Shown one piece after another: positions 1 to 64,000 of a DNA stretch of 64,000 nt. The position numbers were made by a program, and so were the translations under genes. The stretch spans positions 78,141 to 142,140 of the forward strand of contig CAJUKS010000004.1 in NCBI GenBank assembly GCA_910587405.1. Reading direction: 5' to 3'. The notes under the pieces are model-generated. The model did not search any database and was not told where the DNA came from. It worked only from the letters and a program-made list of their open reading frames with translations. The DNA comes from an uncultured Alphaproteobacteria bacterium (GTDB lineage: Bacteria > Pseudomonadota > Alphaproteobacteria > RF32 > CAG-239). Each line of letters opens with the position of its first letter. Positions within the stretch are counted from its first letter, which is position 1.

Positions 1-555
1 GCCGGGATCGGGCTCGCCTTCGCCGCCGCCTTCAATAACGCCGCCGCCCTCGCCACTGCCACCGCCTTCGCCGCCGCCCGGACCGGAACCGCCCCCTTCA
101 CCGCCGCCGCTGCCGGAGTTTCCGCCGTTGCTGCCGCCACCACCGCCACCGCCGCCGCTGGCCGCAATCGCAACGCCTCCGCCGATCAAAACCGCGGCGC
201 CGAGATATGTGGTCGGGCCGACTTCCCAGACAAATTTATCGGAACGGACAGGATGCGCTGCCGCCTCAAGCCTTTTAACACAAGGGTGGCCGGGATTGGC
301 GCCTGCCTGCCGAAGCAGGGCATAAGCATTGCGGTCCTTGCGCACAATGGCGGTACAAAGCGCCGTATTGCCTTTGGCATCGGTTGCATCCAGAGAATAG
401 CCGTTGCGTTTCAGGCGTTCAAGCGCCAACTTGTTGCCGAACCGCGCATGATTATATATTGAAGCAGACAAGGCTTCGGTATCAATCGCGGCATATGCCG
501 TGTGCGCGACACATACGGCAATGGCGGCCATTTCCAGCAATTTACGAATTTTCAT
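1..555 (-). CDS. Signal-peptide protein with an ankyrin-like repeat, one TM segment and a Gly-rich low-complexity tail. The 3' end runs off the window.
   Basis: ATG at 553-555 on the reverse strand. Hand translation gives MKIRKLLEMAAIAVCVAHTAYA..LDATDAKGNTALCTAIV..TTYLGAAVLIGGGVAIAASGGGGGGGGSNGGNSGSGGGEGGG.., open to position 1. It is absent from the ORF track because no stop lies in the window. Confidence 0.6.
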   Translation of the reverse strand, partial: MKIRKLLEMAAIAVCVAHTAYAAIDTEALSASIYNHARFGNKLALERLKRNGYSLDATDAKGNTALCTAIVRKDRNAYALLRQAGANPGHPCVKRLEAAAHPVRSDKFVWEVGPTTYLGAAVLIGGGVAIAASGGGGGGGGSNGGNSGSGGGEGGGSGPGGGEGGGSGEGGGVIEGGGEGEPDPG

Positions 556-795
556 ACGGCATTCCCCAACCACTAAATTGTTTAAAAACATGCTTATCAT
601 AAATGACAATCGTTAAAATGTCAAAATAATTCCCGGTTTCCGGGTAACGACGCTTTAAATTGTCAAACCGAGAATTATATAAGGATTAATATTTTTTAAA
701 CAGAAATTGACAAATTAGAAAAAAAGATTATAGTAGGTTTAAATTTTTACTAATCCGTTTATATTGCAACTATAAGTTAACGAAAGAGAAAAACC

Positions 796-1449
796 ATGAA
801 AAAGTTATTTGTATTTTCCCTGCTTTTCTTTGTCGGTGCATGTGCACAGGGCTCCATCTACAAAGGTTATGATCAGGATTGCAACAGCCATTTTTATTCC
901 GGCAAGTCCTGCCCGACCAAAAAAGAAGTCAAAAAAGAAGACCCCAGACAGCCCGAAAAAGTTTATGTATATAAAGAAAGACCGCAGCAACGTCGCATCA
1001 CATTGGTTGCCCAGCGGCCTGCTTATGTCGTTCAGCAACAGGTTCCGGTAACTGCCGTTACGGTACCCGCTCCGGTAGCAACGGTTACCGTTCCCGTTCC
1101 GGCACCGGCTCCGGTCGTTAACGGCTGCAACGGTTGCGCCCCGGTTGTCAGACAAACTCGCGAACCGGTTGAAGTCATTTACAAAAAAGTAACTTATACC
1201 ACCGTTTACGAACCGAAGACAACTTCGACCGTCTCTTATGAAAAAGAACCGGTGGTCAACCAAAAAGTTGTCAGCACCACTCAGGTCGTTGCCCAACCGG
1301 AAGTCAAAACCGTTGTAACCACCCAGCCGCAACAGGTAAAAACCGTTGTGACCACAACCAGCAAACCGGCGGTCGAAAAAGTGTCCTACACGATTGAAAA
1401 TACCCGGGCCGCTGCTCCGAGCGAACTTCTGATCGAAGAAATCAAATAA
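796..1449 (+). CDS. Lipoprotein with a Pro/Val/Thr/Gln-rich repetitive body
   Basis: Lipobox LLFFVGAC after a basic N-terminus. AGAGAAAAACC lies upstream of the ATG, and an intrinsic terminator follows. Confidence 0.7.
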   Translation: MKKLFVFSLLFFVGACAQGSIYKGYDQDCNSHFYSGKSCPTKKEVKKEDPRQPEKVYVYKERPQQRRITLVAQRPAYVVQQQVPVTAVTVPAPVATVTVPVPAPAPVVNGCNGCAPVVRQTREPVEVIYKKVTYTTVYEPKTTSTVSYEKEPVVNQKVVSTTQVVAQPEVKTVVTTQPQQVKTVVTTTSKPAVEKVSYTIENTRAAAPSELLIEEIK

Positions 1450-1469
1450 AACTTCTTCTTTCGTGTCAA

Positions 1470-1491
1470 CCCCCGCTCCGGCGGGGGTTTT
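1470..1491 (+). terminator. Intrinsic terminator after the lipoprotein gene
   Basis: CCCCCGC-TCCG-GCGGGGG stem-loop followed by TTTTG. Confidence 0.7.
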
Positions 1492-1585
1492 GCATATCAT
1501 ACGCCCTTTTCTCTTTCGGCGGCCGCCTGCATTTTATTTGCTTTTTTATTTCGAAACGCTACAATGGCGTCGAAGGAGAAAACTC

Positions 1586-2434
1586 ATGACAGTCATTCGC
1601 GTTGCCGCCAAGGCCTTTATTGTCCGCAACAATTGTTTTTTGCTGTTGGAACGGTGTCAATCAGACACCGCCCGTCACCCCGAATATGATATCCCCGGCG
1701 GCGGAGTGGAAAACGGTGAAAGCTATCTGCAGGCGCTGGAACGCGAAATTACCGAAGAAACCGGACTTAAAGCCAACATCAGACAGCCGCTACGGGCATG
1801 GAACTATTCGGAAAAAGAAGGAGAAATGCTCTACGGAGTCACTTTTGCCGCCGATTACATTTCCGGCACGGTTCGCCTTTCAGACGAGCATCAGGCCTGG
1901 CAATGGATTGATTTTGACAATTTGGAAACGCTTGATCTGCCGCGTTGGATCAAAGAAGAAGCCCGGCTGGCCGCTCAAATCGTCATCCCCGCTTCTTCCG
2001 CTGTTTGTCCGCCTCAGATCACCCGTACCCACGCAGGGGTTTACGGCATTATTCGTAACGCTTGCAACCAACTGCTGGTGATTCGCAAACGCCGCGGTCC
2101 TTACAGCGGTCGGTTTGATTTACCCGGCGGATCCCCCGAAAGCGGGGAAAGCGAAATTGAAACGCTTGCCCGCGAACTTGAGGAAGAAACCGGCTGCCGT
2201 CTCCTCAACGCCGGAAAACGCCGCCGGGAAACCGTTTTATTTACCGATTTTGATGAAGAAGACGGCCGTCCCGGATGCTTAAAACATACCGCCGTTTTGT
2301 TCGACTGCACCGTAGAAGGCAGCCCCGACGATCACATTAACGATCTCGATTCCAACGGCGCGCTGTGGATAGATGAACAGCAAATCAACGCCCGTAACGC
2401 TTCTCCTCTGGTTCAATTGGCACTCAAAAAATGA
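1586..2434 (+). CDS. Tandem double-Nudix hydrolase
   Basis: Two Nudix boxes are present: GGGVENGESYLQALEREITEETGL and LPGGSPESGESEIETLARELEEETGC. I chose the ATG at 1586, preceded by GAAGGAG, over the longer track ORF starting at 1463. Confidence 0.8.
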   Translation: MTVIRVAAKAFIVRNNCFLLLERCQSDTARHPEYDIPGGGVENGESYLQALEREITEETGLKANIRQPLRAWNYSEKEGEMLYGVTFAADYISGTVRLSDEHQAWQWIDFDNLETLDLPRWIKEEARLAAQIVIPASSAVCPPQITRTHAGVYGIIRNACNQLLVIRKRRGPYSGRFDLPGGSPESGESEIETLARELEEETGCRLLNAGKRRRETVLFTDFDEEDGRPGCLKHTAVLFDCTVEGSPDDHINDLDSNGALWIDEQQINARNASPLVQLALKK

Positions 2435-2958
2435 AAATACTCATCATCGGCATGCTCGGTTCGGGAAAATCGACTCTGGCTTATGAACTCAGTCGTCATT
2501 TTTCGCTGCCGCGTCTCAATTTGGACGAAGTCTCCCGCGACCCTCAGACCGGCGCCTATCGCAGTGACGAAGACTGCCGCCGCCTCATAGACGAATTTGC
2601 ACGCCGCTGTTCCGACTGGGTAGCCGAAGGCTCTCAGCAGCAATTATATCGCCGGCTTTCCCCGGACCTGATTATCCATACCGACGTTTCACGCTTTACC
2701 GCGGCATGGCGTTTCACCCGGCGTTTTTTTAAAGCTCGGCGGCTGATCGGAAAAAACATCGATCCCGGTTTGCCGGTTCAGCCTTATCACTACCGCCGTC
2801 CGACCGTAGCCAAAATTTTACAGTGGGACCGTTGCAACGGCGTTCTTAATCGTGAGATTAAAGAATATACGGCTTCGATTGCTCTCCCGGTTATCAAAAT
2901 AAAATCACGCCGCGACTACCCCGCATTGTTTCGTCGGCTAAAACATTTGACCGATTGA
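2431..2958 (+). CDS. P-loop NTPase (adenylate-kinase / FlaR-like small kinase)
   Basis: Walker A motif IIGMLGSGKST at the N-terminus. An ATGA overlap with the upstream Nudix gene suggests translational coupling. Confidence 0.65.
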   Translation: MKILIIGMLGSGKSTLAYELSRHFSLPRLNLDEVSRDPQTGAYRSDEDCRRLIDEFARRCSDWVAEGSQQQLYRRLSPDLIIHTDVSRFTAAWRFTRRFFKARRLIGKNIDPGLPVQPYHYRRPTVAKILQWDRCNGVLNREIKEYTASIALPVIKIKSRRDYPALFRRLKHLTD

Positions 2959-3016
2959 ATCGGCCGCAAACGGCATTATATGATAATCAGTCAGTCATTT
3001 AAACCGGAGAAATCGG

Positions 3017-3892
3017 ATGAGTATATCACAGGCCATTTTCGCTGCCGGCTGTTTTTGGGGAATTCAGGCGGTTTTTGACACTGTCCCCGGCGTCGTATCA
3101 ACCACTGTCGGCTATACCGGCGGCAAAACCGAAAATCCCGGTTATCGGGAGGTATGCAACGGCGATACCGGCCATGCCGAAGCGGTAAAAATTCTTTATG
3201 ACTCCGATTTTATCAGTTACGAGCAACTGCTTGATATCTTTTTTGCCAACCATAATCCGACCACGCTCAATCGTCAGGGGCCGGACATCGGCGATCAGTA
3301 CCGATCGGCAATCTTTTACCTCACGCCCGAGCAACAACAGGCCGCGCTGAATAAAATCGCAGAATTGAACCAAAGCAAAGCCTACCCTTCTCCGATCGTC
3401 ACTCAGGTGGTTCCGGCCGCCGAATTTTATCCGGCGGAACAATATCATCAGAAATACCTTGCCAAACAGGGACGAAGTTGCTGTTCCGCTACCCAACCGC
3501 CGCTCAAACGCAGTGACGAAGAGTGGAAAAAACGCCTTACCCCGGAACAATATCGCATTTTGCGCCAAAAAGGCACAGAACCGGCTTTTTCCGGAAAATA
3601 TCTGGAAGTTAAGGAAGACGGAACTTTCAGCTGTGCCGCTTGCGGAAACCCGATTTTCCGTGCCGGCGACAAATTCGATTCCGGCAGCGGTTGGCCCAGT
3701 TTTGACCGTGCGATTCCCGGCAGTACCAAGGTTTCGCCCGACTTCAGTCACGGAATGGTACGCGCCGAAGTTACCTGCGCCCGCTGCGGTTCCCATCTCG
3801 GTCATGTTTTCAATGACGGCCCCACCGCCACCGGCGCCCGTTATTGCATCAATTCCGGCGCCATGAACTTTGCCCCGCGCGAAAACAATTGA
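3017..3892 (+). CDS. msrAB: Fused peptide-methionine sulfoxide reductase MsrA-MsrB
   Basis: The MsrA motif AAGCFWG is at the N-terminus. MsrB motifs CAACGNPIF..SGWPSF..CARCGSHLGHVF are in the C-terminal half. Confidence 0.9.
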   Translation: MSISQAIFAAGCFWGIQAVFDTVPGVVSTTVGYTGGKTENPGYREVCNGDTGHAEAVKILYDSDFISYEQLLDIFFANHNPTTLNRQGPDIGDQYRSAIFYLTPEQQQAALNKIAELNQSKAYPSPIVTQVVPAAEFYPAEQYHQKYLAKQGRSCCSATQPPLKRSDEEWKKRLTPEQYRILRQKGTEPAFSGKYLEVKEDGTFSCAACGNPIFRAGDKFDSGSGWPSFDRAIPGSTKVSPDFSHGMVRAEVTCARCGSHLGHVFNDGPTATGARYCINSGAMNFAPRENN

Positions 3893-3951
3893 CATAACGG
3901 CCAAACGCACTACAATTCCCCAAAACTTCAATATTTTTCGGAATCCGTGCC

Positions 3952-4416
3952 ATGGAAAACATCTTTCGCTACTCAATCAAAGCCATTATCATTCATGAAG
4001 GCAAATTGCTGGTCGAAAGTTGTGATTACGGTCGCGGCCGCTTCAGCAAATTGCCCGGCGGCGGACATCAATGGGGCGAAACCATGGAACAGGCCCTGAT
4101 CCGCGAATGCCGGGAAGAACTCAATCTGGAAGTGCAACCGCTGCAACTGGTGTTGGCACGCGACTACATTGCCAAAAACCACCATACCGTTCTTGACGAG
4201 CCTTGTTTTCATCAGGCCGAATTGATGTTCCGCTGCAAAGTGAACGATTTTTCACCCCTCGGCAACGGCTGCGAACCGGACGGCGACGGTCAGCAGATTC
4301 TCTGGCTTCCTCTCGATCGGTTGGAAAACTCCGATTTTGTCCCCAAAGCGATCATCCCCTATCTTAAGAATATTGACACGATTCAACAAACGATCGTTTT
4401 GGGCGATGTAAACTGA
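3952..4416 (+). CDS. Nudix hydrolase
   Basis: Nudix box LPGGGHQWGETMEQALIRECREELNL. Confidence 0.8.
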   Translation: MENIFRYSIKAIIIHEGKLLVESCDYGRGRFSKLPGGGHQWGETMEQALIRECREELNLEVQPLQLVLARDYIAKNHHTVLDEPCFHQAELMFRCKVNDFSPLGNGCEPDGDGQQILWLPLDRLENSDFVPKAIIPYLKNIDTIQQTIVLGDVN

Positions 4417-4473
4417 AGTTTTTTCTTCTCTCTTTCAATGAAGATGCCGCCGGTTTCCCGGCGGCATCGCAAC

Positions 4474-7400
4474 TCAGCGCAATTTGCCCTTCAGCGGCGG
4501 GCGTCCGAGCTTCTCGGCCCGTTTGCCGATCTTCCGACGCAGAATATTTTCTTCGTCAAACCTTTCGCCGATCATGGCAAACATCATCGGCACAAACAAG
4601 GTTGCCACGAAGGTCGATAAAATCATGCCGCCGATCATCCCGGTCCCGATCGCATGACGGCTGCCGGCGCCGGCACCGGTGGAAACCGCCAGCGGCAAAA
4701 CGCCGAAAGTAAATGCCAGAGAGGTCATCACAATCGGCCGAAACCGCAGCTTGGCCGCACTGACGGCCGCTTCGGCATAAGTCATGCCGTTTTGTACCTG
4801 CATCACCGCAAACTCAACGATCAAAATTGCGTTTTTGGCCGCCAGACCGATCAGGGTGACCAAACCGACCTGGAAATAGAGGTCGTTTTGAATACCGCGC
4901 ATATAAACGGCCAACAATGCGCCCAACACCGCAAACGGCACCGACAGAATGACCACAAACGGCAGCGACCATTTTTCATACTGGGCCGCCAAAATCAAAA
5001 AGATCATGATCAAACCGAAAACAAATGCCTGCGTCGAAGCGCCGCCGGTCAGTTTTTCCTGATAAGCCGACCCGATCCACGACAACGAATAGCCGCTTCC
5101 CAACACCTCCGCCGCAACCTGTTCCATCGCCGCAATCGCCTGACCGGAAGAATAGCCGCTTGCCGGATCGCCCAAAACTTTGGCTGCCGGGAAAATATTG
5201 AACCGGTTGACCAGTTCGGGCCCGGTAACACGTTCGACGTGCAAAAGGGTGGACAACGGCACCAGCTGGCCGCTGTTAGACTTGACATATACATAGCGCA
5301 AATCATCGGGCGTCCGCCGGAACTTGGCTTCCGACTGCAAAGTTACCCGGAAGTTGCGCCCCATGTAGGTGAAATCATTGACATACAGATTACCGAACGT
5401 CGACTGCATCACCGCATAAATCGCATTGATCGGCACATTGAGGATTCTTGCCTTTTCACGATCCAGATCCACCCGGTACTGCGGCGTGCTGACCGAGAAA
5501 GTGGTGCGGACATTGTCCAACTCGGGACGTTCGTTGGCCACGGCAACAAATTCCCTCACCTTTTCCATCAGTTCTGCCGAACTTTTGCCGCCGCGATTCT
5601 GAATATAACCTTCAAAACCGCCGGCCGTACTCATCCCCATAATCGGCGGCATCGAAAAAGCATAACCGATTCCCTCCGGCTGGCTCATGCCGTATCCGGT
5701 ATAAAGCTGAGCCAGAGCTTCCGCCGACTGGCCCGGTCCTTTGCGCTGATCCCAGTCCTTAAGCACAATGAAACTCAGGGCCGAATAGGTGTTCTGGCTC
5801 GAAGAAAGGATATTGAAACCGTTAATCGTCAACACATCCTGCAGATCCGGACTTTTTCTTAACATACCGCCGACGGTATTGGTAAAATTAGTCGTCCGTT
5901 TCAGCGAAGAAGCCTCGGGCATACTGTAAGACATCAGAAGCGTTCCCTGGTCTTCGTTCGGCACCAGGCCGCCCGGCACAATCTTAAACAGCAGCAAAAT
6001 CAGGGCCATCACGCCCAGAAAACTGACCACCGCCGTTTTGCGGTGCTTAAGGAAAAACCGAACCCCTGCCAGATAAAGCTCGGTTGCCGCATCAAAAAAG
6101 TTGTCAAACCATTTGAAGAATCCATGCGGCTGCTTGTGTTCACGCACCGGTTTAATAATCAGGGCACATAACGCCGGCGTCAGCGTCAGTGCCACAAAAG
6201 CGGAAATCAGCACCGAAACCGCAATCGTGACCGAAAACTGCTTATACATCACGCCGGTCATGCCGCCTAAGAAAGCAATCGGCAAAAATACCGATGACAG
6301 TACCAAAGCCACCGCAACCACCGGCCCCGACACTTCCTGCATCGCTTTGACGGCAGCCTCGCGCGGCGACAGTTTCTCTTCGCTCATCAGACGTTCGACG
6401 TTTTCCAACACGATAATCGCGTCGTCCACCACAATACCGATCGCCAGAATCAAGCCGAACAAAGTCAGCAGATTGATCGAAAAACCCAACACATACATAC
6501 CGGCAAAAGCGCCGATAATCGATACCGGCACCGCCAAGATCGGAATCAGGGTCGCCCGCATATTCTGCAAAAACAAATAAACAACCGCAATAACCAGCAG
6601 CACCGCTTCAAAAAACGTATGAATCACTTCATTGATCGAAACATCGACGAATACAGTGGTGTCATAAGGAATTTCATAAGATATTCCTTCGGGAAAACTT
6701 TTGGAAACTTCTTCCATTTTCTGTCTGATCAACCCTGCCGTCTCCAGCGCGTTTGCCCCCGGTTGCAGATAGATCGCAAAAGCGACCGCCGGTTCGCCGT
6801 TAAAGAAGGAGTTGACACTGTAATCCTGAGCGCCCAGTTCAATCCGCGCCACGTCTTTCAGGCGCAAAATACCCCCCTTGTCATCGCTTTTAAGAATGAT
6901 GTTGCCGAATTCCTTTTCATCGACCAACCGTCCTTTGGTGTTGACCGAATAGGTATAGGGCAGATACTCGTCGAGCGGTTCCTGTCCGAACTGTCCGGCG
7001 GCAAACTGCGAGTTTTGTTCCTGCACCGCGGCAATTACGTCCTGCGGCGTCAGATTGAAATCGGCCAGTTTGTCGGGCGACAATAAGATCCGCATCGAAT
7101 AATCCTGAGAAGCAAACAGCGACGCGCTGCCCACCCCTTTGATACGGCGGATTTCATCCAAAACGTTCAATAAGGTATAGTTGGAAACAAAAATGGTATC
7201 GTATTGCGGCGACGAAGACTTCATTGTCACCACCTGCAAAATCGCATTCGACTTTTGTTCGACCTTGACGCCTTGTTTGGTGACTTCGGCCGGCAGTTTT
7301 GAAGTGGCCGCCTGCACCTTGTTGTTGACGTCAATGGTCGCCTGGTCGGGATCGGTACCGATGTCAAAAACCACCCCGATGGTCAGATAGCCTTGGGAAG

Positions 7401-7650
7401 TGGCGTTGGAATACATATAGATCATATTCTTGACACCGTTAATTTCCTGCTCGATCGGCGCGGCGACGGTATCCGCCAACACCTCGGCCGTAGCGCCGGG
7501 ATAAATTGCCGTGATTTGAATTTCTGTCGGCACAATATTCGGATATTGCTCAATCGGCAGTACCTTCATTGATACCAGTCCCGCCAGTATAAAAATCAGC
7601 GAGACAACCGTCGCAAAAATAGGCCGGTCAATAAAAAACTTTGAAAACAT
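4474..7650 (-). CDS. RND efflux transporter, inner-membrane pump (AcrB/MexB family)
   Basis: 1058 aa. N-terminus MFSKFFIDRPIFATVVSLIFILAG, 12-TM RND architecture, and the typical VVDDAIVVLENVER-like motif (VVDDAIIVLENVER). Confidence 0.93.
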   Translation of the reverse strand: MFSKFFIDRPIFATVVSLIFILAGLVSMKVLPIEQYPNIVPTEIQITAIYPGATAEVLADTVAAPIEQEINGVKNMIYMYSNATSQGYLTIGVVFDIGTDPDQATIDVNNKVQAATSKLPAEVTKQGVKVEQKSNAILQVVTMKSSSPQYDTIFVSNYTLLNVLDEIRRIKGVGSASLFASQDYSMRILLSPDKLADFNLTPQDVIAAVQEQNSQFAAGQFGQEPLDEYLPYTYSVNTKGRLVDEKEFGNIILKSDDKGGILRLKDVARIELGAQDYSVNSFFNGEPAVAFAIYLQPGANALETAGLIRQKMEEVSKSFPEGISYEIPYDTTVFVDVSINEVIHTFFEAVLLVIAVVYLFLQNMRATLIPILAVPVSIIGAFAGMYVLGFSINLLTLFGLILAIGIVVDDAIIVLENVERLMSEEKLSPREAAVKAMQEVSGPVVAVALVLSSVFLPIAFLGGMTGVMYKQFSVTIAVSVLISAFVALTLTPALCALIIKPVREHKQPHGFFKWFDNFFDAATELYLAGVRFFLKHRKTAVVSFLGVMALILLLFKIVPGGLVPNEDQGTLLMSYSMPEASSLKRTTNFTNTVGGMLRKSPDLQDVLTINGFNILSSSQNTYSALSFIVLKDWDQRKGPGQSAEALAQLYTGYGMSQPEGIGYAFSMPPIMGMSTAGGFEGYIQNRGGKSSAELMEKVREFVAVANERPELDNVRTTFSVSTPQYRVDLDREKARILNVPINAIYAVMQSTFGNLYVNDFTYMGRNFRVTLQSEAKFRRTPDDLRYVYVKSNSGQLVPLSTLLHVERVTGPELVNRFNIFPAAKVLGDPASGYSSGQAIAAMEQVAAEVLGSGYSLSWIGSAYQEKLTGGASTQAFVFGLIMIFLILAAQYEKWSLPFVVILSVPFAVLGALLAVYMRGIQNDLYFQVGLVTLIGLAAKNAILIVEFAVMQVQNGMTYAEAAVSAAKLRFRPIVMTSLAFTFGVLPLAVSTGAGAGSRHAIGTGMIGGMILSTFVATLFVPMMFAMIGERFDEENILRRKIGKRAEKLGRPPLKGKLR

Positions 7651-7666
7651 GGTATTTCCTTTCGCT

Positions 7667-8815
7667 TTACTTGCTCAGCGTTTCGGATTTCTCAACCGGA
7701 CGCACCGTCATCCCGGGACGAATCTTCATCAGATTGCTGACAATGACGCGATCGCCGGCTTTCAGGCCGCTGTCGACAATCCAGCCTCCTTCCCGCGTCA
7801 TCAGGCCGGTATGAATATTGACCATTTCCACCATATTTTTACCATTCAGAACATAAACGTACGAACCGTTGGCACCCTGCATGATTGCTTCCTGCGGCAC
7901 GATCAGGGCATTGACCCGGGTCAGGCCTTCCATCACCAGGCGCAGAAACTGTCCCGGTTTTAAACGCTTTTTCGGATTCGGAAAAACCGCCCGCAGCTTG
8001 ATGGTTCCGGTTCCTTCGTCAATCCCCGAATTAATAAAGTTGATTTGTCCCGCCAACGGGTATTCGGTATCATTGCTGAATTTTACTTTGGCCGTAATTT
8101 CGCTTTTGTTTTCCGGATTGCGGATCAATCCGTTATCAACCATGTTGGCCAGCGACATCATCTCGCTCTCCGAAGCCGAAAAAATAACATAAATCGGATC
8201 CAACTGGGTAATGTTGGTCAAAAGTCCGGTGGCCGAAATCAGACTGCCTTCCGACTGGGCCTCCATGCCGGTTACGCCGCTGATCGGCGCTTTTACCTTG
8301 GTATAGTCAAAATTAAGCTGCGCCGTTTCCACTTCCGATTCTGCCATCTGAACCGCTGCCTTTTGCGCTTCCAGTTCTGCCATTGCTTCATCACGGGACT
8401 TTTCGCTCACAACCTGCTGTTTATACAGTTTGGCAATTCTCTCCCAATCGTTTTCGGCACGGTGAAGCTGAGCTTTGGCTTTAGCCAAGTTGGCTTTGGC
8501 ATTGTTCAGCTGCGCACGATATTGCTCGGGATCAATTTCAAACAAAACGTCGCCTTCGCGCACTTCCGAACCTTCGACATAATTCTTTTTCAGCAGAATG
8601 CCGCCGACCCGGGCCCGCACTTCGGTCTCTTTGTATCCCTGCGCGCGCGCCGAGAATTCAAAACTGAGGGGAACGTCACGCGGTTCGACTTTCATTACCT
8701 CCACCGACATCATTTCCTGGCCGGCAGACGCCTGCCGCGCTTTTTCTTCTTTGCAGGCGCAAAGGGCCAACACCAAAAACAGTCCGGTAAACAACTTGCT
8801 TTTTTTCAACATCAC
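7667..8815 (-). CDS. RND periplasmic adaptor (membrane fusion protein, AcrA family) lipoprotein
   Basis: Lipobox LVLALCAC, coiled-coil hairpin region, and an operon position directly upstream of the RND pump. Confidence 0.88.
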   Translation of the reverse strand: MMLKKSKLFTGLFLVLALCACKEEKARQASAGQEMMSVEVMKVEPRDVPLSFEFSARAQGYKETEVRARVGGILLKKNYVEGSEVREGDVLFEIDPEQYRAQLNNAKANLAKAKAQLHRAENDWERIAKLYKQQVVSEKSRDEAMAELEAQKAAVQMAESEVETAQLNFDYTKVKAPISGVTGMEAQSEGSLISATGLLTNITQLDPIYVIFSASESEMMSLANMVDNGLIRNPENKSEITAKVKFSNDTEYPLAGQINFINSGIDEGTGTIKLRAVFPNPKKRLKPGQFLRLVMEGLTRVNALIVPQEAIMQGANGSYVYVLNGKNMVEMVNIHTGLMTREGGWIVDSGLKAGDRVIVSNLMKIRPGMTVRPVEKSETLSK

Positions 8816-8932
8816 ATAACCTTTCCTAATTTATTTTATAATGCCGCTGAATTTCTCAATAACATAAACCGTTTTTTTATTTCCGTCATCTCTTTTTTGC
8901 AACCGGGCGGGTTTTGGGCCGGCATGAGGCAA

Positions 8933-10270
8933 TTAGAAACCTTTGCCGGAAAAATGCCGCCGCGGTTGCGGTTTGGCCTTTTTGCCAAACCACAAATAAC
9001 AGACAAACAAGAACAGCAAAACCCGTGATACCGGCATCGCCAGCCAAACGCCGTCCATGCCGAACCACAAAGGCAGCGTAAACAGACATAACGGCAGGGC
9101 AACAAACGCGTCGCCGTAAATCAGCAGCGACGAATCAATAATTTTTCCGGTTGCCTGATAATAATAACCGGCCACCCGCACCACGCCCAGCAAGACAAAT
9201 GCGGTCGAACTGATAATCAAACCGTGCGCGGCTAAGGCCGCCGCCTCGCCGTGAAGATTAAACCATCCCGGAAAAACGTTATGCCCGGCAACCGAAACGC
9301 CCGTCATCACAATCCCCAACCCGAAGGCCGTATAATACCCCATATTGCCGATAACGTTCTGACGACGATAGCGACGGCCGCCGTACAAATAAGCGACCAA
9401 AGGCTGCACGCCGAGAGAAAGTCCGGTCATTAAAAGAGAACCGAGAGATTCCACCGCACCGACAAAAGTATACGCCGCCAGACCGTTCACCTGACCGTAT
9501 TTCAACGCTTGGTAATTATGAAAAAAAAGCATTGCAATGATCGACAGTTGGTTGCCCAACGACGGAAAACCGTTGACCAGAATATCTTTCAGATATTTAA
9601 ACTTCAGTTTGAACATCGCCCAGTCAAACCGCAGCTCGGTATAGCCGGTCGTGAAATACGTTAGCCCGGCCACCGCTATCACAACCTGAGAAACCACGGT
9701 CGCATAAGCGGCACCGGCAATGCCGCCGCCCAGCGGAAAAATAAACAGATAGTCAAGCGCCACATTCAGCAGCAGGCCGCCGATCATCAGCCACATCGAC
9801 AACACCGGGCGGCCGTCGTTGCGGATAACCGACAACATCGCCGTCACCAGCATATAGGCCAAATTGCCGACAATCAAAATCCGCGCATACCTTACCGCTC
9901 CCGGAATCAATTCGTCCGAAGCGCCGAAAAGCCGTAAAATATCAACCAGCCACATATAAACCGACACCGTCATTGCCGCGCTGAAAACCACCTGCCACAC
10001 CAGCATGTTGGCAAAACTGCGACGGGCCCGCCGAAGATCGCCGTTGCCCCGCGACTGCGAAATGATAATTGCCGCCCCGGTACCGAGCATATCGCCGACA
10101 GCGCCAAACAGCATCACCAGCGGCCAGGTGACCGCGACCGAAGCCAACCCGAGTTCTCCCGCGCTCCAACCGATAAAGATCGTGTCGACAATGCTGTAAG
10201 AACCGACGATCAGCATCCCGATCATCGAAGGTAACACGTACGACAAAAACAATTTTGTATTCTTCTTCAT
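8933..10270 (-). CDS. MATE-family multidrug efflux transporter
   Basis: 12-TM protein starting MKKNTKLFLSYVLPSMIGML (MATE N-terminal signature). I used the internal ATG at 10270 rather than the track start at 10360. Confidence 0.8.
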   Translation of the reverse strand: MKKNTKLFLSYVLPSMIGMLIVGSYSIVDTIFIGWSAGELGLASVAVTWPLVMLFGAVGDMLGTGAAIIISQSRGNGDLRRARRSFANMLVWQVVFSAAMTVSVYMWLVDILRLFGASDELIPGAVRYARILIVGNLAYMLVTAMLSVIRNDGRPVLSMWLMIGGLLLNVALDYLFIFPLGGGIAGAAYATVVSQVVIAVAGLTYFTTGYTELRFDWAMFKLKFKYLKDILVNGFPSLGNQLSIIAMLFFHNYQALKYGQVNGLAAYTFVGAVESLGSLLMTGLSLGVQPLVAYLYGGRRYRRQNVIGNMGYYTAFGLGIVMTGVSVAGHNVFPGWFNLHGEAAALAAHGLIISSTAFVLLGVVRVAGYYYQATGKIIDSSLLIYGDAFVALPLCLFTLPLWFGMDGVWLAMPVSRVLLFLFVCYLWFGKKAKPQPRRHFSGKGF

Positions 10271-10482
10271 AAACTCACCGGAAAAAATATCGTTAAATTT
10301 TGTGTCACGGCAGTCCCCTTCTCCCGCCGTTTCTCCCCTGTTTAATGCAAACCACTCCAAAAATCAAACCTTATTTAGTCTCTCCAAGCCGATTCCCAAC
10401 GGTTTATTTTTATTGAAAAAGACAAATATTCCGTGTAAAGTGAAACAAATTTAGACCAAACTTTTTACGACTGGAAAATGCG

Positions 10483-12573
10483 ATGGACGCCGGAAAACTA
10501 TGGATGTTGCAGGATTTTATAGGAACCAACAAAGTTTTATTCAGAATACCGGTTTATCAGCGAAATTACGATTGGTCCGATGTCAACTGCAACAAACTGC
10601 TGGATGACACCAAACAAATTATCGATACCGGCGAAAAGCATTTTCTCGGAACTTTCGTTTATATGCCGATCGGCGGCGGCTTTTCATTAAAAGAATATAT
10701 CATCATCGACGGTCAACAACGGCTGACGACCATGATGATTTTGCTGAAAGCATTGTCTGACCTCGCTCAGAAAAACGGTGACGGCTGCTATGAGGAAATC
10801 GAGGAAATCTATTTGCACAACCGCCACTGTGAGGAACAATTCAAAATCAAACTGAAACCGGTGAAGTCCGACAACGAACAATTTTTGGCGCTGTTGAAAA
10901 ACAATACCGATGCCTTGGACGAAGAAGGGCACATCTTTATCAATTATGAAATTTGCCGTAAACGCCTCGAAAAATGGATTGCCTCCGGCATCACGCCTTC
11001 AGAAATTCATACGGCGCTGGAGAAACTGGAAATCGTCGAAATCTCCTTCACCAAAGGAGAAGACGATCCCCAGGTGATCTTCGAAAGCATTAATTCCACC
11101 GGACTCGAACTTTCCTGCGCCGACCTCATCAGAAACTTTTTGCTGATGAACGCCGACAAACAGGAGGAACTGTACGAGAAATATTGGCTGTCTATTGAAA
11201 AAGCCCTCAAATCCGGTACCGATTATACCAACCTCAATCTGTTTTTTATGCAATATGTCATTTACAAAACCAGCGCACCGGTAAACTTGGGCTCTTTGTA
11301 TCAAAAGTTTGTAAAATTGTTTAAAGACGGCGGATACACTCAGGAAAGCTGCCTGAAAGAACTGAAGTACCATGCCGACATTTTTCGCGCGTTTGTCTTT
11401 GAGTGCTCCGACTATCCGGCACCGATACGCAAAATTCTGAAAAATCTCCGACAATTGAAGCAAACCACAAGCTATCCGTTTTTAATCCATGTTTTTGACG
11501 ACTACAAACAGGGCACGATCAACGAAGATACGCTGCGCCAAACGTTGGAATTGATCCTTTCTTATTTGGTCCGTCGTTCCGTTTGCGGCATTCCTTCCAA
11601 CTCTTTGCGCGGTTTGTTTATCTATCTCTACAACCGCGTATTTAAAGTGAGCGCCAACAAAAAGAAATATTATCAGGCTATTAACAAATTTCTTTTTACC
11701 ATGACTTCCAAAGACGCCATGCCGTCGACAACCGATTTTGAAAGAGCGCTGAAAACCAACAACTTGTACGGAAACCTCTCCCTATGCAAATTTTTATTGA
11801 TGGAAATTGAAAACGGCAACGGCAAAGAAACTCTCAATACCGAAACTCTGACGATTGAACACATCATGCCGCAGGCCTTGAGCTCCGACTGGAAACATAT
11901 TTCCGACCAAGATCATGAACAGTATCTGCATACGCTGGGAAATTTGTCGGTTTCGGGTTATAATTCGGAACTGTCAAACAAAAGCTTTTCCGAAAAGAAA
12001 AAGATCATTGCCGAAAACTCCAAAGCGGTTATCCTCAACAGCGACGTTCTGAGTAAAGACAGTTGGAATATTGACAGCATTAAAAGCCGTTCCGGCCGCC
12101 TGGCACAAATCCTGATGCAAAAATATGATATCGAACGCGTTACCGACGACAGTATTGAGTTTGATGTTGTCAATACGATTACGCTTAATGATTACAGCGA
12201 CGTTACCGGCAAAAAACTGGTTACTTTCAAATTTGACCGAGAAATCTACCGGCAAAACAAATACGCTCTGATGCTGTTGGAAATGGTACGGATCTTGGAT
12301 CAACGACATCCCGGCATTTTGGAGCAGCTGGCCCGACAGAACTTTTCCCTCAACCCCAGATGCAAACGTTGCTATCTCAGCTGCAAACGCGACAATATGT
12401 GCTCGCCGTACGAAATTGAGCAAAAACCCGGAATTTTCATCGAATTGAATCTGTCATCCCAAAATGTGATGAGCTTCATCGATAAACTGCTGGAACAATA
12501 CGGAGAAGACAAATCGTCTTTTTCGATCAACGTCATCGCCGAAGAAACCGACGATACCGATACCGAGGAATAA
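10483..12573 (+). CDS. DUF262/DUF1524 nuclease (GmrSD / BrxU / SspE-like type IV restriction family)
   Basis: The N-terminal DUF262 has FRIPVYQRNYDW and IIDGQQRLTT, the middle has FESINSTGLELSCADLIRNFLL, and the DUF1524 His-Me finger has TIEHIMPQ..W..LHTLGNLSVSGYNSELSNKSF. It ends 45 nt before cas1 with no terminator between them. Confidence 0.85.
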   Translation: MDAGKLWMLQDFIGTNKVLFRIPVYQRNYDWSDVNCNKLLDDTKQIIDTGEKHFLGTFVYMPIGGGFSLKEYIIIDGQQRLTTMMILLKALSDLAQKNGDGCYEEIEEIYLHNRHCEEQFKIKLKPVKSDNEQFLALLKNNTDALDEEGHIFINYEICRKRLEKWIASGITPSEIHTALEKLEIVEISFTKGEDDPQVIFESINSTGLELSCADLIRNFLLMNADKQEELYEKYWLSIEKALKSGTDYTNLNLFFMQYVIYKTSAPVNLGSLYQKFVKLFKDGGYTQESCLKELKYHADIFRAFVFECSDYPAPIRKILKNLRQLKQTTSYPFLIHVFDDYKQGTINEDTLRQTLELILSYLVRRSVCGIPSNSLRGLFIYLYNRVFKVSANKKKYYQAINKFLFTMTSKDAMPSTTDFERALKTNNLYGNLSLCKFLLMEIENGNGKETLNTETLTIEHIMPQALSSDWKHISDQDHEQYLHTLGNLSVSGYNSELSNKSFSEKKKIIAENSKAVILNSDVLSKDSWNIDSIKSRSGRLAQILMQKYDIERVTDDSIEFDVVNTITLNDYSDVTGKKLVTFKFDREIYRQNKYALMLLEMVRILDQRHPGILEQLARQNFSLNPRCKRCYLSCKRDNMCSPYEIEQKPGIFIELNLSSQNVMSFIDKLLEQYGEDKSSFSINVIAEETDDTDTEE

Positions 12574-12618
12574 ACGTCAAAACAATACCGATACAAAATA
12601 TAACCACAGGCCACCCTA

Positions 12619-13557
12619 ATGGATCGACAAATTATCGAAATATCAAACGACGGATTTAACCTTTCGCTCTACCGGGGATTTCTGGTGGTGGAAAACAAAA
12701 ATCAAGGATTAAAGTCCGAAATCCCTTTGGATAATATCTTGGCTTTGATCCTGTCGGCAAACAATGTATCCGTCACCAAAAATATAATCAACGCCATTGC
12801 CGAACAGGGCGGAAATATCATATTCTGCGACAAAAATTACCTTCCGTCAGCTCTCACCACCCCCTATACCGGCCACTGGCTGATCTCCTCACGGGTACGC
12901 CGACAAATAGATTGCTCCAAACCGCTGCAAAAAAATTTGTGGAAAAGCATTGTTCAAAATAAAATCTTTAATCAAGCCAAGATACTGGAATATTTCTTTC
13001 CCCAACATCCGCGCTTGGCCCGGCTCAAGCAACTGGCGCGTGAGACGCTCAGTAACGACGCTAAAAACAATGAAGGTACCGCCGCGGCAATTTATTTCAA
13101 ATCTTTGTTCGGAAAAAACTTTGTTCGAGACCGCTTAGGCAACAATGCCAACATTCTGCTCAACTATACTTATATCGTTTTGCGGGCCATGGTGGCGCGT
13201 TCGATTGCCGGCAACGGATTGTTGCCCTATTTGGGGCTGAAACATTGCACCAAATCAAATCCGCTGCCGTTGGTCGACGATTTAATCGAGCCTTTCCGCG
13301 CCATCGCCGACAAAATCGTGTTTGAACAACTCAATCAACTGGTTAACATCGAACAAATCGAATTGACTCCCGAAATAAAAAGAAACTTAACCAAAATTAT
13401 TACTTTTCCGGTTTTAACCGGCAAGGGATGCGTTTCCCTCAGTGAAGGAATTAATGACTTTGTAAGCAGCTTGGTCACAAGCTTCGAACTCAAAAAAGTG
13501 GTCCTGCAATACCCAACCATCCAATTACAGGAGTTGTCAAAACGGCTTCCTGATTAA
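12619..13557 (+). CDS. cas1: CRISPR-associated endonuclease Cas1, type II-C like
   Basis: 312 aa with motifs NNEGTAAAIYFKSLFG, LNYTYIVLRAMVAR and DLIEPFR, typical of type II Cas1. The stop codon lies inside a degenerate CRISPR repeat. Confidence 0.92.
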   Translation: MDRQIIEISNDGFNLSLYRGFLVVENKNQGLKSEIPLDNILALILSANNVSVTKNIINAIAEQGGNIIFCDKNYLPSALTTPYTGHWLISSRVRRQIDCSKPLQKNLWKSIVQNKIFNQAKILEYFFPQHPRLARLKQLARETLSNDAKNNEGTAAAIYFKSLFGKNFVRDRLGNNANILLNYTYIVLRAMVARSIAGNGLLPYLGLKHCTKSNPLPLVDDLIEPFRAIADKIVFEQLNQLVNIEQIELTPEIKRNLTKIITFPVLTGKGCVSLSEGINDFVSSLVTSFELKKVVLQYPTIQLQELSKRLPD

Positions 13558-14361
13558 GCGGGGATAAAATGACACCATTTGACAGGCCTCATACCAGCTG
13601 GTTATAATTGACTGTCTGATTAATCTCTGATAAAATCCCGTTATCAAAAAAAGCCTTCTGCATCGTGTTATAATTGACCGTCTGATTAATCTCTGATAAA
13701 ATAGCACCTACAACCGGTATATCGGTTCCTTCGTTATAATTGACCGTCTGATTAATCTCTGATAAAATTAATCTCCTGTTATTTCATTAAAACGCTGAGT
13801 TATAATTGACCGTCTGATTAATCTCTGATAAAATCAGCCGCATTACGACCTTTCATCTTTTTTAGTTATAATTGACCGTCTGATTAATCTCTGATAAAAT
13901 CCTTTCTACAAGCCCTTAAAAGGCCCTACAGTTATAATTGACCGTCTGATTAATCTCTGATAAAATGCGTCCGTATTTGCGGTACGTCTGCGTGCTGTTA
14001 TAATTGACCGTCTGATTAATCTCTGATAAAATCTCGCAAAGCATATATTCGTGAGCAGACTGTTATAATTGACCGTCTGATTAATCTCTGATAAAATATA
14101 TTTGTGATGGATTACCACCACCATTTAGTTATAATTGACCGTCTGATTAATCTCTGATAAAATGCTACCGATGCCCGAACCAAGACCACTCATGTTATAA
14201 TTGACCGTCTGATTAATCTCTGATAAAATGACGACTGAAATGTCGACCGTGGCTTTTTTGTTATAATTGACCGTCTGATTAATCTCTGATAAAATAAGTT
14301 CCCTATCTAATTCTAATGTAAAATAGTTATAATTGACCGTCTGATTAATCTCTGATAAAAT
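13535..14361 (+). CRISPR. Type II-C CRISPR array with 13 repeats and 12 spacers. The crRNA sense strand is +.
   Basis: The 36-nt repeat is GTTATAATTGACCGTCTGATTAATCTCTGATAAAAT. Eleven copies are identical (13667-14361). One is a C>T variant (13601-13636). One is degenerate, with 22/36 matches (13535-13570). Spacers are 29-30 nt and all unique. Polarity is inferred from the tracrRNA anti-repeat and from the TGATAAAAT extended -10 at each repeat's 3' end. Confidence 0.97.
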
Positions 14362-14369
14362 CTCTCATT

Positions 14370-14410
14370 AAGTAATGCCTTGAAATAGAACACATTTCAA
14401 GGCATTACTT
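14370..14410. terminator. Bidirectional hairpin between the last repeat and the cas2 stop
   Basis: Perfect 17-bp inverted repeat AAGTAATGCCTTGAAAT / ATTTCAAGGCATTACTT with a 7-nt loop. Confidence 0.6.
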
Positions 14411-14436
14411 GAGAATAAAATCATTAAAAAACCCGG

Positions 14437-14757
14437 CTAAAACAACAACAATTGCCCATTTTTTTCGCGAACATCTTCCTCATTTTCTTCGCAATTCTTC
14501 CCAAGATAATTTTCAGTCATCAAATACTGCTTATCCGTAATATACAAAAAAGATATTGAGGAATTGTCCGGAATAAACTTTGACAATTTCCGCGTTACCG
14601 TTTGTCCGACGTTTAAACTCTTTACCGGTTTGATATAAACCGAGAATTGCTTCATCACAAAACCTTCGTCCAACAGCAAATTGCGGAAACGCGTTGCTTT
14701 ACGCATTTCGGTTTTGGTCCGCACCGGAATATCAAACATACAGATAATCCACATCAT
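14437..14757 (-). CDS. cas2: CRISPR-associated endoribonuclease Cas2 (type II)
   Basis: 106 aa, with N-terminus WIICMFDIPVRTKTEMRKATRFRNLLLDEGFVMKQFSVYIKP, typical of type II Cas2. Confidence 0.9.
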   Translation of the reverse strand: MMWIICMFDIPVRTKTEMRKATRFRNLLLDEGFVMKQFSVYIKPVKSLNVGQTVTRKLSKFIPDNSSISFLYITDKQYLMTENYLGKNCEENEEDVREKNGQLLLF

Positions 14758-14768
14758 CGACCAACCGG

Positions 14769-16634
14769 TTAAAGTTTCAAGTCGCTGCCGCCCTTGGCTT
14801 GCGGAATGATGTGCTCAATCTCAACACCGATAAACCTATGATCAATGCTCAGGGTCGGATTGTAAGCGTCTTTCCTGCCTTGCTCTTTGGCCAGTTTGTA
14901 TTTTAAAATATTTTTATTGTTAACATACAATTTATGCTGCTGCAGATACATCCTCGCTTCGTCATTGAGCTTTTCATTCAAACGCTGCCTTTGTTCCAGT
15001 TCAGTTTTCTTCTTTGCCGACAAACCGATATCACGGCCCAACTCAATGTTAATATCATAAGGGCGTCCGTAAATGCGGATAATATCGTTAACCACCAACC
15101 GGATTTGATTGAGAATCATGTGAACGGCCGGGTTGGCAATCTTACCCCATTTAACTTCGTCTTTATCCAAACCGGGATTGTTTTTAATCAGCAACGGCGG
15201 CAACGGCTGAGTATCATTTTGCAAAATTTCGCCGTAATACGGAAGTTGCAGATATTTTCCCTGCTTTGCCCGCACCACTTCTTCTTCCGCCAAAAACCGC
15301 GGATCGGTCTTTGCCAGCGCATCGGTGACTTCGCGATGAGACAGCACGTTTTGCTTCATTTGCTCCAAAATCAGTTTGGAGGCCGTTTGTCCAAGCATCC
15401 CTCTTCCTTTGGGAAGTTTGGTTAAAAGCGCACCGATTTCTTTTTCATCGTCAATTTTGAAAATAGGTTTGAGGTGCTCAATTAAAGCGTCCTCACTGTA
15501 CAAACGCCCGTTTTTGTCGTCCGGATTTTTGGGTTCGGCCAAAAAGTCGACAAAGGTCGCCAACTCCTTTTCCGACAAATTTTTCAGATATTCTATGTCG
15601 GCAAATTCCGGCCGCGCATATAAATAGGCTTTGATCACCCGGTCGTCCAACAAAGAAATTTTCTGTTGTGCCGAAAGACCCAAGGTCTTCTTAATCGACT
15701 GTTTTCCGGCATTTATACCTTTCAATAAAAGCTCATTGACAATTTTGTCACGCTCTTCCAGGCTCAAACGGCGTTTATCGGTATCGCTGATCACCCGGAC
15801 ATTGTTAACTTCTTCGTATATCCGCCGCATTTCTGCAAGCGGGTGCGCTTTTAACAGGCGTTCTTCTTCTCTGAAATAAATACATTTTCCGGTCGCATAA
15901 GGCATCGGCGGCCGTTCATAAAACAAAATGTCGTAAATTTCTTTTTTGAGGCCGTCCTTTTGCATCTGTTTAAAATATTGGGCCTGCCGATCCCATATTT
16001 GGTTAAACTCGTCTTTCACCAGATAACGGGGAATCGCATAATCGACGATATTTTTTTCCAAAGCGTATTTTCTTTGCCGGATAATCCGATTTTGCGGATT
16101 TTCTTTTTCTTGGAGACGCTGATAAAAAAAGGCGCCGATCGTTTTTGAACCGGTATCTTTCAAATATTGTACCATCCGGTCATATGAAGATTTCTTAATC
16201 TTAGATTTTTCGCCTTCTTCCAGAACTTCTTCCGACAACTCCTCCGCCGCCGAAACAAAACCGGCGCCGCGATGCTTGGCCATATGCAAGATCGCCCGAC
16301 CGATGTAATTTTGATTTTCCAACTTGCCGTACAGGGCATCATGACGAATTTTATAAGGAGACTTTGCTTTCAATCGGTCGGTTCCTTCCGGGGTTTCGTT
16401 CACCCACAGATTGTTTTCAAAAAGCTTTTTGGCCAACAATTCCAACCTTTTACGCGTACGAACCAAATTTTTGCGTGCTGTTTTTTTAAGGCGCCGTTCT
16501 TCTGCCCCTTCCGAAATTTCAAAAATACGTACCCCGCCGTCAATAATATCTTTAGCAAGGTTGTTCTGATCCAGTTCAATCAAGCCGCTTCCGATTGAAC
16601 TCTCTCCCAAATCAAGATTAAGACGATACTTCAT
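14769..16634 (-). CDS. cas9: Cas9 N-terminal fragment of 621 aa. It has RuvC-I, bridge helix, REC, RuvC-II and the first HNH strand only. It is truncated relative to all known Cas9 and is probably a pseudogene.
   Basis: Motifs present are LNLDLGESSIGSG (RuvC-I), RRLKKTARKNLVRTRKRLE (Arg-rich helix), INIELGRD (RuvC-II) and VEIEHIIPQAKGGSD (HNH His), followed by LKL-stop. Nothing is encoded before the cas2 ATG, 12 nt downstream, for the rest of HNH, RuvC-III or the PAM-interacting domain. Confidence 0.85.
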   Translation of the reverse strand: MKYRLNLDLGESSIGSGLIELDQNNLAKDIIDGGVRIFEISEGAEERRLKKTARKNLVRTRKRLELLAKKLFENNLWVNETPEGTDRLKAKSPYKIRHDALYGKLENQNYIGRAILHMAKHRGAGFVSAAEELSEEVLEEGEKSKIKKSSYDRMVQYLKDTGSKTIGAFFYQRLQEKENPQNRIIRQRKYALEKNIVDYAIPRYLVKDEFNQIWDRQAQYFKQMQKDGLKKEIYDILFYERPPMPYATGKCIYFREEERLLKAHPLAEMRRIYEEVNNVRVISDTDKRRLSLEERDKIVNELLLKGINAGKQSIKKTLGLSAQQKISLLDDRVIKAYLYARPEFADIEYLKNLSEKELATFVDFLAEPKNPDDKNGRLYSEDALIEHLKPIFKIDDEKEIGALLTKLPKGRGMLGQTASKLILEQMKQNVLSHREVTDALAKTDPRFLAEEEVVRAKQGKYLQLPYYGEILQNDTQPLPPLLIKNNPGLDKDEVKWGKIANPAVHMILNQIRLVVNDIIRIYGRPYDINIELGRDIGLSAKKKTELEQRQRLNEKLNDEARMYLQQHKLYVNNKNILKYKLAKEQGRKDAYNPTLSIDHRFIGVEIEHIIPQAKGGSDLKL

Positions 16635-16689
16635 AAGTCACTCTCACTTTAATTGTAGTAAATAATATTTAACAATTTATAATAATAAG

Positions 16690-16719
16690 ATTGACATTTC
16701 AACGAAAATATAATTATAC
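16690..16719 (+). promoter_or_regulatory. Sigma70-type promoter for the tracrRNA
   Basis: TTGACA (16690-16695), an 18-nt spacer, then TATACT (16714-16719). It is divergent from the cas9 start. Confidence 0.6.
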
Positions 16720-16725
16720 TGAAAG

Positions 16726-16832
16726 TGATATATGTTTTGATATATTTTCAGAGATTAATCAGACGGTCAATGCATATATAATAAGGCTGAAAATGCCGTA
16801 AAATGAGGGGGCAATCCGTTGCCCCCATTATT
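16726..16832 (+). ncRNA. tracrRNA
   Basis: The anti-repeat CAGAGATTAATCAGACGGTCAAT (16748-16770) is the exact reverse complement of repeat nt 7-29. It is followed by a nexus-like AAGGCTGAAAATGCCG and the terminal hairpin GGGGGCAA-TCCG-TTGCCCCC. The 5' and 3' ends are inferred. Confidence 0.85.
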
Positions 16833-17027
16833 GTGTCCAGAAAATAACTCATTACAAAAACAATTGGTTACAGAAACGCTTCACTCAATCGCTACGCTAC
16901 GTTCATGGGCATATGCCAACCACCTACTCCGTCTGGCTTTCGCTTGCACGGAACCTGCTTTTTCGCAAATTTAAAATCGCCATTTTTCACATAAAAAACC
17001 GTCCTTAAAAGGACGGTTTTTTATTTT

Positions 17028-17104
<77 letters not shown>

Positions 17105-17192
17105 ATAAATGTCTGTTGCGCTCTGTCGGCGCTCAAGACAGTGCATACATACGCTTTTTATAAGGCGATGTCAAGCTTTAAAAACAACTTTT

Positions 17193-17261
17193 CTAAAAAA
17201 ACAGAGAAATCACCACCGCAAAAATAAAAACCGCAATCACAATCCAATGCCACAACTTCAT
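17193..17261 (-). CDS. 22-aa hydrophobic peptide (MKLWHWIVIAVFIFAVVISLFF)
   Basis: Hand-found ORF, too short for the track. The RBS AAGGGGA sits 6 nt upstream. It is 13 nt downstream of the preceding small ORF. Confidence 0.4.
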   Translation of the reverse strand: MKLWHWIVIAVFIFAVVISLFF

Positions 17262-17274
17262 ATTGTTCCCCTTA

Positions 17275-17352
17275 TCAGTTAAACAGTGCCAACGACAAGG
17301 CAATCAACAACACGATAACCGCGGCAATTTTCCAGTGTTTTTGTTCCCACAT
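17275..17352 (-). CDS. 25-aa single-TM peptide (MWEQKHWKIAAVIVLLIALSLALFN)
   Basis: Hand-found ORF with a GAGGGA RBS, downstream of pgpA on the same strand. Confidence 0.4.
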   Translation of the reverse strand: MWEQKHWKIAAVIVLLIALSLALFN

Positions 17353-17462
17353 TTCCGTGTTCCCTCGCCGATACGTTAATTCTTGTTTTTATATATGCCG
17401 TAACACCGGCATAACAAGTCCCGTATCAAACTTTTTGAAAACGCCCCGATTCTTACAGCCGT

Positions 17463-17942
17463 TTACAAATAAATGGAAATGACATACAAAACCACGGCCG
17501 CATAAATACCGGCAAAAATATCATCCAGCATCACGCCCCAGGCGTTCATCACTTTCGAATCGGCCCAACGCGCCGGCTGCGGTTTGGTAATATCAAACAG
17601 GCGAAACAGAGCAAAACCCGCGGCATACAGTATATAAGCACGCCAGTCGGCCACACCGGACAATCGGTCTGCAACCAGCGCAAAGGTCAGCAGCTGGCCG
17701 GCCGTTTCGTCAATAACCACAATGGAAGGATCGTGTTTGGTATACTTTAACACTTCGTGCGTTGCCGCCGTCCCGATAAAAAAGACAATCGCCGTCGTCG
17801 TCAAAACCCCAACCATTCCGCCGTAATAGACCGCGGCAAAAGCAAACGGAATCGTCGCCAGCGACCCCGCCGTTCCGGAAGCAAACGGACAATATCCGAC
17901 CCCAAACATGGTTGCAATGAAATATGAAATCTTTTTATACAT
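17463..17942 (-). CDS. pgpA: Phosphatidylglycerophosphatase A
   Basis: The N-terminus IATMFGVGYCPFASGTAGSLATIPF matches the PgpA signature. 159 aa. Confidence 0.88.
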   Translation of the reverse strand: MYKKISYFIATMFGVGYCPFASGTAGSLATIPFAFAAVYYGGMVGVLTTTAIVFFIGTAATHEVLKYTKHDPSIVVIDETAGQLLTFALVADRLSGVADWRAYILYAAGFALFRLFDITKPQPARWADSKVMNAWGVMLDDIFAGIYAAVVLYVISIYL

Positions 17943-18055
17943 TTTGATTTTCCTAATAAATTAACTATCGGCGAGGGTAACGGAATTTTTTTTTGTATTC
18001 AATTAAAAAAATATGTTGTCATATATTTTTTTTGTGGTAAATATACTCCCGTTAT

Positions 18056-18132
18056 CGGATTGTAGTTCAGCCTGGTAGAACGCTGCGTTCGGGACGCAGA
18101 GGTCGCTGGTTCGAGTCCAGTCAATCCGACCA
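18056..18132 (+). tRNA. tRNA-Pro (CGG)
   Basis: Cloverleaf CGGATTG..CTGCG-TTCGGGA-CGCAG..GCTGG-TTCGAGT-CCAGT-CAATCCG-A-CCA, with a terminator hairpin downstream at about 18137-18165. Confidence 0.92.
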
Positions 18133-18396
18133 ACTCCAAGCGCCTGTTTGACACAGGCGTTTTTTTGTGCCCTGTTCGACAGTTTTTGTGAAAGTTATGA
18201 CATATATATGTCCGCGACGCCCGGCGGTTTTAGCCGGCTGCCGTCGCAAATTGCCGGGATGTATGCGTTGGCACGGCAGGTCAATTCCGACTGTCCTGCA
18301 AACCGGCAATTCCGTCCGCTCTTTCAAGTTTTTCCCCCGACAGCGCATTGAATTTGCAACATCCGCGATTATCTCCTACAAAAACGGAGAAAAGCA

Positions 18397-19593
18397 ATGC
18401 ATTCCACATCCAAAAAAGACTTAAGTCTGCTTAACGTCATTTCGCTCGGCATCGGTTCGATTGTCGGCGCCGGCATTTTCGCTTTGCTGGGACAAGTGAT
18501 TCTGCTGGCCGGCGATCATACCTACCATGCTTTTTTTATTGCCGGAATCGCCGCTGTTTTTTCGGGCTACTCTTATGCCAAATTGGCCGGACGCTACCAC
18601 AGTTCCGGCGGACTGACCGACTATTTTCACATCGCTTTTCCCGAAAAATACGTATCCGGCACCCTTTCCGCCATCTATCTGGTTACCGAGGCAATTTCAA
18701 TTTCCATGATTGCCAAAGCGTTCGGCATCTATATTACCGAACTTTTTAACCAGATTCCTCCTTCCGATTTGTGGGTAAATACCCTGGCTGCCGTTTTGAT
18801 CATCGGCCTGGCTCTCCTCAACATGATGCAGGCTTCCGACGTCGGCCGTTCCGAAACCGTCATTGTCATCATCAAAGTGGCCATCCTGTTCGCGCTGGTG
18901 TTCGCCGCCCTTTTCCAACCCGGCGCCCGCCTTCATCCGCCGGCTTTCAGCGGAGAGTCAATGGATTTTTTGCGCAGTATCGGCGTCACCTTTTTCGCAT
19001 ATGCCGGTTACGGTGTCATTACCAACGCCACTTCCGACGTCAAAAAACCGCAACAAACCATTGAGTGGGCCATTTATCTGACTCTTTTCATTGTTATGGC
19101 GCTCTATATCAGTCTTGCCTGGGTGGTCTTAAACTATATTCCGACTGCCGAACTGGAAGCAAATGCCGAAACCTCGGTGGCCGAAGTTGCCCGGAAACTG
19201 CTCGGTACCGCCGGCTACGGCTTTATCTACGTGGCTGCGGTTCTTGCTTTCGTTTCGGGAATCAACGCCACTTTTTTCAGCATCTTCCGCATTTCCGATT
19301 CTCTGACCCAACAAACCGTTTTTCCGCATTTTATGCTCAAAAAATTTTGGCGACAGGGATCTCTCGGCGCCGCGCTCAATACCTTGCTGATCGTTCTGGT
19401 AACCATCTTTTTTGATTTCAGTTCAATCGTCAATCTCTCCAGCGCCGCTTATCTGGTCAGCTACCTCGGCATTTTCATCGCCAACTGGAAACTGCGCAAA
19501 GAAACCAAATCCAACCCCGCCGTCATCATTGTCGGAACCCTGCTGATGGTATTTATCCTTGCTGCCTTCATAATCAGCATCCTGCCGCGTTAG
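18397..19593 (+). CDS. Amino-acid permease (APC superfamily)
   Basis: 398-aa polytopic protein with N-terminus LLNVISLGIGSIVGAGIFALLG, typical of APC transporters. Confidence 0.8.
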   Translation: MHSTSKKDLSLLNVISLGIGSIVGAGIFALLGQVILLAGDHTYHAFFIAGIAAVFSGYSYAKLAGRYHSSGGLTDYFHIAFPEKYVSGTLSAIYLVTEAISISMIAKAFGIYITELFNQIPPSDLWVNTLAAVLIIGLALLNMMQASDVGRSETVIVIIKVAILFALVFAALFQPGARLHPPAFSGESMDFLRSIGVTFFAYAGYGVITNATSDVKKPQQTIEWAIYLTLFIVMALYISLAWVVLNYIPTAELEANAETSVAEVARKLLGTAGYGFIYVAAVLAFVSGINATFFSIFRISDSLTQQTVFPHFMLKKFWRQGSLGAALNTLLIVLVTIFFDFSSIVNLSSAAYLVSYLGIFIANWKLRKETKSNPAVIIVGTLLMVFILAAFIISILPR

Positions 19594-19635
19594 CCTCGTT
19601 TCCAAATCAAAAGCCGGAAATTTCCGGCTTTTGAT

Positions 19636-20694
19636 TTAGATTTTATTGCGATTCATCTCGGCGGTGTTGACGATCTTCAATTTTTCCAACCGCTGTTTTT
19701 TGACATATTTCAAATAGGCTTCATACGAAAACAGCATGATCGCCGAAACAACCATCGGCAGCAGATAATAAATAATCCGATAGGCAATCAGCGCTCCAAA
19801 CAAAGTCGCCTGATTATGTTCCCCGGGAATGATGTACATAAACAACCCTTCAAAAACGCCCAAACCGCCGGGAACCTGACTGAACACGCCCAAAACCTGA
19901 GCAATGATAAAGACACCGATAAACGTTGAGAACGAAATCTCCACAAACGGAATCAGGGAAAAATACAAAACTAGCGACGCCATCAAAATGTCGGCCGCCC
20001 CGATCACCACCTGAGCCAACGCCATCGGAAACGACGGCATTTCGAAAATCACGCCCTTAATCATCAACGGTTTCTTGTAAAACAGACTGAGGCCGAAATA
20101 GACCGCCAACCCCAACACCGAACCAAGCGTCACCACTTCGGTGGTCAGCTTGGACACCGAACCGGCTCCAAAGGCGTGAGAGGGCGTAATCACATATCCG
20201 ACGATAATCAGAAAGAAACAGGCCACTAAATAGGTAAAACCCGAAAAAGTTACCATCCGCACAATTTCGGCGCCGTGAAAACGCCAGCGGGTATACAAAC
20301 GATAACGGATGGTCCCGCCCGAAACAATCGCGTGACCGGCATTGTTGCTGACCGAAAAACCGATAAAACCGGCAAAAATCCATTTCCACGGCGCCAGTTT
20401 GCGCTTAATGTAACGCAACGCCAGATAATCATAAGAAGATAAGGCGACATAACCGCCCAAAGAGGCGAGACAGGCCATCCACAAATTATGCGGCGGAATG
20501 CTGAGCAACGCGTTTTTGATATCTTCCCAACTGTACTTGGAGAGCTGGCGATAAAGCATGTACGCCGCCAAGGCAAAGAAGAACAACCCCGCCCACGAAA
20601 CCATTTTTTTTAAAACTTTTTTTGTTTGCAATGCCATTGCTTTTTTCCTTTGTTCAACTTTTTTTACCATGCCGATGACCGCAGCATCAGACAT
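19636..20694 (-). CDS. UPF0104 / lysyl-phosphatidylglycerol-synthase-TM-like (flippase-like) membrane protein
   Basis: Polytopic protein of about 350 aa whose general pattern resembles LPG_synthase_TM family members. The start codon is uncertain. Confidence 0.55.
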   Translation of the reverse strand: MSDAAVIGMVKKVEQRKKAMALQTKKVLKKMVSWAGLFFFALAAYMLYRQLSKYSWEDIKNALLSIPPHNLWMACLASLGGYVALSSYDYLALRYIKRKLAPWKWIFAGFIGFSVSNNAGHAIVSGGTIRYRLYTRWRFHGAEIVRMVTFSGFTYLVACFFLIIVGYVITPSHAFGAGSVSKLTTEVVTLGSVLGLAVYFGLSLFYKKPLMIKGVIFEMPSFPMALAQVVIGAADILMASLVLYFSLIPFVEISFSTFIGVFIIAQVLGVFSQVPGGLGVFEGLFMYIIPGEHNQATLFGALIAYRIIYYLLPMVVSAIMLFSYEAYLKYVKKQRLEKLKIVNTAEMNRNKI

Positions 20695-20775
20695 CGCTTT
20701 TCGATATAGTAATCATGAGCGCCATTTTTACAAAATATTATAAATATATTGTAAAGTTTTATAATTTTTTTCGCT

Positions 20776-21630
20776 TTAACGCCAAAGATCAATCAGGGTA
20801 CCCGTGACAACGCCGGAAAAATACAAAACCGCCGCCAACAGCAAGTTTTCCTTCAGCCGCGGATTAACCCGGAACAAAACCAGCAGCCCCACCCCGGCAC
20901 CCGACATCACCCCCGACATCATTGCGCCGAAACCGATCGCATTTTCCAGATACAATTGCGTCACAATCACCGACGCCGAACAGTTGGGAACCAACCCGAT
21001 CAGACCGGCCGCTGCCGGGCCGACAATCGTCAGGTTCATAAAACGGGCAAACGGCGCCGCGCCGATCCCGGCCATCATCACACTGAACAGCCAACTGATT
21101 ACAAACACAAACAAAGTGATTTTTAACGAATGGCGCAACGCCGACTGCCAAATACCCGCTTCGCACTTGCAGTCCTGATTGCGGCAAAGGGTTTCGACGT
21201 CAAGGTTCCGCGGTTTAAGCAGAGAAATCTTCGGACTGACAACATCCAGCAAAAGACCGATCGACACCGCGGCCGATACTTTCAGCGCCAAAATTTTGAC
21301 GATCAGTGCCGCCGGTACCGCATTAGAAATCAGAATCGGCAGCATTTCATCGGAGGTCGAAATAAAAACCGCCATCAACGTTCCCGCCGAGATAACCCGC
21401 GCCGCATAAAAATTGGCGGCGGCAGCGGCCAAACCGCACTGCGGAAAAATACCGCACAAAGCGCCGATCAGCGGTCCGATTTTCCCGGATTTGCGGATCA
21501 GGTTAACTGTGCCGTCACCCACCCGCCGTTCAAGATATTCCAGCACCAGATAAGTCACGAGCAAAAAAGGAAACAGCTTAATCGCTTCCTCCAACGCCTC
21601 CGCGGTCATATCATACCAAAAATCTGCCAT
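20776..21630 (-). CDS. 10-TM permease, possibly a metal exporter (ArsP_2-like)
   Basis: 284-aa polytopic protein with a central Cys cluster (CRNQDCKCEAG). The family assignment is from memory only. Confidence 0.4.
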   Translation of the reverse strand: MADFWYDMTAEALEEAIKLFPFLLVTYLVLEYLERRVGDGTVNLIRKSGKIGPLIGALCGIFPQCGLAAAAANFYAARVISAGTLMAVFISTSDEMLPILISNAVPAALIVKILALKVSAAVSIGLLLDVVSPKISLLKPRNLDVETLCRNQDCKCEAGIWQSALRHSLKITLFVFVISWLFSVMMAGIGAAPFARFMNLTIVGPAAAGLIGLVPNCSASVIVTQLYLENAIGFGAMMSGVMSGAGVGLLVLFRVNPRLKENLLLAAVLYFSGVVTGTLIDLWR

Positions 21631-21647
21631 TTTTCTCCCTTTGCCTG

Positions 21648-23030
<1,383 letters not shown>

Positions 23031-23192
23031 TTTGGTCTCCGTTTGCAAAAAATCAACATAGGCCGGATATTAGCGGCTTTAATTTATTTTGCAATGACGA
23101 AACACAATTATTCCGTTTTAAAATTTATGCCGCCGCTGTGACAAATCCTTTGCTTTTTAAGCGTTTTTTGCTATAAATGCCCCAAGAGGAAA

Positions 23193-24134
23193 ATGATGTC
23201 GCAAAAAATTAAATCACCCCGCAACAAAACGCTCGACCTCAACCTGGACGAAGGACGCCGGTATCTGGAGCGTTGTCTTACCCTTACCGCCCGCCGACCG
23301 GCGGAACAAGTCGTCAATCGCACGATTAACGGCGATTCGCTGAAAGTAATGGAATTGCTGCCGCCGGCTTTTGCCGATCTGGCGATCATTGATCCGCCTT
23401 ACAACCTCACCAAAGATTATCACGGCAACAAATTTGCCGAAACCGGCGATTCGGAATACGAAGCCTATACCGAAAGCTGGATCGCCAAACTGAAACCGCT
23501 GCTCAAGCCGACCGCTTCGGTGTATGTTTGCTGTGACTGGAAATCGAGCCTCATCATCGGACCGGTGCTGAAAAAACATTTTCAAATCCGCAACCGCATC
23601 ACCTGGCAGCGCGAAAAAGGCCGCGGCGCCATGCATAACTGGAAAAACGGCATGGAAGACATTTGGTTTGCCACTCTGAGCGATCAATATACCTTTAATC
23701 TCGAAGCGGTCAAAATCCGCAAAAGAGTGATTGCTCCGTACCGGAGCGACGGCTGTCCCCGCGACTGGGAAGCAACCGAAAGCGGCAAGTTCCGCAACAC
23801 CTGCCCCTCCAACTTTTGGGACGACATCTCGATCCCCTACTGGTCCATGCCGGAAAATACGGCCCACCCGACCCAAAAACCGGAAAAACTGCTTGCCAAG
23901 CTGATTTTGGCCAGTTCCAACCCCGGAGACCTTGTTTTTGACCCGTTTCTCGGTTCCGGAACCACTTCGGTCACCGCCAAAAAACTGGGACGACGCTTTG
24001 TCGGCATTGAACAAAACCCCAACTATTGCGTTTGGGCCGAAAAACGGCTTGAACGCGCCGAAAGCGCGCCGCAGATCCAAGGCTATGCCGACGGCGTTTT
24101 TTGGGAACGCAATGCCAAAATCAAAAAAGCATGA
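23193..24134 (+). CDS. Beta-class DNA methyltransferase (N6-adenine or N4-cytosine), orphan
   Basis: Motif IV, IIDPPYNL, precedes motif I, FDPFLGSGTT, which is the beta-class order. A ParB-less MTase of 313 aa with no nuclease gene adjacent. Confidence 0.85.
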   Translation: MMSQKIKSPRNKTLDLNLDEGRRYLERCLTLTARRPAEQVVNRTINGDSLKVMELLPPAFADLAIIDPPYNLTKDYHGNKFAETGDSEYEAYTESWIAKLKPLLKPTASVYVCCDWKSSLIIGPVLKKHFQIRNRITWQREKGRGAMHNWKNGMEDIWFATLSDQYTFNLEAVKIRKRVIAPYRSDGCPRDWEATESGKFRNTCPSNFWDDISIPYWSMPENTAHPTQKPEKLLAKLILASSNPGDLVFDPFLGSGTTSVTAKKLGRRFVGIEQNPNYCVWAEKRLERAESAPQIQGYADGVFWERNAKIKKA

Positions 24135-24136
24135 GT

Positions 24137-24841
24137 TTAGCTTTCCGCCAGCAGTTCCTTAATAAACCGCGGAAAAGTTTCGCCGGCCCGACCGATCACA
24201 TGGCGATCAAAATCGTAACTGTTGACTGTGGCATGCAGGTTAAATTCTATCGTATCGGCGCCGTGATAACGGGCAATGCGGGCAAAAGTGTTGGCAGGAT
24301 ATACCGCCCCCGAAGTTCCGACGGCAATCAGCAATCGGCACTTGTCCAACAAAGCGTCCACTTCGTTCATCCGCAGCAGATTCTCGCCGAAAAAAACGAT
24401 ATTCGGCTTCAGCGTCGCCGCCATACCGCAACCGGCACATAGGGTTTCGGTCGTCACCTCGCCGCGGGCATCCGTTATCCGGCCGCAGTTCATGCACACC
24501 GCCTGGTCAATTTGCCCGTGAATATGATAAATATTGCGGTTGCCGGCTTTCTCATGCAACAAATCGACGTTTTGCGTCACCACGCTGACAGTGCCGTTCC
24601 GATAACCGTTCTGCAATTCGGTAATTGCCAGATGCGCCGGATTGGGCCGCGCCTTCTGCAAATCAATTTTTAAGCCGTTGTAAAAATCATGAACCTGTTC
24701 CGGATGGCGCTCGTAAGCTTCAATGGTCGCCACGTCTTCAATCCGATGATTGTTCCATAACCCGTCACTGTCGCGAAAAGTCGGAATTCCCGATTCGGCC
24801 GAAATTCCGGCACCGCTTAAAATAACAATGTCGCCATACAT
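24137..24841 (-). CDS. cobB: NAD-dependent protein deacylase (sirtuin)
   Basis: GAGISAESGIPTFRD, the Zn ribbon CMNCG..CAGCG, and HG..VEFN-like motifs. I chose the internal ATG at 24841. Confidence 0.9.
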   Translation of the reverse strand: MYGDIVILSGAGISAESGIPTFRDSDGLWNNHRIEDVATIEAYERHPEQVHDFYNGLKIDLQKARPNPAHLAITELQNGYRNGTVSVVTQNVDLLHEKAGNRNIYHIHGQIDQAVCMNCGRITDARGEVTTETLCAGCGMAATLKPNIVFFGENLLRMNEVDALLDKCRLLIAVGTSGAVYPANTFARIARYHGADTIEFNLHATVNSYDFDRHVIGRAGETFPRFIKELLAES

Positions 24842-24977
24842 TTTTATCCCCTCATATTTTATAAACTTTGGCATATAACACCGCCAACACGATGAGACTG
24901 TTTCTCGCCGTTTTGTTTCTCCTAAAAAAAACAGTGTCCTGATAATCAGGACACTGAAAGCAGATCCTTCTTGACCG

Positions 24978-25748
24978 CTATTTAATCCATTTGCGGGCTT
25001 CTTCCAGATCTTCGGGAGTGTCAATATCGGCCGGCGCCTTATTGTTGAGCGTCAGATTGTTGACCAGTTTGGCCCGGATATACATTCCGTTTTCCAACGC
25101 GCGCAACTGTTCCAGTCTTTCGCGGTCTTCCAGCACACCGACCGGCAATTCGACAATTTTTTTCAAAGAATCGGCACGATAAACATAAATACCGATATGA
25201 TGATAGAAATCCTGATTTTTGCAGGTTTCCGGATTGCGGATAAACGGCGCCTTCGCCCGCGTAAAATACAAACAGCGGCCTTCGTCCTCTCCTTCGCGCA
25301 ATCCCATCACGATTTTGACGTTGCTCGGCTGTTCGATATCTTCGGGCTTGTCAAAAACCATGCCGACGGTAGCAATATCGCAGCCGGTGCGTTCAACGAT
25401 TTCAATCAGCTGATTGTTGATTTCCGGATTGACGTTAACCGCATCTCCCTGAAAATTAACCACGATGTCATATTTTCCTTCCGGATCGATCTCTTTCAAA
25501 GCGGCGGCAATCCGGTCGGTGCCCGACGGCAGGTTGGGATCGGTCAAAATTGCCTTGGCGCCGAATTCGGCACAGGCATCAACGATCACCTGATCGCCGG
25601 CAGCCACATACACGTCGCCCGGCACCGTTTTTTTAACATTCTCAAAAACCCGCTGCAACAGGCTTTTGCCGTTAATGTCCAGCAACGGTTTGTCGGGCAG
25701 ACGGCTCGAAGCCATCCGTACCGGTATCATAGTCACAATATTGCTCAT
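24978..25748 (-). CDS. kdsB: 3-deoxy-manno-octulosonate cytidylyltransferase
   Basis: IPVRMASSRLPDKPLLDINGKSLLQRV and overall KdsB-like length. A terminator hairpin lies downstream at about 24930-24955. Confidence 0.9.
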   Translation of the reverse strand: MSNIVTMIPVRMASSRLPDKPLLDINGKSLLQRVFENVKKTVPGDVYVAAGDQVIVDACAEFGAKAILTDPNLPSGTDRIAAALKEIDPEGKYDIVVNFQGDAVNVNPEINNQLIEIVERTGCDIATVGMVFDKPEDIEQPSNVKIVMGLREGEDEGRCLYFTRAKAPFIRNPETCKNQDFYHHIGIYVYRADSLKKIVELPVGVLEDRERLEQLRALENGMYIRAKLVNNLTLNNKAPADIDTPEDLEEARKWIK

Positions 25749-25925
25749 CTTTTTCCCTTTGTTTTTAGTTAAATTCGATAAGCCGCATCATATTCCTTTT
25801 GCATTTTTTGTCAACCGCGGCGGCAATATTGCAAACAAACTTCCGTCATTAAAATTTTCTTTACCCTAATCGCTTGCAAATAATCGTTTCCTGTAATATA
25901 ACTGCCTCAAAAAAGGACCACCGCC

Positions 25926-27011
25926 ATGCAAGTAGATATTTTTGACTTTGAACTCGACCGCAGCCTGATTGCCGACCGCCCGGCCGATCCGCGCGACAGC
26001 TCGCGCCTGCTCGACCTGAGCCAAGAAGGCAAAATCAGCGACCGTCATTTTTACGATTTGCCGGATGTTTTACAACCCGGAGACGTGTTGGTTTTTAACG
26101 ACACCAAAGTTATTCCGGCACGCTTGTACGGCGCCCGCGGCGAAGCCCGGGTTGAAGTAACCCTCTACCGTCCGGTTGACGGCATCCGCTGGTGGTCGTT
26201 CGTTAAAAATGCCAAACGCCTGCATCCCGGCGATTCGATCCGTTTTTATACCGACGACGTCAACCCCGAAGACAGTGAGTTTACCGCCCGCGTTATTGAA
26301 AAAAAAGAAGATGACGGCGTCCTGATCAGCTTTGACTGCGCACCGGAAGCCCTCGCTTTCAACCTGCAGAAATACGGCCTGATGCCGCTGCCGCCCTACA
26401 TTAAACGCGACAAGCCTTCGCAGGGCGGCATTTGGGACAAATATAACGACAAAGAAAATTATCAGACCATCTATGCCCGTTTCGAAGGGGCGGTTGCCGC
26501 ACCGACAGCCGGACTTCATTTCACCGACCGCGTCTTTCAGGCGCTGGAACAGAAAGGAATAGAAAAAGTTTTTGTCACTCTTCATGTCGGCGCCGGAACT
26601 TTTCTGCCGGTCAAAACCGAAGACACCAAAGACCACAAAATGCATTCCGAATATTGTGAAATTTCTGCCGAAGCGTGCGAGAAAATCAATCGGGCCAAAG
26701 CCGAAGGAAGGCGTATTATCGCCGTCGGCACCACTTCGCTGCGCCTGTTGGAGACGGCAGCCGACGAACGGGGAATCCTGCATCCGTTTGCCGGGGACAC
26801 CGGCATCTTCATCACCCCGGGTTACAAATTTCGGATTATTGATATGATCATTACCAACTTTCATCTTCCGAAATCTACCTTATTCATGTTGATTTGCGCC
26901 GTTGCCGGCACCGAAAGAATGAAAGACGCCTATCGTCATGCGATTAAACAACGTTACCGTTTCTATTCTTACGGCGACAGTTCGATTTTAAAATGCGTAA
27001 ACAAAATTTAA
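25926..27011 (+). CDS. queA: S-adenosylmethionine:tRNA ribosyltransferase-isomerase
   Basis: FDFELDRSLIADRPADPRDSSRLL, VFNDTKVIPARL and the C-terminal SYGDSSIL are typical of QueA. Confidence 0.93.
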   Translation: MQVDIFDFELDRSLIADRPADPRDSSRLLDLSQEGKISDRHFYDLPDVLQPGDVLVFNDTKVIPARLYGARGEARVEVTLYRPVDGIRWWSFVKNAKRLHPGDSIRFYTDDVNPEDSEFTARVIEKKEDDGVLISFDCAPEALAFNLQKYGLMPLPPYIKRDKPSQGGIWDKYNDKENYQTIYARFEGAVAAPTAGLHFTDRVFQALEQKGIEKVFVTLHVGAGTFLPVKTEDTKDHKMHSEYCEISAEACEKINRAKAEGRRIIAVGTTSLRLLETAADERGILHPFAGDTGIFITPGYKFRIIDMIITNFHLPKSTLFMLICAVAGTERMKDAYRHAIKQRYRFYSYGDSSILKCVNKI

Positions 27012-27049
27012 ACTTCTCGCGATTATAATATCGTCAGGGAGAAGCAGAG

Positions 27050-28228
27050 GTGTGGAAGAAATTTACCGGATATTTAAAACAAATCGTACCGTTGATGCAG
27101 AATTCGCTGATACCGGCGCTTATTTTGTATGCTGCCCTCACCGTTTTCCTTACCGTAACGCCGTTTAATCCGAAAGCGCTGCACTTCCTGCATCTCGGCT
27201 TTTTTATGGTATGCTTCGCCTCTGTCGGCATTCTGACTTTTTTCAATCACAACCGGCCGTTGTTCTTCATTTTGGTATTGATGATCGCCTATATGCTGAT
27301 CAACTATCTCAAATATGCCCACGGCATTATTTATAACCTCAGCGTCGATTATTTTAACCTCTGCTTCCTCACGGCGGTCAGCCTGATGTTTTTCTACTTT
27401 TTGCCTAACCGGCCGTTGTTTTCGCAGGATACGGTCAACTTTACGCTTATCGTCTTTGCGGCGCTTGCCCTCGGCGAACAACTCAGCCGCTATCAGATCG
27501 GCATTGATTTCAGTCGTTTCGTATGCAACGGCTGCGGCCTTCAGACCTTCGGGCTGGCGATGTTCGTTTCGGTCTTTTTGATTATGCTGGTCCACTCGTC
27601 AATTCGTGATGATATTCTGACTACCGCTCTCTTTTTCGCTACCGCCGACGTGATGCTCGGCTTTTATCTTTCCGACCGCCCGGCACCGCTGGCCCTGTTC
27701 TTTTTCGCGGCTGCCGTCACCGTTTTCTGCGGCATTGTGCATTCAGTCCGCTACGCCGCCCGCAAAGACACCGTCACCGGGCTCGACAACGGCAACTCCT
27801 TTATCAGGGCTTCGGCTTCACTGCCGCTCAAATACGGATTGGGTATCGTCTGTATTGACGACTATAAACACCTGGCCCAGATATTCAAGAAATCCGGCAT
27901 CGACGAGATTGTGGTCATGGTGGCAAAAAAAATCCGCGAGCTGGAACCGGAAACTCAGATTTACCGTTGCGGTGCCGACGAATTTATCGTCATCTTTCCG
28001 GCTGCCGAAAAAGGCACTTCGTTTGCCCGTGTCGACAATATCCGCCGCAGCGTTGCCGCCTCCGAATTTTTATTAAGCGGCCGCAAAAAAAGCCTGAAAT
28101 TGACCGTATCATGCAGCGTCGCCGATAAAAAACGCAGTGATGCCAACGTATTCGAGGTCTTTATGCGCGCCCGCAAAATTTTGCAAAAAACTTACAAGTT
28201 TACCCAGAATATCACTTCTCAGGCCTAA
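27050..28228 (+). CDS. Membrane protein with a C-terminal GGDEF-like domain whose active-site motif is degenerate (GADEF)
   Basis: About 7 TM segments, then VTGLDNGNSF..GIVCIDDYKHL..YRCGADEFIVIF. GTG start as in the track. Confidence 0.7.
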   Translation: MWKKFTGYLKQIVPLMQNSLIPALILYAALTVFLTVTPFNPKALHFLHLGFFMVCFASVGILTFFNHNRPLFFILVLMIAYMLINYLKYAHGIIYNLSVDYFNLCFLTAVSLMFFYFLPNRPLFSQDTVNFTLIVFAALALGEQLSRYQIGIDFSRFVCNGCGLQTFGLAMFVSVFLIMLVHSSIRDDILTTALFFATADVMLGFYLSDRPAPLALFFFAAAVTVFCGIVHSVRYAARKDTVTGLDNGNSFIRASASLPLKYGLGIVCIDDYKHLAQIFKKSGIDEIVVMVAKKIRELEPETQIYRCGADEFIVIFPAAEKGTSFARVDNIRRSVAASEFLLSGRKKSLKLTVSCSVADKKRSDANVFEVFMRARKILQKTYKFTQNITSQA

Positions 28229-29009
28229 AGCGACGATATAACAAATAAAAACCGAACAACAGCAACGGCAGCGAAAGAAGCTGCCCCATGGTGGCAAAAC
28301 CAAAATAAAATCCTAACTGCGCATCCGGCTGGCGGAAGTTCTCCAACGTAATCCTGAAACAGGCATACAGAATAACAAACAAAGCCGAGACGGTTCCTTT
28401 CCGCATACGGACGACCGGAACCAGACGCCACAGCAAATTGAGAACAATCAGCATCAGCAGACCTTCGCAAAACGCTTCGTATAACTGCGAAGGATGACGC
28501 GGCAGATAACCGCCGCTCGGAAAACGCACCGCCCACGGAACATCGCTTACCCGGCCCCACAGTTCATCATTGACAAAGTTGGCCAGCCGACCGAGAAAAA
28601 TGCCGATCGGCGCATACAGGGCCGCCAAATCCGTCAACTGCCAAAAATCAAGTTGGTGTTTACGCGCCGCATACCACAAACCGGCTACCGCACCGACAGC
28701 ACCGCCGTGAAAAGACATTCCGCCCTGCCAGATCTCCAAAATATGCCACGGCTGTTTCCAAAAAGTCTCGCCGCCGTAGAACAGGGCGTATCCGACCCGA
28801 CCGCCGATAATAATACCCAGCGTTACATAAAAAACCACGTCTTCCACGGCGGCCTTATTAAAATTCAGCCGATATTTTCTGACATCGCGCAGCAACCACA
28901 GCCAGGCTGCCACAATTCCCGCCAGATAAGCCATCGAATACCATCGCACCGGCAAACCGCCGATACTGAACATGATCGGGGAAATGTGAGGAAATTCCAA
29001 TCCTGTCAT
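28212..29009 (-). CDS. lgt: Prolipoprotein diacylglyceryl transferase
   Basis: ISPIMFSIGGLPVRWYSMAYLAGI, GRLANFVNDELWG and HPSQLYE motifs. I chose the internal ATG at 29009. Confidence 0.92.
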   Translation of the reverse strand: MTGLEFPHISPIMFSIGGLPVRWYSMAYLAGIVAAWLWLLRDVRKYRLNFNKAAVEDVVFYVTLGIIIGGRVGYALFYGGETFWKQPWHILEIWQGGMSFHGGAVGAVAGLWYAARKHQLDFWQLTDLAALYAPIGIFLGRLANFVNDELWGRVSDVPWAVRFPSGGYLPRHPSQLYEAFCEGLLMLIVLNLLWRLVPVVRMRKGTVSALFVILYACFRITLENFRQPDAQLGFYFGFATMGQLLSLPLLLFGFYLLYRRFRPEK

Positions 29010-29365
29010 AAAATACACCTGTTCCTTGTTAATCTGTTGCCGCTTTCCGAGCGCTTTTGATTGCCGCACAGTCGCCGCCGATTTTGTCTTTCGGCCCCTG
29101 CAGCTTCAAAAACGCCGCCATCATTCGGCCGACTTGGTAAAGAGTATATTAATTTTATTCAATATATCCACACCTAAAAAATATTTTTTATCCCCCAAAA
29201 ATATAATCATATGTTTTTCAACGATATTTTTATCGGCAAAAAGTGAAATAAATAAATGAGGTGGAAAACTTTTTTACATCGATTGTCTTTTGCGACTCGA
29301 TAATGTTAATTATTACAAATGAGCGAAATCGGAAAATTTCGCATTTTGTAGTGGAGTAAACGACA

Positions 29366-29866
29366 ATGAATCCGGCTGAATTCAAACGGACGACCAGCAA
29401 CCCGATCGACATGGTGGAGCATATTCTCCATCGTGAATCATATGAGCTGGAACGACGCAGCCCCAACGAGGTGGTAGTCGAAATTCAGGGGCGCTGGAAC
29501 GAAATGCTGCTGTTCTTTTCCTGGGAAGAGTCGATGCATTGTCTTCACCTTTCGTGCCTGATAAACATTGAAGACCAGCAAAAAGACCATAACAAAATTT
29601 TTGAACTGCTGGCATTGATTAACGATGATCTTTGGGTCGGCCATTTTTCATACTGGACCGAGCAGAAAATGCCGGTTTTCCGCTATGCCCTTTTTTACAA
29701 TCCCGACAACAATGATTTTTCGGCCCAAATTTCCAACATTATCAATATTGCGGTAAAGGAATGCGAGCGGATGTACCCGGTATTCAACGTTGTTATGACG
29801 AAGGGAATGGATCCCAAACAAGCCCTCTTTCCGATGCTTTTGACTACCGCCGGCCAGGCTGAATAA
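29366..29866 (+). CDS. YbjN-domain protein
   Basis: SNPIDMVEHIL..LHLSCLINIE..LLALINDDLWVGHFSYWTEQKMPVFRYALF matches the alphaproteobacterial YbjN pattern. Confidence 0.8.
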   Translation: MNPAEFKRTTSNPIDMVEHILHRESYELERRSPNEVVVEIQGRWNEMLLFFSWEESMHCLHLSCLINIEDQQKDHNKIFELLALINDDLWVGHFSYWTEQKMPVFRYALFYNPDNNDFSAQISNIINIAVKECERMYPVFNVVMTKGMDPKQALFPMLLTTAGQAE

Positions 29867-29958
29867 ACCGTCGCCGTACATCAGCCCTTGTCAGTAGGCA
29901 TAAAAAAAAACGATATCCTTAACGGATATCGTTTTTTTTTACTTTAAGCGTCGCGGTC

Positions 29959-31026
29959 TCAATCCGTTTCGGCATACACCAAAATGTCATCACTTTGCGA
30001 CACTTCGCCTTGCCAAAGCAGCCATACCGGACGTACGCCGGGAACTTCTTTGACAAACTTTCCTAAAACGTCATAAAACCTGAAAACATGGTCCTTTTCA
30101 ACGACGATTTCACCGGTGGGCAAATGAGGAACGGACGACGTAACGACCGCATAGGCCATGTCTGCTTTTGCAACCAGCCTTTTGCCGTTGTTAAACAACA
30201 CGTCATAAAATTCCTCTTCTTCATCATCGGAAGCCACCAACAAAAAGTTACCGCAGACTTCGACAAACTTGTCGAGAGAAAACAGCGGTCGTCCTCTTCC
30301 GTTGATCACCCGGCTGTCACCTTCATCAGGAAGCAGAAACCGTCCCGGTTCCAGATACTGGGGAATATAATACCCGCAAGGGGCATCCTTCAGGAACAGT
30401 TGCTGACAGTCACCGCCGGCAAAATCATAGAACTCCCACTTTTTCCCCTTGTCAGAAGCGAAAACATGACGTTTTTTCTGCAAATCGGCCCCCCAATAAT
30501 CGCTGTTAGGCTTACGGAGAATGAAACGGCCGTCTTTCCAAAACGACAAAGTGTCCGTCTCGGCGTCAAATACTTCATAAACCGCCGGACCGTCCGCCCA
30601 ACGGATACATGTGTAGCACCTCGGCAGCAGTTCTTCCCCCTGTTTGGTGTACAAACCGCATGAGTCTTCCTGTCCGATCACCAGATAAGAACGATCGACA
30701 ACCAGTTTGGCATCATACCGACCTTCCGGCGTTCCGAACAGATAGAAGTCACCGTCACCGCCGTATTCTGCCATCCGCAGCACTTCGCTGTAGGCAGGCG
30801 CCAGAAGAACGCCGTCACGGGCATTTTTGATACCGAGCAGTTCTCCTTCGCGAAAGATAACCACTTCGGACCACGGAACGGCATATTCATCGTTAATCAC
30901 CAGCGTCTGTGACGAGAGGCCGGTTTCGGCAGAATTGCTTTCTGCAGAACCCAAACTCCTGTTCACACACACGTACACGACGGCAAATACGGCAAGCGCC
31001 GCAATAAAGAATCCAACTTTTTTCAT
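29959..31026 (-). CDS. Hypothetical membrane-anchored or secreted protein
   Basis: N-terminal hydrophobic anchor MKKVGFFIAALAVFAVVYVCV from the internal ATG at 31026, with coherent coding over about 355 aa. Confidence 0.6.
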   Translation of the reverse strand: MKKVGFFIAALAVFAVVYVCVNRSLGSAESNSAETGLSSQTLVINDEYAVPWSEVVIFREGELLGIKNARDGVLLAPAYSEVLRMAEYGGDGDFYLFGTPEGRYDAKLVVDRSYLVIGQEDSCGLYTKQGEELLPRCYTCIRWADGPAVYEVFDAETDTLSFWKDGRFILRKPNSDYWGADLQKKRHVFASDKGKKWEFYDFAGGDCQQLFLKDAPCGYYIPQYLEPGRFLLPDEGDSRVINGRGRPLFSLDKFVEVCGNFLLVASDDEEEEFYDVLFNNGKRLVAKADMAYAVVTSSVPHLPTGEIVVEKDHVFRFYDVLGKFVKEVPGVRPVWLLWQGEVSQSDDILVYAETD

Positions 31027-31538
31027 ATTAAATTTTGTTTTTATAATGTTTGCGGGAAAATCCGGCAAACCGAAATTATTAAATAATTACCATATCTCTA
31101 TTTTATAAATTTCATCATTATCACTTTTTTATCCAAATGTCAACTAAAGACTATTATCTCTCCGAAGATTAAACACAATCCGGCATCAAAAAAGCACCGT
31201 TAAACGGTGCTTTTTCAACTCAGTATGCCTTTCGGCCATTTAATCTTTGGCATAGTTTTCCATTGCCCGGGTCAAACGACGGCAATAAACTTTTTTCTGC
31301 CTTTTTCCCTTGCTCCCCTCAGGCGGCAACTTGTTTCCGCGCTGAAAAACCCGGCCGTTGCTTTGTCTCGTCATTTTGAAATTAAGACGCGGCGCCCATT
31401 CAAAAGCATGAAACAGCGGTGCAATACGGCCCACAAACTCAATAATTCGCATAAGCAGTCTGATTTGGTGAACAATAATATGATTTCACCTCTGACTGTA
31501 ATCCGGACTGATTGTTTTTTCAAGCCTTTTTGTTGAAT

Positions 31539-32510
31539 TTAACCGCGCGTCCCGCTCAGCGCTTTTTTATACAAACCGACATTGCGGTTGTGTTCGTCAA
31601 GGCTGCGGGAAAAACGATGGCCGCCTTTTCCCGAAGCGACAAAATAAAGATAATCGGCATCACTGGGATTGACAACCGCCCAAATCGCCTCACGCCCCGG
31701 ATTGCAAATCGGTCCCGGCGGTAAACCGTAATATTTGTAAGTGTTATACGGACTGTCAATCGCCAGGTCTTTTTTGTACAAAGGGCGTCCGAGTTCCGTC
31801 TTCCCTTCGGTCAGGGCATAAATGACCGTCGGATCTGTCTGCAACTTCATCCCCCGCCGCAAGCGGTTGACAAAAACGGCGGCAACGTCGGCCCGCTCGC
31901 TCGTAAGCCCGGTTTCCTTTTCGACAATCGAAGCCAAAATCAGCAGTTGATGCCGGTCCTTGATCATTTCCGGGCGAGATTTTTGCGCCCACGCGTCTTC
32001 CAAAACCCGTTGCATCGCCGCACGGGCCCGGCGCACAATACTGTCCCTGCTGTCTCCGCGCACATAACTGTAGGTTTCCGGCAGCAGTTCTCCTTCCGCG
32101 ATTTCAAGCGTAACTTCGCCTTCCAAAGCCGGCTCGGCCGCAATCAGCCGCAGCATCTGCGCCGTGGTCAGCCCTTCGGGCAGAGTGACCTGCCGGTAAT
32201 GAACTTCGCCCCGGCTGATCACATCCAAAACCTCCCGCATTGAAATTCCCGGCAGAAAAACATATTCCCCGGCTTTCAAATGCTTGTCGAGTCCGCACAA
32301 ACGCGCGCTCAGACGAAACAAAAGCGGGTGTGAAATCACCCCCGCTTCCGTCAGTTTCTTTGCCACCTGACGGGAACCTGCGCCTTTGTCAATCATAATC
32401 ATTGTTTCTTCACGGCGGTTGTTCGGCAAATTAAACTGATGATAAAAATAAATTGCCATACCCGCCGCAAAAACGATTGCCGCCAACAACAGTCCCTTCA
32501 GCCACGCCAT
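31539..32510 (-). CDS. mltG: Endolytic murein transglycosylase MltG (YceG)
   Basis: N-terminal TM segment, then YceG motifs (LASIVEKETG, VFVNRL, MKLQTDPTV, YNTY). I chose the ATG at 32510, 5 nt after the fabF stop. Confidence 0.9.
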   Translation of the reverse strand: MAWLKGLLLAAIVFAAGMAIYFYHQFNLPNNRREETMIMIDKGAGSRQVAKKLTEAGVISHPLLFRLSARLCGLDKHLKAGEYVFLPGISMREVLDVISRGEVHYRQVTLPEGLTTAQMLRLIAAEPALEGEVTLEIAEGELLPETYSYVRGDSRDSIVRRARAAMQRVLEDAWAQKSRPEMIKDRHQLLILASIVEKETGLTSERADVAAVFVNRLRRGMKLQTDPTVIYALTEGKTELGRPLYKKDLAIDSPYNTYKYYGLPPGPICNPGREAIWAVVNPSDADYLYFVASGKGGHRFSRSLDEHNRNVGLYKKALSGTRG

Positions 32511-32514
32511 TTTT

Positions 32515-33786
32515 CTAATCGATTTTCTTAAATACGATTGAAGAGTTGGTTCCGCCAAAACCGAAAGAGTTGGACATCGCAGCCTTGATTTCTTTCTTTT
32601 TGGCTTTCAGCGGCACCAGATCAAACTCGGCCACTTCATCCGCCGGATCTTCCAAGTTAAGCGTCGGCGGACAAGTTTGCTGTTCCAGCGCCTTGATGGT
32701 CAAAACGGCCTCAACCGCACCGGCAGCGCCCAGCAAATGCCCGATCGCCGATTTGGTGGAAGACATCGAAACCGTCGCCATATGTTCGCCGAACAAACGC
32801 TGCACCGCCAAAGCTTCGCCGACGTCGCCGGCCGGCGTTGAAGTGCCGTGAGCGTTGATATAACCGATATCCTTCAGTTCCACCCCGTGTTCCGCCGCAT
32901 GACCGGCCGCCATCTTCATTGCCCGGTAAGCGCCGTCGCCCGAAGGCGCGGTAATATGATAAGCGTCGCCGCTCATTCCGTAACCGACCACTTCGGCATA
33001 AATTTTGGCACCGCGGGCTTTGGCATGTTCATATTCTTCCAGTACCAGCGCACCGGCTCCCTCGCCCATCACAAAACCGCTGCGGCCTTTGTCCCACGGA
33101 CGCGAAGCTTTTTCCGGGCAATCGTTAAAATCGGCCGTCACCGCTTTCATCCGCGAAAAACCGGCCAGACCCAGAATATTGACGGCAGATTCGGCACCGC
33201 CCGCCAACATCAGGTCTGCATCGCCGCGGGCAATCATCGCTGCCGCGTCACCGATCGCATGGGTACCGGTCGAACAAGCGGTCACACAGGCATGGTTCGG
33301 GCCTTTTAAGCTGAAACGGATCGACAGGTTGCCCGAGATCATATTGATCAGGCAGGAAGGAATAAAGAACGGCGATACCCGGTGAGTGCTTTTGTTTTCG
33401 CTGATGATGACCGAATTGTCATAAATGGTCTGCAAACCGCCGATTCCCGATCCCATCATAATTCCGGCGCGGAACTGTTCTTCTTCGTTTGCCGCTTTCC
33501 AGCCGCTGTCTTCCATCGCATCGATTCCGGCAGCCATGCCGAACAAGATGAACTTGTCTACCCGGCGCTGTTCTTTGGGTTCCATCACCGTATCGGGGTC
33601 AAACTGGTGAGCTTCTTTCCCGACCGGCACCTTTCCGGCAATTTTTACCGGAACGTCATAAAGTTCTACCTCGTCGTCAATTCTTCGGATTGCCGATTTT
33701 CCGGCAATAATATTTTCCCAGTTAAAATCGACGCCCCTGCCAAACGGAGAAAGCATCCCCATACCGGTTACCACTACTCTTCTCAT
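32515..33786 (-). CDS. fabF: 3-oxoacyl-ACP synthase II
   Basis: RRVVVTGMG, active-site ACVTACSTG, INAHGTSTP and SFGFGGTN motifs. Confidence 0.95.
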   Translation of the reverse strand: MRRVVVTGMGMLSPFGRGVDFNWENIIAGKSAIRRIDDEVELYDVPVKIAGKVPVGKEAHQFDPDTVMEPKEQRRVDKFILFGMAAGIDAMEDSGWKAANEEEQFRAGIMMGSGIGGLQTIYDNSVIISENKSTHRVSPFFIPSCLINMISGNLSIRFSLKGPNHACVTACSTGTHAIGDAAAMIARGDADLMLAGGAESAVNILGLAGFSRMKAVTADFNDCPEKASRPWDKGRSGFVMGEGAGALVLEEYEHAKARGAKIYAEVVGYGMSGDAYHITAPSGDGAYRAMKMAAGHAAEHGVELKDIGYINAHGTSTPAGDVGEALAVQRLFGEHMATVSMSSTKSAIGHLLGAAGAVEAVLTIKALEQQTCPPTLNLEDPADEVAEFDLVPLKAKKKEIKAAMSNSFGFGGTNSSIVFKKID

Positions 33787-33886
33787 CAGATTTCCTTAAT
33801 AAATTAACATTTAGTTGTTGAGTATTTTTTATATGAAAAAACTCGCTTTATGTCAAGCGAGTTTAGTCATCTACAACTTAAAAGAC

Positions 33887-34120
33887 TTAAGCGTTTTTAT
33901 TCAGATAATCAATAGCATCCTTAACGGTCAGGATTTTTTCGGCAGCTTCATCCGGAATTTCACAACCGAATTCTTCTTCGAAAGCCATAACCAGTTCAAC
34001 CGTATCCAGGCTGTCTGCGCCCAGATCGTCGATGAAACTAGCAGTATCAGTTACTTTTGATTCTTCCACGCCAAGATGTTCTGCAACAATCTTCTTAACG
34101 CGATTAGCTGTATCAGTCAT
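33887..34120 (-). CDS. acpP: Acyl carrier protein
   Basis: [21 protein letters not shown] contains the phosphopantetheine-attachment Ser. Confidence 0.96.
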
Positions 34121-34392
34121 TTGATAAACCTCAAAAAATATTAAAACAACAAAGTTATTGGGTACAACATTTTAATCACCCGTGCTGCTTTGTTAGCACA
34201 ATTTTATATCAATTGACAAGCATTATTTCACATTTTCTTCGCAAAATTATGAGTTTGTGGCTTAAAACACCTGATTTTTATAGGGTTGCCGCCCGAATTA
34301 AAAGTGCATAAAACCGTTATGACCTTGACAACCGCGCCCGGCATATTTAACTATTTATCAGGTAAAAATTTCTGAGAAGGGAAAACGCGCCG

Positions 34393-34623
34393 ATGCAAAA
34401 ACTGTTTTTCACCGTTTTGCTGGTTGTCGCCGTTCTGGTTACAATCCGCCTCTACCGGCAAAAAGAAGCCGAAACCGCAGCCCAAACCGCTGTTGAAGAA
34501 ATTTTGTCCGTCAAAGAAGAAGTTGCCGCCCCTGCCGCCGACCCGGCGGAGCCGTCGGCCGAATTTGAAGAAGAACATCCGGAAATCACTTCCGGCGACG
34601 AAGAAACGCTGATCGAAGAATAA
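34393..34623 (+). CDS. Small single-TM protein with an acidic tail (hypothetical)
   Basis: MQKLFFTVLLVVAVLVTIRLY followed by an E/A/P-rich tail. No homology is recognised. Confidence 0.4.
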   Translation: MQKLFFTVLLVVAVLVTIRLYRQKEAETAAQTAVEEILSVKEEVAAPAADPAEPSAEFEEEHPEITSGDEETLIEE

Positions 34624-34752
34624 GCCGTCCCCCCGCCGTCTTCCTTTCGTTGAAGCACGGAAGATTTTTTGCGGTGTCCGCTTGCTTTTGCCGCGGCGGC
34701 TGCTTACATATCAGAAAAAGTCATACTAAACAATAATACTGAGGAGAAAACC

Positions 34753-35700
34753 ATGCTTAAAATAGGAATTATCGGTGCCGGCGGCGTCGGCAGTACCGCA
34801 GCGTTTGCGCTGCTGATGCGGGGCGTTGCCCGCAAAGTGGTTCTGATTGACCAAAACACCAAAAGGGCCGAGGCCGAAGCCGAAGACATCGCGCACGCCA
34901 CCCCGTTTGCCTATGCCAACAAAATTCAGGCCGGGACTTACAGCGATCTCGGCAACGCCGACGTCGTCATCATCACCGCCGGCGCCAACCAAAAACCCGG
35001 CGAAACCCGCAACGACCTGCTGGCAACCAACGTCAGAATTTTTGAAAACATCATTCCGCAACTGGCCGAACACGCGCCCAACGCCATTATCATCATTGCT
35101 TCCAACCCGATGGACGTGATGACTTCGGTTGCCCTCAAACTGTCCGGCTTCCCCGAAAACCGGATTTTCGGCAGCGGCACCGTGCTCGACACCGCCCGTT
35201 TTCGCACCCTGCTCGGCTATCATCTCGGCGTCTCGCCGAAGTCGCTTCATGCCAACGTCTTGGGCGAACATGGCGACAGCGAAGTTCTGATCTGGTCCAA
35301 CGCCGTAGCCGGCACGGTACAGATTGAACAGCTCTCGCACGAAATCGGCAAACCGTTAACCGAAGAAATCAAAAACGACATTGACGACAACGTCCGCAAT
35401 GCCGCCTACAAGATCATTGACGGCAAAGGTTCCACCACCTTCGGCATTGCCGGCGCCCTGTGCCGCATTTGTCAGGCAATTGACAGCAACGAATACGCGG
35501 TGTTGAACGTCTCGGCCTTTCATCACGACATCGAAGGCATCAACGACATCTGCATGGCAATGCCCTGCGTGGTCGGCCGCCGCGGCATCCATAACAAACT
35601 TTATCCGACTTTCAGCGAAGAAGAACATGCCAAGCTGAAACAAAGCGCCGAAATCATCAAAGGCTTTACCGAAACGGCTTTGAATTATATCAAAAAATAA
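34753..35700 (+). CDS. ldh: L-lactate dehydrogenase
   Basis: IGIIGAGGVGST, GANQKPGETR (Gln at the substrate-specificity position, which argues for LDH rather than MDH) and GEHGDSEV. RBS GAGGAG before the ATG at 34753. Confidence 0.85.
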   Translation: MLKIGIIGAGGVGSTAAFALLMRGVARKVVLIDQNTKRAEAEAEDIAHATPFAYANKIQAGTYSDLGNADVVIITAGANQKPGETRNDLLATNVRIFENIIPQLAEHAPNAIIIIASNPMDVMTSVALKLSGFPENRIFGSGTVLDTARFRTLLGYHLGVSPKSLHANVLGEHGDSEVLIWSNAVAGTVQIEQLSHEIGKPLTEEIKNDIDDNVRNAAYKIIDGKGSTTFGIAGALCRICQAIDSNEYAVLNVSAFHHDIEGINDICMAMPCVVGRRGIHNKLYPTFSEEEHAKLKQSAEIIKGFTETALNYIKK

Positions 35701-35725
35701 GGCCGACCCGGTGACAGTCAAAAAA

Positions 35726-35747
35726 CCCCGGAAAATCCGGGGTTTTT
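35726..35747 (+). terminator. Intrinsic terminator after ldh
   Basis: CCCCGG-AAAAT-CCGGGG followed by TTTTT. Confidence 0.75.
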
Positions 35748-35801
35748 AATTGATTGTATTGACGGAGATCAACCGCCCGCCGACAACGTTTCATATTTTA
35801 A

Positions 35802-36053
35802 TTACAAACCCCGTCTTCGATCCTCTTCAATTTGCTTGAATATTTCCGCCAACGAAACACCGATCGCATCTGCAATCATAATTAAAGTCATTAATTGCGG
35901 GGTTTGCTTAAAATCTTTAATATACGACAACGTGCTTTCGCTCAAACCGGTTTTCTTGGCGATTTGATAATTAGTCATACGGACGGCTTTCTGCTTTTCA
36001 ATTAAGGCAGAAATAACTTTGTCACTGATTATTTTGGCATCACGTTTATTCAT
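35802..36053 (-). CDS. XRE-family HTH protein, short paralog of 83 aa without the C-terminal extension
   Basis: NYQIAKKTGLSESTLSYIKDFKQTPQLMTLIMIADAIG. Last gene of a 4-gene HTH operon. Confidence 0.75.
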   Translation of the reverse strand: MNKRDAKIISDKVISALIEKQKAVRMTNYQIAKKTGLSESTLSYIKDFKQTPQLMTLIMIADAIGVSLAEIFKQIEEDRRRGL

Positions 36054-36105
36054 AAATTTACAATAAAACACATTGAGAAATTTATCAACTAATAACAATA
36101 GATTT

Positions 36106-36348
36106 CTATTTATACATTTTCCACAACGTGTCCAAAATTTCGCCGGGATGTTTGTTCAAGGCCTGCATGATGTCCAAATATTCGGTAATGTCAACCCGTC
36201 TTTCGCCGCTTTCGTTTTTGTAAACATAGGATTGAGGCTTGTTTAATCTGCGAGCAAGTTCGGTCTGTGTCAGGCCGGCGTCTTCGCGCGCCCGGCGCAG
36301 CAACTTGCGGAAATGAATGTACTCGGGGGTATAGAGAGACTGGGTCAT
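36106..36348 (-). CDS. XRE-family HTH protein (classic Cro/CI-type, 80 aa)
   Basis: AREDAGLTQTELARRLNKPQSYVYKNESGERRVDITEYLDIMQAL. Confidence 0.8.
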   Translation of the reverse strand: MTQSLYTPEYIHFRKLLRRAREDAGLTQTELARRLNKPQSYVYKNESGERRVDITEYLDIMQALNKHPGEILDTLWKMYK

Positions 36349-36390
36349 AAAATTTTTCCTAAACACATTGCCCAAACAAACGAAACGATA

Positions 36391-36762
36391 TCATTCTTCC
36401 GCAATATCGGCAAGGATTTTATAAGCCAGTTTCAGTTGCCGGGGAGAAAGCTTTTTAAGTTTGTGAAGGGCAGTGTAAAAAAGAGGATCTTTACCTAACA
36501 ACTCATTCTCGACCAACGCCGATTTCGGATAAGGATAATGTTGATACAACGCTTGCGGCAGGTCAAACTCTGTTGCGGCCGACAAACGGATCATCATTGA
36601 AAAGGTTGGATTCTGTTCAAAATTTTCAATTTTTGAGATCGAACTTTTACTGACGTCGGCTAACAAAGACAGGCGATAAGGCGTAATCTTTTTTAACTCG
36701 CAATGTTCTTTAAAAGCAAGGATGACGTTGTTGACAACGCTATGAGTTTCTCGTGTTTTCAT
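36391..36762 (-). CDS. XRE-family HTH protein with a ~45-aa C-terminal helical extension (paralog family)
   Basis: YRLSLLADVSKSSISKIENFEQNPTFSMMIRL, then LLGKDPLFYTALHKLKKLSPRQLKLAYKILADI. Confidence 0.8.
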   Translation of the reverse strand: MKTRETHSVVNNVILAFKEHCELKKITPYRLSLLADVSKSSISKIENFEQNPTFSMMIRLSAATEFDLPQALYQHYPYPKSALVENELLGKDPLFYTALHKLKKLSPRQLKLAYKILADIAEE

Positions 36763-36799
36763 ATTTTAACGACAAAAGATTTTTATTTTACAGTTGATT

Positions 36800-37168
36800 T
36801 TACTTCTTTCGGTTGACGAGTGTCAAAATAAGATCATGCGCAATTCTCAAGTCGTCTTCACTCAGCCTTTGCAAATTTTCAATCGTAACGTCAAAAAGCG
36901 GCGAACGCCCCAATAGTTCCATCGTCTGAGAATCTTTTCTCTCCGGATAGCTTTGCGCCACGATATCCGGGAAATAACATCCCAGATAGTCAGCTATGAT
37001 AGCCAAGGTCATAAAAGAAGGATTTTGTTTCAAACACTCAATCTTGGAGATGGAGCTTTCACTCATGCCGGTACCCTTAGCCAACTTGTATTGGCTAAGA
37101 TCACCTCGTGCTTCCCGCAGTTTGAGCACGATTTTATTGGTTATACTTTTTGCTTGTCGTTTATTCAT
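36800..37168 (-). CDS. XRE-family HTH protein with a C-terminal helical extension (paralog family)
   Basis: YKLAKGTGMSESSISKIECLKQNPSFMTLAIIADYL, then LLGRSPLFDVTIENLQRLSEDDLRIAHDLILTLV. Confidence 0.8.
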   Translation of the reverse strand: MNKRQAKSITNKIVLKLREARGDLSQYKLAKGTGMSESSISKIECLKQNPSFMTLAIIADYLGCYFPDIVAQSYPERKDSQTMELLGRSPLFDVTIENLQRLSEDDLRIAHDLILTLVNRKK

Positions 37169-37188
37169 AATACATAATATAAAATCAT

Positions 37189-37217
37189 TTGACTTTAACT
37201 TTATAACACTCTATGAT
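37189..37217 (+). promoter_or_regulatory. Sigma70 promoter driving structured RNA copy A and the small ORF, divergent from the HTH operon
   Basis: TTGACT, a 17-nt spacer, then TATGAT. The equivalent TTGACT-N16-TATACT is present upstream of copy B. Confidence 0.65.
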
Positions 37218-37223
37218 CCTAGA

Positions 37224-37548
37224 TAGTAGGTTAATATCTATAGCCATAATATTATTCTGACGCAATACCTGTTGCAGCAGGTATCCTAAGGGCTAGAGAT
37301 AGTCCGGATGAAGTGATGTTCATCTGAATTTAAACTCGTGCAGCATGTCGATGTAAATGCTGTGACTCGGCTATTGACTCTTTGAACAATAACTGAGATT
37401 ATATCCCCGGTCTTCGACTATCGGCCGGGGAGCCCTTCGGGCTTGCCTGAAGGATGCCATTTCACGAGTTATGGTAACATCACCTCCCCGGCCACCTTAT
37501 TTCCCGCCCTTGATTTTTGGTTTTCACTTTTTCACAACGAGGGCTGCT
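37224..37548 (+). ncRNA. Conserved structured RNA / long 5' leader, copy A (conserved core 37266-37496)
   Basis: The ~230-nt core is alignable to 49580-49805. At least three stems keep their pairing while the loops differ, and one base pair covaries. No coding potential. It ends at the SD of the small ORF. Confidence 0.65.
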
Positions 37549-37737
37549 ATGCTTCATCATCTTTTAAATAAAATTCTGCCGCAACAATCAAACATATCCC
37601 GCGAGTCCGATGACATCGACGAACCGATCCGCGGCATCCGGGAGCTTGAAACCTTTCTGGCAAATCAGAGCGAAGAAACCCGACAGGCCATTCATAAGGT
37701 CATTTCCTTTATTCTCTACCGCACCCCTTTGCAATAG
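37549..37737 (+). CDS. 62-aa protein, paralog of the ORF at 49853-50047, resembling the C-terminal extension of the neighbouring XRE paralogs
   Basis: GAGGGC SD 5 nt before the ATG. MLHHLLNK..DEPIRGIRELETFLANQSEETRQAIHKVISFIL compares with ..DEPIRNLKEFEAFVFSQSEETQRALGKIIAFIL. Confidence 0.65.
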   Translation: MLHHLLNKILPQQSNISRESDDIDEPIRGIRELETFLANQSEETRQAIHKVISFILYRTPLQ

Positions 37738-37815
37738 ACGGCAACAAAAAACCCCCGGCAAGCCGGGGGTGTAAAAACAACGGAAGCAGACGGCGATCGT
37801 CTCTTCCTTCGGATT

Positions 37816-38307
37816 TCAGGCTTTTGCTGCCGCAGACGCGCCGTACAGCCGGTCATAAAAGACAATCAGCGGTTTGTCGGCATGGTCGCGGAAGAAAGCC
37901 AGAGCTTTGTCGCACAAACGTCGTCTGTTGATGTACTTGACCGCGGTTTGCAATTTCTTTTGTTGCACCATTTCCATTTGCGCGGCTTCCGGCAGCGAAT
38001 GGAACTTGGCATAAATTGACAAGGCCTTGGGATAGTGAATCAAAAGCTTTTCGTTGGCGGCACGACAACGACGAAGGCGGAAATAAATACAGAAGAGATC
38101 CTTGCGGTTTCCTTCAATCAGTTTTCGCTCAACCTCCAAATCCAGCGGATATCTCTTGACGTAACACTCAAACTTTGTCGTATCACGCAAAGACAGCAGC
38201 TGAAACTGAGCTTTGGTTTTGAGCTTTCCTTCCTTTATCTGTTGCTTGAATTCCTGCAGACTGTGATATCCTGTCACCGCAATCTGCCCGTTTAACGATT
38301 TTTCCAT
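37816..38307 (-). CDS. Hypothetical protein (about 163 aa)
   Basis: Coherent ORF convergent with the small ORF. The terminator CCCCCGG-CTTG-CCGGGGG plus a T-run on the minus strand lies at about 37746-37775. The start is uncertain (ATG at 38307 or TTG at 38364). Confidence 0.5.
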   Translation of the reverse strand: MEKSLNGQIAVTGYHSLQEFKQQIKEGKLKTKAQFQLLSLRDTTKFECYVKRYPLDLEVERKLIEGNRKDLFCIYFRLRRCRAANEKLLIHYPKALSIYAKFHSLPEAAQMEMVQQKKLQTAVKYINRRRLCDKALAFFRDHADKPLIVFYDRLYGASAAAKA

Positions 38308-38438
38308 AATAAAAAAATAATTAGTTATGTTTTCTTTATAATTTGTTTTTTGTCTATCAGTCAAGTTCTTTTACATGTTGCAAAGATTTTATTTATGAGC
38401 TATAATAAAAGCATCAGAATTGAAGGAGAAAATTTAAA

Positions 38439-38780
38439 ATGCGCAGATTTTGGACATTTTTGCTGGCCGCCGCTTTTATCTTCGCCGCGTTTTCCGCTCA
38501 GGCGGGAGTACGGTTCATCACCGATGTGCCGCAAAACACCGTTCAGGGAAAACTGCCGTCGGCCTATGCCAAATCCAAAGGCAAACGTGACTGTCAATCC
38601 GCCGGTTACAACAAAACCTCCTGCAGCGAAGACGAATATCTGGTCAAACGTTGTCCTTATGACGGACGCTATTACAAAGCCTGTTGCGACAAAGAATATT
38701 CTCACTCCAAATCGTTTTGTTTGAGCCGCGGCAAAAAGCCCAGCCGCAGATCCTGCGAAGGACTTTATGCCTGCGAATAA
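38439..38780 (+). CDS. Secreted Cys-rich small protein (113 aa)
   Basis: Signal peptide MRRFWTFLLAAAFIFAAFSAQA, 10 Cys in the mature part, and the motif CPYDGRYYKACCDKEYS shared with the next large gene. A terminator lies at about 38797-38826. Confidence 0.7.
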   Translation: MRRFWTFLLAAAFIFAAFSAQAGVRFITDVPQNTVQGKLPSAYAKSKGKRDCQSAGYNKTSCSEDEYLVKRCPYDGRYYKACCDKEYSHSKSFCLSRGKKPSRRSCEGLYACE

Positions 38781-39133
38781 ATAACTGATGCATCAAAACA
38801 CCCTTCTTGCCGAAGGGTGTTTTTTTATGCAATCCGACGAATCCGTCCGTCGCCCGTTCCGCTTTATCTCTCTACGTTTACCTGTTTACCGCCGGATGCC
38901 TTCAAATATGGCTTTTTCGCGGCGGCACGATTTTTCCGGCTTTGATTTTTTCCGATAACAAGTTGATTTTATTAAAGTTTTTATCCTTTAGCGGTGTTGC
39001 AAAAAAAGGTACGTTATTTTGCATCAGAAATCAAGACCAAAAATCAAGGCTCAGCGAAGAAAAAAATCCTCTTATTTTAACGTACAATATTTTCAATCAC
39101 CTCAAACAACCAAGGTAATAAAGGGGAAGGGTT

Positions 39134-41371
39134 ATGAAAATATCGGGTAAAATTTGGGCGGTGTGCATGCTGTTGGCCTGCGGCTGCCTTTGGAGTGCCG
39201 GCAACGTTTCGGCCAAGGTTTGTTTCGTCGGCGATCCCGACTGTGCCGGCGGCGCCGACTTCGGCGAGTATGTTGATCCGGCGGCAGACGGCGAACTTTG
39301 CAAAAAGGAAGGCTATATTCTTAAAGCAGACTGCGAAGCCAACCCGGCCAAACATGTCACAGGCTATTGTCCGTACAACGCCAACTATGTCATGTGCTGC
39401 GGCAAAGAATACTCCTACGATTTGTGTTTATATCCGTTGGTTTCCGACGGCAAATGCGGCAACCGGCATAAATGTGTCTGCGATTCAAAGTTTCCTTTCA
39501 ACGACAACTACAATGACACTTCGTGCAAACTCAAATATCCCGGCAGCGTTGCCGACGGCGGTTCTTGCGTTCAGACGACTTACAATGCCGCCAACAATTC
39601 CGGCAAAACCGATATCTATTTCTCGGAATGCATCTGCAACCCGGCCTCTTATCCGTTTTTGCGCGAAGACTGCACCAACGGAACCGAACCTTCGGACGAC
39701 GGATGTACCGGCACCGACCGGATCACCCGCTATTCGTCTTGTATCTGCAACCGCGAAAAATATCAATTTGCCGCCGGCGACTGCGAATTCGGAGGCAACC
39801 TCGACAAGAAGGAATATTATTGTATCCAGGGCGGTTCGTATTTCTTTACCCAATGCTACAATTGCGATGCCTTTCCGGCGACTTCGCTTGATCATGTCAA
39901 GGGCGGCGAAGGTGTCGGCTACAAAAAATGCACTTACGGCAACCGCTATCAGATCTTGCAATGCGAAGCCGGATACCGTCCCGGCAAAGACGGCGATAAC
40001 TGCCGGGAACTGACCTGTGAAGAGGCCGTCGACGAATGGCTGACCACCTATCCGGAACAAAAAGCAAGATACACCCTGCTCGCAAGTCCGCAAAATATTC
40101 AGGACAGCAAACTGGTTAACGCAACCAGCAACGCTTCCAACATCAAGACTCAGAACGTGATTCTGGCAGACAATCAACAACTTTCCAAAATCTATGCCGG
40201 CATCAATTACTACGGCGCCAGCGCCTTTGGAAAACTGCGGGGCGGTTATATGGCCGAACGCTGCAAAACCCGTCCGAACATTGTTTACACCTCAAGCAAC
40301 AACGGTTTCTGGATTCCGTCTCATTCACCGTTCGGCTGGAGTTCGTCCACCAAAGGAAAAGTCAAGTTATACGGCTTAAAGCTCGATATGAGCAAATTTA
40401 ACGGAACTTTCCAGACCTCGTACGGAATTGATGCCACCAACATCGATATCACGGCCCGAAACTGGACGATCCCGGCAACCGTCGACTATGCGCCGCGCTT
40501 TGTTTACGACAAAAGTTACGATAACGAAGGCTACGAGGCGATGCCGACAATCAACATCACCGGCACTTTGACCATCCAAAGCAAAGCAACCTTTGACGGT
40601 GTATCGTTTAACAAAGAAGACGCCTATGCCGGCCGCGGCTACATGGATATCCAGGTTCCGGCTTCTTATAAGAGACAAACGATGGTTACTTTCGGCTTCA
40701 AAGAAGATCAGGAATTCAAAATCGGTTCAGTTTATATGTATCCGAAAGACGTCGGGGTATGTAATTTCCAAAATTCAGGTAACTGTCTGACCGATTATAA
40801 CACGACAATATCATTCACCGGTCCTAGTTCGGAAAACCCGGCCAACGTTTACACCAGCATATATCTCGGTTACGGATATCAGGGCGGAACGAAAATTGCC
40901 CATAACATGATTGCCAAACTGTCGGGGGCGTTGGTTTGGAATATGTATAAAGGGGGCGGAAACTACAACATTACGCTTTCTCCCGGAAGCAAAATATACT
41001 CGACCGATTACGGTTCCGGCGAATATGCCCGCATTAAACGCGGCAGCGATTCAAAATGGGGCTGGTGTCGGATGTCTTCCACTTACCGCGTCGTCAGATA
41101 CGGAAAACACAGCGGCTGCTTGTTCAGCAACTGTTGCGGAGACTGCAAATTCCGTACCGATAAAGGCGACGATTATGTTGAAAACTATTCCATGGTTTGT
41201 TCCGTCAACAAATCTGCCTCCAAATCTTACATTGCCGGCATGAGCTTAACCAGTTCGTCTAACTGCAAATGCGGAAATCAGCGTCCGAATCAAAGTCAAC
41301 TCAACCGATGTATTGTTGATTTCGGCGGACATACCCATGTCCTCATGAATTGCGGTGACAGCAAACTGTAA
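39134..41371 (+). CDS. Large secreted or lipoprotein Cys-rich protein (745 aa)
   Basis: Signal with a possible lipobox, MLLAC. The N-terminal ~300 aa carry repeated Cys modules (CPYNANYVMCCGKEYS; ECICNPASYPFLREDC; SCICNREKYQFAAGDC). There is a second Cys cluster at the C-terminus. RBS AAAGGGGAAGGG. Confidence 0.75.
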   Translation: MKISGKIWAVCMLLACGCLWSAGNVSAKVCFVGDPDCAGGADFGEYVDPAADGELCKKEGYILKADCEANPAKHVTGYCPYNANYVMCCGKEYSYDLCLYPLVSDGKCGNRHKCVCDSKFPFNDNYNDTSCKLKYPGSVADGGSCVQTTYNAANNSGKTDIYFSECICNPASYPFLREDCTNGTEPSDDGCTGTDRITRYSSCICNREKYQFAAGDCEFGGNLDKKEYYCIQGGSYFFTQCYNCDAFPATSLDHVKGGEGVGYKKCTYGNRYQILQCEAGYRPGKDGDNCRELTCEEAVDEWLTTYPEQKARYTLLASPQNIQDSKLVNATSNASNIKTQNVILADNQQLSKIYAGINYYGASAFGKLRGGYMAERCKTRPNIVYTSSNNGFWIPSHSPFGWSSSTKGKVKLYGLKLDMSKFNGTFQTSYGIDATNIDITARNWTIPATVDYAPRFVYDKSYDNEGYEAMPTINITGTLTIQSKATFDGVSFNKEDAYAGRGYMDIQVPASYKRQTMVTFGFKEDQEFKIGSVYMYPKDVGVCNFQNSGNCLTDYNTTISFTGPSSENPANVYTSIYLGYGYQGGTKIAHNMIAKLSGALVWNMYKGGGNYNITLSPGSKIYSTDYGSGEYARIKRGSDSKWGWCRMSSTYRVVRYGKHSGCLFSNCCGDCKFRTDKGDDYVENYSMVCSVNKSASKSYIAGMSLTSSSNCKCGNQRPNQSQLNRCIVDFGGHTHVLMNCGDSKL

Positions 41372-41762
41372 CGGATATCCCCGCCCACACCGGGAGGCAA
41401 GCTTCCCGGCGGCAAATCCCCTTTAAGGGCGGGGCCCTTGATACGGGAAGGGAAGAAAAACGAATTGATGTTTTTCTTCCCGCACTCCCGAACCTGAAAC
41501 AAGCTTAAGGGGAAACGGTCTACCGGACCTTAAACGGAAACCTTTTATACCAAATTATTATCTACAACTATTTCCGTTTTATTATTCAAGGAGAGAATAC
41601 AGACCCGCGTTTCCCGGACAATCCAGAAACGGCTCCCTGTGGTTCCTTATCATAACGGTCGGTTGTACGATCCTGTTTCGACATCCCCGTCTCAAGCTCA
41701 GGCTTCCGACGATCAAATATTTCCGAAAACAGATTTAAACAACAATTAAAACCATTTGTATT

Positions 41763-43025
41763 ATGAAAACTAACAAATTCTGGTTCGCAACGGCAGCAGC
41801 TGCCCTTGTAACCGTTATCTGCGTGTTCACCTCCTGCAGCAAGGAAGACGAGCCTTTCCTGCCAGAAGTGATCGAAAGTGAAGTTCTTGAAACCGGCATC
41901 AGCAATGACGTCAACGAGGTTTCCGGAACCGAAGGTACCAAACTGAGCTACGAATCCTGGATTGTGGTCAAGGGACAAACCCGCGCCGCTTTCGAGAACA
42001 AAGTCTCCGTTACTCTCTGCAATCAGTTGAACAATGTCGACAGTGTGATCACTGTGCAAAGCTTCGAACTCGGCGAATATACGACCGATATCGATTATCA
42101 GCCTTATGCTCAGCGAAGCGAAGGTTTCGTCACCGTCACCGACTCGGTGCTGGTGTATAAGGTGATTTTTGATCAATTTTCGTTTGCCTATAACCTGCAG
42201 TTCGAAGTTCCGGTGTATAACGACGGCGTGACCCGGCAGACCATGCCCTACCACCGTTACGGAAACATCAAGGACAACGGCTGTACGCTGGAAGAAATGG
42301 ACTTTTTGGTCGAGGCTTCCGACAACGGCATGGAATACGTCTATTTGCGCAAGTTGCTCTCACACTCGCTGACGGTCGAATTTAACGGCAGCGAATACAC
42401 CTTGACCGCAAAGATCGAATTGCGACGCAACCTCGGAACGGCACCTTGTATTGTTAAGTCCGAAGTTTTGGAAGACGGCAAGGACATCCTGCAATCTGGT
42501 GTTTTCGGCGCGCTTTCCGAAGTTCATTATCAATCGTGGATTAAGGTAAAGCAGTTTTGGTCCGACGGCAACGTGGTCGAAAAAACTTATACCAACCAGT
42601 GTGCGGTAGAGATTTCGCTCAATACCGAATCTAAGATGTATAAGATTCTGCCCGACATCGAAATCATACGGGAAAAAGCGGCGACGGTTACGGGAGAAAC
42701 CGAAGAAACCGCATTCGGATCCGAAACCGAATATATCCGGAGCTATGTGACCCACAAGTCTTATGAAATAAAGTACAATTATTTCACTTTGACGTACCTG
42801 TTTCAGGATATGGTTCCCGTCTATGACGACAATGTCACCCGCCACCAAATGCCGAGCTATCAGTTTGACCAAATCAGCGACAGCTTCCGTCTGTCTGCGG
42901 GTGCCGACGACTATGTCAACGGAAATCCGGCATTCGGCTATATTTTCTATTCGAAACTGTCTTTCCAATTCGGCAACATTGAAAGCTCTTTCGACAAGGA
43001 CATATCGCTGTATGTGCTGAAGTAA
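41763..43025 (+). CDS. Lipoprotein with an internal two-fold repeat
   Basis: MKTNKFWFATAAAALVTVICVFTSCSKEDE, a lipobox followed by acidic residues. There are two ~150-aa repeats, each ending in VPVY(N/D)D(G/N)VTR(Q/H)xMP. Confidence 0.75.
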   Translation: MKTNKFWFATAAAALVTVICVFTSCSKEDEPFLPEVIESEVLETGISNDVNEVSGTEGTKLSYESWIVVKGQTRAAFENKVSVTLCNQLNNVDSVITVQSFELGEYTTDIDYQPYAQRSEGFVTVTDSVLVYKVIFDQFSFAYNLQFEVPVYNDGVTRQTMPYHRYGNIKDNGCTLEEMDFLVEASDNGMEYVYLRKLLSHSLTVEFNGSEYTLTAKIELRRNLGTAPCIVKSEVLEDGKDILQSGVFGALSEVHYQSWIKVKQFWSDGNVVEKTYTNQCAVEISLNTESKMYKILPDIEIIREKAATVTGETEETAFGSETEYIRSYVTHKSYEIKYNYFTLTYLFQDMVPVYDDNVTRHQMPSYQFDQISDSFRLSAGADDYVNGNPAFGYIFYSKLSFQFGNIESSFDKDISLYVLK

Positions 43026-43102
43026 ACAAGCCTTACCAAGGCTTATGCCAAGAAACCCCGGTCACAAGCCGGGGTTTTCTTCTTTGACGCTTCGGCCGGA
43101 AA

Positions 43103-44782
43103 CTATCGTTCCAGCGGCTTAAACTTCATCGCATGCGGATTGCAGGCGTCTTCGCCGAGACGGCGCACTTTGTCTTTTTCGTATTCTTCAAAGTTGCCTT
43201 CAAACCACTCGACATGGCCGTTGCCTTCATAGGCCAGAATGTGAGTGGCCAGACGGTCAAGGAACCAACGGTCGTGCGAAGTTACCAAAACGCAGCCCGG
43301 ATAAGTCATAATTCCTTCCTCCAGCGATCTCAGAGTATCGACGTCCAAATCGTTGGTCGGTTCGTCCAGCATGATCACGTTGGCGCCTTTGCGCAGCATT
43401 TTCGCCAAGTGGACGCGGTTGCGTTCGCCGCCCGACAATTGCCCGACTTTTTTCTGCTGATCGCCGCCTTTGAAATTGAACTGGCCGACATAAGCGCGGG
43501 ACGGAAACTCTTTTTTGCCGAGCGTAATCATATCCAAACCGTCGGAAATTTCTTCCCACACGTTTTTGTCGGGGTTCAACTCGTCGCGGCTTTGGTCAAC
43601 ATAGCCCAAATCGACCGTGTCACCGATACGGATGGTTCCGGCATCCGGTTTTTCCTGTCCGGTAATCATGCGGAACAGCGTTGTTTTGCCGGCGCCGTTG
43701 GGCCCGATAATGCCGACGATTGCCCCCTTCGGAATCTTAAACGACAGATCGTCGATCAAAACCCGGTCGCCGTAGCCTTTGCTGATGTGCTCGGCCTCAA
43801 TTACCAGATCGCCGAGACGTTCGGTCATCGGAATATTGATGTTGGCGGTGGTAATCTTGTCTTTCGAAGCGGCCTGCAACAGTTCGTCATAAGCGTTGAT
43901 ACGCGCTTTTGACTTGGCCTGACGGGCTTTGGGATTTTTGCGGATCCATTCCAGTTCGTTGGCCAGGATACGTTGACGGGCGGTTTCTTCCTTTTCTTCC
44001 TGTTCCAGACGTTTACGCTTCTGTTCCAGCCACGAAGAATAATTTCCTTCGTAAGGAATGCCCTGTCCGCGGTCAATTTCCAGAATCCAACCGGTGACAT
44101 TGTCAAGGAAATAGCGGTCGTGGGTAACCATCACCACGGTTCCGGCATAATTCTGCAAGTGTTTTTCCAACCAGGCGACCGATTCGGCATCCAAATGGTT
44201 GGTCGGTTCATCCAACAGCAGCATGTCCGGTTTTTGCAGCAGCAACCGACACAAGGCAACCCGGCGCTTTTCTCCGCCGGAAAGCTTGCCGATCTCGGCA
44301 TCGGCGGGCGGACAGCGCAGCGCATCCATCGCAATTTGAACATTGCGTTCCAAATCCCAGCCGTTGCAGGCATCGATTTTTTCCTGCAAATCGGCCTGTT
44401 CGTTGATGAGGTCGTTCATTTCCTCGTCGCTCATCGGTTCGGCAAAGCGTGCCGAAACTTCTTCAAACTTCTTAAGCAAATCGCGGGTTTCGCCCAAACC
44501 GTCCATAATGTTTTCCATCACGTTTTTGGCCGGATCGAGTTTCGGTTCCTGTTCCAGATAGCCGACTTTAACTCCGTCGGCGGCCCAGGCTTCGCCGTTA
44601 AATTCCTTGTCAACACCGGCCATGATTTTCAGCAAAGTGGACTTTCCGGCCCCGTTAACCCCCAGTACGCCGATTTTGGCTCCGGGCAGGAAGGAAAGCG
44701 TGATCCCTTTAAACAGTTCTCTGCCTCCCGGAAAAACTTTGGTCAGGTTTTGCATGACGTAAACATACTGGTAAGATGCCAT
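43103..44782 (-). CDS. ettA: Energy-dependent translational throttle protein EttA (ABC-F ATPase)
   Basis: [22 protein letters not shown], two ABC cassettes ([12 protein letters not shown] / [12 protein letters not shown]; LSGGEKRR / LSGGERNR), 559 aa. Confidence 0.95.
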
Positions 44783-44818
44783 ATTGATAAATCTCCTTAT
44801 ATTTTGGTTATTGACTGA

Positions 44819-45478
44819 TTATTGGCGTTTAATGTGTCCGATTCCGAAATCTTGCGGCACCGGTGCGGAAGCGGGAGTCCGATAGCCCAGATTTTCGGCC
44901 GGCACCGCGGCCGTCGGCACCGCCTGCGGCTCTTCGGAAGCACCGGAATGAACCACCGGAACCGTCTGCGTCGAAGTGTCGGTTTTGATCGTGATGTCGC
45001 CGGTTTTTATTTTTTTGCCGCGGTCATAGATCTTTTGGGCGGTCGTGCGGTCGTTGCGGTCCTTGTAAAGCAGCGTCGCGTCATAGGGCTTGCGCGGCGT
45101 AAACAGTTTGCCGTCGGGCATTTTTATGCTGCCGTCGGCATACAGGGTCGCTTCGTAAATCGGCTGGCTGTCAAAACGGCGGTTAATGTCGTCACAACCG
45201 TAAAAACCGTCCGACTGTTTGGCAAAATAGGCGTCGGCTTTGGCGTTATTGTAAGCATACATCGCGCTGGCCTGAGCCTTGTTGTTCGGCGCTTTGGTAA
45301 TCAGAATCGCCCGCGCCAGCATTTCAAAGGTCTGAAACTTGGAAGCACCGCAGGCCATGCCCTGCCCGGCAACATAACCAAGCGCCTTCACTTCATCCAT
45401 ATAAGACACTTTCTGGGCATGCGCGCTGCTGCCGAAAACAACCGCCGCCGCCGCGGCAAGCACAAATATTTTTTTCAT
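44819..45478 (-). CDS. Hypothetical periplasmic protein
   Basis: Signal peptide MKKIFVLAAAAAVVFGSSAHA from the internal ATG at 45478. Confidence 0.55.
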   Translation of the reverse strand: MKKIFVLAAAAAVVFGSSAHAQKVSYMDEVKALGYVAGQGMACGASKFQTFEMLARAILITKAPNNKAQASAMYAYNNAKADAYFAKQSDGFYGCDDINRRFDSQPIYEATLYADGSIKMPDGKLFTPRKPYDATLLYKDRNDRTTAQKIYDRGKKIKTGDITIKTDTSTQTVPVVHSGASEEPQAVPTAAVPAENLGYRTPASAPVPQDFGIGHIKRQ

Positions 45479-45625
45479 CACAACTCCTCGGTTAAAGTTA
45501 CAGCGTATTATAGGGGAAATATTTTGCAATGCAAAAATAATCTTTGTTTTTTACCAAAAATATGGTTGACAAACGGCAAGTTTTATCATAAGTTTCAGCA
45601 AAACATCTGATATGAGGAATGTGTT

Positions 45626-45751
45626 ATGAAACTTTATAGTTCTTTAAAGACTAAGAAAAACCGCGACAAAGACTGCAAGATTGTTCGCCGCAAAGGTCGC
45701 ATTTTCGTTATTAATAAGAAGAACCCCAAGTTCAAAGCTTGTCAGGGTTAG
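45626..45751 (+). CDS. rpmJ: 50S ribosomal protein L36 (alphaproteobacterial type)
   Basis: Hand-found 41-aa [54 protein letters not shown], and a terminator at 45774-45799. Confidence 0.9.
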
Positions 45752-45908
45752 TTTATTGAAGCCTTTCAAATTCAGCTCCGCCGCCGCGGAGCTTTTTTTG
45801 TACCTTTAAAGATTTGCGCGGCGCTGCCGTTTTTTCTTTGCTTTTCACACAAAAAAACGCCCCGGACAAATCCGGGGCTGAAAAACGAGCCGTTTTTCGG
45901 GAGAAAAC

Positions 45909-47219
45909 TCAGGGTAAAAGCGGCGACCATGCCGGATCGGAAGCATCGGCCGGCGTAACGATCATCCGTTCGTTAAAACCGGTGAGGTCAATCGTATACA
46001 GCTTGACCGGTGCATTGCCGCGCGAAGTTCCCTTGTCCTGGCGAAAATACATCAGAACCCGGCCGTTGGGCGCCCACACCGGCGCTTCGACCAGATAACC
46101 GGCGGTCAACAAGCGTTCGCCGCTGCCGTCGGGATACATCACCCCGATATAAAACTGGCCGCCCGCCATTTTGGTAAAGGCAATATAATCGCCGCGCGGC
46201 GACCAAACCGGCGTCGCATAGCGGCCGTTGCCGAAACTGATGCGGCGAACGTTGCTGCCGTCCACATCCATCACATACAACTGCTGATTGCCGCCGCGAT
46301 CGGAGTTAAACACGATCTGTTTGCCGTCGGGCGAATAGCTGGGAGAAGTGTTGATCGAAGTTCCCGAAGTCAGCTGGCGTGTCTTGTCGGTTTTGAGGTC
46401 CAGTTCATAAATGTCGGTGGTGCTGCCGCGGGCATAGCTGAGCAACAGCTTGGAACTGTCGGGCGAGAACACCGGCGCAAAAGTCATGCCTTTGAAGGCG
46501 CCGACCAGCCGCTGCTGCCCGCTTTCAATGTCCAGCATATAAACTTTCGGCGTGCTGCCGGCATAAGACAAATAGGTAATCTTTTGCAGGTTGGGCGAAA
46601 AGCGCGGCGTCAGCGCCATCGAAGCGCCGTTGGTCAGAAACTTGTGATTTTCGCCGTCCTGATCCATAATCGCCAACCGCTTGATGCGCCGGGTTGCCGG
46701 GCCGCTTTCCGAAATATACACGATCCGGGTGTCAAAATAGCCTTTTTCGCCGGTCAGACGTTCGTAAATGGCATCGGCAATCACGTGAGCAACGCGGCGC
46801 CAGTTGTCTTTGGTGGTGGTAAACGACTGTCCTTTCAACTGTTCTTCGGCAAAAACGTCCCACAGGCGAAATTCCACCCGCAGATTGTCGGCGTCGATTT
46901 CCGAAATAGCGCTTTGCACCAGCGAAACCGCATTGATCGCTTTCCAGTCGCCGAAGCGCGGCAGTTCGTCGATCGAATTGAATTTTTGAATATAGCTGTC
47001 TTCGGGGATAATGCGAAACAGCCCCGAACGTTCAAGGTCGGCAATGACCACTTCGCGGATTCGTTCGCCGTAATCGGCAGCGCTGCCGCTGCCCGACATT
47101 TGTGGAAAAGCGATCGGCATCGGTTCGCGCATGGCGCCGTTAACGTCAATTTGCAGTTCGGCGCGGGCGGGCGAGATCAAAAACCCGAGCGCCAACACAA
47201 TGTAATATACAATTTTCAT
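45909..47219 (-). CDS. tolB: Tol-Pal system beta-propeller protein TolB
   Basis: Signal peptide, an N-terminal TolB domain ([20 protein letters not shown]), and repeated PxWSPDG-type beta-propeller blades. Confidence 0.95.
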
Positions 47220-47317
47220 CTTACACCTTGGAATTTTAAAGTTTTACTTGTACCTTAACATATGTTAACATTGTTAAAATTTCATTAGCAGAGACAAAAT
47301 TTTATAAAGACATAAGG

Positions 47318-47776
47318 ATGAATATTACCGATTTCAAACTACAACTTCCGGCCCAAAAAGCGCTGATCGGCTTTGACTACGGCAGCCATCGTCTCGGCGT
47401 TGCGGTGTCGGACCTGTCACGAACGATTGCGTCTTCGCACAGCATTATCCAACGTTCCGACTGGGCGGCCGATCTGGCGGCGATCCGGCGGATTATCGAT
47501 GCCAAGGAAGTGGGCGGCATGGTCTTCGGGCTGCCGCTGCAAATGAACGGACAGGAAGGCGAAATTGCCGCCGAAGTGCGCGCTTTTGCCGACAAGTTGC
47601 AACAAGCGGTGAAACTGCCGCTGGCTTTTTGGGACGAAAGACTGTCTTCGGCCGCGGTTGAAAGCTTTTTGATTAAGGAAGTCGACCTCTCGCGTTCCAA
47701 ACGCAAAAAAGTGCTGGACGCTTCGGCGGCCGCCTATATTTTGCAAGGCTTTCTCGATTCGTTAAAATTTGCCTGA
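47318..47776 (+). CDS. ruvX: Putative pre-16S rRNA nuclease / Holliday-junction-resolvase-like YqgF
   Basis: LIGFDYGSHRLGVAVSD, GLPLQMNG and the DERLSS motif. Confidence 0.9.
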   Translation: MNITDFKLQLPAQKALIGFDYGSHRLGVAVSDLSRTIASSHSIIQRSDWAADLAAIRRIIDAKEVGGMVFGLPLQMNGQEGEIAAEVRAFADKLQQAVKLPLAFWDERLSSAAVESFLIKEVDLSRSKRKKVLDASAAAYILQGFLDSLKFA

Positions 47777-47990
47777 CAGCCCTCGTCCCGCCGCACGTTT
47801 TTTATCCGGCGGCAATCCTGAACACCCCGCCTGATCACCGACACAGCCGGGTTAAACTGATGTCGCCCGCCACCCGATTCGCCTGACGTTCTTCTCGCCG
47901 TCCACACTCCTGATCACCCCGCCTGTATCCGCCCGCCCCTGCCGGTTTCCTGATCCTCAACACGGTTTGGTTTGTCTGACAGCCCCCTAC
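47771..47990 (+). repeat. C-rich degenerate short-repeat region (YCTGA..CCCC/GCCC units), bracketed by the direct repeat CTGACAGCCC
   Basis: CTGACAGCCC occurs at 47773-47782, overlapping the ruvX stop, and again at 47976-47985. Between them I count 7-8 CCTGA(Y)-type units by eye. Confidence 0.5.
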
Positions 47991-48077
47991 CCCTAAGATA
48001 GATACAATCTCAGAGTGTAATATTTTTTTCTATTCTACCTATAATATGTATTAAATTAATCGGAGAGCCGATTCTTC

Positions 48078-48300
48078 TTGTGTTCCTCAGTTCCGCTGCC
48101 CCTGTCTTTCCCTGTTCTTCTCCGGCCGATTCTGTCTCTCCCCATCTCCCAACGACTCCGCCTTTTCCTCACGTCCGCTGCCGCATCTCTTCACCCTTTT
48201 TCCTCGCTTCCACGCCGTTCTCCCTCTCTCCTTTTGTCCCTGCATCTGCCGCAGCTTCCTTTCTCTCACAACCGCCGCGATTCCGAGTATCGGCGCTCAC
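48078..48300 (+). repeat. Polypyrimidine (C/T-rich) tract of about 220 nt, purine- and GGA-rich on the minus strand
   Basis: Roughly four-fifths pyrimidine by eye on the + strand. The hairpin AATCGG-AGAG-CCGATT sits at its 5' edge. The track ORFs here are low-complexity artefacts. Confidence 0.6.
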
Positions 48301-48448
48301 AAGGCGGCATCAATTGCCGGTTGTATCACAAAATACGACTCTACTTATAGTATACAAACTGAGAATTAAAATGCTTGCCGGGCCGATTCGTTTTTCGCCG
48401 CGGCAAAAAGACATAGAAAAACCCGCCGCAGCGGGGAAAATTGTTCTT

Positions 48449-48823
48449 TTATTCTTCGTTAAGGGCGCGCACCATTTTATAAATAAAGCGCAACTTTTTT
48501 TCATTCACCTTTTTAAGACCTTCCAACACCAACTGAAAAGTCGGCGAAAGCGTCAGTGTTTCATCTTCTATTTGATTGGCAGAATCGGGAAAATTATCCT
48601 TAAGCGCTTGCGGCAGATCAAAATTGAGACTGATCGCCATTTCAATGAGAGTACTCAAAGTTGGGTTTTGCTTTAGATCCTCTATTTTTGCAATCGAACT
48701 TTCACTGAGGCCGGTATCGTGTGCCAATCTGTAACGACTCACTTTCTGTTTTATCCTTTCTTTCTTCATCGCAAGGACTATTTGATTAACCCGGCTCTGA
48801 TTCTTTCTTTTATTGACTAACAT
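48449..48823 (-). CDS. XRE-family HTH protein with a C-terminal helical extension (paralog family)
   Basis: YRLAHDTGLSESSIAKIEDLKQNPTLSTLIEMAISL, then LTLSPTFQLVLEGLKKVNEKKLRFIYKMVRAL. It has its own terminator at about 48415-48445. Confidence 0.8.
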   Translation of the reverse strand: MLVNKRKNQSRVNQIVLAMKKERIKQKVSRYRLAHDTGLSESSIAKIEDLKQNPTLSTLIEMAISLNFDLPQALKDNFPDSANQIEDETLTLSPTFQLVLEGLKKVNEKKLRFIYKMVRALNEE

Positions 48824-49041
48824 ATTTGACTCAATTATAGGTTGCTTATTTTTGATGATATTATATTAGAAAAATATATTTAAAACTAAATTAAGTTTTA
48901 CAGCATCCCTTCAAAAAAGACGGAGTTTTATCAACATTATTGTGACGACACGGCAAGACACCCGATTCGCCGACTTATTTTACCGATTCGTTTTTCGTCC
49001 CACTGAAAAGATACAAAAAAACCCGCTGAAGCGGGATTTTT

Positions 49042-49422
49042 TTAACGACCGTTGAGCGCTCTTGCCACTTTGTAAATCACTTGCAGCGTTTCCTCATCCA
49101 TCTGTTTAAGACATTCGACCACCAAATGGAAAGTCGGCGACAGCGTCAGCAACTCTTCCTCACCTTCTCTTTCATCAGCGGTGTCCGGAAAGTTTTCCTT
49201 AAGTGCCTGCGGCAGATCAAAATTGAGACTGATCGCCATTTCAATGATCGTACTCAAAGTCGGATTTTGTCTTAACTCTTCAATATTTGCAATTGAACTG
49301 TCACTTAATCCGATATCTCGGGCTAATTTGTACCTAGTAATCTTTTTACTTATTCTTGCTTTTTTCATCTCAAGAATAATCTGATTAACTCGTCCCTGAT
49401 TCTTTCTTTTGTTTACTAACAT
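49042..49422 (-). CDS. XRE-family HTH protein with a C-terminal helical extension. Close paralog of 48449-48823.
   Basis: YKLARDIGLSDSSIANIEELRQNPTLSTIIEMAISL, then LTLSPTFHLVVECLKQMDEETLQVIYKVARAL. Terminator at about 49015-49040. Confidence 0.8.
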   Translation of the reverse strand: MLVNKRKNQGRVNQIILEMKKARISKKITRYKLARDIGLSDSSIANIEELRQNPTLSTIIEMAISLNFDLPQALKENFPDTADEREGEEELLTLSPTFHLVVECLKQMDEETLQVIYKVARALNGR

Positions 49423-49511
49423 TGATAGCCTAAAACTAAATTATTAAAGCTTATTTATTGAAATATATAAATTAGCTTGACTTTGCACAATAGTTTTATA
49501 TACTTCAATAG

Positions 49512-49852
49512 TAGTATAGAGAAATACAGTCGCAACAATGATTTTGCAAGTAAGCCTCATTCATTATTATTTTAAACCATACCTATCAAACAGGTATCCG
49601 TAGGGCTAGAGATAGTCCGGACGAATTAGCATTCGTCTGTTAGCACTTGTGCAGCATGGGATATAAATGCTGTAACTCAGTTATTGACTCTTCATAAAAT
49701 AACTGAGATTATATCCCCGGTCACTGACTATCGGCCGGGGAGCCCTCTGGTTCGTCCCGAGGATGCCATTTCACAAGTGATGGTAATGCTAACTCCCCGG
49801 CCACCTTTTCTTTCAGCCCCGACTTTAACTTTATTTTTGCATGAGGGCAGTC
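49512..49852 (+). ncRNA. Conserved structured RNA / long 5' leader, copy B (conserved core about 49580-49805)
   Basis: Promoter TTGACT-N16-TATACT at about 49478-49505. The core aligns with 37266-37496. Coordinates here are +/-1 nt. Confidence 0.65.
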
Positions 49853-50047
49853 ATGGGCCAACCGATTTCCAACCAAAACAAAACAACCGTTTCCACCACT
49901 TCGGGTCGCGAACCAAACGATCTAAACGACGAACCGATCCGCAACCTTAAGGAGTTTGAAGCTTTTGTATTCAGCCAAAGCGAGGAAACCCAGCGCGCCT
50001 TGGGCAAGATTATCGCTTTTATCTTGCACTGCGCCAGGGAACAATAG
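49853..50047 (+). CDS. 64-aa protein, paralog of the ORF at 37549-37737
   Basis: GAGGGC SD before the second ATG of the track ORF 49841-50047. MGQPISNQ..LNDEPIRNLKEFEAFVFSQSEETQRALGKIIAFILHCAREQ. Confidence 0.65.
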   Translation: MGQPISNQNKTTVSTTSGREPNDLNDEPIRNLKEFEAFVFSQSEETQRALGKIIAFILHCAREQ

Positions 50048-50056
50048 TCAACATCA

Positions 50057-50259
50057 CTCTTGACTATTAAGCAATTTACTGAGATGATACCCCCGGTCAC
50101 TGACTATCGGCCGGGGAGCCTCTGCTTTGTCCTGAGGATGCCATTTCTTGTGTAATGGTAACGCTAACTCTCCGGCCGCCTTTTTCGGCCCGGGGAGCCT
50201 CTGCTTTGTCCTGAGGATGCCATTTTTTGTGTAATGGTAACATCACCTCCTCGGCCGCC
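50057..50259 (+). repeat. Two further partial tandem copies of the 3' module of the structured RNA
   Basis: 50057-50180 and 50186-50259 both repeat ..CCCCGG..GGCCGGGGAGCC..CCTGAGGATGCCATTT..TAATGGTAAC..C(T/C)CGGCCGCC. Confidence 0.7.
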
Positions 50260-50701
50260 TTTTTCGGCCCCGTTTCTCAGTCTTTTGCCGACGATCTCCC
50301 GCTTCCCGGATAATTTCCGCTGCGGGATGTTTTCTTTCGATCTGCGGGACGCACCGCTTTCAACTCTCTTTTTCAACCCCGATTTCGGCCGGTTTTTCTC
50401 CGATTCCCGGACCGGCTCTCGCTGCGCTTTTTATCGCAGTCAACCGCTCGCGCCGGCCGCAAAAACGCCGCGCTGCCTTTGCCTTCCAAAAACAAAAGCG
50501 CCCGATTGACAGGACACTCAGAACACCTTATAAAGAAAAAACCCGGTGCAGGAACACCGGGTTTTCAGTAACCTCTGAAAGAAGTTGACGTGTAACTTCA
50601 ATCAACATGGTTACAGTATAAGCTTAATTTTATAATTTGTCAATGACAACTGATAGATAAGCTTGTCAGCTTCTTTCATACAAACGAAAGGAGTGACGGC
50701 A

Positions 50702-50764
50702 ATGATAGTGAAAATTATTATTGTCATACGAAGATTAAAAATCTTTTTTCTGATAAGAAAATAG
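50702..50764 (+). CDS. 20-aa Ile/Lys-rich peptide (MIVKIIIVIRRLKIFFLIRK)
   Basis: Hand-found ORF. The strong SD GAAAGGAG can pair with the upstream CTTCTTTC. The terminator GGAGAGCA-ATGTT-TGCTCTCC plus a T-run lies at 50771-50797. Confidence 0.5.
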   Translation: MIVKIIIVIRRLKIFFLIRK

Positions 50765-50928
50765 ATTTTGGGAGAGCAATGTTTGCTCTCCTTTTTTATT
50801 TAGACCATTCTCCCTTTACGCCGGACCGAACAACCGCCTTGAAATACGGTCAAACCATTACCGTCCGTTTGCCCCGACTTTCTCTCTCGTAAAAGAAAAA
50901 CCCCGGAAACACGTCCGGGGTTTTGTTC

Positions 50929-51891
50929 TTAGTAAGTGTCGCGTTCCACCTGAGGCGGCATCATCTGACGGTTGGGCTTTTCCACCGTCGGCGACGATTT
51001 TTCGTTGCTTTCCGTCTTGACGGTCGTCTCATTCTTCTCACCGACTGCTTCGCGCATTTTGCGCAAAGACGAACTCGCTTTCGCTGCCGGCGTCAACTTT
51101 TGATAACCGCTTTCTTCCAGCTTCTGATGAAAAGCGGCCTGAAATTTGGAAATATCGGTTGCGGCAACTTCGGCATGGGTTGCTTCGTAGCATTGCTGCA
51201 CCAGTTTCTGAAAATCTTCGTTGCCCAGCAATTGCTTTTGTTTCAGCGCCTGATTGGTAATTTCTTCCAACCGTCCCTGATCGCCTTTTTCAATCGCTTT
51301 TACCGCCGCATTGTACAAAGTATTCTGACGGCACGATTCCGCCGCCTTTTCCGGATCGACGGCACGGCCGAGGCCGATGGTCTCACCGATGGCAAATCCG
51401 TTGATATAAGCCTTTACATAGGCTCTTTTGCGGCTTTCTTTGGTCATGACTGCGGTGGCCGGTTTGCCGGAAAGATCATACAGACGGCTGGCGGAAATTG
51501 CCTGACCGTCGGCACCGACTCTGGTTTTGAATACATAGCCGTCGCTATAGTCATTGATAATCTTACTGCCGTCGGCACGATGTTCGGTCACTTCGCTCAA
51601 CCTTCCGCGGGAAAACTTGCTGACCTTTTTGCCGCCGTCGGAATCATATTCGGTCGATTCGGTGATTTTTCCGCTGTTATAATACTCTACCGAAAGCGCC
51701 GCGCCTTTGCCGTCGTAGACGATATGGCTGCCGTCTTTGACGCGTTCGCCGTCAATCTCGCGATATTCCGCAACTTCTTTGACCGAAAAATCGGGAAAAT
51801 AATCGGTAACCGTCGTTTTTCCGTTGCGGTCGGTTTTGGTCTCGGACACCGGCTTCATTCCTAATGCTTTGCGTATTTTATTGTTGAACAT
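50929..51891 (-). CDS. Hypothetical cytoplasmic protein with short Gly/Tyr repeat units in the N-terminal half (MORN/YwqK-like?)
   Basis: Coherent ORF of about 320 aa from the internal ATG at 51891 (RBS AAAGGG). Terminator at about 50885-50915. Confidence 0.55.
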   Translation of the reverse strand: MFNNKIRKALGMKPVSETKTDRNGKTTVTDYFPDFSVKEVAEYREIDGERVKDGSHIVYDGKGAALSVEYYNSGKITESTEYDSDGGKKVSKFSRGRLSEVTEHRADGSKIINDYSDGYVFKTRVGADGQAISASRLYDLSGKPATAVMTKESRKRAYVKAYINGFAIGETIGLGRAVDPEKAAESCRQNTLYNAAVKAIEKGDQGRLEEITNQALKQKQLLGNEDFQKLVQQCYEATHAEVAATDISKFQAAFHQKLEESGYQKLTPAAKASSSLRKMREAVGEKNETTVKTESNEKSSPTVEKPNRQMMPPQVERDTY

Positions 51892-52055
51892 GGCACAACC
51901 CTTTCTGAATATATCTATAAAAATATTGTACGAAATTTTTGTCAACAGTCAAGTTTTTTCGACCAAAAGTTTAAAAACAATTTGTTGCCTCTCCAAAAAA
52001 TCGGCTGATTTAACAACAAAAAAGGAGAGCAATCACTTGCTCCCCTTTCCAAAAT

Positions 52056-52118
52056 CTACTTCCTGATCAGGAAGAAAATTTTTATTTTCTTAATGATAAT
52101 AATAAACTTTATTATCAT
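52056..52118 (-). CDS. 20-aa Ile/Lys-rich peptide (MIIKFIIIIKKIKIFFLIRK), an inverted paralog of 50702-50764
   Basis: Hand-found ORF with SD AAAGGAG at 52125-52131, anti-SD TTAACTCCTTT (minus-strand sense) at 52141-52151, and a second AAAGGAGTTAA at 52224-52234. Terminator at 52018-52045. Confidence 0.5.
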   Translation of the reverse strand: MIIKFIIIIKKIKIFFLIRK

Positions 52119-52425
52119 TGTTTGCTCCTTTCCGTAAGCGAAAGGAGTTAACGCCTGTTTTTTATAAATTGACATCTATAAAAAAATAAGCTAATCTAAA
52201 ACCATAGTTAGGAATTAGATGGATTAACTCCTTTCTAGTTTTAGTCAAGTCCGTTGTTGCCGCAACGGACTTTCTTTTTATACTTTAGGTTGCAAAAACT
52301 GTCAATCGGCTTTCCCGGCAAGCCTCACCCGCCAGACAATAAAAACCCCCGAAAACAGCCTTGCACAGCCGTCTTCGGGGTTGGGCATTCGCATGGTTGC
52401 GGGTACTCAACACCCGCACCGCATT

Positions 52426-53505
52426 TTATTCTTCGCCGACATACATACCGACGGCACGGGCGGTTTTGACATAATCGCTGCTGACATCCAACAACGTGGT
52501 GCCTTCTTTAACCACTTCGTCGATATCATAATCTTCGATGCGGTGATTTTTCCAAACCACCATCCGGTTGGTCTTGCCTTCTTCCAACAAGGCAACCGCT
52601 TTGGCACCGAACATGGTCGCCAGAATACGGTCGGTCGGCAGCGGATCGCCGGAGCGCTGAACATGGCCCAGCGTGGTAACCCGGGTCTGAAATTCTTTAT
52701 AACGTTTGTTCAGTTCGGCGCTCAGATACTGGCCGATACCCCCGTAAACCGTTTCGCCGATTTTGTTGGTGGCGGCGGAAACATGCTGGCCGTCTTCGCG
52801 CTTCACGCCTTCCGATACCACGATCAGGGCATGATTGCGGCCGCTTTCCTTAATCGATTTCAGTTTGGCGATGATCGAATCGATCTTATAGGGAATTTCC
52901 GGTACCAGACAAACATCGGCAAAACCCGAAATGGCGGAATGCATCGCCAAGTGTCCGGCGTCACGTCCCATCACTTCGAGAATCAGGGCGCGATTGTGGG
53001 AACGGGCCGTCAGTTCAAGAGCGTCGAGAGCACTGGTACAAACCTGACAGGCGGTAGCAAAACCGACCGAAGCGTCGGTAATCGGGGTGTCGTTGTCAAT
53101 CGTCTTCGGAATACCGACCATTCTGATGCCGGCCATATGGCAATAGTTGCTGACGATGTTCATGCTGCCGTCGCCGCCGACGACAACCAGCGCGTCCAGT
53201 TTCAGCTCACGGGCGCCTTCGCCGAACTTTTGCGACAGAGTTTCCATCGATTCCAACTTGACGCCGCTGTTCAGCGAACCGAGGTAAGATCCGCTCAGAC
53301 GCGGCCACGGCGTGTTCGAAAAGTTCGCCGGGGTCAAAACGTCGTATTGCAAAGGCCGGTTGGTCAGGCCGTCGGTGCCGAACTTAATGCCGTAAACTTC
53401 CCATCCTTTAAGAGTGGCTGCATTAACAACCGAGCGAATGACCGCGTTTAAGCCGGCGCAGTCGCCGCCGCTGGTTAAAATTCCGATTCGTTTGATCTGG
53501 TTCAT
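52426..53505 (-). CDS. pfk: 6-phosphofructokinase (PfkA family; ATP versus PPi dependence not resolvable)
   Basis: IGILTSGGDCAGLNAVIR, GIPKTIDND and MGRDAGHLA motifs. Confidence 0.9.
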   Translation of the reverse strand: MNQIKRIGILTSGGDCAGLNAVIRSVVNAATLKGWEVYGIKFGTDGLTNRPLQYDVLTPANFSNTPWPRLSGSYLGSLNSGVKLESMETLSQKFGEGARELKLDALVVVGGDGSMNIVSNYCHMAGIRMVGIPKTIDNDTPITDASVGFATACQVCTSALDALELTARSHNRALILEVMGRDAGHLAMHSAISGFADVCLVPEIPYKIDSIIAKLKSIKESGRNHALIVVSEGVKREDGQHVSAATNKIGETVYGGIGQYLSAELNKRYKEFQTRVTTLGHVQRSGDPLPTDRILATMFGAKAVALLEEGKTNRMVVWKNHRIEDYDIDEVVKEGTTLLDVSSDYVKTARAVGMYVGEE

Positions 53506-53643
53506 GTAAAACTCCTATGTCAAATAAATATTGGTTGCTTTTTTAGCATAAATGTGGTATATTTCAACACAAATTTTACAAAAATGTTGTCTGTAAAATT
53601 TTTCGGCGTAAACGCTACCTTACAAATCCGAGGATTTTTCTTA

Positions 53644-53856
53644 ATGATTAAAAATGACAATTTGAGCAAACTGACTCATCAACTGTGTGAACTGCGGCTG
53701 GAGGAAAGACGGGTGTGTTCCGATATCCGGCATTTGGTCTCCCGCAATTCGACAATTGATTTTGCCACTGCCAAACAACTCAGCAATATGCGCAGCGGCG
53801 TCAAAAAGAAAATAGAGTCGATCGAAGCCAAAATCATGCCCAACATCATCGCTTAG
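53644..53856 (+). CDS. Small coiled-coil protein (possibly DUF465/YdcH-like)
   Basis: 70-aa ORF from the ATG at 53644. Weak resemblance only. Confidence 0.4.
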   Translation: MIKNDNLSKLTHQLCELRLEERRVCSDIRHLVSRNSTIDFATAKQLSNMRSGVKKKIESIEAKIMPNIIA

Positions 53857-53950
53857 GCAGCCATAACAAAAAAAGGTTGCAATTATCGTTCGGGTATGCT
53901 AATAAAAAGCAATTTTGTAATAAACGAAAAATTGAAATGAGGTGATTTAA

Positions 53951-54157
53951 GTGGTTCAAGTTACTGTTATCGGTAACGATGTCGGTCAGTCTTTGAAAGT
54001 TCTGAAGAAGAAAATGCAGCGTGAAGGTGTTTTCCGCGAAATGAAGCTGCGCCGCCATCACGAAAAGAACTCTGAGAAAAAAGCCCGCCGTCAGGCCGAG
54101 GCAATCAGACGTTCCCGTAAGCAACTTCGCAAACGCTTGGATACCGAAGGATTCTAG
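53951..54157 (+). CDS. rpsU: 30S ribosomal protein S21
   Basis: [44 protein letters not shown], with a GTG start. Confidence 0.93.
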
Positions 54158-54332
54158 TTATCCTGAAAGTTTTTTCAAAAAACACCGCTGATTACGGCGG
54201 TGTTTTTTTACATGCATGAATTTCCCCGTTCGGCGGCATTCTTTGCCCAACCTTTCAAACTCAAAAACCCCCGGCTTATCCGGAGGTTTTCAAAACATTA
54301 AAAAAACGGAATTGATCCGTTTTTGGGGTAAT

Positions 54333-55076
54333 TTATTTACTCAGCCAATCGTTCTGGTTTTTGCGGTTGCGGATAATTTGCTGAACATTGTGCGGCAGAC
54401 TTTTAAATATCCGGTTGGAAGCCAAACGCCGTTTGCGCGGCAACTCCTGCCGTCCCCATTCGGTCTGATGATAAACCGGGGCCATTGCCCGGATACACTC
54501 GTCCAAACCGCGGTAACGCTCTCCCGACGGAATATCGGACAAACGCGCCAGCGCCCGGTCAAAGGCCCGCAATTGCTTTTGATAGTCGGGTTGACTGCAG
54601 GCTTTTTCAAGCAAAGAGCGAAAATCGGTCCGTGCCATTTTTTCAACCGCCTTGGTACAATCGGCATGGCGGGCAAAGTTTTTGGGCAGCAGTTTCAATG
54701 CCCGCAGACCATAATTAAACGTTTCGCCGCTTGAGCCGCCCATTTCCGGCAGCCGCATGATCACACTGCACAGATGACCGGCCAGTTTCGGATCGGGCGG
54801 ACAACGGTTAATAAATTTTTTGGTATGTTGCAGCCATTGATTGCGGTCTTTATCGGTACGAGCCTCGGGCCGCATTACCGCATAGGCAAAATACATCGAA
54901 TATTCGTCACCAAGCGTCGGCTCTTTCGGAAAACTCTCTTTCATCGCCTCAACAATCCCGCGCAGTTCGCAATCGGTATCCAACTGGTTAAACGCGGCTT
55001 CCAATTCGTCGCTGTCACGCATCCGGCAATAAAATTCGGTCAGTTTTTTCTTAAGTTCCTGAAAAGTTTCCGTCAT
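54333..55076 (-). CDS. Hypothetical protein (247 aa)
   Basis: Coherent ORF with no recognisable motif. Confidence 0.5.
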   Translation of the reverse strand: MTETFQELKKKLTEFYCRMRDSDELEAAFNQLDTDCELRGIVEAMKESFPKEPTLGDEYSMYFAYAVMRPEARTDKDRNQWLQHTKKFINRCPPDPKLAGHLCSVIMRLPEMGGSSGETFNYGLRALKLLPKNFARHADCTKAVEKMARTDFRSLLEKACSQPDYQKQLRAFDRALARLSDIPSGERYRGLDECIRAMAPVYHQTEWGRQELPRKRRLASNRIFKSLPHNVQQIIRNRKNQNDWLSK

Positions 55077-55090
55077 CGGCCGATCCTGTT

Positions 55091-55528
55091 TTATAAGTCC
55101 TTTACCATCCGCGCGAAGGTAATCCCGTTTTCTTCAAAGATGTCGCCTTCCTGCCGATATCCCATTTTCTCGTAAAAATGAACCACCGACAGCATCGAAT
55201 GCATCACAATGCGGGAATATCCGGCTTCTTTCGCCCTGGCTTCGGCATATTTTACCATCTCGCGGCCGATCCCCTCCCGCTGGTATTTGGTATCGACGGC
55301 CACCTGCATCATGCGGATTTCTTCATCATTGAGCGGGGCCAGCATCAAACCGCCGACCAAACTGTCGTCCAGCCCTTCGACACAGCCGATATGCAGATAC
55401 CCCATTTCCTTTTCGCGATACATATCCAGAAACTTCAAACCGAGCGGTTCCAGAAGGATTTTATAGCGTAGTTCAACCAGTTGGTCATAACGGGAAGAAC
55501 CGAAATCAACATCAATCATTTTTCTCAT
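55091..55528 (-). CDS. GNAT-family N-acetyltransferase
   Basis: The acetyl-CoA binding motif [18 protein letters not shown] is typical of GNAT motif A. Confidence 0.85.
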
Positions 55529-55659
55529 TGTTTACCTCCTGTCCGGATACATATTCATTAATATCATATTTGACGACTATAATCAATATTATATTGCCTA
55601 ATCTTTTTTTTTGCCCTATTTATGAGTTAATCAAAAGATTAATTAAAACAAGGAATGAG

Positions 55660-57465
55660 ATGTCTGACGATTTAAATTTAATTCGCAATTTTGCAATCAT
55701 CGCCCACATTGACCACGGCAAGTCCACCCTTGCCGACCGCCTGATCGAATATTGCGGCGGCCTTACCAGCCGCGAAATGCAGGAACAGGTCCTCGATTCA
55801 ATGGATATCGAACGCGAGCGCGGCATTACGATCAAAGCCCAGACGGTGCGGCTGAACTATGCCGCTGCCGACGGCAAAACCTATCAGCTCAATCTGATGG
55901 ACACCCCCGGACACGTCGACTTTTCTTACGAAGTCAGCCGTTCGCTGGCCTCGTGCGAAGGTTCGATCCTGGTGGTCGACGCCACTCAGGGTGTGGAAGC
56001 GCAAACGCTGGCCAACGTCTATCTCGCCATTGACAACAACCACGAAATCATCCCGGTTTTAAATAAAGTCGACCTTCCGTCAGCCGAACCCGAAAAAGTC
56101 CGCCGCCAAATCGAAGACGTGATCGGCTTGGACGCTTCCAACGCGGTTGAAACCTCCGGCAAAACCGGTCTCGGCGTTCCCGAGCTGTTGGAAGCGATCG
56201 TAACCCGGCTGCCGGCACCGCAGGGCCAGCGTGAAGCGCCGCTGCAGGCGTTGCTGATCGACAGCTGGTACGATTCCTACCTCGGCGTAATCATTCTGGT
56301 GCGGGTCAAAGACGGCATCATCCGCAAAAAACAACAAATCCGCATGATGTCAAACAATGCGGTTTATCAAATTGACAAAGTGGGGGTCTTCACCCCTAAA
56401 ATGCAGGATGCGGAAGCGCTTTATCCGGGCGAAATCGGTTTTATTACCGCCAGCATAAAAAGCGTCAGCGACTGCAGCATCGGCGACACCATTACCGACA
56501 ACCGCCTTCCCTGCGCCGCACCGTTGCAAGGCTTCAAACCTTCGGTTCCGGTGGTATTCTGTTCCATCTTTCCGGTCGACAGCAGCCAGTACGAAAACCT
56601 AAAAGACGCCTTGGCCAAACTCAAGCTCAACGACGCCAGCATCGAATACCAAAACGAAAATTCGGCAGCCCTCGGCCTTGGTTTCCGTTGCGGTTTCCTC
56701 GGCCTGCTGCATATGGAAATTATTCAGGAACGTCTGGGACGGGAGTTTGACCTCGATCTGATCACCACCGCGCCCTCGGTTGCCTATAATCTCAACATGA
56801 CCAACGGCGAACAGATCACGCTGTGCAATCCCGCCGATATGCCCGACCTGTCTACCGTTCGCTCGATTGAAGAGCCTTTGGTCCGCGCCACCATTCTGGT
56901 ACCGGACGAATATTTGGGCGCCGTGCTCAAACTCTGCAACGACCGCCGCGGCGAACAGGAGGAACTGACCTATGCCGGCAGCCGGGCGATGGTCGTCTAC
57001 AAAATCCCGCTCAACGAAATCGTTTTCGATTTCTACGATCGGCTGAAATCGATTACCAGCGGTTATGCCAGTTTTGACTACGAAATTGTCGGCCATCAGG
57101 AATCGGATCTGGTCAAGGTCCAGATCCTGATCAACGAAGAACCGGTGGACGCGTTGGCTTTTCTGTGCCACCGTTCGGAGGCGGAATCGCGCGGACGCCA
57201 AATTTGTGAGCGCCTCAAGGATCTGATTCCGCGGCATTTGTTCAAAATTCCGATTCAGGCGGCGATCGGCGGCCGGGTAATTGCCCGCGAAACCATTTCT
57301 GCCCTGCGCAAAGACGTTACCGCCAAATGCTACGGCGGCGACATCACCCGCAAACGCAAACTGCTCGACAAACAAAAGAAAGGCAAATTGCGAATGCGGC
57401 AGTTCGGCAAAGTCGAAATTCCGCAGTCCGCCTTCATCGAAGCTTTGCGTATCGGCGATCAGTAA
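55660..57465 (+). CDS. lepA: Elongation factor 4 (LepA)
   Basis: [29 protein letters not shown] and NKVDL, plus the LepA-specific C-terminus ([26 protein letters not shown]). I chose the ATG at 55660. Confidence 0.96.
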
Positions 57466-57535
57466 AACGAATTTATCACTTGAGAAAGCGACAACGATTT
57501 ATTATAATCAGATATATTATTCGGAGGAACTGTTT

Positions 57536-58312
57536 ATGAAATTACCAATTCTGCTTTTATCCGGTTTTCTGGCCTTTTGGCCGTTGGCCGGTTCCGCTCA
57601 GACCGTCGAGGGCGTTCAGGCTTTCAGTCAGCCCGAAGGCTCGTGGAAGCGCGAAACGGTTGCGGAAGAAAACGCCGTTAACCCGCAGCAGCGGTTTATT
57701 GACGAGGCCGGTAAATTTGCCATCGACAATATCGTTAAGGCAGAACAGGTTTTTTGTTACGAAGTCTTCCCGCAAAACGAGGAATACGAGGGCTATACGC
57801 TTGACGGATTTCCGATTCGCGGCTTTTGCGGCGTGATGGGAGAACCGGTCCGCGATATGATCAGCCGCTATTTTCTCAGCAGCGAGAGTAACGTTTTGTT
57901 TGATCAGGCCGAACAATGCATCATCGAACCCAAAATCATTATCCGCTTTATCCGCGGTATCGACTACACCGACGTGCTGATTTCTTCGCCCTGTCATTCT
58001 TTTGCCATCTTTTACGGCGGCAGCGTCCATGTCTACAACTTTAAACCCGGCGCCGAAATTATTGACGCCATGCTGAAAGCCCTCGGCCCCAAACATGCCG
58101 AATTTGTTTCTCCGGCGCTTCTCAACCAACTGCTCCCGGTCGGCGTTGTCCAAAACGAACAACAGCGCAAGATTGTTAACAAACGCAGTGAACCGATCCG
58201 CAAATGGGAACAGAAGACCCAGGTCGAACAAGCGAAACGCGCCGCCGAAGAAAAAAAGAACAACAGCGGCTGGAACAAACTGAAAATGAAATCTTTCGGC
58301 GCCCCGCAATAA
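57536..58312 (+). CDS. Hypothetical secreted protein with a Lys/Glu-rich tail
   Basis: RBS GGAGGA and signal peptide MKLPILLLSGFLAFWPLAGSAQ from the internal ATG at 57536. Confidence 0.6.
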   Translation: MKLPILLLSGFLAFWPLAGSAQTVEGVQAFSQPEGSWKRETVAEENAVNPQQRFIDEAGKFAIDNIVKAEQVFCYEVFPQNEEYEGYTLDGFPIRGFCGVMGEPVRDMISRYFLSSESNVLFDQAEQCIIEPKIIIRFIRGIDYTDVLISSPCHSFAIFYGGSVHVYNFKPGAEIIDAMLKALGPKHAEFVSPALLNQLLPVGVVQNEQQRKIVNKRSEPIRKWEQKTQVEQAKRAAEEKKNNSGWNKLKMKSFGAPQ

Positions 58313-58564
58313 GTTTCAAAGCCCAAAAACCTTAAAAAGCACCTTTTACAAGGTGCTTTTTTTATGCGGATATTTTTATTGTCCTCTGACGATTCTGTAT
58401 CAAAAAAAGGATCATTTTTTTGATACAGACAAATGGTACAGCAAAGAAAATTTAAGATCAAGAAGATTTTGAGATTATCAATAGGTTAGCAAGAGACATG
58501 GCGAAGAAGCAAAATGTATCAAAAAAATGATCGTTAAAATTCATTTTGCTAAGGACACGATAAA

Positions 58565-61189
58565 ATGACTAAATATACATCTTTAGCAATTGCGTTAACG
58601 GCGACGACTTTTTGGAGTGCGCCCGCAATTGCCGCCCCTCTCACCCCGACTTTGGGAAAAGCAGGAGCTTATACCCTTGAAACAATAGATAAATCAAAAT
58701 TTGATCCCGATAACAGCACAATGTTTGCTGATTATTATCTGACACAAGACGGTAATGTGACGCCATATTATTACCAATATCAAATTAAAACGGGACTAAA
58801 ATCCCATGCCAGAATTGAGGACGGCCATACAATCAACAAAAATGATATTGCCAGCGACTTTTTCAATCTTACGGCAACAGATAATGGCGGTGCTATCCAC
58901 AACAGTTATTCCTTTTCTTCAGAAAGCGGATACATCGGAGATATACGGGCCGATTTTATAAACAATTCTACGACCAATGAAACTTATGCTTACGGCGGTG
59001 CTATTTATAATGGTTATGAAATCAAAAATATTACCGGCGATTTTATTGGCAATCATGTTGATGGAAACACTCATGGCTATGGCAGTGCAATTATGAATGA
59101 CAGCGGCAGTGAGATCGCAACGATTTCAGGAAATTTTATTAAAAATTACGCGATCGCCAATTCATATGCCGGCGCCGTAATATACAACCACGGAAAAATC
59201 AATAATATTTTTGCTGATTTTATCGGTAATTATGCTATTGGAAATGGTGCTTTAGGATTGGTAATCACAAATACAAACCGAGTAGGTGTTATCAGTGGCA
59301 GCTTTATTAATAACTATGCTTTACTTGAAGACACTTTTGCGCCGGCAGTCTATTCTTCCCAACCAATTACCATCGCCTCTCGCGGCAAAGACATTTTTTT
59401 CAGCGGCAATTATGCTGAAAACAAACTTAACGGCCAACGAAAATATCAAGCCATATTTATGAAAAAATTTTCTGTGGTACCGGCATTAACTCTGGATGCC
59501 TTCCAAGGAGGAAACATTATTTTTAATGACTCTATTGAAGGCGGACAGTTAAATAATGGCAAATATGACTATAATCAGCAGTTTAACCTGACAATAAAAG
59601 GAAACGGCAATAACAAAGTTATTATAAATAATGATATTGTTAACTCCGGCAATATAAATGTCAACGATGTTACTTTAAAATTTGGTGAATTTACTCAAGC
59701 TGACGGCACACACAGTATCGGACAGTTTTTAACCGGCGTTGACGGCAAAGATCCGGTTACAAACTTAAGCTTTACAAATTCGATTTTTGATTTGCATAAT
59801 AACTATTATGACAACTTAAAAATTAAAAATCTAACAGCTGCAGCTTCACAACTCAATGTTAACGTCGGCAAAAAAGATAACGCTTGGACAGCAGACAAAG
59901 TCTCTGTTAACGGAGAATTAAGCGGAGATTACAAGGTTAATGTATACTCATTAAGCAAAGTTCCGGATATTGGAACCAGCGTGGTATTCTTAGAAGCTCT
60001 GAATGATACCAACCCGGATGACGAAACAATTACCGTCAACAGAGTATATGGTTCACCTTATTTATGGCTGGCAGAAAGGAACAAAAATGGAGAAACAGAT
60101 GGTTCTACCTGGTATTTGGTTATGGACAGCACTGTAAATCCAGACTTTGAAATAACGCCTGAGCCGGAACCGGATCCTGTTTTACCGGATATTCCAGAGA
60201 CGCCGGACACACCTGTTCCAGGCGCCAGCAACAAGGTTGTTGCCGAAGTTATCGCTTATACAGGCTTACATTCCGCTGCTGTTGAACAAACACGTTCTCT
60301 GGTCGGCAACATCAAAAGCAAGGTCACTGTCAACAGCTTGCTGCCTGATTTTTGCTTATCTGCAGAAGATGATAAAGATAATCTCTGCAAGAGTACCTTG
60401 TACAACGCTTGGGTGAATCCGATTTACCATTATACCAACATCAAAGCGCCGGTTGATATGGATGCCGATATCTGGGGCATTGAAGCCGGCGGCGACTTGC
60501 AGCATGATCTCAACAACAAGCTGGGCCTGTTCCTGTCCTACCGCAAGGGTAATTACGACATGAACGGCGACGGCAAGCATCATTACTCGACGATTGGATC
60601 TGAGATTGACATTGATTCGTATCTGGCCGGTTTGTATTACCGTTATGACCGCAACAACTGGTGGACTTTTGCCACCGTTTACGGCGGCATTCAGAGAGTT
60701 GATCTGAAGACCAAAGACGGCATCAAGTCGGATACCGACGGTACCGAGTTCGGCGGCAGCGTCGAGTTGGGTTATGACTATAACCTGTCTAAAACTCTGT
60801 ACCTGACCCCGAGCGTGGGCGCCTTCTATACTCAGGTAGACTATGACGACGCCACCGACAGTGCCGGTAAGATTGCGAAGTACAACACCTTGCGTCAGCT
60901 GGAGTTGGAAGCCGGCGTCAAACTGACAAAGGCGTTTGTAACGGACGAAGGCTACGCCAACGTTTATGTCAAACCGAGTGTTGTCCGCACCATTGCTGAC
61001 GGTGACGAAGTCAAAATCACCGGTTTGGGCAAAGTCAACACTTTGGAAGACCAGACGCTGGGCCGGGTTGAACTCGGCGGCCGCTACGGCTTTACGGACG
61101 CTTTGTCGGCGTATGGCTGGGCGAATTATACCTTCGGCAGCGGCTACAAAGCGACAGCGGGCGGTTTGGGCCTTGCCTATACATGGTAG
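58565..61189 (+). CDS. Autotransporter with a Pmp-type (GGA[IV] / FxxN) repeat passenger
   Basis: Signal peptide, repeated GGAIHN / GGAIYN / GSAIMN / AGAVIYN units each followed by DFI(N/G)N, and a C-terminal beta-barrel ending GGLGLAYTW. A terminator follows at about 61205-61235. Confidence 0.85.
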   Translation: MTKYTSLAIALTATTFWSAPAIAAPLTPTLGKAGAYTLETIDKSKFDPDNSTMFADYYLTQDGNVTPYYYQYQIKTGLKSHARIEDGHTINKNDIASDFFNLTATDNGGAIHNSYSFSSESGYIGDIRADFINNSTTNETYAYGGAIYNGYEIKNITGDFIGNHVDGNTHGYGSAIMNDSGSEIATISGNFIKNYAIANSYAGAVIYNHGKINNIFADFIGNYAIGNGALGLVITNTNRVGVISGSFINNYALLEDTFAPAVYSSQPITIASRGKDIFFSGNYAENKLNGQRKYQAIFMKKFSVVPALTLDAFQGGNIIFNDSIEGGQLNNGKYDYNQQFNLTIKGNGNNKVIINNDIVNSGNINVNDVTLKFGEFTQADGTHSIGQFLTGVDGKDPVTNLSFTNSIFDLHNNYYDNLKIKNLTAAASQLNVNVGKKDNAWTADKVSVNGELSGDYKVNVYSLSKVPDIGTSVVFLEALNDTNPDDETITVNRVYGSPYLWLAERNKNGETDGSTWYLVMDSTVNPDFEITPEPEPDPVLPDIPETPDTPVPGASNKVVAEVIAYTGLHSAAVEQTRSLVGNIKSKVTVNSLLPDFCLSAEDDKDNLCKSTLYNAWVNPIYHYTNIKAPVDMDADIWGIEAGGDLQHDLNNKLGLFLSYRKGNYDMNGDGKHHYSTIGSEIDIDSYLAGLYYRYDRNNWWTFATVYGGIQRVDLKTKDGIKSDTDGTEFGGSVELGYDYNLSKTLYLTPSVGAFYTQVDYDDATDSAGKIAKYNTLRQLELEAGVKLTKAFVTDEGYANVYVKPSVVRTIADGDEVKITGLGKVNTLEDQTLGRVELGGRYGFTDALSAYGWANYTFGSGYKATAGGLGLAYTW

Positions 61190-61517
61190 TTCAATTCGAA
61201 CACGAAAAAACACCCCCGGCAACCGGGGGTGTTTTTTTGTTATCAGATACCCACCGAAAATCCAAGTATGTTCAAGACGCAATGCCAAGATGTCGTTAGA
61301 CGCCGATCTACCCCCACAAGTATAATTCAACCGTTAGGCCGGTAATTTTTCAACCTCCGTTTCGCGTGAAACATCCTCCGCAAAATTCATTTTGTTCTGA
61401 AGGCAACGGCGTTGTCCGGACAGTTTATCACTCCCCCCCTGAAAACGGAGGGAACTCGTAACTCATTACAACAAAAATACCCCCGGCAACCGGGGGTATT
61501 TTCCAACCGTAATCCGA

Positions 61518-64000
61518 CTACCACGGATCATTATATTTCAACGCCGGATCGTTCAGATTGTCAATGTTGGTCGCCGAAGATTTATCCCAGAAATCACGAC
61601 GGGTTCCATTCAACTGATCATAGGACGTATCAACATAATCCGAATCAAAAGCCGCACGACGGAAGTAACAGTAAACGGTTACATAGGCTTCCAACTCGCG
61701 GTAATGAACCGGATACAGATTCCAATAGACGGTATCTTGTTCGTTATTTGTGTTGGCATTGCCGCCGCCGACATTATGGCCGCCGACATTGCCGTTGATG
61801 AAGTCATCATAATAAGCCGCCGGATAGATAAAGCCCATAACGGTTCCCCATCCCTTAAACGTCTTCAGATTGCTGTCGGTACATTTACCGTCACTCTGGA
61901 ACTTTCCGTCGCATTCCGGCATCACCATCGCCTTCAGCCAATTGTTTTTCTGGAAGGTCAACGGATTAACCGGCTCAATTTCATCGGCGGTTGTCCGCAA
62001 CTCTCCGTTCTGGGTATACCAGTACAAATACGGGTTGTTATGGCTGTTAATATCAATCTTACTGTCGCGATAAACCGGAGTACCGGCCTGCGCCATTGCC
62101 CAACCGGACGGATTGATCGTAATAACCTTCGAGTATCCCGGCGGACAAGTCGGTGCCGGAACAAACCCGAGATAAGCCGACGTAAACGCTTCCGCCGACC
62201 CGCTGGTTACTTCCGATCCTTTTAAGGCATCGGAAGTTGCGCCGACCCATTTGATTTCATCTTTAAAGGTATTGTCGACCACATAGATACCGCGGTTGAT
62301 GAAATCGGGCAGAATGTCACTCAAACGGGCGCCGCCGCGGGTGGTCAGCTTGATATCGTTCATCACCGAAGTGTAAGCCGGATTAACCTCATATTTTTCA
62401 TAAGGGGTAACCGTTTTGCCGTCGGTACCTTTGATATCTCCTCCCGAATTGACGCTGGTGGTCGACGAATTCAACGCTACCGCCGCCGGAACGGTATGGG
62501 CGATAAAGCGGTCGGCACTGATGTATCCGACCGGATATTTAGTCTCATCCGTTCTGTAATCATCGACAATTTCACTGTTGAGCAAACGGGTATTGCCGCT
62601 GGTCGCCAAATTGATGGCCCCCTTACGAATGTAAACGCTGCCGCGGTCATCGTCATCAGGAATAACGTCGGTATCCGAATTGTTGTCAACCTGCAAGATG
62701 GTATCGCCTTTGGTAATGTCAAGCGTGGTATCGGCATTGCTCTCGGTAGCCAAAACCCGGAAATCACCTTTGTTGACATACAAAGCCGCATTACCCATGT
62801 TACTGCCGTCATCCGGATAGTCGCCGCCGGTAACGTCATGATCATAGACGGCAAAACCACCCGAAAAACGCGAACTTACATAATCTTTGCTGCGTGCTGC
62901 CCGGATATCTGCCACCGGACGGGTTGTCGTAATCGTATTGCCGCTGCTGTCAGTTCCGGTCCCCAACTCGGTAATTGAGAAATCCATGTCGCCGAGAGCA
63001 AACAAATTGTTGTCACTGCTGCGGGCATAGAGATCATCATGCGTAAAACCGCCGTTTTGAGCACCGCGCGACATAAAGCGGGCGTAATCGGTAACCGAAT
63101 CGATATAACCGAGACTGGATCCGCTGGCTGCATCGTTGTAAGCCCGCAACATGTCATCCTGAATTGACACCACCGATTTATCAATGAAGTTGCCGTCGCT
63201 GCCTATCGTGGCCAGAGAAATAGCGTTATAGGCTCCCAGTTTGATCTGACCGTCAGCCGTATCACTGTTGACGCTGCTGGTTGCGCCGGCAACGTCATGT
63301 TCAATCAGGCCGACATTGGCATCGGGGCTGCCCGCACGCAAATTAAGGCCGCTTTCATGGTCAAACCGCACCCCTTTCTGAACGACGCTGGAGGTACCGT
63401 CACTGTGAGTAATCGTTTCTTCGGCTTCGGAAATTTGCAAACGATAACGGTTTTCGCCGCTGGCCGCATCGGTATAGTGTCCGACCAGCAAACGCCCGTC
63501 GTCGGTGCCCTTTTTCTCGGCAACCATATAAAAGTCGGGATCTTCGGTGACGTCGTTGAAGTCTTCGGGACGAACGCCGGCCCGTAGTTTGGCGGCATCA
63601 ACGTTATAAGCCTTCAACTTGGCGGTCTTCAAACTGTCTTTGACAAACGCCGGTCCGTTGACGGTCAAAGCATGTTCGCCTTCCAGATCGCTGCTGACAA
63701 AATTGCCCGCGCCATCGGTTTTGGGCGTTCCGTCATCATTATACTCATAAGTGGTATAAGAGGCTTTGTGGACGTCGCCGCCGCCGACAATCACCGCCGG
63801 TGCCGCATTCTGCTCCGGCCATTTGTTGGTATCATAGTCATCATATTTGCCGCCGTCGGCTGCAACCCCGGGATTGCGTATGCTCAGCGCACCGTCAATC
63901 AAATTGACGCGCTCGGCGTTGGCGGCAATCAGTTTTTGCGAACTGGTGGTCGGTGTGCCCCCGCCGGCCGGAGTGCTGCTGGTCTTCGATTCAAATTCCA
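61518..64000 (-). CDS. Very large hypothetical surface or secreted protein. The 5' end lies outside the window.
   Basis: The frame stays open upstream of the track start at 63902, all the way to position 64000 (..EFESKTSSTPAGGGTPTTSSQKLIAANAERVNLIDGAL..). It is Asn/Asp/Gly/Thr-rich and its C-terminal ~200 aa have Cys pairs. Terminator at about 61478-61505. Confidence 0.7.
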   Translation of the reverse strand, partial: EFESKTSSTPAGGGTPTTSSQKLIAANAERVNLIDGALSIRNPGVAADGGKYDDYDTNKWPEQNAAPAVIVGGGDVHKASYTTYEYNDDGTPKTDGAGNFVSSDLEGEHALTVNGPAFVKDSLKTAKLKAYNVDAAKLRAGVRPEDFNDVTEDPDFYMVAEKKGTDDGRLLVGHYTDAASGENRYRLQISEAEETITHSDGTSSVVQKGVRFDHESGLNLRAGSPDANVGLIEHDVAGATSSVNSDTADGQIKLGAYNAISLATIGSDGNFIDKSVVSIQDDMLRAYNDAASGSSLGYIDSVTDYARFMSRGAQNGGFTHDDLYARSSDNNLFALGDMDFSITELGTGTDSSGNTITTTRPVADIRAARSKDYVSSRFSGGFAVYDHDVTGGDYPDDGSNMGNAALYVNKGDFRVLATESNADTTLDITKGDTILQVDNNSDTDVIPDDDDRGSVYIRKGAINLATSGNTRLLNSEIVDDYRTDETKYPVGYISADRFIAHTVPAAVALNSSTTSVNSGGDIKGTDGKTVTPYEKYEVNPAYTSVMNDIKLTTRGGARLSDILPDFINRGIYVVDNTFKDEIKWVGATSDALKGSEVTSGSAEAFTSAYLGFVPAPTCPPGYSKVITINPSGWAMAQAGTPVYRDSKIDINSHNNPYLYWYTQNGELRTTADEIEPVNPLTFQKNNWLKAMVMPECDGKFQSDGKCTDSNLKTFKGWGTVMGFIYPAAYYDDFINGNVGGHNVGGGNANTNNEQDTVYWNLYPVHYRELEAYVTVYCYFRRAAFDSDYVDTSYDQLNGTRRDFWDKSSATNIDNLNDPALKYNDPW

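What the first reader, a model, noticed from the sequence alone, without database searches (positions are those of the whole stretch)
10483..13600. cas1 lies on the far side of the array, convergent with cas2-cas9, and appears co-transcribed with a DUF262/DUF1524 (GmrSD-type) nuclease
Canonical II-C order is cas9-cas1-cas2-array. Here an otherwise typical II-C Cas1 lies beyond the old end of the array on the opposite strand. It sits 45 nt downstream of a 696-aa DUF262/DUF1524 nuclease gene with no terminator between them. The last codons and stop of cas1 (CTT CCT GAT TAA) lie inside a degenerate 13th repeat (13535-13570). That repeat has 22/36 matches, concentrated in the blocks CTGATTAA and GATAAAAT, and it is exactly one 30-nt spacer away from the next repeat. 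The cas1/array junction therefore runs through a repeat. This could be the scar of a rearrangement that also deleted the cas9 3' half. Alternatively it could be a genuine alternative operon in which the adaptation integrase is paired with a His-Me-finger nuclease. I know of no described functional link between Cas1 and DUF262/DUF1524 proteins.
Basis: partly seen in the sequence, partly recalled or inferred. Interest (0 to 1): 0.8.

Follow-up and report, generated by a model that had tools for sequence, protein, structure and literature searches.

The report
Clade-wide rearranged type II-C CRISPR locus
The odd position of cas1 is the normal, inherited gene order of a whole group of gut alphaproteobacterial CRISPR-Cas9 systems; the restriction-type nuclease gene next to it is a local, incidental neighbour, and this strain's cas9 has separately been cut in half by a recent deletion.

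Summary
cas1 (12619-13557, +) lies beyond the old end of a 12-spacer array and converges on cas2 and a cas9 fragment. It sits 45 nt downstream of a GmrSD gene with no terminator between them. Its stop codon lies inside a degenerate 13th repeat.

Both interpretations fail in their specifics.

1. The cas1 | array | cas2-cas9 layout occurs in 22 species-level genomes of uncultured gut Alphaproteobacteria, plus metagenomic contigs. Cas1, Cas2 and Cas9 trees each recover this clade. Sixty-eight more distant II-C loci keep the canonical order.

2. The cas1 stop overlaps the degenerate first repeat in 12 of 23 loci, so the junction is ancestral. A sister lineage (cas1-cas2-array-cas9) is one inversion from both the canonical and this layout. 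Two nested inversions therefore explain the architecture.

3. The cas9 truncation is a separate 1.6-kb deletion between short direct repeats. It is absent from the nearest relative.

4. GmrSD precedes cas1 only in this species group. Elsewhere the upstream neighbour varies, and the closest GmrSD homologue elsewhere has no cas genes nearby.

The locus is a new architectural variant of type II-C CRISPR-Cas that sits in a defence island. It is not a Cas1-nuclease module.

The parts
10483..12573 (+). GmrSD-type (DUF262 + DUF1524) type IV restriction-like gene. It is a lineage-specific neighbour, not part of the CRISPR system.
   Evidence: It matches Pfam GmrSD_N and GmrSD_C and PADLOC Orf5, HEC-06 and mREase_IV. 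The DGQQR and EHIMPQ motifs are visible in the translation. It precedes cas1 only in the window, L001, L002, L107 and L108.
12574..12618 (+). 45-nt GmrSD-cas1 spacer with no terminator. In this species it replaces the cas1 upstream region seen in relatives.
   Evidence: The scan finds no terminator-like site. The fold z-score is 0.13. Relatives have 100-500 nt upstream of cas1 with their own promoter-like motifs and GGAG ribosome-binding sites.
12619..13557 (+). cas1 (type II), intact. It carries a 9-codon C-terminal extension that runs into the degenerate repeat.
   Evidence: TIGR03639 scores 245 bits. The candidate catalytic residues (by analogy with other Cas1 proteins) E152, H209, D220/D221 and E224 are invariant across 11 clade members. 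L001 and L002 have TAA where the window has CAG.
13535..13570 (+). Degenerate first repeat, which is the oldest or 'extra' repeat. It overlaps the cas1 stop codon.
   Evidence: It matches 22/36 positions in exact register. It cannot pair with the tracrRNA anti-repeat, whereas the consensus repeat pairs at -41.8 kcal/mol.
13571..14361 (+). CRISPR array of 12 spacers and 12 intact 36-nt repeats. The crRNA sense is the + strand, and each repeat carries TTGACC-17-TGaTAAAAT.
   Evidence: The sense strand follows from complementarity to the tracrRNA.
14362..14436 (+). Leader at the presumed acquisition end, with a conserved hairpin (14369-14411) followed by a T-run in most relatives (less T-rich in the window). 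It probably terminates array transcripts before cas2.
   Evidence: The distance to the cas2 stop is 77-78 nt in 19 of 21 loci. The hairpin has compensatory changes at 6 of 12 pairs across 23 loci.
14437..14757 (-). cas2, intact.
   Evidence: It matches Pfam CRISPR_Cas2 and TIGR01573 and is 84-92% identical in clade members.
14769..16634 (-). cas9 remnant: the N-terminal 618 residues plus 3 out-of-frame codons. The rest of HNH and everything C-terminal to it (by Cas9 domain order, RuvC-III and the PAM-interacting domain) is missing.
   Evidence: It covers TIGR01865 positions 1-604 of 1070. The L001 orthologue is 1156 aa and full length. The exact 621-aa protein is indexed in 171 blocks of the public collection.
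14781..14789 (.). Deletion junction. A 9-nt stretch is shared by both flanks of the 1,613 bp that L001 retains.
   Evidence: Pairwise BLAST and the flank sequences.
16728..16835 (+). Predicted tracrRNA, divergent from cas9: an anti-repeat at about 16745-16785, a nexus-like GGCTGAAAATGCC and a terminator at 16807-16826. Its promoter is TTGACA-18-TATACT at 16691-16720. The ends are approximate.
   Evidence: Sequence; promoter and terminator scan; a 30-bp duplex with the repeat at -41.8 kcal/mol. Rfam gave no match.

Best explanation
This is a type II-C CRISPR-Cas9 locus with a lineage-specific but stably inherited gene order: tracrRNA> <cas9 <cas2 leader [<acquisition end, array, old end] <-> cas1>. 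Here cas1 sits at the trailer end of the array on the crRNA-sense strand.

How it works:
- crRNAs are made on the + strand from a promoter inside every repeat. This is shown only as a consensus match.
- crRNAs pair with the tracrRNA encoded upstream of cas9. The complementarity is shown.
- New spacers enter at the cas2-proximal repeat, next to a conserved 78-nt leader. This is inferred from repeat decay, constant spacing and published II-C behaviour.
- Transcripts stop at a conserved hairpin before cas2. This is inferred from covariation.

Position of cas1. cas1 ends in, or within a few bases of, the oldest ('extra') repeat. That repeat has lost its first ~7 bases of tracrRNA-pairing sequence but keeps its promoter half. 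cas1 transcripts therefore necessarily run into the array.

Origin of the layout. It is best explained by two nested inversions of a canonical cas9-cas1-cas2-array locus. The first inverted cas1-cas2-array relative to cas9, a state still seen in the sister lineage L032/L110. The second inverted array+leader+cas2. That second step fused the cas1 3' end to the extra repeat and the cas9 3' end to the cas2 start.

Two later, unrelated events in the window's species:
1. A GmrSD type IV restriction gene was inserted between matE and cas1. It displaced the native cas1 upstream region, so cas1 is now probably read through from GmrSD. This is inferred.
2. In this clonal strain, a 1,613-bp deletion between short direct repeats removed the cas9 3' half. 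Interference, and probably Cas9-assisted spacer acquisition, is therefore dead.
For: Architecture:
- 20 species-representative genomes found with the window Cas1 have cas1(+), then an array, then cas2(-) cas9(-).
- L030 and L034 and the metagenomic contigs L113-L116 have the same layout.
- 68 more distant Cas1 relatives (35-43% identity) all have cas9, cas1 and cas2 on one strand in canonical order.

Co-evolution:
- Neighbour-joining trees of Cas1, Cas2 and Cas9 each recover the clade on a long stem. In the Cas9 and Cas2 trees L110/L032 is its sister.
- Cas9 identity to L001 is 68% and 58% in L030 and L034 (68-73% by tblastn in other main-clade loci), 49% in L110 and 24-27% in canonical loci.

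Junction:
- The degenerate first repeat overlaps the cas1 stop in 12 of 23 loci and lies within 20 nt of it in 16 of 23.
- In the early-branching L030 and L034 the stop is the TAG at repeat positions 5-7.
- Mismatches concentrate at positions 1-7, while positions 19-36 are nearly invariant.

Intermediate state:
- L110 reads cas1> cas2> leader-hairpin [3 repeats, crRNA sense on the - strand], 300 nt with a hairpin, <cas9, tracr anti-repeat.
- L032 has the same cas1-cas2-array part.

Polarity:
- The cas2-proximal repeat is always perfect. The leader is 77-78 nt in 19 of 21 loci, with a covarying hairpin.
- Published work shows that II-C systems acquire spacers at the last transcribed repeat and that the first repeat is often mutated in its first 15 nt (PMC12080349).

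Activity: no spacer is shared between any two loci, and arrays hold 5-37 repeats.

cas9 deletion. It is a real allele, because L107 and L108 are 100% identical over 13.9 kb and the truncated protein is widely indexed.

GmrSD as an incidental neighbour. L021 has the same hlyD-matE neighbourhood but carries sbcCD instead of GmrSD.
Against: - No transcript data exist. The promoters, the terminator, read-through from GmrSD into cas1 and read-through from cas1 into the array are all sequence inferences.
- Acquisition polarity could not be confirmed from shared spacers, because none are shared.
- The two-inversion path is a parsimony argument. The Cas1 neighbour-joining tree places L110/L032 next to the L034 group rather than outside the whole clade. 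Independent origins or a different order of events are therefore not excluded. The trees carry no bootstrap support.
- DUF262/GmrSD-type genes occur near four independent II-C loci (the window species, L015, L102 and L110). This could hint at more than chance co-location, although their positions relative to cas1 differ every time.
Confidence: 0.85

Rival explanations
1. Cas1 and the GmrSD nuclease form a genuine functional module. In this reading the His-Me-finger nuclease supplies DNA fragments to, or regulates, the Cas1 integrase, and they are encoded as one operon for that reason.
For: The two genes are 45 nt apart with no terminator or stable structure between them. The adjacency is kept in L001 and L002 at 94-96% protein identity. 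A second, unrelated GmrSD (25% identity) lies two genes upstream of cas1 in L015. From general knowledge, not tested here, restriction cleavage is known to stimulate type II spacer acquisition.
Against: About 20 genomes with the same CRISPR architecture lack any GmrSD next to cas1. Their upstream genes include MutY, DUF2779, SbcCD, an HTH protein, ASCH, an autotransporter and a housekeeping operon, often on the opposite strand. The closest GmrSD outside the species (66% identity, Clostridia) is a stand-alone gene. Other DUF262 genes near II-C loci sit next to cas9 or 4 kb away, not next to cas1. In L015 the conserved cas1 upstream region is intact between the inserted cassette and cas1.
Confidence: 0.05
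2. A single recent local rearrangement in this genome both displaced and inverted cas1 and deleted the cas9 3' half. On this reading the locus is one decay scar.
For: cas9 is truncated and cas1 is out of place in the same 4-kb stretch. The first repeat is strongly degenerate.
Against: L001 has the same cas1 position with a full-length 1156-aa cas9. The cas1 position is shared across lineages down to 42% Cas1 identity. The cas9 deletion has simple direct-repeat junctions 1.2 kb away from the cas1 junction.
Confidence: 0.02
3. The cas1 gene is a foreign or orphan cas1, from another CRISPR type or a casposon-like element, that landed next to a II-C locus that had lost its own cas1.
For: cas1 is physically separated from cas2 and cas9 and has its own upstream region in most relatives. 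In L034-type loci Cas1 is more divergent (42%) than Cas9 (57%).
Against: Cas1 scores 245 bits against the type II Cas1 model, far above any other subtype model. Its closest solved structures are type II Cas1 proteins. The Cas1 tree recovers the same clade as Cas9 and Cas2. The sister lineage has this same Cas1 type directly upstream of cas2.
Confidence: 0.03
4. The layout or the cas9 truncation is an assembly or binning artefact of a metagenome-assembled genome.
For: Most related sequences are MAGs, and arrays are known break points for assemblers. L002, L013, L021 and L032 all end in or near the array.
Against: Two independent NCBI assemblies are 100% identical to the window over 13,866 bp spanning the whole locus. 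The exact truncated protein is indexed in 171 blocks of the collection. The architecture recurs in more than 25 independent assemblies from different studies.
Confidence: 0.01

Closest known systems
Canonical type II-C CRISPR-Cas (Neisseria meningitidis and Campylobacter jejuni type)
   Same: It has the minimal gene set of cas9, cas1 and cas2, with no csn2 or cas4. Repeats are 36 nt, each carrying its own -35 and extended -10 promoter. The array is transcribed towards cas2, opposite to cas9 and cas2. The tracrRNA lies upstream of cas9. The first transcribed repeat is degenerate (PMC3737331; PMC12080349).
   Different: cas1 is not between cas9 and cas2. It lies at the trailer end of the array on the other strand, and its stop codon is in or next to the extra repeat. 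cas2 follows cas9 after about 22 nt. cas1 and cas2 are therefore separate, convergent transcription units.
L032/L110-type II-C loci (sister lineage: a Rickettsiales-labelled MAG and a JGI metagenome contig)
   Same: These are the closest Cas9 (49%), Cas2 (63-66%) and Cas1 (50-51%) outside the clade. The repeat 5' half (GTTATAGTTGACCGT) is nearly identical. A leader hairpin lies next to cas2, and the tracr anti-repeat lies upstream of cas9.
   Different: The order is cas1-cas2-leader-array-cas9, so cas1 and cas2 remain an operon and cas9 is the gene across the array. There are 300 nt and a hairpin between cas9 and the extra repeat, rather than an overlap.
GmrSD-family type IV restriction enzymes (DUF262 + DUF1524); by sequence search the only related solved structure is SspE
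   Same: The two-domain architecture has an N-terminal DUF262 with DGQQR and a C-terminal DUF1524 His-Me finger. It gives strong matches to the PADLOC Orf5, HEC-06 and mREase_IV models.
   Different: It has about 150 extra C-terminal residues with no family match. Its only PDB sequence hit is weak (SspE, E 6e-4, N-terminal 90 residues). Its activity and specificity are untested.
Suppression of the 'extraneous crRNA' by mutation of the extra repeat in II-C arrays (Feussner et al. 2025, PMC12080349)
   Same: The first repeat is mutated mainly in its first bases, and its predicted pairing with the tracrRNA is lost. This matches the published pattern.
   Different: Here the upstream transcription that would create such an RNA comes from cas1 itself, with no intergenic region at all. 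That study discarded loci with less than 30 nt upstream of the array, so it did not cover this situation.

Membership tests
Type II-C CRISPR-Cas | Cas9 effector of the type II (Csn1) family | tested here: met
   The window fragment scores 297 bits on TIGR01865 but covers only positions 1-604 of 1070. The L001 orthologue scores 460 bits over 1-1069. The closest solved structures by sequence are Cas9 chains of 1055-1095 residues. In this strain the gene is a truncated remnant.
Type II-C CRISPR-Cas | Type II Cas1 and Cas2 present, with no csn2 (II-A) and no cas4 (II-B) | tested here: met
   TIGR03639 cas1_NMENI scores 245 bits and TIGR01573 cas2 scores 63 bits. The only ORFs between 12.6 and 16.7 kb with family hits are cas1, cas2 and cas9. 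The called genes in L107-L116 show the same set.
Type II-C CRISPR-Cas | Conserved cas9-cas1-cas2 operon order | tested here: not met
   The order is cas9-cas2 on one strand and cas1 on the other strand beyond the array, in the window and in 22 or more related genomes. 68 more distant II-C loci do have the canonical order. The system is therefore II-C by gene content and phylogeny but an architectural variant.
Type II-C CRISPR-Cas | tracrRNA with an anti-repeat complementary to the CRISPR repeat | tested here: met
   The anti-repeat at about 16745-16785 forms a 30-bp duplex with a 5-nt bulge at -41.8 kcal/mol. A nexus-like hairpin and a terminator follow it. No Rfam family matched, and expression is untested.
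Type II-C CRISPR-Cas | Promoter inside each repeat, and spacer acquisition at the transcriptionally last repeat | tested here: inconclusive
   TTGACC-17-TGaTAAAAT is present in all 12 intact repeats. The cas2-proximal repeat is perfect, the cas1-proximal repeat has decayed, and the leader length is conserved. There is no RNA or time-series evidence, and no shared spacers are available to show polarity.
GmrSD / type IV restriction (DUF262 + DUF1524) | N-terminal DUF262 (GmrSD_N) and C-terminal DUF1524 (GmrSD_C) domains in one polypeptide | tested here: met
   PF03235 matches at E 1e-33 (residues 12-221) and PF07510 at E 2e-24 (residues 414-542). PADLOC Orf5 matches at E 2e-127.
GmrSD / type IV restriction (DUF262 + DUF1524) | Nuclease activity on modified DNA | not testable with these tools
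   Only sequence motifs can be seen (DGQQR, EHIMPQ).
   The adjacency occurs only in the window, L001, L002, L107 and L108. It is absent upstream of cas1 in about 20 other clade genomes. Searching from the GmrSD side gave only those genomes plus a cas-less Clostridia locus.

The most novel reading that the evidence does not exclude
Placing cas1 at the trailer end, with its stop codon inside the extra repeat, may be functional rather than a neutral frozen accident.

Every cas1 mRNA is physically continuous with pre-crRNA. Its 3' end would then be set by tracrRNA/RNase III/Cas9 processing at the first intact repeat. This would couple the dose of the integrase to crRNA biogenesis. It would also uncouple Cas1 from the cas9-cas2 operon, giving a built-in way to regulate adaptation separately from interference.

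The selective loss of the first ~7 bases of the extra repeat, with its promoter half retained, would be the adaptation that stops a cas1-derived 'extraneous' guide RNA from loading into Cas9.
Probability: 0.15. Interest if true: 0.6.

Novelty: new variant of a known kind. Interest (0 to 1): 0.4.

Why it matters
Type II-C is defined in the literature by a conserved cas9-cas1-cas2 operon. Here a sizeable, apparently active clade has split the Cas1-Cas2 integrase genes into two convergent transcription units on either side of the array. More than 120 Cas1 clusters at 90% identity in gut metagenomes are at least 59% identical to this Cas1. The layout was checked in about 25 loci.

- It shows that co-transcription of cas1 and cas2 is dispensable for a maintained type II system.
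- It provides a natural case in which a cas gene reads straight into the 'extra' repeat. This bears on how II-C systems avoid extraneous crRNAs.
- It offers a rare instance in which an intermediate gene order survives in a sister lineage, so the inversion path can be reconstructed.
- Annotation pipelines that expect cas9-cas1-cas2 may misclassify these loci as incomplete.
- It removes a tempting false lead: the GmrSD-Cas1 adjacency is defence-island neighbourhood, not a new adaptation module.
- This particular strain is a natural cas9-null with intact cas1 and cas2.

Tried and rejected
- Shared spacers between related arrays were sought to establish acquisition polarity. None are shared between any two loci.
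- The PAM-proximal 24 nt of three window spacers were searched in IMG/VR viral contigs to find protospacers and a PAM. There were no hits.
- Rfam was searched for a tracrRNA or other RNA family in 10-18 kb. Only tRNA-Met was found, and weak hits were far below gathering scores.
- The L032 repeat was searched in all species genomes to find the contig carrying its cas9. Only the same contig was found. The question was solved instead through the 66%-identical Cas1 P0122 and its contig L110.
- Pfam was run on the small ORFs inserted between cas1 and the array in L012, L020 and L006, on the 213-aa gene between GmrSD and cas1 in L015, and on the recurrent ~260-aa upstream gene. No family matched.
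- Six literature searches and two papers read found no description of cas1 beyond the array in type II systems, nor of a Cas1-GmrSD link. The 2014 classification paper guessed by PMC id was not held. Supplementary tables of classification papers were not checked.
- The palindromic promoter-like motif upstream of cas1 in four relatives was considered as a dedicated cas1 operator. It also occurs elsewhere in L011, so it was not pursued.
- A first attempt at full 77-sequence trees timed out. It was repeated on about 30 representatives.

Full report
**What is in the window**

- The + strand carries a 696-aa gene at 10483-12573 with GmrSD_N (DUF262) and GmrSD_C (DUF1524) domains.
- A 45-nt gap follows, then cas1 at 12619-13557. 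cas1 matches Pfam Cas_Cas1 and NCBIfam TIGR03639 'type II Cas1' at 245 bits against a cut-off of 120.
- Twelve 36-nt repeats (GTTATAATTGACCGTCTGATTAATCTCTGATAAAAT) lie at 13601-14361 with 66-nt periodicity.
- On the - strand, cas2 (14757-14437) and a 621-aa Cas9 fragment (16634-14769) converge on cas1.
- The stretch 13535-13570 matches the repeat at 22/36 positions, in exact register one 30-nt spacer before the first intact repeat. It contains the last four cas1 codons.
- The chance of such a match at one fixed site is about 6e-6. Only three other sites in the window reach that score, one of which is the tracrRNA anti-repeat.
- No terminator-like site lies between the GmrSD gene and cas1. The region folds no better than shuffled sequence (z = 0.13).

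**Orientation of the system**

- Upstream of cas9, on the + strand, lies a sequence complementary to the repeat. It forms a 30-bp duplex with a 5-nt bulge at -41.8 kcal/mol. A nexus-like hairpin and a GC-rich terminator at 16807-16826 follow it, and a TTGACA-18-TATACT promoter precedes it.
- This is a typical tracrRNA arrangement, and it fixes the crRNA sense as the + strand. That is the same strand as cas1 and opposite to cas9 and cas2.
- Every intact repeat contains TTGACC-17-TGaTAAAAT on that strand. This is the repeat-embedded promoter design described for type II-C systems.
- Published work states that II-C arrays are transcribed opposite to the cas operon (PMC3737331). It also states that they acquire spacers at the transcriptionally last repeat, and that the first, oldest 'extra' repeat is mutated in 60% of systems, mostly in its first 15 nt (PMC12080349).
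- By that logic the degenerate repeat at the cas1 end is the old end, and the cas2-proximal end is the acquisition end.

**The cas1 position is a clade character, not a scar**

- A search of one genome per prokaryotic species with the window Cas1 returned 24 loci, all from uncultured gut Alphaproteobacteria.
- In all 20 loci long enough to judge, cas1 is followed by an array and then by cas2 and cas9 on the opposite strand.
- A profile search reached 80 loci. The same layout holds in L030 (59% Cas1 identity) and L034 (42%).
- In contrast, 68 more distant relatives (35-43% identity) all show cas9, cas1 and cas2 on one strand in canonical order. Metagenomic contigs L113-L116 add two more examples of the variant layout.
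- Neighbour-joining trees of Cas1, Cas2 and Cas9 each recover the clade on a long stem. The three genes have therefore evolved together since the rearrangement.
- The Cas1 residues taken as catalytic by analogy with other Cas1 proteins (E152, H209, D220/D221, E224) are invariant.
- Arrays hold 5 to 37 repeats, and no spacer is shared between any two genomes. This points to continuing turnover.
- A search of 5.8 billion proteins listed 120 clusters at 59% identity or more to this Cas1. The clade is common in gut metagenomes.

**The junction through a repeat is ancestral**

- Across 23 loci the first repeat is degenerate in 20 of 23 (22-35 of 36 matches). It overlaps the cas1 stop codon in 12 and lies within 20 nt of it in 16.
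- In the two early-branching lineages, L030 and L034, the stop codon is the TAG at repeat positions 5-7.
- Mismatches cluster in positions 1-7, the part that pairs with the 3' portion of the anti-repeat. Positions 19-36, which include the extended -10, are almost invariant.
- This fits a repeat retained as the promoter for the oldest spacer but disabled as a tracrRNA partner. The window's copy cannot pair with the anti-repeat at all.
- In the window itself the overlap is slightly secondary. L001 and L002 have TAA where the window has CAG, which gives the window a 9-codon extension into the decayed repeat.
- At the other end, the last repeat is always perfect. The distance to the cas2 stop is 77-78 nt in 19 of 21 loci.
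- That leader contains a hairpin followed by a T-run, with compensatory changes at 6 of 12 pairs. It is probably a terminator that keeps array transcripts out of cas2.

**How the layout arose**

- The closest relatives outside the clade are L032 and the contig L110, which was found through a 66%-identical Cas1. L110's Cas9 is 49% identical to L001's, and the lineage's Cas2 is 63-66% identical, against 24-42% for canonical loci. Its repeat shares the 5' half GTTATAGTTGACCGT.
- The order in L110 is cas1, cas2, leader hairpin, array with crRNA sense on the opposite strand, 300 nt with a hairpin, then cas9 convergent, with the anti-repeat upstream of cas9.
- This arrangement is one inversion (of cas1-cas2-array) away from the canonical order. 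It is also one inversion (of array-leader-cas2) away from the window's order.
- The second inversion needs breakpoints between the cas1 end and the cas2 start, and between the cas9 end and the extra repeat.
- It therefore predicts what is seen: the cas1 3' end fused to the extra repeat, and cas2 starting about 22 nt after cas9.
- This is an inference from parsimony. The Cas1 tree places L110/L032 beside the L034 group rather than outside the whole clade, and no support values were computed.

**The cas9 truncation is a separate, recent event**

- L001 is 91-93% identical in DNA and has the same cas1 position, but its Cas9 is a full-length 1156-aa protein.
- Relative to L001 the window lacks 1,613 bp. 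The two flanks share G(C/T)CGCTGCC, and the junction at 14781-14789 joins the HNH codons GGSD to sequence just past the cas9 stop.
- The remnant lacks the rest of HNH and everything C-terminal to it (by Cas9 domain order, RuvC-III and the PAM-interacting domain).
- The allele is real. Two independent NCBI assemblies are 100% identical to the window over 13.9 kb, and the exact 621-aa protein is indexed in 171 blocks of the public collection.
- Type II acquisition is assisted by Cas9 (abstract of PMC12477760). This strain has therefore probably lost both interference and normal adaptation, although cas1 and cas2 are still intact.

**The GmrSD gene is an incidental neighbour**

- GmrSD precedes cas1 only in the window, its identical MAGs, and L001 and L002.
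- Elsewhere the upstream neighbour varies: MutY, DUF2779, SbcCD, an HTH protein, an ASCH protein, an autotransporter, or proteins with no family match. It is often on the other strand.
- In L030, cas1 overlaps the stop codon of a housekeeping operon.
- L021 shares the window's hlyD-matE neighbourhood but has sbcCD in the slot occupied here by GmrSD.
- Several relatives have conserved promoter-like sequences and strong ribosome-binding sites upstream of cas1. The window species has lost these, so here cas1 probably depends on read-through from GmrSD.
- Searching from the GmrSD side found only the same species group plus a 66%-identical stand-alone gene in a Clostridia MAG with no cas genes nearby.
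- DUF262-type genes occur near three other II-C loci: L015 (two genes upstream of cas1, 25% identity), L102 (just downstream of cas9) and L110 (4 kb beyond cas9).
- Varied lineages in varied positions are what clustering in defence islands produces. A dedicated partnership with Cas1 would give a fixed position.
- The protein matches PADLOC models for stand-alone type IV restriction-like defence genes.

**Comparison with what is known**

- By gene content, protein families, tracrRNA, repeat promoters and array polarity, this is a type II-C system. It fails one textbook feature, the cas9-cas1-cas2 operon order.
- I found no description of this layout in six full-text searches or in the papers read. 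The recent survey of II-C upstream regions discarded loci with less than 30 nt upstream of the array, which would exclude these. I cannot exclude that it appears in a supplementary table somewhere.
- I rate it a new architectural variant of a known kind, of moderate interest.

**Verdict**

- The most novel reading still open is that cas1 read-through into the array couples integrase expression to crRNA processing. That needs transcript data.

Noticed in passing
L110:2860-7976 and L032:7983-10393: The sister lineage has yet another non-canonical II-C order: cas1-cas2-leader-array, then cas9 convergent. It is one inversion from both the canonical layout and the window's layout.
   Followed up: yes
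L102:6552-15749: An unrelated II-C locus is shuffled differently: array, cas1>, <cas2, cas9>, then a 687-aa GmrSD-like gene (29% identity to the window's) directly downstream of cas9.
   Followed up: partly
L031:8001-8903: A solo cas1 of this clade (57% identity) sits in a Holosporaceae MAG, flanked by housekeeping genes. No repeat, cas2 or cas9 is left. A far-side cas1 could be left behind like this when the rest of the locus is lost.
   Followed up: partly
L012:10924-11196 and the equivalent region of L020; L006:9489-9925: Insertions of 300-440 nt lie between cas1 and the array. In L012 the insert encodes an 84-90-aa protein with no Pfam match, and the L020 copy looks disrupted. Its function is unknown.
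   Followed up: partly
L015:7373-9797: A two-gene cassette (a 593-aa GmrSD plus a 213-aa protein with no family match) is inserted between a conserved ~260-aa gene and the intact cas1 upstream region. The close relative L016 lacks it.
   Followed up: partly
L008:9930, L013:2339, L018:7974, L019:289: A promoter-like motif lies just upstream of cas1 in four relatives: TTGACTT(n)GCGGAGAAT...TCTCCGC, with an inverted repeat over the -10 region. A similar motif occurs elsewhere in L011. It may be a regulated promoter.
   Followed up: partly
window 13579-13608: A perfect sigma-70 consensus (TTGACA-18-TATAAT) is formed by the oldest spacer plus the GTTATAAT start of the first intact repeat. It is probably fortuitous. 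It could compensate for the decayed promoter of the extra repeat.
   Followed up: no
window 16840-17110: Synteny with L001 ends just after the tracrRNA terminator (16839). The window continues with a strong hairpin terminator (16991-17024) and tRNA-Met (17028-17104, -). The CRISPR block therefore sits at a boundary of conserved gene order.
   Followed up: no
window 4474-10360: An RND efflux pump (AcrB-type, 1058 aa), a membrane-fusion protein (382 aa) and a MatE transporter (475 aa) lie on the - strand immediately left of the GmrSD gene. This neighbourhood is conserved in L001, L002 and L021.
   Followed up: no
L113:10909-11120 and L116:9737-9904: Some clade members have only 167-210 nt between cas1 and cas2, which leaves room for at most one to three repeats. 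These are near-empty arrays in otherwise intact loci.
   Followed up: no

What the first reader, a model, noticed from the sequence alone, without database searches (positions are those of the whole stretch)
14769..16634. The Cas9 ORF stops 15 residues into the HNH domain and abuts cas2, yet the RNA half of the system looks intact
The 621-aa ORF has RuvC-I (LDLGESSIGSG), the Arg-rich bridge helix, a REC-sized middle, RuvC-II (INIELGRD) and the first HNH strand (VEIEHIIPQAKGGSD). It then reads LKL-stop at 14769, and the cas2 ATG follows 12 nt later at 14757. The rest of HNH, RuvC-III, the WED/PAM-interacting domains and the cas1 gene that normally separates cas9 from cas2 in type II-C operons are all missing. 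In contrast, 11 repeats are identical, and the tracrRNA keeps a perfect 23-nt anti-repeat, its own promoter and its terminator. Three readings fit this. It could be a very recent internal deletion leaving a dead effector. It could be an assembly artefact. Or it could be a retained REC-lobe-only Cas9 remnant that still binds the crRNA:tracrRNA duplex. No functional Cas9 of this architecture is known to me.
Basis: partly seen in the sequence, partly recalled or inferred. Interest (0 to 1): 0.78.

Follow-up and report, generated by a model that had tools for sequence, protein, structure and literature searches.

The report
Freshly deleted, dead cas9 gene
This is an ordinary, very recent loss-of-function allele: a 1,613-bp deletion between two 9-bp direct repeats removed the back half of cas9 in one mouse-gut bacterial strain, and a near-identical sister contig still has the full gene.

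Summary
The 621-aa ORF at 14769-16634(-) is real. It is the N-terminal 618 residues of a type II-C Cas9 plus three frameshifted codons (LKL-stop), and cas2 starts 11 nt after the stop.

The claim that cas1 is missing is wrong. A full-length type II cas1 lies at 12619-13557(+), on the far side of the array. In nine related loci the order is likewise cas9, cas2, array, then cas1 pointing back toward the array.

Contig L023 matches the window with 1 mismatch in 6,982 nt on one flank and 0 in 3,361 nt on the other. It carries a 1,156-aa cas9 containing two copies of GGCAGCGAC 1,613 nt apart. Deleting one copy plus the 1,604 nt between them in silico reproduces the window exactly over 3,670 nt.

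The deletion is out of frame. It removes the rest of the HNH motif, RuvC-III, and everything C-terminal to it (by position the WED and PAM-interacting regions, not mapped here).

The identical truncated protein is indexed in 171 blocks of public assemblies. Five independent NCBI assemblies match the window 100%, so an assembly artefact is very unlikely.

All truncated-allele contigs that span the array share one 11-spacer array. No sequence change has accumulated since the deletion, so nothing supports a retained function. Verdict: a recent, polymorphic cas9 pseudogene of low novelty.

The parts
14769..16634 (-). cas9 remnant. It encodes residues 1-618 of a 1,156-aa type II-C Cas9 (RuvC-I, bridge helix, REC lobe, RuvC-II, and the first part of HNH through His608), followed by frameshifted Leu-Lys-Leu and a TAA stop.
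   Evidence: TIGR01865 positions 1-604 of 1070. (tblastn with the full-length relative covers residues 1-618 only). (in the parent allele, HNH_4 spans 604-640 and RuvC_III spans 687-827).
14781..14789 (-). Deletion junction: the single surviving copy of the 9-nt direct repeat GGCAGCGAC. The parent allele has two copies 1,613 nt apart.
   Evidence: both flanks of the L010 gene align to these 9 nt. (L023 has exact copies at cas9 nt 1845 and 3458, and the in-silico deletion equals window 18034-14365).
14437..14757 (-). cas2 (106 aa), intact and in its native position directly after cas9.
   Evidence: PF09827, TIGR01573. (0 mismatches to L023 across leader plus cas2). (cas9-cas2 adjacency in relatives).
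14372..14408 (.). Conserved hairpin in the leader between cas2 and the first repeat (GTAATGCCTTGAAAT...ATTTCAAGGCATTAC).
   Evidence: The stem is kept in ten related loci, with changes on both sides of the stem (GCC/GGC, GGCC/GGCC, CACC/GGTG, CCGA/TCGG).
13535..14361 (+). CRISPR array: 12 repeats of 36 nt (13601-14361), 11 spacers, and a degenerate trailer repeat (13535-13570). The crRNA sense is the + strand. Each repeat carries TTGACC-17-TGATAAAAT. New spacers enter at the cas2-proximal end.
   Evidence: Leader polarity follows from L023 sharing only the cas1-proximal spacer.
12619..13557 (+). cas1 (312 aa, type II), pointing toward cas9-cas2 from the far side of the array. Its stop codon lies inside the degenerate trailer repeat.
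   Evidence: TIGR03639, E=7e-73. (same position and orientation in L001, L007, L008, L010, L011, L014, L017, L018).
16691..16835 (+). tracrRNA candidate with its promoter: -35/-10 at 16691-16720, anti-repeat at 16742-16771, terminator hairpin at 16807-16826. It is divergent from cas9.
   Evidence: fold z = -3.25. It is 100% identical to the same region of the full-length-cas9 contig L023.
10483..12573 (+). GmrSD-family restriction endonuclease gene, 46 nt upstream of cas1 on the same strand. It is a neighbour and not part of the deletion.
   Evidence: PF03235 and PF07510. The same neighbour occurs in L010 and L019-L026.

Best explanation
The window carries a loss-of-function allele of a type II-C cas9 gene.

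Origin. In the parent allele, which survives in near-isogenic contig L023, the 3,471-nt gene contains the 9-nt sequence GGCAGCGAC twice. One copy is in the HNH motif (codons Gly-Gly-Ser-Asp 615-618). The other sits 4 nt before the stop codon. Illegitimate recombination or replication slippage between these repeats is inferred as the mechanism. It removed one repeat copy plus the 1,604 nt between them, 1,613 nt in all.

Consequence for the protein. Because 1,613 is not a multiple of 3, the reading frame shifts. It reads through the old TGA as Leu-Lys-Leu and stops at a TAA 11 nt before cas2. The product keeps RuvC-I, the bridge helix, the REC lobe, RuvC-II and HNH up to His608. It lacks HNH Asn622 and Asn631, all of RuvC-III, and everything C-terminal to it. 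By position that C-terminal part holds the WED and PAM-interacting regions, which were not mapped here. Such a protein cannot cut DNA or read a PAM, so interference is abolished.

Adaptation. Type II adaptation uses Cas9 to select PAM-flanked spacers, so new spacer uptake should also stop. That is inferred, but it fits the identical arrays seen in all truncated-allele contigs.

What is untouched. cas2, the leader, the array, cas1 and the tracrRNA gene look intact because the deletion is very young, not because they are being maintained.
For: - Remnant identity and extent.
- Near-isogenic parent: L023 differs from the window by 1 mismatch in 6,982 nt (left flank), 0 in 428 nt (leader plus cas2) and 0 in 3,361 nt (cas9 5' part through pgpA). 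It encodes a 1,156-aa Cas9 with HNH_4 and RuvC_III domains.
- Repeats and reconstruction: the two exact GGCAGCGAC copies are 1,613 nt apart. In-silico deletion reproduces window 18034-14365 exactly.
- More distant relatives: the breakpoints can also be read against L010 (about 95% protein identity, intact gene) and L013. L010, L018, L011, L014, L015 and L017 have uninterrupted full-length genes.
- Not an artefact: the exact 621-aa protein is indexed in 171 blocks. Five NCBI assemblies are 100% identical to the window over up to 21.9 kb.
- Native gene order: cas9-cas2-array-cas1 occurs in nine related loci, so only cas9 sequence was lost.
- Arrays: every truncated-allele contig that spans the array has spacers 1-11. 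L023 shares only spacer 1 and has seven others.
- Precedent: strain-level decay of a type II-C cas9 is documented in Endomicrobium genomovars (PMC5174739).
Against: No reads were available, so the junction rests on assemblies only.

The identical arrays could simply reflect how young and clonal the lineage is. All contigs are 100% identical, so this is weak evidence that adaptation has stopped.

The truncated allele is the commoner one. Of the 24 longest contigs with the identical Cas1, 15 carry it and 7 carry the full-length gene. A purely neutral lesion does not predict that, though founder effects in mouse colonies would explain it.

Loss of activity is inferred from domain content and has not been measured.
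Confidence: 0.93

Rival explanations
1. The loss was selected rather than neutral. Under this reading, inactivating Cas9 gave the strain an advantage. The advantage could be escape from self-targeting or from the cost of the system, or tolerance of a useful mobile element. That would explain why the deletion allele spread. This rival concerns the cause of the spread and does not dispute what the lesion is.
For: - The truncated allele outnumbers the parent 15 to 7 among the longest contigs with identical Cas1.
- Seven of 14 distinct complete loci in this clade carry independent cas9 lesions: one nonsense, two frameshifts and four deletions.
- The system was acquiring spacers right up to the deletion. 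The two lineages have ten and seven private spacers despite about 1 SNP in 10 kb.
Against: - No spacer matches the 64-kb window outside the array, allowing up to 7 mismatches.
- The newest spacer matches foreign DNA of 24-26% GC, not the 48% GC host.
- cas9 makes up about three quarters of the cas coding sequence. Seven of seven lesions falling in cas9 is therefore not significant (p about 0.12, my own calculation).
- Contig counts are not a population sample.
Confidence: 0.25
2. The remnant is a retained, functional protein. It would contain the REC lobe plus a partial RuvC domain and still bind the crRNA:tracrRNA duplex. Possible roles would be regulation, RNA stabilisation, or dominant-negative action.
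For: - The ORF is open for 621 codons, with a plausible promoter and ribosome-binding site.
- The RNA genes are intact.
- The allele is common.
- From memory, engineered Cas9 alpha-helical lobes are stable polypeptides (Wright et al. 2015).
Against: - The remnant is nucleotide-identical to the parent allele, so the open frame and intact RNAs are explained by zero elapsed time and need no selection.
- The deletion is out of frame and ends in three junk codons.
- RuvC-III is missing, so the RuvC fold cannot be completed.
- In the AlphaFold model the RuvC-I (1-57) and RuvC-II (499-539) segments have pLDDT below 50. Overall pLDDT is 57.8 and pTM 0.28, from a shallow alignment.
- The region C-terminal to RuvC-III is gone. 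From knowledge of Cas9 structures, it holds the WED domain that grips the repeat:anti-repeat duplex in type II-C Cas9.
- No family of about 620-aa proteins ending at this point exists among relatives. The other short hits examined run off contig ends or carry different lesions.
Confidence: 0.04
3. The truncation is an assembly or binning artefact, and the real genome has a full-length cas9.
For: The window comes from metagenome-type data and no reads could be inspected. Both alleles exist in public assemblies of the same strain. A mixed sample could in principle be mis-joined.
Against: - The identical junction occurs in at least five separate NCBI assemblies, and the protein is indexed in 171 blocks.
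- The repeat is only 9 nt, shorter than typical assembler k-mers.
- The junction has the classic signature of a biological deletion between direct repeats, with one copy retained.
Confidence: 0.02

Closest known systems
Type II-C CRISPR-Cas9 loci (Neisseria meningitidis, Geobacillus and Campylobacter type)
   Same: - The parent Cas9 (1,156 aa) finds type II-C Cas9 structures as its best solved relatives (9ar4, 6jdq, 8hnt).
- Cas1 matches the NMENI type II model.
- There is no csn2 or cas4.
- The repeats are 36 nt and each carries its own promoter. From memory, this is as described for N. meningitidis.
- A tracrRNA gene lies next to cas9.
   Different: cas1 is not between cas9 and cas2. It sits beyond the array on the opposite strand. 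In the window allele the effector gene has also lost its 3' 1,613 nt.
Strain-level decay of type II-C cas9 in 'Ca. Endomicrobium trichonymphae' genomovars (PMC5174739)
   Same: cas9 is disrupted in one strain and intact in a close relative, read by the authors as relaxed selection on defence.
   Different: In that case cas9 was split and the adjacent array was lost, in a genome undergoing reduction. Here a single clean deletion between 9-bp repeats leaves the array, cas1, cas2 and tracrRNA untouched, and the parent allele is essentially isogenic.
Engineered split-Cas9 alpha-helical lobe (Wright et al. 2015, recalled from memory, not checked here)
   Same: It is an N-terminal, REC-containing Cas9 fragment without the main nuclease lobe.
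   Different: The engineered lobe works only together with the nuclease lobe supplied in trans. No second half is encoded in this window. The natural fragment also drags along incomplete RuvC and HNH pieces.
Compact effectors Cas9d (type II-D) and IscB
   Same: Similar length, roughly 600-850 aa.
   Different: Those proteins have complete RuvC and HNH domains. The remnant scores 52.9 bits against the Cas9d model, whose cut-off is 375. Its small size comes from a frameshifting deletion, not from a compact design.

Membership tests
Type II-C CRISPR-Cas locus | Cas9 signature gene with RuvC-I, RuvC-II, RuvC-III and HNH | tested here: not met
   The window allele covers only TIGR01865 positions 1-604 of 1070 and has no HNH or RuvC_III Pfam hit. 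The near-isogenic parent L023 does meet the feature: HNH_4 at 604-640 and RuvC_III at 687-827.
Type II-C CRISPR-Cas locus | cas1 and cas2 present; no csn2 (II-A) or cas4 (II-B) | tested here: met
   cas1 matches TIGR03639 and cas2 matches TIGR01573. The only other sizeable ORF in the locus is a GmrSD gene. No dedicated csn2 or cas4 profile scan of small ORFs was run.
Type II-C CRISPR-Cas locus | tracrRNA with an anti-repeat complementary to the CRISPR repeat | tested here: met
   A 30-nt anti-repeat, 93% complementary, lies at 16742-16771. It is followed by hairpins and preceded by an 11-of-12 promoter match. Expression was not tested.
Type II-C CRISPR-Cas locus | Canonical operon order cas9-cas1-cas2-array | tested here: not met
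   The order is cas9-cas2-array, then cas1 on the opposite strand pointing back at the array. This holds in the window and in nine relatives. Gene order is typical of the subtype rather than strictly defining.
Catalytically competent Cas9 effector | Complete HNH metal-finger motif (His plus two Asn) and the RuvC-III His/Asp motif | tested here: not met
   The ORF ends at residue 618 of the parent. His608 is kept. Asn622, Asn631 and the DHRHHALDA motif of RuvC-III are deleted.
Catalytically competent Cas9 effector | WED and PAM-interacting domains | tested here: not met
   Residues 619-1156 of the parent are absent from the whole window. These two domains are assigned to that stretch by position only and were not mapped here.
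Cas9d (type II-D) | Score above the NCBIfam NF049971 cut-off | tested here: not met
   52.9 bits against a cut-off of 375.
Gene inactivated by deletion between short direct repeats | An intact parent allele with two repeat copies flanking exactly the missing segment, one copy left at the junction | tested here: met
   L023 has GGCAGCGAC at cas9 nt 1845 and 3458. The window has one copy at 14781-14789. The in-silico deletion equals the window over 3,670 nt.

The most novel reading that the evidence does not exclude
Loss of the Cas9 nuclease half may be recurrent and favoured in this clade of gut Alphaproteobacteria.

Half of the complete related loci carry independent cas9 lesions. In one sister species, three different in-frame deletions each remove one nuclease module: the RuvC-II region, HNH, or RuvC-III. 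Some of these derivatives might be kept as nuclease-dead RNA-guided binders, and conceivably even the 621-aa remnant. Alternatively, they might be kept because cas1, cas2 and the array still serve another purpose.
Probability: 0.07. Interest if true: 0.55.

Novelty: already known. Interest (0 to 1): 0.15.

Why it matters
The finding itself matters little. It is a young pseudogene, and its 'intact RNA half' simply reflects that youth.

Its modest value is as a clean natural example. Public data hold both the parent allele and the deleted allele of one strain, with exact breakpoints, and the arrays diverged before the loss. That pairing could be used to ask how quickly a CRISPR locus decays after the effector dies, and whether effector loss is selected in gut bacteria.

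The check also corrects a misreading of the locus. In this lineage, cas1 natively sits beyond the array on the opposite strand.

Tried and rejected
- **Split gene.** tblastn with the full-length relative found no C-terminal Cas9 half anywhere in the window.
- **Inversion or translocation of cas1.** I considered this first, on seeing cas1 on the other strand. I dropped it once nine relatives showed the same order.
- **Junction in JGI metagenomes.** An exact search with a 28-mer gave 0 hits. This is uninformative, because the organism may not be in that collection.
- **Protein homology search.** It did not return the window's own protein or the 92-100% relatives; the top hit was 74%. The close relatives came from the genome scan and the exact-protein look-ups.
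- **Self-targeting.** No spacer matches the window outside the array with up to 7 mismatches. The rest of the genome could not be searched.
- **Spacers 9 and 10 against IMG/VR.** No exact hits.
- **AlphaFold model of the remnant.** Confidence was low (pLDDT 57.8, pTM 0.28), so I ran no fold search and use the model only as weak support.
- **Literature on the gene order.** A search for a description of the cas9-cas2-array-cas1 order found nothing specific.
- **Cas9d membership.** Rejected on score.

Full report
**1. What is in the window**

The ORF at 14769-16634 on the minus strand encodes 621 aa. It matches the Cas9 equivalog model TIGR01865 at E=3e-88, but only over model positions 1-604 of 1070. 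Its only Pfam hit is the Cas9 alpha-helical lobe. It ends ...IEHIIPQAKGGSD-LKL-stop, with the TAA at 14771-14769. The cas2 ATG is at 14757.

- cas2 (106 aa; PF09827, TIGR01573) is intact.
- Beyond it lie a 75-nt leader with a hairpin and a 12-repeat, 11-spacer array at 13601-14361.
- A degenerate trailer repeat follows at 13535-13570.
- The tracrRNA candidate is on the plus strand upstream of cas9. Its promoter TTGACA-18-TATACT is at 16691-16720, its anti-repeat at 16742-16771, and its terminator hairpin at 16807-16826.

**2.

cas1 is not missing. A 312-aa protein at 12619-13557 on the plus strand matches the type II Cas1 model TIGR03639 over its full length at E=7e-73. It points toward cas9-cas2 from the other side of the array. 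Its stop codon lies inside the degenerate trailer repeat.

This is the native layout of the lineage. The order cas9, cas2, array, then cas1 on the opposite strand is seen in L001, L007, L008, L010, L011, L014, L017, L018 and L023. Their Cas9 proteins are 60-100% identical to the window's. In those loci cas2 starts about 20 nt after the cas9 stop. The cas9-cas2 abutment is therefore normal, and only cas9 sequence has been lost.

**3. The deletion, base by base**

A genome scan found close relatives with uninterrupted genes: L010 (a mouse-gut MAG, about 95% protein identity, 1,156 aa) and L018 (1,161 aa).

Looking up the window's exact Cas1 protein returned L023 (ENA ERZ28568638). L023 differs from the window as follows:

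| Region | Mismatches |
|---|---|
| Left flank | 1 in 6,982 nt |
| Leader plus cas2 | 0 in 428 nt |
| cas9 5' part through pgpA | 0 in 3,361 nt |

L023 nevertheless encodes a 1,156-aa Cas9 with HNH_4 (604-640) and RuvC_III (687-827) domains.

In L023 the sequence GGCAGCGAC occurs at cas9 nt 1845, in codons Gly-Gly-Ser-Asp 615-618 of the HNH motif. It occurs again at nt 3458, 4 nt before the TGA stop. The two copies are 1,613 nt apart. The window has one copy, at 14781-14789. Removing one copy plus the 1,604 nt between them from L023 in silico gives a sequence identical to window 18034-14365, which is 3,670 nt.

1,613 is 537 codons plus 2 nt, so the frame shifts. The old ...GCG ACT TGA is read as GAC TTG AAA CTT TAA.

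Lost:
- HNH Asn622 and Asn631
- the whole of RuvC-III, including DHRHHALDA
- everything C-terminal to it, which by position holds the WED and PAM-interacting regions (not mapped here)

Kept:
- Asp8 (RuvC-I)
- the bridge helix and REC lobe
- Glu531 (RuvC-II)
- His608

The mechanism, slippage or illegitimate recombination between short direct repeats, is inferred from this signature. The gene contains 77 repeated 9-mers, so opportunities for it are plentiful.

**4. Not an artefact, and polymorphic**

The exact 621-aa protein is indexed in 171 blocks of the public collection. Contigs from five NCBI assemblies are 100% identical to the window over 7.3-21.9 kb:
- GCA_948571045.1
- GCA_948633485.1
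- GCA_948932935.1
- GCA_948650115.1
- GCA_948829215.1

Of the 24 longest contigs encoding the identical Cas1:
- 15 have the 621-aa gene next door;
- 7 have the 1,156-aa gene;
- 2 end in the array.

Sample and contig names (XIAO15, MGBC) point to mouse gut, and the records are titled uncultured Alphaproteobacteria. I therefore read this as one clonal strain with two segregating alleles.

**5. Consequences**

Interference must be lost, because there is no complete nuclease domain and no PAM reader. That is an inference from domain content.

Type II spacer acquisition uses Cas9 to pick PAM-flanked DNA. This is established knowledge, restated in the abstract of PMC12477760. Adaptation should therefore stop too.

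The arrays are consistent with this:
- All four truncated-allele contigs that span the array have the window's 11 spacers. One of these, L024, has a scaffold gap of Ns in the middle.
- L023 shares only the cas1-proximal spacer and has seven others.

That pattern also places the leader at the cas2 end. It shows the system was acquiring spacers rapidly until shortly before the deletion, because ten and seven private spacers accumulated against about 1 SNP in 10 kb. Since the truncated lineage is 100% identical everywhere, however, the frozen array is only weak evidence that adaptation has stopped.

The newest spacer (11) has exact protospacers in three IMG/VR contigs of 24-26% GC. That is foreign DNA, not the 48% GC host. 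No spacer matches the window itself.

**6. The 'functional remnant' idea**

The open 621-codon frame and the intact RNA genes need no selective explanation, because the remnant and its surroundings are nucleotide-identical to the parent allele. Other points against a retained function:
- The deletion is out of frame.
- RuvC cannot fold without its third segment.
- The AlphaFold model gives pLDDT below 50 for the RuvC-I and RuvC-II pieces, though the model is poor overall (pLDDT 57.8).
- No family of proteins ending at this point exists among relatives.

I put this reading at about 4%.

**7. Comparison with known systems**

The parent locus is type II-C by Cas9 similarity to 9ar4 and 6jdq, by Cas1 type, and by absence of csn2 and cas4. 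Its repeat-internal promoters resemble those I recall for Neisseria. It departs from the textbook operon only in the position of cas1.

Strain-level cas9 decay has precedent in Endomicrobium (PMC5174739). The remnant is not a Cas9d: it scores 52.9 bits against a cut-off of 375.

**8. Verdict**

This is a real feature with an ordinary explanation: a very recent, polymorphic cas9 pseudogene. Novelty is low and interest is 0.15.

The side observations are more interesting than the finding itself, but they are only partly explored. They are the non-canonical conserved gene order, the recurrent independent cas9 lesions in relatives, and the availability of isogenic parent and deleted alleles.

Noticed in passing
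window 12619-16634; also L001, L007, L008, L010, L011, L014, L017, L018, L023: The native gene order in this clade is cas9, cas2, leader, array, then cas1 on the opposite strand. The cas1 3' end abuts or overlaps a truncated or degenerate trailer repeat; in the window the TAA stop is the repeat's own GATTAA. This is not the textbook type II-C order, and I found no description of it in one literature search.
   Followed up: partly
L001-L003, L006, L007, L008, L009, L013 (cas9 genes): Independent cas9 lesions occur in relatives:
- L007 has a nonsense codon at position 136.
- L013 has a 1-nt insertion near codon 150.
- L001-L003 have a frameshift in a G7 run near codon 915, seen in three samples.
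- L006 has an in-frame deletion removing HNH (8-nt microhomology ATAAACAA).
- L008 has an in-frame deletion of about residues 445-601.
- L009 has an in-frame deletion of about residues 694-957.

L006, L008 and L009 are one species (96-98% nt identity) from three different runs. Counting the window, 7 of 14 complete loci are damaged.
   Followed up: partly
window 13601-14361 (each repeat), e.g. 14333-14361: Every 36-nt repeat contains a full sigma-70-type promoter on the + strand: TTGACC, a 17-nt spacer, then TAAAAT preceded by TG. crRNAs are therefore probably transcribed from within each repeat, toward cas2.
   Followed up: partly
window 14372-14408; equivalent positions in L001, L006, L007, L008, L010, L011, L014, L017, L018: A hairpin between the cas2 stop and the first repeat (core CCTTGAAAT...ATTTCAAGG) is conserved across the clade, with changes on both sides of the outer stem. 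It could be a bidirectional terminator or a leader element.
   Followed up: partly
window 14296-14325 (spacer 11); L027 197-226, L028, L029: The newest spacer has exact protospacers in three IMG/VR contigs of 22.6, 203 and 282 kb, whose fetched stretches are only 24-26% GC. The 3' flank on the crRNA-sense strand is TAAAACAT, a single data point for the PAM.
   Followed up: partly
window 10483-12573; L007 14781-15725; L010 884-9795: The locus sits in a variable defence neighbourhood.
- In the window and L010, a GmrSD restriction gene lies 46 nt upstream of cas1.
- In L007, a WYL-domain gene overlaps the cas1 start instead.
- L010 has an extra segment of about 8.9 kb between the tRNA and the tracrRNA gene. 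It includes a 908-aa ResIII-type helicase/restriction subunit.
   Followed up: partly
L025 7283-7301 (contig end): In GCA_948829215.1 the array reads spacers 1-4, then a repeat, then the start of spacer 7. Spacers 5 and 6 are skipped just before the contig ends. This is either a spacer-loss variant or an assembly ambiguity within the repeats.
   Followed up: no
window 17031-17104(-) and 18056-18129(+): Two tRNA genes flank pgpA next to the CRISPR locus. The extra island in L010 is inserted between the first tRNA and the tracrRNA gene. This suggests a tRNA-adjacent integration hot spot.
   Followed up: no

Follow-up and report, generated by a model that had tools for sequence, protein, structure and literature searches.

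A structured RNA family on gut Rhodospirillales chromosomes with a C4-like module and two covarying long-range pairings

Two loci, A and B, in the 64,000-nt stretch of alphaproteobacterial DNA analyzed here (the window) are genuine conserved structured noncoding RNAs with covariation. Each pairs a 5′ domain of hairpins with a 3′ module resembling the C4 antisense RNA of phages P1 and P7, and two short stretches of the module are complementary to two sites in the 5′ domain. Judged from the sequences, this two-site complementarity and its covariation, the fold, a competing helix, and the siting of a terminator or a Shine-Dalgarno hairpin between module and gene are established. The RNAs form a previously uncurated family of gut Rhodospirillales that is absent from Rfam 15 at threshold. 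We think it fairly probable that each unit is a self-contained, self-targeting antisense switch of the C4/CI type whose target lies only upstream. The original prediction had described a structured RNA of 230 nt without a known class; its structure and covariation stand, while the single homogeneous fold gives way to a two-part unit with a C4/CI-like 3′ part.

Two leader copies with a conserved 5′ target domain

Copies A (37265-37496) and B (49580-49805) align from end to end with a mean column identity of 81%, where about three-quarters had been estimated, and both regions fold more stably than shuffled sequences (z = −3.8 and −3.95). All four stems listed in the original prediction are present in the sequence where it had placed them (Table 1), and the T-A to C-G swap in stem 2 of copy B is also seen, with a G·U pair kept in the same stem. 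The proposed sigma-70 promoters ahead of both copies were recovered as candidates by pattern matching, each agreeing with the consensus at 10 of 12 positions, and that of unit A is divergent from the neighboring XRE-family gene. The position of both RNAs as leaders ahead of paralogous small genes is supported, and so is their noncoding status. An open reading frame that starts inside module A (37471-37737) was rejected as an artifact, as its frame is not kept in copy B, where the equivalent frame is out of frame with the small gene.

Table 1. Positions of the features of units A and B and of the orphan modules within the window. Stems S1 to S4 of unit A were read from the sequence; "double-changed" pairs differ on both sides among relatives.
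Feature	Position	Strand	Description
Divergent XRE-family HTH gene, unit A	36800..37168	-	HTH_3, E = 1.4e-10
Candidate promoter, unit A	37189..37217	+	TTGACT-17-TATGAT; 10/12 consensus matches by pattern match
S1 hairpin	37265..37284	+	ATACCTG 37265-37271 / CAGGTAT 37278-37284; 3/7 pairs double-changed; CG/UA 10:10 at one pair
S1b hairpin	37290..37305	+	GGGCUA-GAGA-UAGUCC, GNRA-type loop; RNAalifold prediction
S2 hairpin	37305..37326	+	CGGATGAA 37305-37312 / TTCATCTG 37319-37326; loop GUGAUGU(U) 37313-37320 is target site 1, complementary to J
Target site 2	37333..37340	+	AACUCGUG, single-stranded; complementary to H2 loop; at least 8 distinct matched codes
S3 hairpin	37341..37362	+	CAGCAT 37341-37346 / ATGCTG 37357-37362; 100% paired; 3/6 pairs double-changed
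S4 hairpin	37366..37397	+	37366-37376 / 37387-37397; 5/9 pairs double-changed, with G·U pairs
Linker	37403..37410	+	AUCCCCGG; can pair with 5′ arm of closing stem, excluding that stem
Module A	37423..37496	+	Closing stem 37423-37432 / 37484-37493; H1 37434-37453; H2 37456-37475
Module A recognition parts		+	H2 loop CACGAGUU 37463-37470; J AACAUCAC 37476-37483; tail ACC 37494-37496
SD-sequestering hairpin	37506..37544	+	GCCCU...AGGGC; predicted in MFE fold, window subtype
Small gene A	37549..37737	+	62-aa acidic protein, no known family; paralogue of small gene B
Divergent XRE-family HTH gene, unit B	49042..49422	-	Tandem paralogue at 48449-48823
Candidate promoter, unit B	49477..49504	+	TTGACT-16-TATACT; 10/12 consensus matches
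5′ target domain B	49580..49732	+	Site 1 UUAGCAU 49626-49632 (S2 loop); site 2 CACUUGUG 49644-49651
Module B	49733..49805	+	H2 loop CACAAGUG 49772-49779; J AAUGCUAA 49785-49792
Small gene B	49853..50047	+	64 aa; start 7 nt after SD GAGGG; homologues also 64 aa
Orphan module C	50109..50180	+	Loop CUUGUGUA, J ACGCUAA; 87.2 bits with our own module model
Orphan module D	50187..50259	+	Loop UUUGUGUA, J ACAUCAC; in tandem with C

For statistical comparison, a structure of 45 specified pairs was scored on 20 diverged relatives. Of the cells expected to pair, 95.8% did so, compared with 86.9% in shuffled alignments (0 of 500 shuffles scored as high) and 34 to 44% in controls in which the structure was slid along the alignment. 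The covariation score was 0.360 versus 0.189, and changes on both sides were found at 18 of the 45 pairs, so the covariation proposed from two copies persisted once more homologues were aligned. Compensatory changes in more than 60 related loci of gut Rhodospirillales back each of the four stems. From the same 20 diverged sequences, RNAalifold recovered S1, S3, S4, and the additional hairpin S1b.

The S1b prediction bears on the stretch AGGGCTAGAGATAGTCC, which had been described as an invariant single strand. RNAalifold places the hairpin there, and the region probably folds with a GAGA loop; the S1b arms read GGGCUA/UAGCCC in locus L212, a change from G·U to G-C, and GGAC/GUCC in the first unit of L129. 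The invariance of AGGGCTAGAGATAGTCC in our set is partly a sampling effect because the relatives were fished with that 19-mer. S4 overlaps a promoter-like sequence in the window subtype (TTGACT-17-GATTAT, 37374-37402) that is not conserved in other subtypes, and the double changes at five of nine pairs together with the G·U pairs indicate that S4 is an RNA stem. A pairing between GAUAGUC in the 5′ invariant stretch and GACUAUC in the module leader, which appears in the minimum free energy (MFE) fold of B, was rejected as diverged subtypes lack GACUAUC.

A C4-like module at four places in the window

The original prediction counted two copies, but a repeat scan found four instances of the 3′ ∼80 nt in the window: those of A and B and two orphan modules, C and D, which lie in tandem after the small gene of unit B. 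Each of the four folds into a 10-bp closing stem (GGCCGGGGAG / CUCCCCGGCC), two hairpins (H1 and H2), a single-stranded joining strand of 7 to 8 nt (J), and an RCC tail; the loop of H2 has 10 nt. Modules A and B both start with GGCCGGGG (at 37423 and 49733). Pairing within the module reached 93.1%, versus 86.0% in shuffled alignments, with 16 of 23 pairs double-changed, a count that leans towards the model as it comes from a model-fitted alignment of 37 distinct modules. The acceptor-like closing stem starting with GG and the RCC tail would, by analogy, be consistent with maturation of the 5′ end by RNase P.

Orphan module C has no 5′ target domain of its own, and the J code of orphan module D is that of module A. 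No targets for C and D rose above background within the window; partial matches to alleles of other species are rich in G·U pairs and not conclusive. Between near-identical strains the orphan modules keep their stems and differ in their loops, which speaks for a trans-acting role. A target matching an orphan code would read, for example, UUAGCGU with UACACAAG.

Two long-range recognition pairings

J can base-pair with the apical loop of S2, and the H2 loop with an unpaired stretch that lies immediately 3′ of S2. The loops that had been called unrelated are therefore recognition sites that covary with partners 150 nt away. In locus A, the S2 loop and J read GUGAUGU and ACAUCAC, and site 2 and the H2 loop read AACUCGUG and CACGAGUU; the corresponding codes of locus B are UUAGCAU with AUGCUAA and CACUUGUG with CACAAGUG. 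Orthologues of the two units, L007 (97% identical to A) and L002 (95% identical to B), carry UUCGCGU with ACGCGAA and UUAGCGU with ACGCUAA, respectively, at the first site; at the second, L007 has the code of A and L002 has GCUCAAG with CUUGAGC. Complementarity is kept in all four loci. The differences between the window and these orthologues are almost confined to recognition positions and always involve both sides: four of the seven J nucleotides and their partners have been replaced between strains with the remaining RNA identical.

The helix between the S2 loop and J was predicted unprompted by RNAalifold, and six of its seven pairs are double-changed, with at least seven distinct matched codes. 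The helix between site 2 and the H2 loop was tested by counting duplexes sequence by sequence, as MAFFT shifts the register between subtypes. In the metagenome set, 11 of 15 combinations found in cis form both duplexes (of at least 6 and 7 bp), compared with 6 of 129 non-cis combinations. Complete units from GTDB species genomes were matched in 11 of 11 cases, most of them with new codes, and about 20 distinct recognition codes were found. When both strands of the whole window are scanned, modules A and B each find their best non-self match at the 5′ site of their own unit. Five metagenomic contigs (L025, L039, L041, L052, and L055) hold nonmatching combinations of 5′ domain and module. Four of these five combine halves that are matched elsewhere, and the contigs may have been misassembled as chimeras through the central region, which is identical, or may be genuine recombinants.

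A competing helix, output elements, and adjoining genes

According to RNAalifold, the linker before the module, conserved as CCCCGG, can form a helix with the closing stem's 5′ arm. A CCCGA linker always occurs with the arm GGUCGGGG and CCCCGG always with GGCCGGGG, without exception in 73 instances from at least three lineages; in L220 and L221, the 3′ arm keeps a G opposite U. This linker-arm covariation indicates selection on two mutually exclusive helices, which would fit a switch or a guided course of folding.

Most subtypes carry an intrinsic terminator (CCACCUU..AAGGUGG with a U-run, U5) immediately after the RCC tail, and then a Shine-Dalgarno (SD) sequence and a gene for an XRE-family HTH protein of 82 to 165 aa. 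The window subtype has no intrinsic terminator after the module; its MFE fold instead predicts a hairpin sequestering the SD sequence, and L212 reads GCCCCC / GGGGGC at the position of this hairpin. We searched near the SD sequence for a downstream target of the a2/b2 kind and found no Watson-Crick match of at least 8 nt that recurred consistently. A 7-nt match (ACGAAAA) downstream in one subtype was rejected as a target as it does not covary, and the region from module to SD sequence remains unchanged when J changes.

Homologues of the small proteins are rare, with five clusters only among 5.8 billion proteins, and the acidic 62- to 64-aa proteins match no family in Pfam, PHROGs, or PADLOC. 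A further XRE gene lies divergent to each unit. In unit A this gene is the first of four XRE genes in a row (35802-37168), and the window XRE genes are CapH-like over their full length.

Relatives and chromosomal setting

The orthologues L007 and L002 come from a mouse-gut alphaproteobacterial metagenome-assembled genome (MAG), and more distant copies (L008 and L010) occur in a human-gut MAG; these four were found by a pattern scan covering one genome per species. A search with a 19-mer taken from the 5′ half brought up 46 loci in gut metagenomes, and the same 19-mer found 13 loci in about 10 species of gut Rhodospirillales, Candidatus Scatocola among them. A loose pattern (TATCCCCGG-N8-26-GGCCGGGGA) run on genome and viral contigs gave mostly chance matches, L129 alone being real by nhmmer. 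This locus, in one further MAG, holds two diverged units in tandem, both matched at their recognition sites.

In several loci, the module covariance model picked up a further unit that is more diverged and lies in convergent orientation. The hairpin-loop site and the single-stranded site of this unit match its own J and H2 loop, and it also carries a terminator and an XRE gene. That it keeps the two-site matching indicates that the logic of the unit is conserved beyond its sequence.

The units neighbor housekeeping genes, namely, ldh, tolB, and ruvX in the window and dnaN-recF and rsmI-yraN/rlmN at relatives. No phage genes were found near the units, and the setting is chromosomal. IMG/VR and plasmid searches gave no match to the RNA unit. 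The single match among phage records is to MT837687, an unverified scaffold of 6.4 kb that shares synteny with the window chromosome and is thus cellular DNA labeled as phage; a phage origin based on it was rejected.

Relation to C4 and other leader RNAs

Rfam 15 was searched at gathering and permissive thresholds with the whole window, each copy, the isolated modules, and two diverged relatives. No family reached its gathering score near A or B, consistent with the original prediction, which had matched neither copy to a known family; two tRNAs were the sole gathering-level matches in the window. The best match for modules B and C was Rfam C4 (RF01695), aligned over its full length at 18.2 and 20.0 bits, respectively, against a gathering score of 45, whereas modules A and D and the L129 and L014 units gave no match to it. 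Conversely, the module covariance model built here finds c4 of P1 at the correct coordinates (12.1 bits; E about 0.09), with H2 misaligned. The 5′ domains of A and B had no match to IsrK / SeqA RNA (RF01394) at E values up to 10.

The resemblance to P1 and P7 C4 lies in architecture. Both RNAs measure ∼75 to 77 nt and have a closing stem, H1, H2, J, and a 3′ ACC tail, an arrangement that we also obtained by folding P1 C4 (H2 loop UUCACUAAC). In P1 C4, J (CUGUCAA) pairs with site a (UUGACAG), the 5′-most one, and the H2 loop (CACUAAC) pairs with site b (GUUAGUG); the modules share this polarity, with J directed to the 5′ site and the H2 loop to the 3′ site. The annotated P1 record runs from the operator and promoters through a1 (TTGACAG), b1 (GTTAGTG), c4 (77 nt), and a2/b2 to icd (73 aa) and ant. 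P1 and the units thus have in common an upstream target pair (a1/b1 in P1) in the same transcript and a small open reading frame downstream, and a repressor-controlled promoter precedes P1 C4 and likewise the present units. Specificity shifts between P1 and P7 C4 by a few compensated bases (PMC5320573).

The differences are also clear. The closing stem has 10 bp in the modules and 17 bp in P1 C4, and the units lack the a2/b2 target that P1 has at the ribosome-binding site. Their upstream sites sit, unlike those of P1/P7 C4, in a conserved domain of four to five hairpins, and the module is followed by an intrinsic terminator or an SD hairpin, again unlike P1/P7 C4. The downstream gene encodes an XRE regulator or a 62- to 64-aa protein rather than icd-ant. 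Finally, P1/P7 C4 belongs to the phage immI region, whereas the units are chromosomal without phage genes and do not lie in a phage or prophage immunity region controlling an antirepressor operon. Because Rfam C4 scores at most 20 bits against 45 and both a downstream a2/b2 and a phage context are absent, we do not assign the module to RF01695, and the family is filed instead as one that works like a C4/CI system.

The CA RNA of N15 is related to the P4 CI system and controls termination by the same kind of pairing. In P4 itself, a processed leader RNA (CI) pairs with the upstream seqA of the same transcript and controls premature termination (PMC4825925). An upstream target in the same leader and a terminator after the RNA, as in P4 CI, are found in most subtypes, the window subtype being without the terminator. 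CI uses one recognition stretch (seqB) and a downstream seqC, whereas the units use two stretches and no downstream site. P4 is, moreover, a mobile element controlling replication genes, unlike the units, and the comparison with P4 and N15 covers their described arrangement.

IsrK/STnc1160 of the Salmonella prophage Gifsy-1 is a leader acting as a conformational switch; it shares with the units a 5′ small RNA (sRNA)-like domain with a terminator, a processed complementary RNA, a small open reading frame, and a regulator gene (PMC4825925). IsrK differs in activating translation of orf45-anrP and in lying in a prophage, and the 5′ domain of the units has no IsrK match in Rfam. Many chromosomal copies of C4-like sRNAs, processed from longer transcripts and with variable recognition loops, occur in Acinetobacter baumannii (PMC5320573). 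Those copies reach the Rfam C4 model, unlike the present modules, and no covarying target domain encoded in cis or XRE cassettes are reported for them. A type III toxin-antitoxin system of the ToxIN kind was rejected as the downstream proteins are XRE HTH proteins or 62- to 64-aa proteins with no family match, not ToxN/AbiQ endoribonucleases.

Proposed mechanism and alternatives

Under the C4/CI-type reading, a sigma-70 promoter divergent from the XRE repressor gene would produce a leader of about 250 to 300 nt, the 3′ ∼75 nt of which would fold into the tRNA-acceptor-like closing stem, the two hairpins, J, and the RCC tail. The H2 loop and J would pair with the two sites in the 5′ half of their own transcription unit, a step backed by covariation. 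By analogy, RNase P might release the module at the 5′ end of the closing stem, leaving a 3′ end at or near the terminator, and the freed module may accumulate as a stable small RNA in the manner of P1 C4, P4 CI, and N15 CA. This small RNA would then bind the 5′ domain of new leaders in trans, and binding, together with the competing helix formed by the linker CCCCGG, would decide whether RNA polymerase or ribosomes proceed. As the putative output element, most members would use the intrinsic terminator, and the window copies the hairpin that sequesters the SD sequence. The result would be allele-specific negative feedback ("immunity") on the downstream regulator gene, and different codes could insulate paralogous units, such as A and B, from each other. 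The sub-threshold C4 scores, the missing downstream a2/b2, and the five nonmatching contigs count against this reading.

Because target and module always lie in cis, a purely intramolecular fold would give the same covariation, and the main rival to the antisense switch is accordingly a leader of ∼230 nt acting only in cis, in which the pairings are double kissing tertiary contacts and which senses a ligand, the XRE protein, or the small protein to switch the terminator or SD hairpin. We regard it as somewhat unlikely. The location of the partners on one transcript, the GNRA hairpin, the covarying alternative helix, and the joining, typical of riboswitch-like leaders, of one conserved core to two expression platforms (terminator or SD hairpin) would all suit such a leader, but the replacement of four of seven J nucleotides and the ∼20 codes form a pattern of specificity determinants rather than of neutral drift in tertiary contacts. 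Orphan modules without a 5′ domain would also not be expected to keep their stems and diversify their loops, and there is no conserved unpaired pocket apart from the recognition sites. The concentration of strain change in the recognition nucleotides and the existence of the orphan modules favor specificity in trans, short of proof. The originally suggested role as a regulatory leader holds, while nothing points to the small-molecule riboswitch that was offered as one form of it: a metabolite riboswitch was rejected in view of the lack of an Rfam class and of unpaired stretches that vary more than any other positions and do so in concert. Such a hypervariable, covarying code suggests RNA-RNA specificity rather than small-molecule sensing. 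Parts of the RNA, e.g., the GNRA hairpin, may have a protein-binding role.

It seems quite improbable that each unit comprises two small RNA genes, with the 5′ domain as a SeqA/IsrK-like sRNA and the module as a second sRNA transcribed from the S4 promoter, together forming an sRNA/anti-sRNA pair. The IsrK/STnc1160 and SeqA/CI precedents (PMC4825925) would fit this arrangement, and promoter-like sites precede modules A, B, and C (37374-37402, 49684-49712, and 50060-50088), the S4 site TTGACT-17-GATTAT having an upstream TG. Module D, however, lacks such a site, the −35 and −10 hexamers are poor in diverged subtypes while S4 pairing is conserved with G·U pairs and double changes, and no terminator separates S4 from the module. 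That the inverted repeats are DNA operators for the adjoining XRE repressors rather than RNA stems is very unlikely, even though S1 (ATACCTG-N6-CAGGTAT) and S4 resemble operators of HTH dimers and XRE genes flank every unit. The repeats lie 40 to 200 nt downstream of the promoter, their arm sequences vary freely while pairing stays, and the long-range complementarities have no rationale at the DNA level. S2, S3, S4, and the closing stem retain G·U pairs or gain new ones, and since many changes create or remove G·U pairs, RNA stems are favored over DNA operators. Hardly credible, lastly, is a translated region or a functionless, decaying repeat. An ATG in hairpin 2 opens two open reading frames (37471-37737 and 50234-50509) that both begin MVTSPPRPP..., yet A and B do not share this frame, subtypes differ by indels whose lengths are not multiples of three, substitutions compensate each other pairwise, and the element is conserved in about 10 species.

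Possible wider meaning

If the antisense switch is real, the principle by which processed leader RNAs of P1, P4, and N15 switch off their own operons by means of short allele-specific pairing would reach beyond phages of Gammaproteobacteria, and the same principle would operate in stable chromosomal regulator cassettes of uncultured gut Alphaproteobacteria. A further, doubtful idea is that the cassettes are domesticated, chromosomally fixed RNA "immunity barcodes" whose diversity of ∼20 or more two-site codes is kept by conflict. Were this so, the conflict would be with phages or other elements using the same C4-like logic, orphans such as C and D would serve as antisense RNAs acting in trans on alleles foreign to the cell, and the whole would amount to an innate layer of RNA-guided exclusion or defense built from repressor-plus-antisense units. 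Alternatively, the codes could provide combinatorial, orthogonal RNA wiring for a family of XRE regulators.

With their constant scaffold, the ∼20 orthogonal two-site RNA codes form a natural data set of unusual clarity on which the evolution of RNA-RNA specificity can be studied, and they might also be drawn on for orthogonal synthetic regulators. The RNA together with its target domain could be curated as a new Rfam family.

Target-domain and module codes across related loci

The cassettes carry a two-part code, in which the J strand of the C4-like module matches the S2 hairpin loop of the 5′ target domain and the H2 loop matches a single-stranded site. A more diverged unit of the same design lies convergent to the main cassette in the related locus L030 and at the equivalent position in L012, L015, L019, L021, L032, L039, and L219. 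Its hairpin-loop site (CUGAGA) matches J (UCUCAG), and its single-stranded site (AUCUGUAG) matches the H2 loop (CUACAGAU). In this unit H1 is long, and a terminator and an XRE gene of 82 aa are present.

In five metagenomic contigs (L025, L039, L041, L052, and L055), the module carries a code that does not match that of the 5′ target domain; four of these contigs consist of recombined halves, with each half matched in other loci. These contigs either arose as assembly chimeras, joined within the central ~40 nt that are identical, or represent true recombinants, and the latter reading would imply cross-regulation in trans.

Paralogous units have differing codes in the window, in L129 (a metagenome-assembled genome with two tandem units), and in Ca. 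Scatocola. In contrast, L018 and L020, two cassettes at different chromosomal loci, have an identical two-site code; they come from one sample (coverage, about 140×) and appear to belong to one genome.

Orphan modules and a deletion derivative

Orphan C4-like modules occur in one or two copies, the number varying among near-identical strains. Their loop codes also vary among such strains, while the stems are preserved. No cognate target of the orphan modules was found within the window. Four loci (L045, L046, L050, and L214) represent a deletion derivative of a single locus, as seen by comparison with L023: the 5′ domain is kept through S3 and then joined to the 3′ end of a 165-aa XRE gene, so that the module and most of this gene are missing.

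Genomic surroundings of the cassettes

Four XRE helix-turn-helix (HTH) genes in a row precede unit A, and unit B is preceded by a 600-bp tandem duplication of an XRE HTH gene plus terminator (78 to 79% identity). The XRE members of 122 to 126 aa resemble the CBASS repressor CapH over their full length; no CapP gene was noticed in the vicinity. Of the two Cys-rich secreted proteins encoded in the window, the smaller had no Pfam match, and a homologue of the larger adjoins the cassette in L212. This record (GenBank MT837687), which bears the label "UNVERIFIED: Bacteriophage sp.," shows synteny with the chromosome of the window (an 805-aa Cys-rich secreted protein, an HTH gene pair, and the cassette) and is most likely bacterial DNA out of a virome preparation. 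The window also holds a CRISPR locus, in which the 621-aa open reading frame (ORF) possibly encodes a type II effector in compact or truncated form.

Positions of the features (window coordinates unless a related locus is named)
Feature	Position	Strand	Remarks
Paralogous XRE HTH gene arrays	35802-37168; 48383-49422		Upstream of units A and B
Cys-rich secreted proteins	38439-38780; 39134-41371		113 aa; 745 aa
Orphan C4-like modules	50109-50259; L002 4840-5000; L008 7269-7352; L017 1522-1603		3′ of unit B small gene
Diverged unit	L030 9916-10017	−	
GmrSD gene	10483-12573		Cas1 side of CRISPR array
Cas1 gene	12619-13557		Flanks CRISPR array
CRISPR array	13591-14361		12 repeats of 36 nt (GTTATAATTGACCGTCTGATTAATCTCTGATAAAAT); 30-nt spacers
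Hairpin	14362-14420		Adjoins CRISPR array
621-aa ORF	14769-16634	−	Opposite flank of CRISPR array; weak Cas9 REC-lobe match

Follow-up and report, generated by a model that had tools for sequence, protein, structure and literature searches.

Orphan small proteins encoded behind a structured leader RNA next to XRE regulator genes in uncultured gut Alphaproteobacteria

Introduction

Are the small proteins encoded next to the XRE regulator genes of this locus detached copies of the C-terminal tails of these regulators, and do they antagonise them in the way that SinI antagonises SinR? The question concerns two paralogous genes, S1 and S2 (loci A and B, respectively), in the window, i.e., the whole 64,000-nucleotide stretch of DNA analysed here. 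Each of the two genes is preceded by a leader, on the far side of which divergent XRE genes are located (Table 1). The answer depends on whether the S genes encode proteins at all, on the nature of the leader, on the layout of the XRE proteins, and on how far the resemblance between S and the XRE tails exceeds that expected by chance.

Table 1. Features of the two leader–S loci and of the adjoining XRE genes; positions refer to the window.
Feature	Position	Strand	Remarks
H5, tail-less XRE, 83 aa	35802–36053	-	
H6, tail-less XRE, 80 aa	36106–36348	-	Sole XRE beside leader–S in the E20-like species
H2, XRE paralogue, 123 aa	36391–36762	-	HTH_3 and predicted tail
H1, XRE paralogue, 122 aa	36800–37168	-	HTH_3 (Pfam, E = 1.4e-10) and predicted two-helix tail; immediate divergent neighbour of leader A
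Sigma-70-like promoter toward leader A	37189–37217	+	TTGACT-17-TATGAT, 10/12 match; in the variable region that moves with the adjacent XRE gene
Palindrome TAGATA-N9-TATCTA	37220–37240		Just 3' of the -10 element; candidate operator
Leader of S1 (leader A)	37265–37548	+	Conserved block from ~37247; local hairpins, three-way junction, two long-range 7-bp helices
Long-range helix a, 5' strand GUGAUGU	37313–37319	+	In the loop of hairpin 37306–37325; partner 37477–37483 (ACAUCAC)
Long-range helix b, 5' strand ACUCGUG	37334–37340	+	Partner 37463–37469 (CACGAGU) in the loop of hairpin 37456–37475
Promoter-like site inside the leader	37374–37402	+	TTGACT-17-TG-n-GATTAT; invariant in all copies; repeated in the 3'-half copy at 50060–50088
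Closing helix of the three-way junction, leader A	GGCCGGGGA(37423-31):UCCCCGGCC(37485-93)	+	
SD-sequestering hairpin of S1	37506–37544	+	GCCCU (37506–10):AGGGC (37540–44); RNAalifold; one compensatory pair (CG to UA, 4 sequences)
S1, 62-aa small protein	37549–37737	+	Variable acidic N-terminal part; conserved predicted two-helix hairpin core, residues ~26–58
G+C-rich hairpin terminator	37751–37770		Separates S1 (+) from the convergent 163-aa gene (-)
H3, XRE paralogue, 124 aa	48449–48823	-	HTH and predicted tail
H4, XRE paralogue, 126 aa	49042–49422	-	HTH and predicted tail; divergent neighbour of leader B
Leader of S2 (leader B)	49579–49852	+	Architecture as leader A; alleles UUAGCAU/AUGCUAA and ACUUGUG/CACAAGU differ
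S2, 64-aa paralogue of S1	49853–50047	+	GAGGG 6 nt 5' of the ATG at 49853
Two extra tandem 3'-half leader copies 3' of S2	50057–50185 and 50185–50264	+	blastn; no S ORF after either

Coding status and predicted fold of the small proteins

The 62-aa ORF described in the initial annotation is present as given, with a Shine-Dalgarno (SD) sequence, GAGGG, located 5 nt upstream. The motif that had been quoted as common to the 62- and 64-aa products was recovered in the alignment of S1 and S2, which have 52% identity over 42 aligned residues (BLOSUM62 score 113; tblastn E ~1e-10). The S ORF is retained across ~40 related loci, S2 in particular being kept in L020, L051, and L052. Differences between copies fall predominantly at third codon positions (e.g., 4, 0, and 14 or 6, 0, and 18 differences at the three positions), and the dN/dS values of ~0.02–0.2 indicate strong purifying selection. 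All indels are multiples of three, so that the frame is kept across three subtypes, and both the SD sequence and the ATG are conserved in the alignment of copies. S1 and S2 are genuine protein-coding genes for small cytoplasmic proteins and belong to a lineage-restricted orphan family, known from just five gut "Azospirillum-like" MAG species. Whatever S does, such a family under strong purifying selection is open to direct testing.

No family match for S1 or S2 was found in Pfam, PHROGs, PADLOC, or NCBIfam. In a Pfam scan at E ≤ 1, S1 was assigned only KANSL3_1st (E = 0.071) and S2 nothing, the SinI model PF08671 being absent. A PDB sequence search with S gave zero matches at E ≤ 10. A HMMER search against 1.84e9 representative proteins recovered the S family alone and no XRE protein, and a word-indexed profile search of 5.8e9 proteins again returned only members of the S family.

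In the AF2 model of S1, a helix at residues 30–38, a turn of three residues, and a helix at residues 42–58 are predicted with pLDDT >90. This is a two-helix hairpin fold of ~30 residues, as in the SinI family, and the conserved core of S is predicted with high confidence to form an amphipathic helix-turn-helix hairpin. As read from the sequence, the hydrophobic positions of S outnumber those that a hairpin on its own would require, and this surplus would imply a partner or a dimer. A Foldseek search of PDB with the S1 model yielded no match, Rop included; with this search and the PDB sequence search both empty, SinI, AimX, and Rop were not recovered for S.

Structured leader RNA and transcription signals

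The structure of the ~280-nt leader is well supported. In the alignment of leaders, 96% of cells are paired and 15 pairs show compensatory changes, which was equalled in none of 500 shuffles; the fold was also obtained with RNAalifold, and the MFE has z = -3.7. In each of the long-range helices a and b, five of seven pairs covary and four allele pairs occur, and the two helices together present eight matched allele combinations. Rfam gave no family for the leader, either at the gathering threshold over the whole window or at E ≤ 10 over positions 37150–37820, and the leader constitutes a previously undescribed RNA whose structure shows clear covariation. As no leader was found in the IMG/VR viral contigs, a prophage origin is not supported. 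In addition to the two copies downstream of S2, 3'-half copies of the leader were observed in L020, L021, L051, and L052. The initial annotation had suggested that a structured leader gates the synthesis of S: the structure stands, with its covarying pairs and the hairpin over the SD sequence, and the gating is what we infer.

Every intergenic region on the XRE side carries a TTGAC promoter of its own. The terminator hairpin downstream of S1 was scored on the reverse strand, where its T run serves the convergent 163-aa gene; on the forward strand, the hairpin is followed only by GUAAAAACAAC. Transcription of S1 probably also ends at this hairpin, in which case the leader–S1 unit would be monocistronic.

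XRE regulators and locus context

Proteins H1–H4 contain a Cro/C1-type N-terminal HTH domain (Pfam HTH_3, E = 1.4e-10 to 2e-06). In the AF2 model of H4, five HTH helices are followed by a linker at residues 81–90 with pLDDT <50 and by helices at residues 96–106 and 110–125. Full-length SinR (1b0n_A) ranks second among the Foldseek matches of this model, over 115 columns but with an rmsd of 13 Å (E = 0.016). When the H1–H4 profile was compared with PDB, SinR chains were retrieved at E = 7e-4 and the repressor of phi106, from its crystal structure with AimX (9sf2_A), at E = 9.5e-7, the latter match covering mostly the HTH and linker. The PADLOC capH model matches H1 (E = 4.3e-10, residues 9–114) and H4 (E = 1.2e-6) over nearly the full length, and the NCBIfam RstR model matches both weakly (26 bits, the curated cut-off being 80). 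Given the end-to-end match to capH and the weak match to RstR, H1 and H4 would have the same layout of an HTH and a short C-terminal oligomerisation region. PF08671, the Pfam model of the SinI/SinR C-terminus, was not found in the tails of H1–H4. The predicted organization of H1–H4 is thus of the SinR/AimC/CapH type, in which two tail helices follow the HTH and a linker.

The leader and S are divergent from an XRE gene in all ~36 loci that have upstream sequence. In approximately one-third of loci, the immediate XRE neighbour is tail-less (H5 or H6), and on three independent contigs of the E20-like species the tail-less 80-aa H6 is the only XRE adjoining the leader and S. Near-identical S3 proteins are found next to the H1/H2 array as well as the H3/H4 array, and in L052 an S2-type protein is located next to an XRE of array A. 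The locus offers natural variation in the XRE gene adjoining the promoter. A search for a common recombination site at the borders of the XRE cassettes revealed only short repeats near start codons and no clear att-like core. The more unusual aspects of this locus are its leader RNA, the permutation of its XRE arrays, and the recombination among leader copies.

On the 3' side, genes for a 163-aa protein and a Cys-rich 113-aa protein are located within a few kb or less of leader–S in many loci of four species; in the window, genes for Cys-rich secreted proteins span 38439–41371. The flanking genes ldh, acpP, fabF, and pfk are cellular. The other neighbouring ORFs, including the one for the 163-aa protein, have no Pfam domain and encode no peptidase; the 163-aa protein also has no match in PHROGs, PADLOC, or NCBIfam.

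Similarity between the small proteins and the XRE tails

The proposal that S proteins are free-standing copies of the XRE C-terminal extension found no significant link in pairwise, profile–profile, or database searches. In Smith-Waterman comparisons of S1 and S2 with four XRE tails, seven of eight scores equal those of shuffled controls (1000 shuffles); the best pair, S1–H4, with EET.Q.I.KV in common, has z = 3.3 and p = 0.011 as one of eight tests, uncorrected. Among the 586 ORF segments of the window, the tail HMM placed S1 at E = 2.1 and S2 outside the top 25, and the S HMM placed H4 at E = 20. These results do not bear out the "same pattern" that the initial annotation had read in the XRE tails.

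The profile–profile comparison, which had been recommended as a check, likewise went against the proposal, with hhalign probabilities, over three pairs of alignments, of 1.2–1.8% for S against full-length XREs (P = 0.027–0.045) and 5–9% against the tails alone (P = 0.004–0.008). In every run, the top local alignment fell on the tail's turn and its second helix. In a column-shuffle null for the tails-only comparison, the real score was reached by at most 1 of 300 shuffles. The significance derived from this null was rejected, since shuffling the columns strips them of helical periodicity; a reversed tail scores 12.5, compared to 16.6 for the real one.

For S and the tails to match at the Pro as well as at the acidic patch, a 2-residue indel is needed in helix 1, and the invariant Leu of the tails falls opposite Arg/Gln of S. 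In PDB, the tail profile is matched best by a helical repeat of de novo design ("EETLRIVYVIV"), so that the tail motif is a generic helix start. The predicted secondary structures are alike (helices 30–38 and 42–58 in S1, 96–106 and 110–125 in the H4 tail, with a three-residue turn in each). S and the tails are alike in having a helix-turn-helix hairpin of comparable length, along with generic helix-capping motifs. Their sequence resemblance appears no better than chance and is not statistically supported, and a "Pro – helix – acidic patch – helix" likeness between short helical segments is no evidence of homology.

Proposed role of the small proteins

We tentatively propose that S acts as a SinI/AimX-like anti-repressor partner of the tail-bearing XREs, a role made plausible by the SinR/AimC/CapH architecture predicted for H1–H4. 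Each S would be expressed from a transcription unit that starts at a promoter lying between the XRE gene and the leader and runs through the ~280-nt leader into S, with the terminator hairpin at its end in locus A. The S hairpin would dock on the two-helix C-terminal oligomerisation domain of H1–H4 to give a mixed four-helix bundle, and the latter would break up the repressor oligomers and relieve repression. The leader may serve as a second, post-transcriptional gate, since its fold sets whether the SD sequence is sequestered. An interaction between S and the XREs, antagonism as its direction, the operators, and an input signal for the leader are all presumed in this scheme. The initial annotation further suggested that such a switch could act on the adjacent surface and secreted genes.

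The scheme draws on the confident S hairpin, the architecture of H1–H4, the consistent linkage to XRE genes, published precedent, and a weak hint from hhalign; on the opposite side are the non-significant similarity between S and the tails, the empty searches with S, and the tail-less XRE neighbours. It is weakened by the species in which the leader and S lie beside a tail-less XRE only, and by the independence of S type from XRE type. If S is an anti-repressor, the SinI/AimX-type switch would also be represented among the chromosomal circuits of uncultured Alphaproteobacteria from the gut, and the long structured leader would be an unusual added layer.

Somewhat doubtful, while a serious candidate, is the alternative that S is itself the regulated output. 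The XRE would repress the leader–S promoter, and S would act elsewhere, e.g., on RNA polymerase, on another regulator, or on the conserved, convergent 163-aa protein, controlling the neighbouring orphan secreted Cys-rich proteins. The same species that retains leader–S with a tail-less XRE as the only XRE neighbour fits this explanation, as does the fact that S type does not follow XRE type. Moreover, the promoter region upstream of the leader comes with each XRE and has a palindrome right after the -10 element, and the genes for the 163-aa and Cys-rich 113-aa proteins recur near leader–S. However, locus B and L059–L062 have different downstream genes (pfk, rpsU), no domain known to bind DNA or to mediate interactions was found in S with Pfam, PHROGs, PADLOC, or NCBIfam, and a lone two-helix hairpin seldom binds DNA.

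We consider it improbable that S binds its own leader RNA as an autoregulator, e.g., as a Rop-like hairpin dimer acting on the two loop-mediated 7-bp helices, with the XREs controlling only the promoter. In full copies, S is never found apart from the leader, both 7-bp long-range helices involve hairpin loops, and S, like Rop, is a helical hairpin protein of ~60 aa. The S3 subtype, in addition, has a basic C-terminal tail (KAKGKLPRIN), but S1 and S2 are acidic and have no such tail. Also at odds with RNA binding are the searches of PDB, in which S retrieved no chain by sequence and the S1 model retrieved neither Rop nor any other structure, and the 3'-half leader copies after S2, which have no S gene.

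Nor is it likely that S is to the XRE tails what SinI is to the SinR C-terminus, a true if strongly diverged homologue, originating from a tail that was duplicated and excised. The identical helix, three-residue turn, and helix dimensions, the recurrent hhalign alignment on the turn and second helix with its tails-only P-values and rare shuffles of equal score, and the EET.Q.I.KV of S1 and H4 would agree with such an origin. Against it are the hhalign probabilities of a mere 1–9%, the lack of helical periodicity in the shuffle null combined with the score of the reversed tail, the HMM searches (in which S2 went undetected), the mismatch at the invariant Leu, the indel in helix 1, and the equally good match of the tail motif to designed helical repeats.

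Finally, it is hardly credible that the S ORF yields no functional protein and is either an ORF arisen by chance or a leader peptide with a regulatory function in a non-coding RNA: gene callers often overlook S, the S1 query returned one protein cluster only, and the ORF lies directly 3' of a long structured RNA, but the dominance of third-position changes with dN/dS down to ~0.02, the reading frame surviving every indel in three subtypes, the conserved SD sequence and start codon, and the confident predicted fold argue to the contrary, and with the terminator hairpin in locus A nothing downstream would depend on translation of S1.

Comparison with known regulatory systems

The anti-repressor role proposed for S can be compared with several known switches. 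In the SinI/SinR biofilm switch of Bacillus subtilis (PDB 1B0N), as at the present locus, the gene for a hairpin protein of ~60 aa adjoins that for an HTH repressor whose linker is followed by two C-terminal helices (predicted in H1–H4), and there are several paralogous repressors with similar tails (compare SinR and SlrR). In contrast to S and the XRE tails, whose similarity is not significant and which have no PF08671, SinI is recognisably homologous to the C-terminus of SinR. The genes described here are also divergent, not tandem, S has a structured leader of ~280 nt, and they belong to an alphaproteobacterium and not to a firmicute.

There is documented precedent for small helical anti-repressors occupying the C-terminal oligomerisation domain of the repressor, and AimX, for one, has no obvious sequence similarity to the oligomerisation domain of the repressor and differs in fold depending on the repressor (bioRxiv 10.1101/2025.11.23.689978). 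The link between the XREs and AimC of the arbitrium phages (PDB 9SF2) is their profile match to the phi106 repressor (E = 9.5e-7, HTH and linker). S itself does not match the AimX chain, as no PDB sequence was matched at E ≤ 10. Unlike AimX/AimC, the locus has no aimR/aimP or phage context, and a structured leader stands in place of AimR-controlled transcription.

CapH, a CBASS regulator, and RstR, the CTX-phi repressor antagonised by RstC, are similar to H1 and H4 in the layout of the HTH and C-terminal part. Unlike in CapH systems, no CapP/ImmA-type (ImmA/IrrE) metallopeptidase or CBASS genes are present among the neighbours, and S resembles none of the listed partners.

The leader has a counterpart in the c4 antisense RNA of the immI region of P1/P7 (and in the P4 CI RNA), an RNA located upstream of a small ORF in which two short sequences are complementary to two later sites in the same transcript. 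The c4 pairings vary between related elements with compensatory changes, resulting in heteroimmunity, and gate the synthesis of an anti-repressor (icd-ant). The leader likewise has two multi-allelic, compensatory 7-nt pairings 5' of S. It differs from c4 in that the target segments lie 60–85 nt ahead of the start codon of S, not over the ribosome-binding site, and in its chromosomal, not prophage, setting; the covariance model of c4 (Rfam C4, RF01695) gave no match, either in the whole window at the gathering threshold or at positions 37150–37820 at E ≤ 10.

The analogy allows a bolder reading, unlikely as a whole, in which the leader–S copies form copy-specific RNA-gated anti-repressor circuits. 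The hypervariable 7-nt pairings would be a c4-like address code, as in P1/P7, that keeps the copies orthogonal; permutation of XRE cassettes would swap the repressor of S, and exchange between leaders would make mismatched leaders that switch S. Such events would amount to phase variation, at the DNA and RNA levels, of orphan secreted or surface proteins in a gut commensal. In the anti-repressor scheme, S would be a functional analogue, without detectable homology, of the small partners in SinI/SinR, AimX/AimC, and RstC/RstR.

Coding evidence and distribution of the S family

The small protein S1 (62 aa) is preceded by a GAGGG Shine-Dalgarno sequence 5 nt upstream of its ATG, and a six-frame motif search of the window identified S2 (64 aa) as the sole further copy; the two are 52% identical over 42 aligned residues. 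About 40 related loci were recovered with two queries, the ORF profile and the invariant motif of the leader that precedes the ORF, and the frame is open in nearly all. The S family comprises three subtypes, S1-like (62–71 aa), S2-like (64–79 aa), and S3-like (81–83 aa, with an extra basic tail), every length difference being a multiple of three. In the 36-codon core, third-position substitutions dominate (e.g., 4, 0, 14 and 6, 0, 18 at positions 1, 2, 3), and dN/dS is approximately 0.02 to 0.2. Thus, the small paralogues suggested by the initial annotation are genuine genes; an ORF without function is contradicted by the third-position bias and the low dN/dS, and is highly improbable. In the AlphaFold2 model of S1, built from a 19-sequence alignment, a disordered N-terminal part precedes a confident hairpin (pLDDT above 90) formed by helix 30–38, a three-residue turn, and helix 42–58.

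As a single query, S1 retrieved one protein cluster, while the S profile retrieved 26 clusters, all of the S family; when 1.84 billion representative proteins were searched exhaustively with HMMER, five hits were obtained, all S-family members. No match was found in Pfam, PHROGs, PADLOC, NCBIfam, or the sequences of PDB chains, nor did Foldseek return any PDB structure. The leader was found in only five of 185,579 species-representative genomes, all of them MAGs from gut samples that are labelled as uncultured Azospirillum or Alphaproteobacteria. It was not found in IMG/VR viral contigs.

Features of the two leader–S loci (window positions)
Feature	Position	Strand	Description
S1 ORF	37549-37737	+	62 codons plus stop, product MLHHLLNKILPQQSNISRESDDIDEPIRGIRELETFLANQSEETRQAIHKVISFILYRTPLQ
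S2 ORF	49853-50047	+	64 aa, GAGGG upstream too
Leader of S1 (leader A)	37265-37548		strong covariation
Leader of S2	49579-49852		strong covariation
Long-range 7-bp helix	37313-19 with 37477-83		one strand in hairpin loop, 5/7 pairs covary
Long-range 7-bp helix	37334-40 with 37463-69		one strand in hairpin loop, 5/7 pairs covary
H5	35802-36053	-	locus A, 83 aa
H6	36106-36348	-	locus A, 80 aa
H2	36391-36762	-	locus A, 123 aa
H1	36800-37168	-	locus A, 122 aa
H3	48449-48823	-	locus B, 124 aa
H4	49042-49422	-	locus B, 126 aa
Conserved 163-aa protein gene	37816-38307	-	downstream of S1
Cys-rich secreted protein genes, 113 and 745 aa	38439-38780, 39134-41371	+	downstream of S1
420-aa lipoprotein-like protein gene	41763-43025	+	downstream of S1

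The structured leader

Approximately 280 nt upstream of each S ORF are better conserved than the N-terminal part of S itself. In alignment A6, of 23 distinct leaders, the specified structure of 71 pairs has 96% of cells paired, compared with 30–41% in slid controls, and 15 pairs show compensatory double changes, a number reached by none of 500 shuffles. RNAalifold independently finds the local hairpins and the three-way junction, and the MFE z-score is −3.7. Based on this evidence, the structured leader proposed initially is real; it matches no Rfam family. Each of the two long-range helices has four allele pairs, which assort independently to give eight fully matched combinations, and their segments are 2.7 times as diverse as the remaining leader, yet still complementary. 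In one RNAalifold hairpin, GCCCU (37506-10) pairs with the Shine-Dalgarno AGGGC (37540-44), and from this predicted fold it is reasonable to infer that the leader gates translation of S.

Mid-leader, at 37374-37402, there is an invariant site that resembles a promoter with an extended −10 (TTGACT-17-TGAGATTAT), and therefore the 3′ half could have a transcript of its own, apart from the 5′ half. Two tandem copies of the 3′ half, with no S ORF after them, are located downstream of S2 (50057-50185 and 50185-50264), the first with its own promoter-like site (TTGACT-17-TG-GATGAT, 50060-50088); such copies were also seen in the related loci L020, L021, L051, and L052. Their 7-nt segments represent further alleles, CTTGTGT/ACGCTAA and TTTGTGT/ACATCAC, and ACATCAC is complementary to the 5′ loop of leader A. 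Directly behind the −10 of the leader promoter is a palindrome, TAGATA-N9-TATCTA (37220-37240), which may serve as an operator for H1; it is kept in L037, where H1 likewise adjoins.

XRE paralogues and their permuted arrays

All six XRE genes are divergent from the leader–S units, on the minus strand, and all six products contain a Pfam HTH_3 domain. A tail of approximately 45 residues is limited to H1–H4, whose tails align with each other (consensus E.ELL..SP.F.....LK..S...L); H5 and H6 are tail-less. In the AlphaFold2 model of H4, five HTH helices are followed by a low-confidence linker (81–90) and tail helices 96–106 and 110–125; full-length SinR (1b0n_A) ranks second in a Foldseek search with this model. 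Among PDB chains, the H1–H4 profile matches SinR and also the repressor of phage phi106 (9sf2_A, E=9.5e-7), the latter over the HTH plus linker, while the PADLOC CapH model covers H1 and H4 nearly end to end. H1–H4 therefore appear to follow a familiar plan, in which an HTH and a linker are followed by a short helical domain for oligomerisation. Chimeric XRE proteins in related loci, e.g., an N-terminal HTH of H4 fused to an H3 tail, indicate that paralogues swap domains via recombination.

From ldh to the leader, XRE gene order varies among same-species contigs, the cassettes being 95–99% identical (window 35802-37168; L024, L047, L037, L028, L016, L059–L062). The observed orders H5-H6-H1-H2, H6-H1-H2-H5, H2-H5-H6-H1, and H2-H5 include cyclic rotations of the first, and several recur in multiple independent assemblies. 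Hence, the XRE gene and promoter that border the leader differ from one order to the next, and the region just upstream of the conserved leader, including the TTGAC promoter, switches with the adjoining XRE. Neither a recombinase gene nor any clear att-like site was found, only short repeats near start codons. A 20-nt repeat (90% identical, 35789-35808 and 36757-36776), which places a copy of the H2 start-codon region beside the 3′ end of H5, has the look of a remnant from a former cassette junction. XRE gene fragments were also observed in L043 and L017.

In the most sampled species, two leader–S units are convergent and approximately 6.5 kb apart, with different junctions in other contigs (L059–L062, gene 10001-10252 and second copy at ~16-17 kb; L028/L029 on OBJG01000818.1). 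What they enclose differs from contig to contig, either pfk and rpsU or the 163-aa and Cys-rich genes, which implies recombination between leader–S copies. In twelve of 35 full leaders, all from this same species, the 5′ and 3′ alleles of one or both long-range helices do not complement each other (metagenome contigs L025, L029, L031, L032, L034, L036, L040, L041, L042, L049, L050); these leaders are either real recombinants, possibly switched off, or chimeras of different copies produced in assembly. The 163-aa and 113-aa genes lie within a few kb downstream of leader–S at many loci in four species; none of the four genes downstream of S1 (163, 113, 745, and 420 aa) has a Pfam match.

Resemblance between S and the XRE tails

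To the initial annotation, the S proteins looked like free-standing copies of the XRE tails. In seven of eight Smith-Waterman comparisons of S1 and S2 with the four tails, scores were no better than in shuffled controls, the exception being S1 with H4 (z=3.3, p=0.011, not corrected for the eight tests). Profile–profile comparison gave probabilities of just 1.2–1.8% against full-length XRE alignments and 5–9% against the tails-only alignment. Among all 586 window ORF segments, the tail HMM scored S1 at E=2.1 and left S2 outside the top 25, and the S HMM scored H4 at E=20; among PDB entries, the tail profile scores best against a de novo designed helical repeat protein (EETLRIVYVIV). The best local profile alignment does always fall where that annotation pointed, at the acidic turn and second helix (S 37–55, H4 105–123). 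Column-shuffled nulls seldom match its score (1/300 and 0/300), this null being one that removes helical periodicity, and a reversed tail still scores 12.5, compared with 16.6 for the native tail. For the Pro and the acidic patch to line up at once, a two-residue indel is needed, and the invariant tail Leu stands opposite Arg/Gln in S. We conclude that the shared pattern consists of a Pro starting helix 1, an S/D/N-x-E/D-E/D capping box starting helix 2, and amphipathic periodicity. Such features are generic to helical hairpins, as is well established for helix capping. At the sequence level homology is unsupported, and a true, diverged copy of the tail is improbable; as modelled, the likeness in helix lengths and turn appears real.

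Possible function of S

The leader–S unit is divergent from an XRE gene in every case with upstream sequence, which supports a regulatory connection. At approximately one-third of loci, the nearest XRE is tail-less (H5 or H6), and in three independent contigs of one species (L018, L057, L058) H6 stands alone between ldh and the leader. Nearly identical S3 proteins of the most sampled species adjoin both H1/H2-type and H3/H4-type arrays, and in L052 an S2-type protein adjoins an array-A XRE. These details do not favour S as an obligate tail-mimic. The tail-bearing XRE family is confined to the same lineage as S, and hence phyletic patterns cannot separate the models.

The most likely reading, and a tentative one, is that the amphipathic hairpin of S would heterodimerise with the C-terminal hairpin of H1–H4 and antagonise them. 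Transcription of S would be set by whichever XRE and promoter adjoin the leader, and its translation by the leader fold. It is somewhat less likely that S is an output regulator with other targets, and rather unlikely that it binds its own leader. Architecture, linkage, and leader fit a SinI-like switch, which is thus partly supported.

If S does antagonise H1–H4 by heterodimerisation, it would be a functional analogue of the small partners in SinI/SinR, AimX/AimC, and the CTX-phi pair RstC/RstR; the phi106 repressor matched by H1–H4 was itself crystallised with the small anti-repressor AimX (bioRxiv 10.1101/2025.11.23.689978). The structured leader is an undescribed RNA, while the system as a whole is best described as the S/XRE case of the already known small-protein/XRE-repressor theme.
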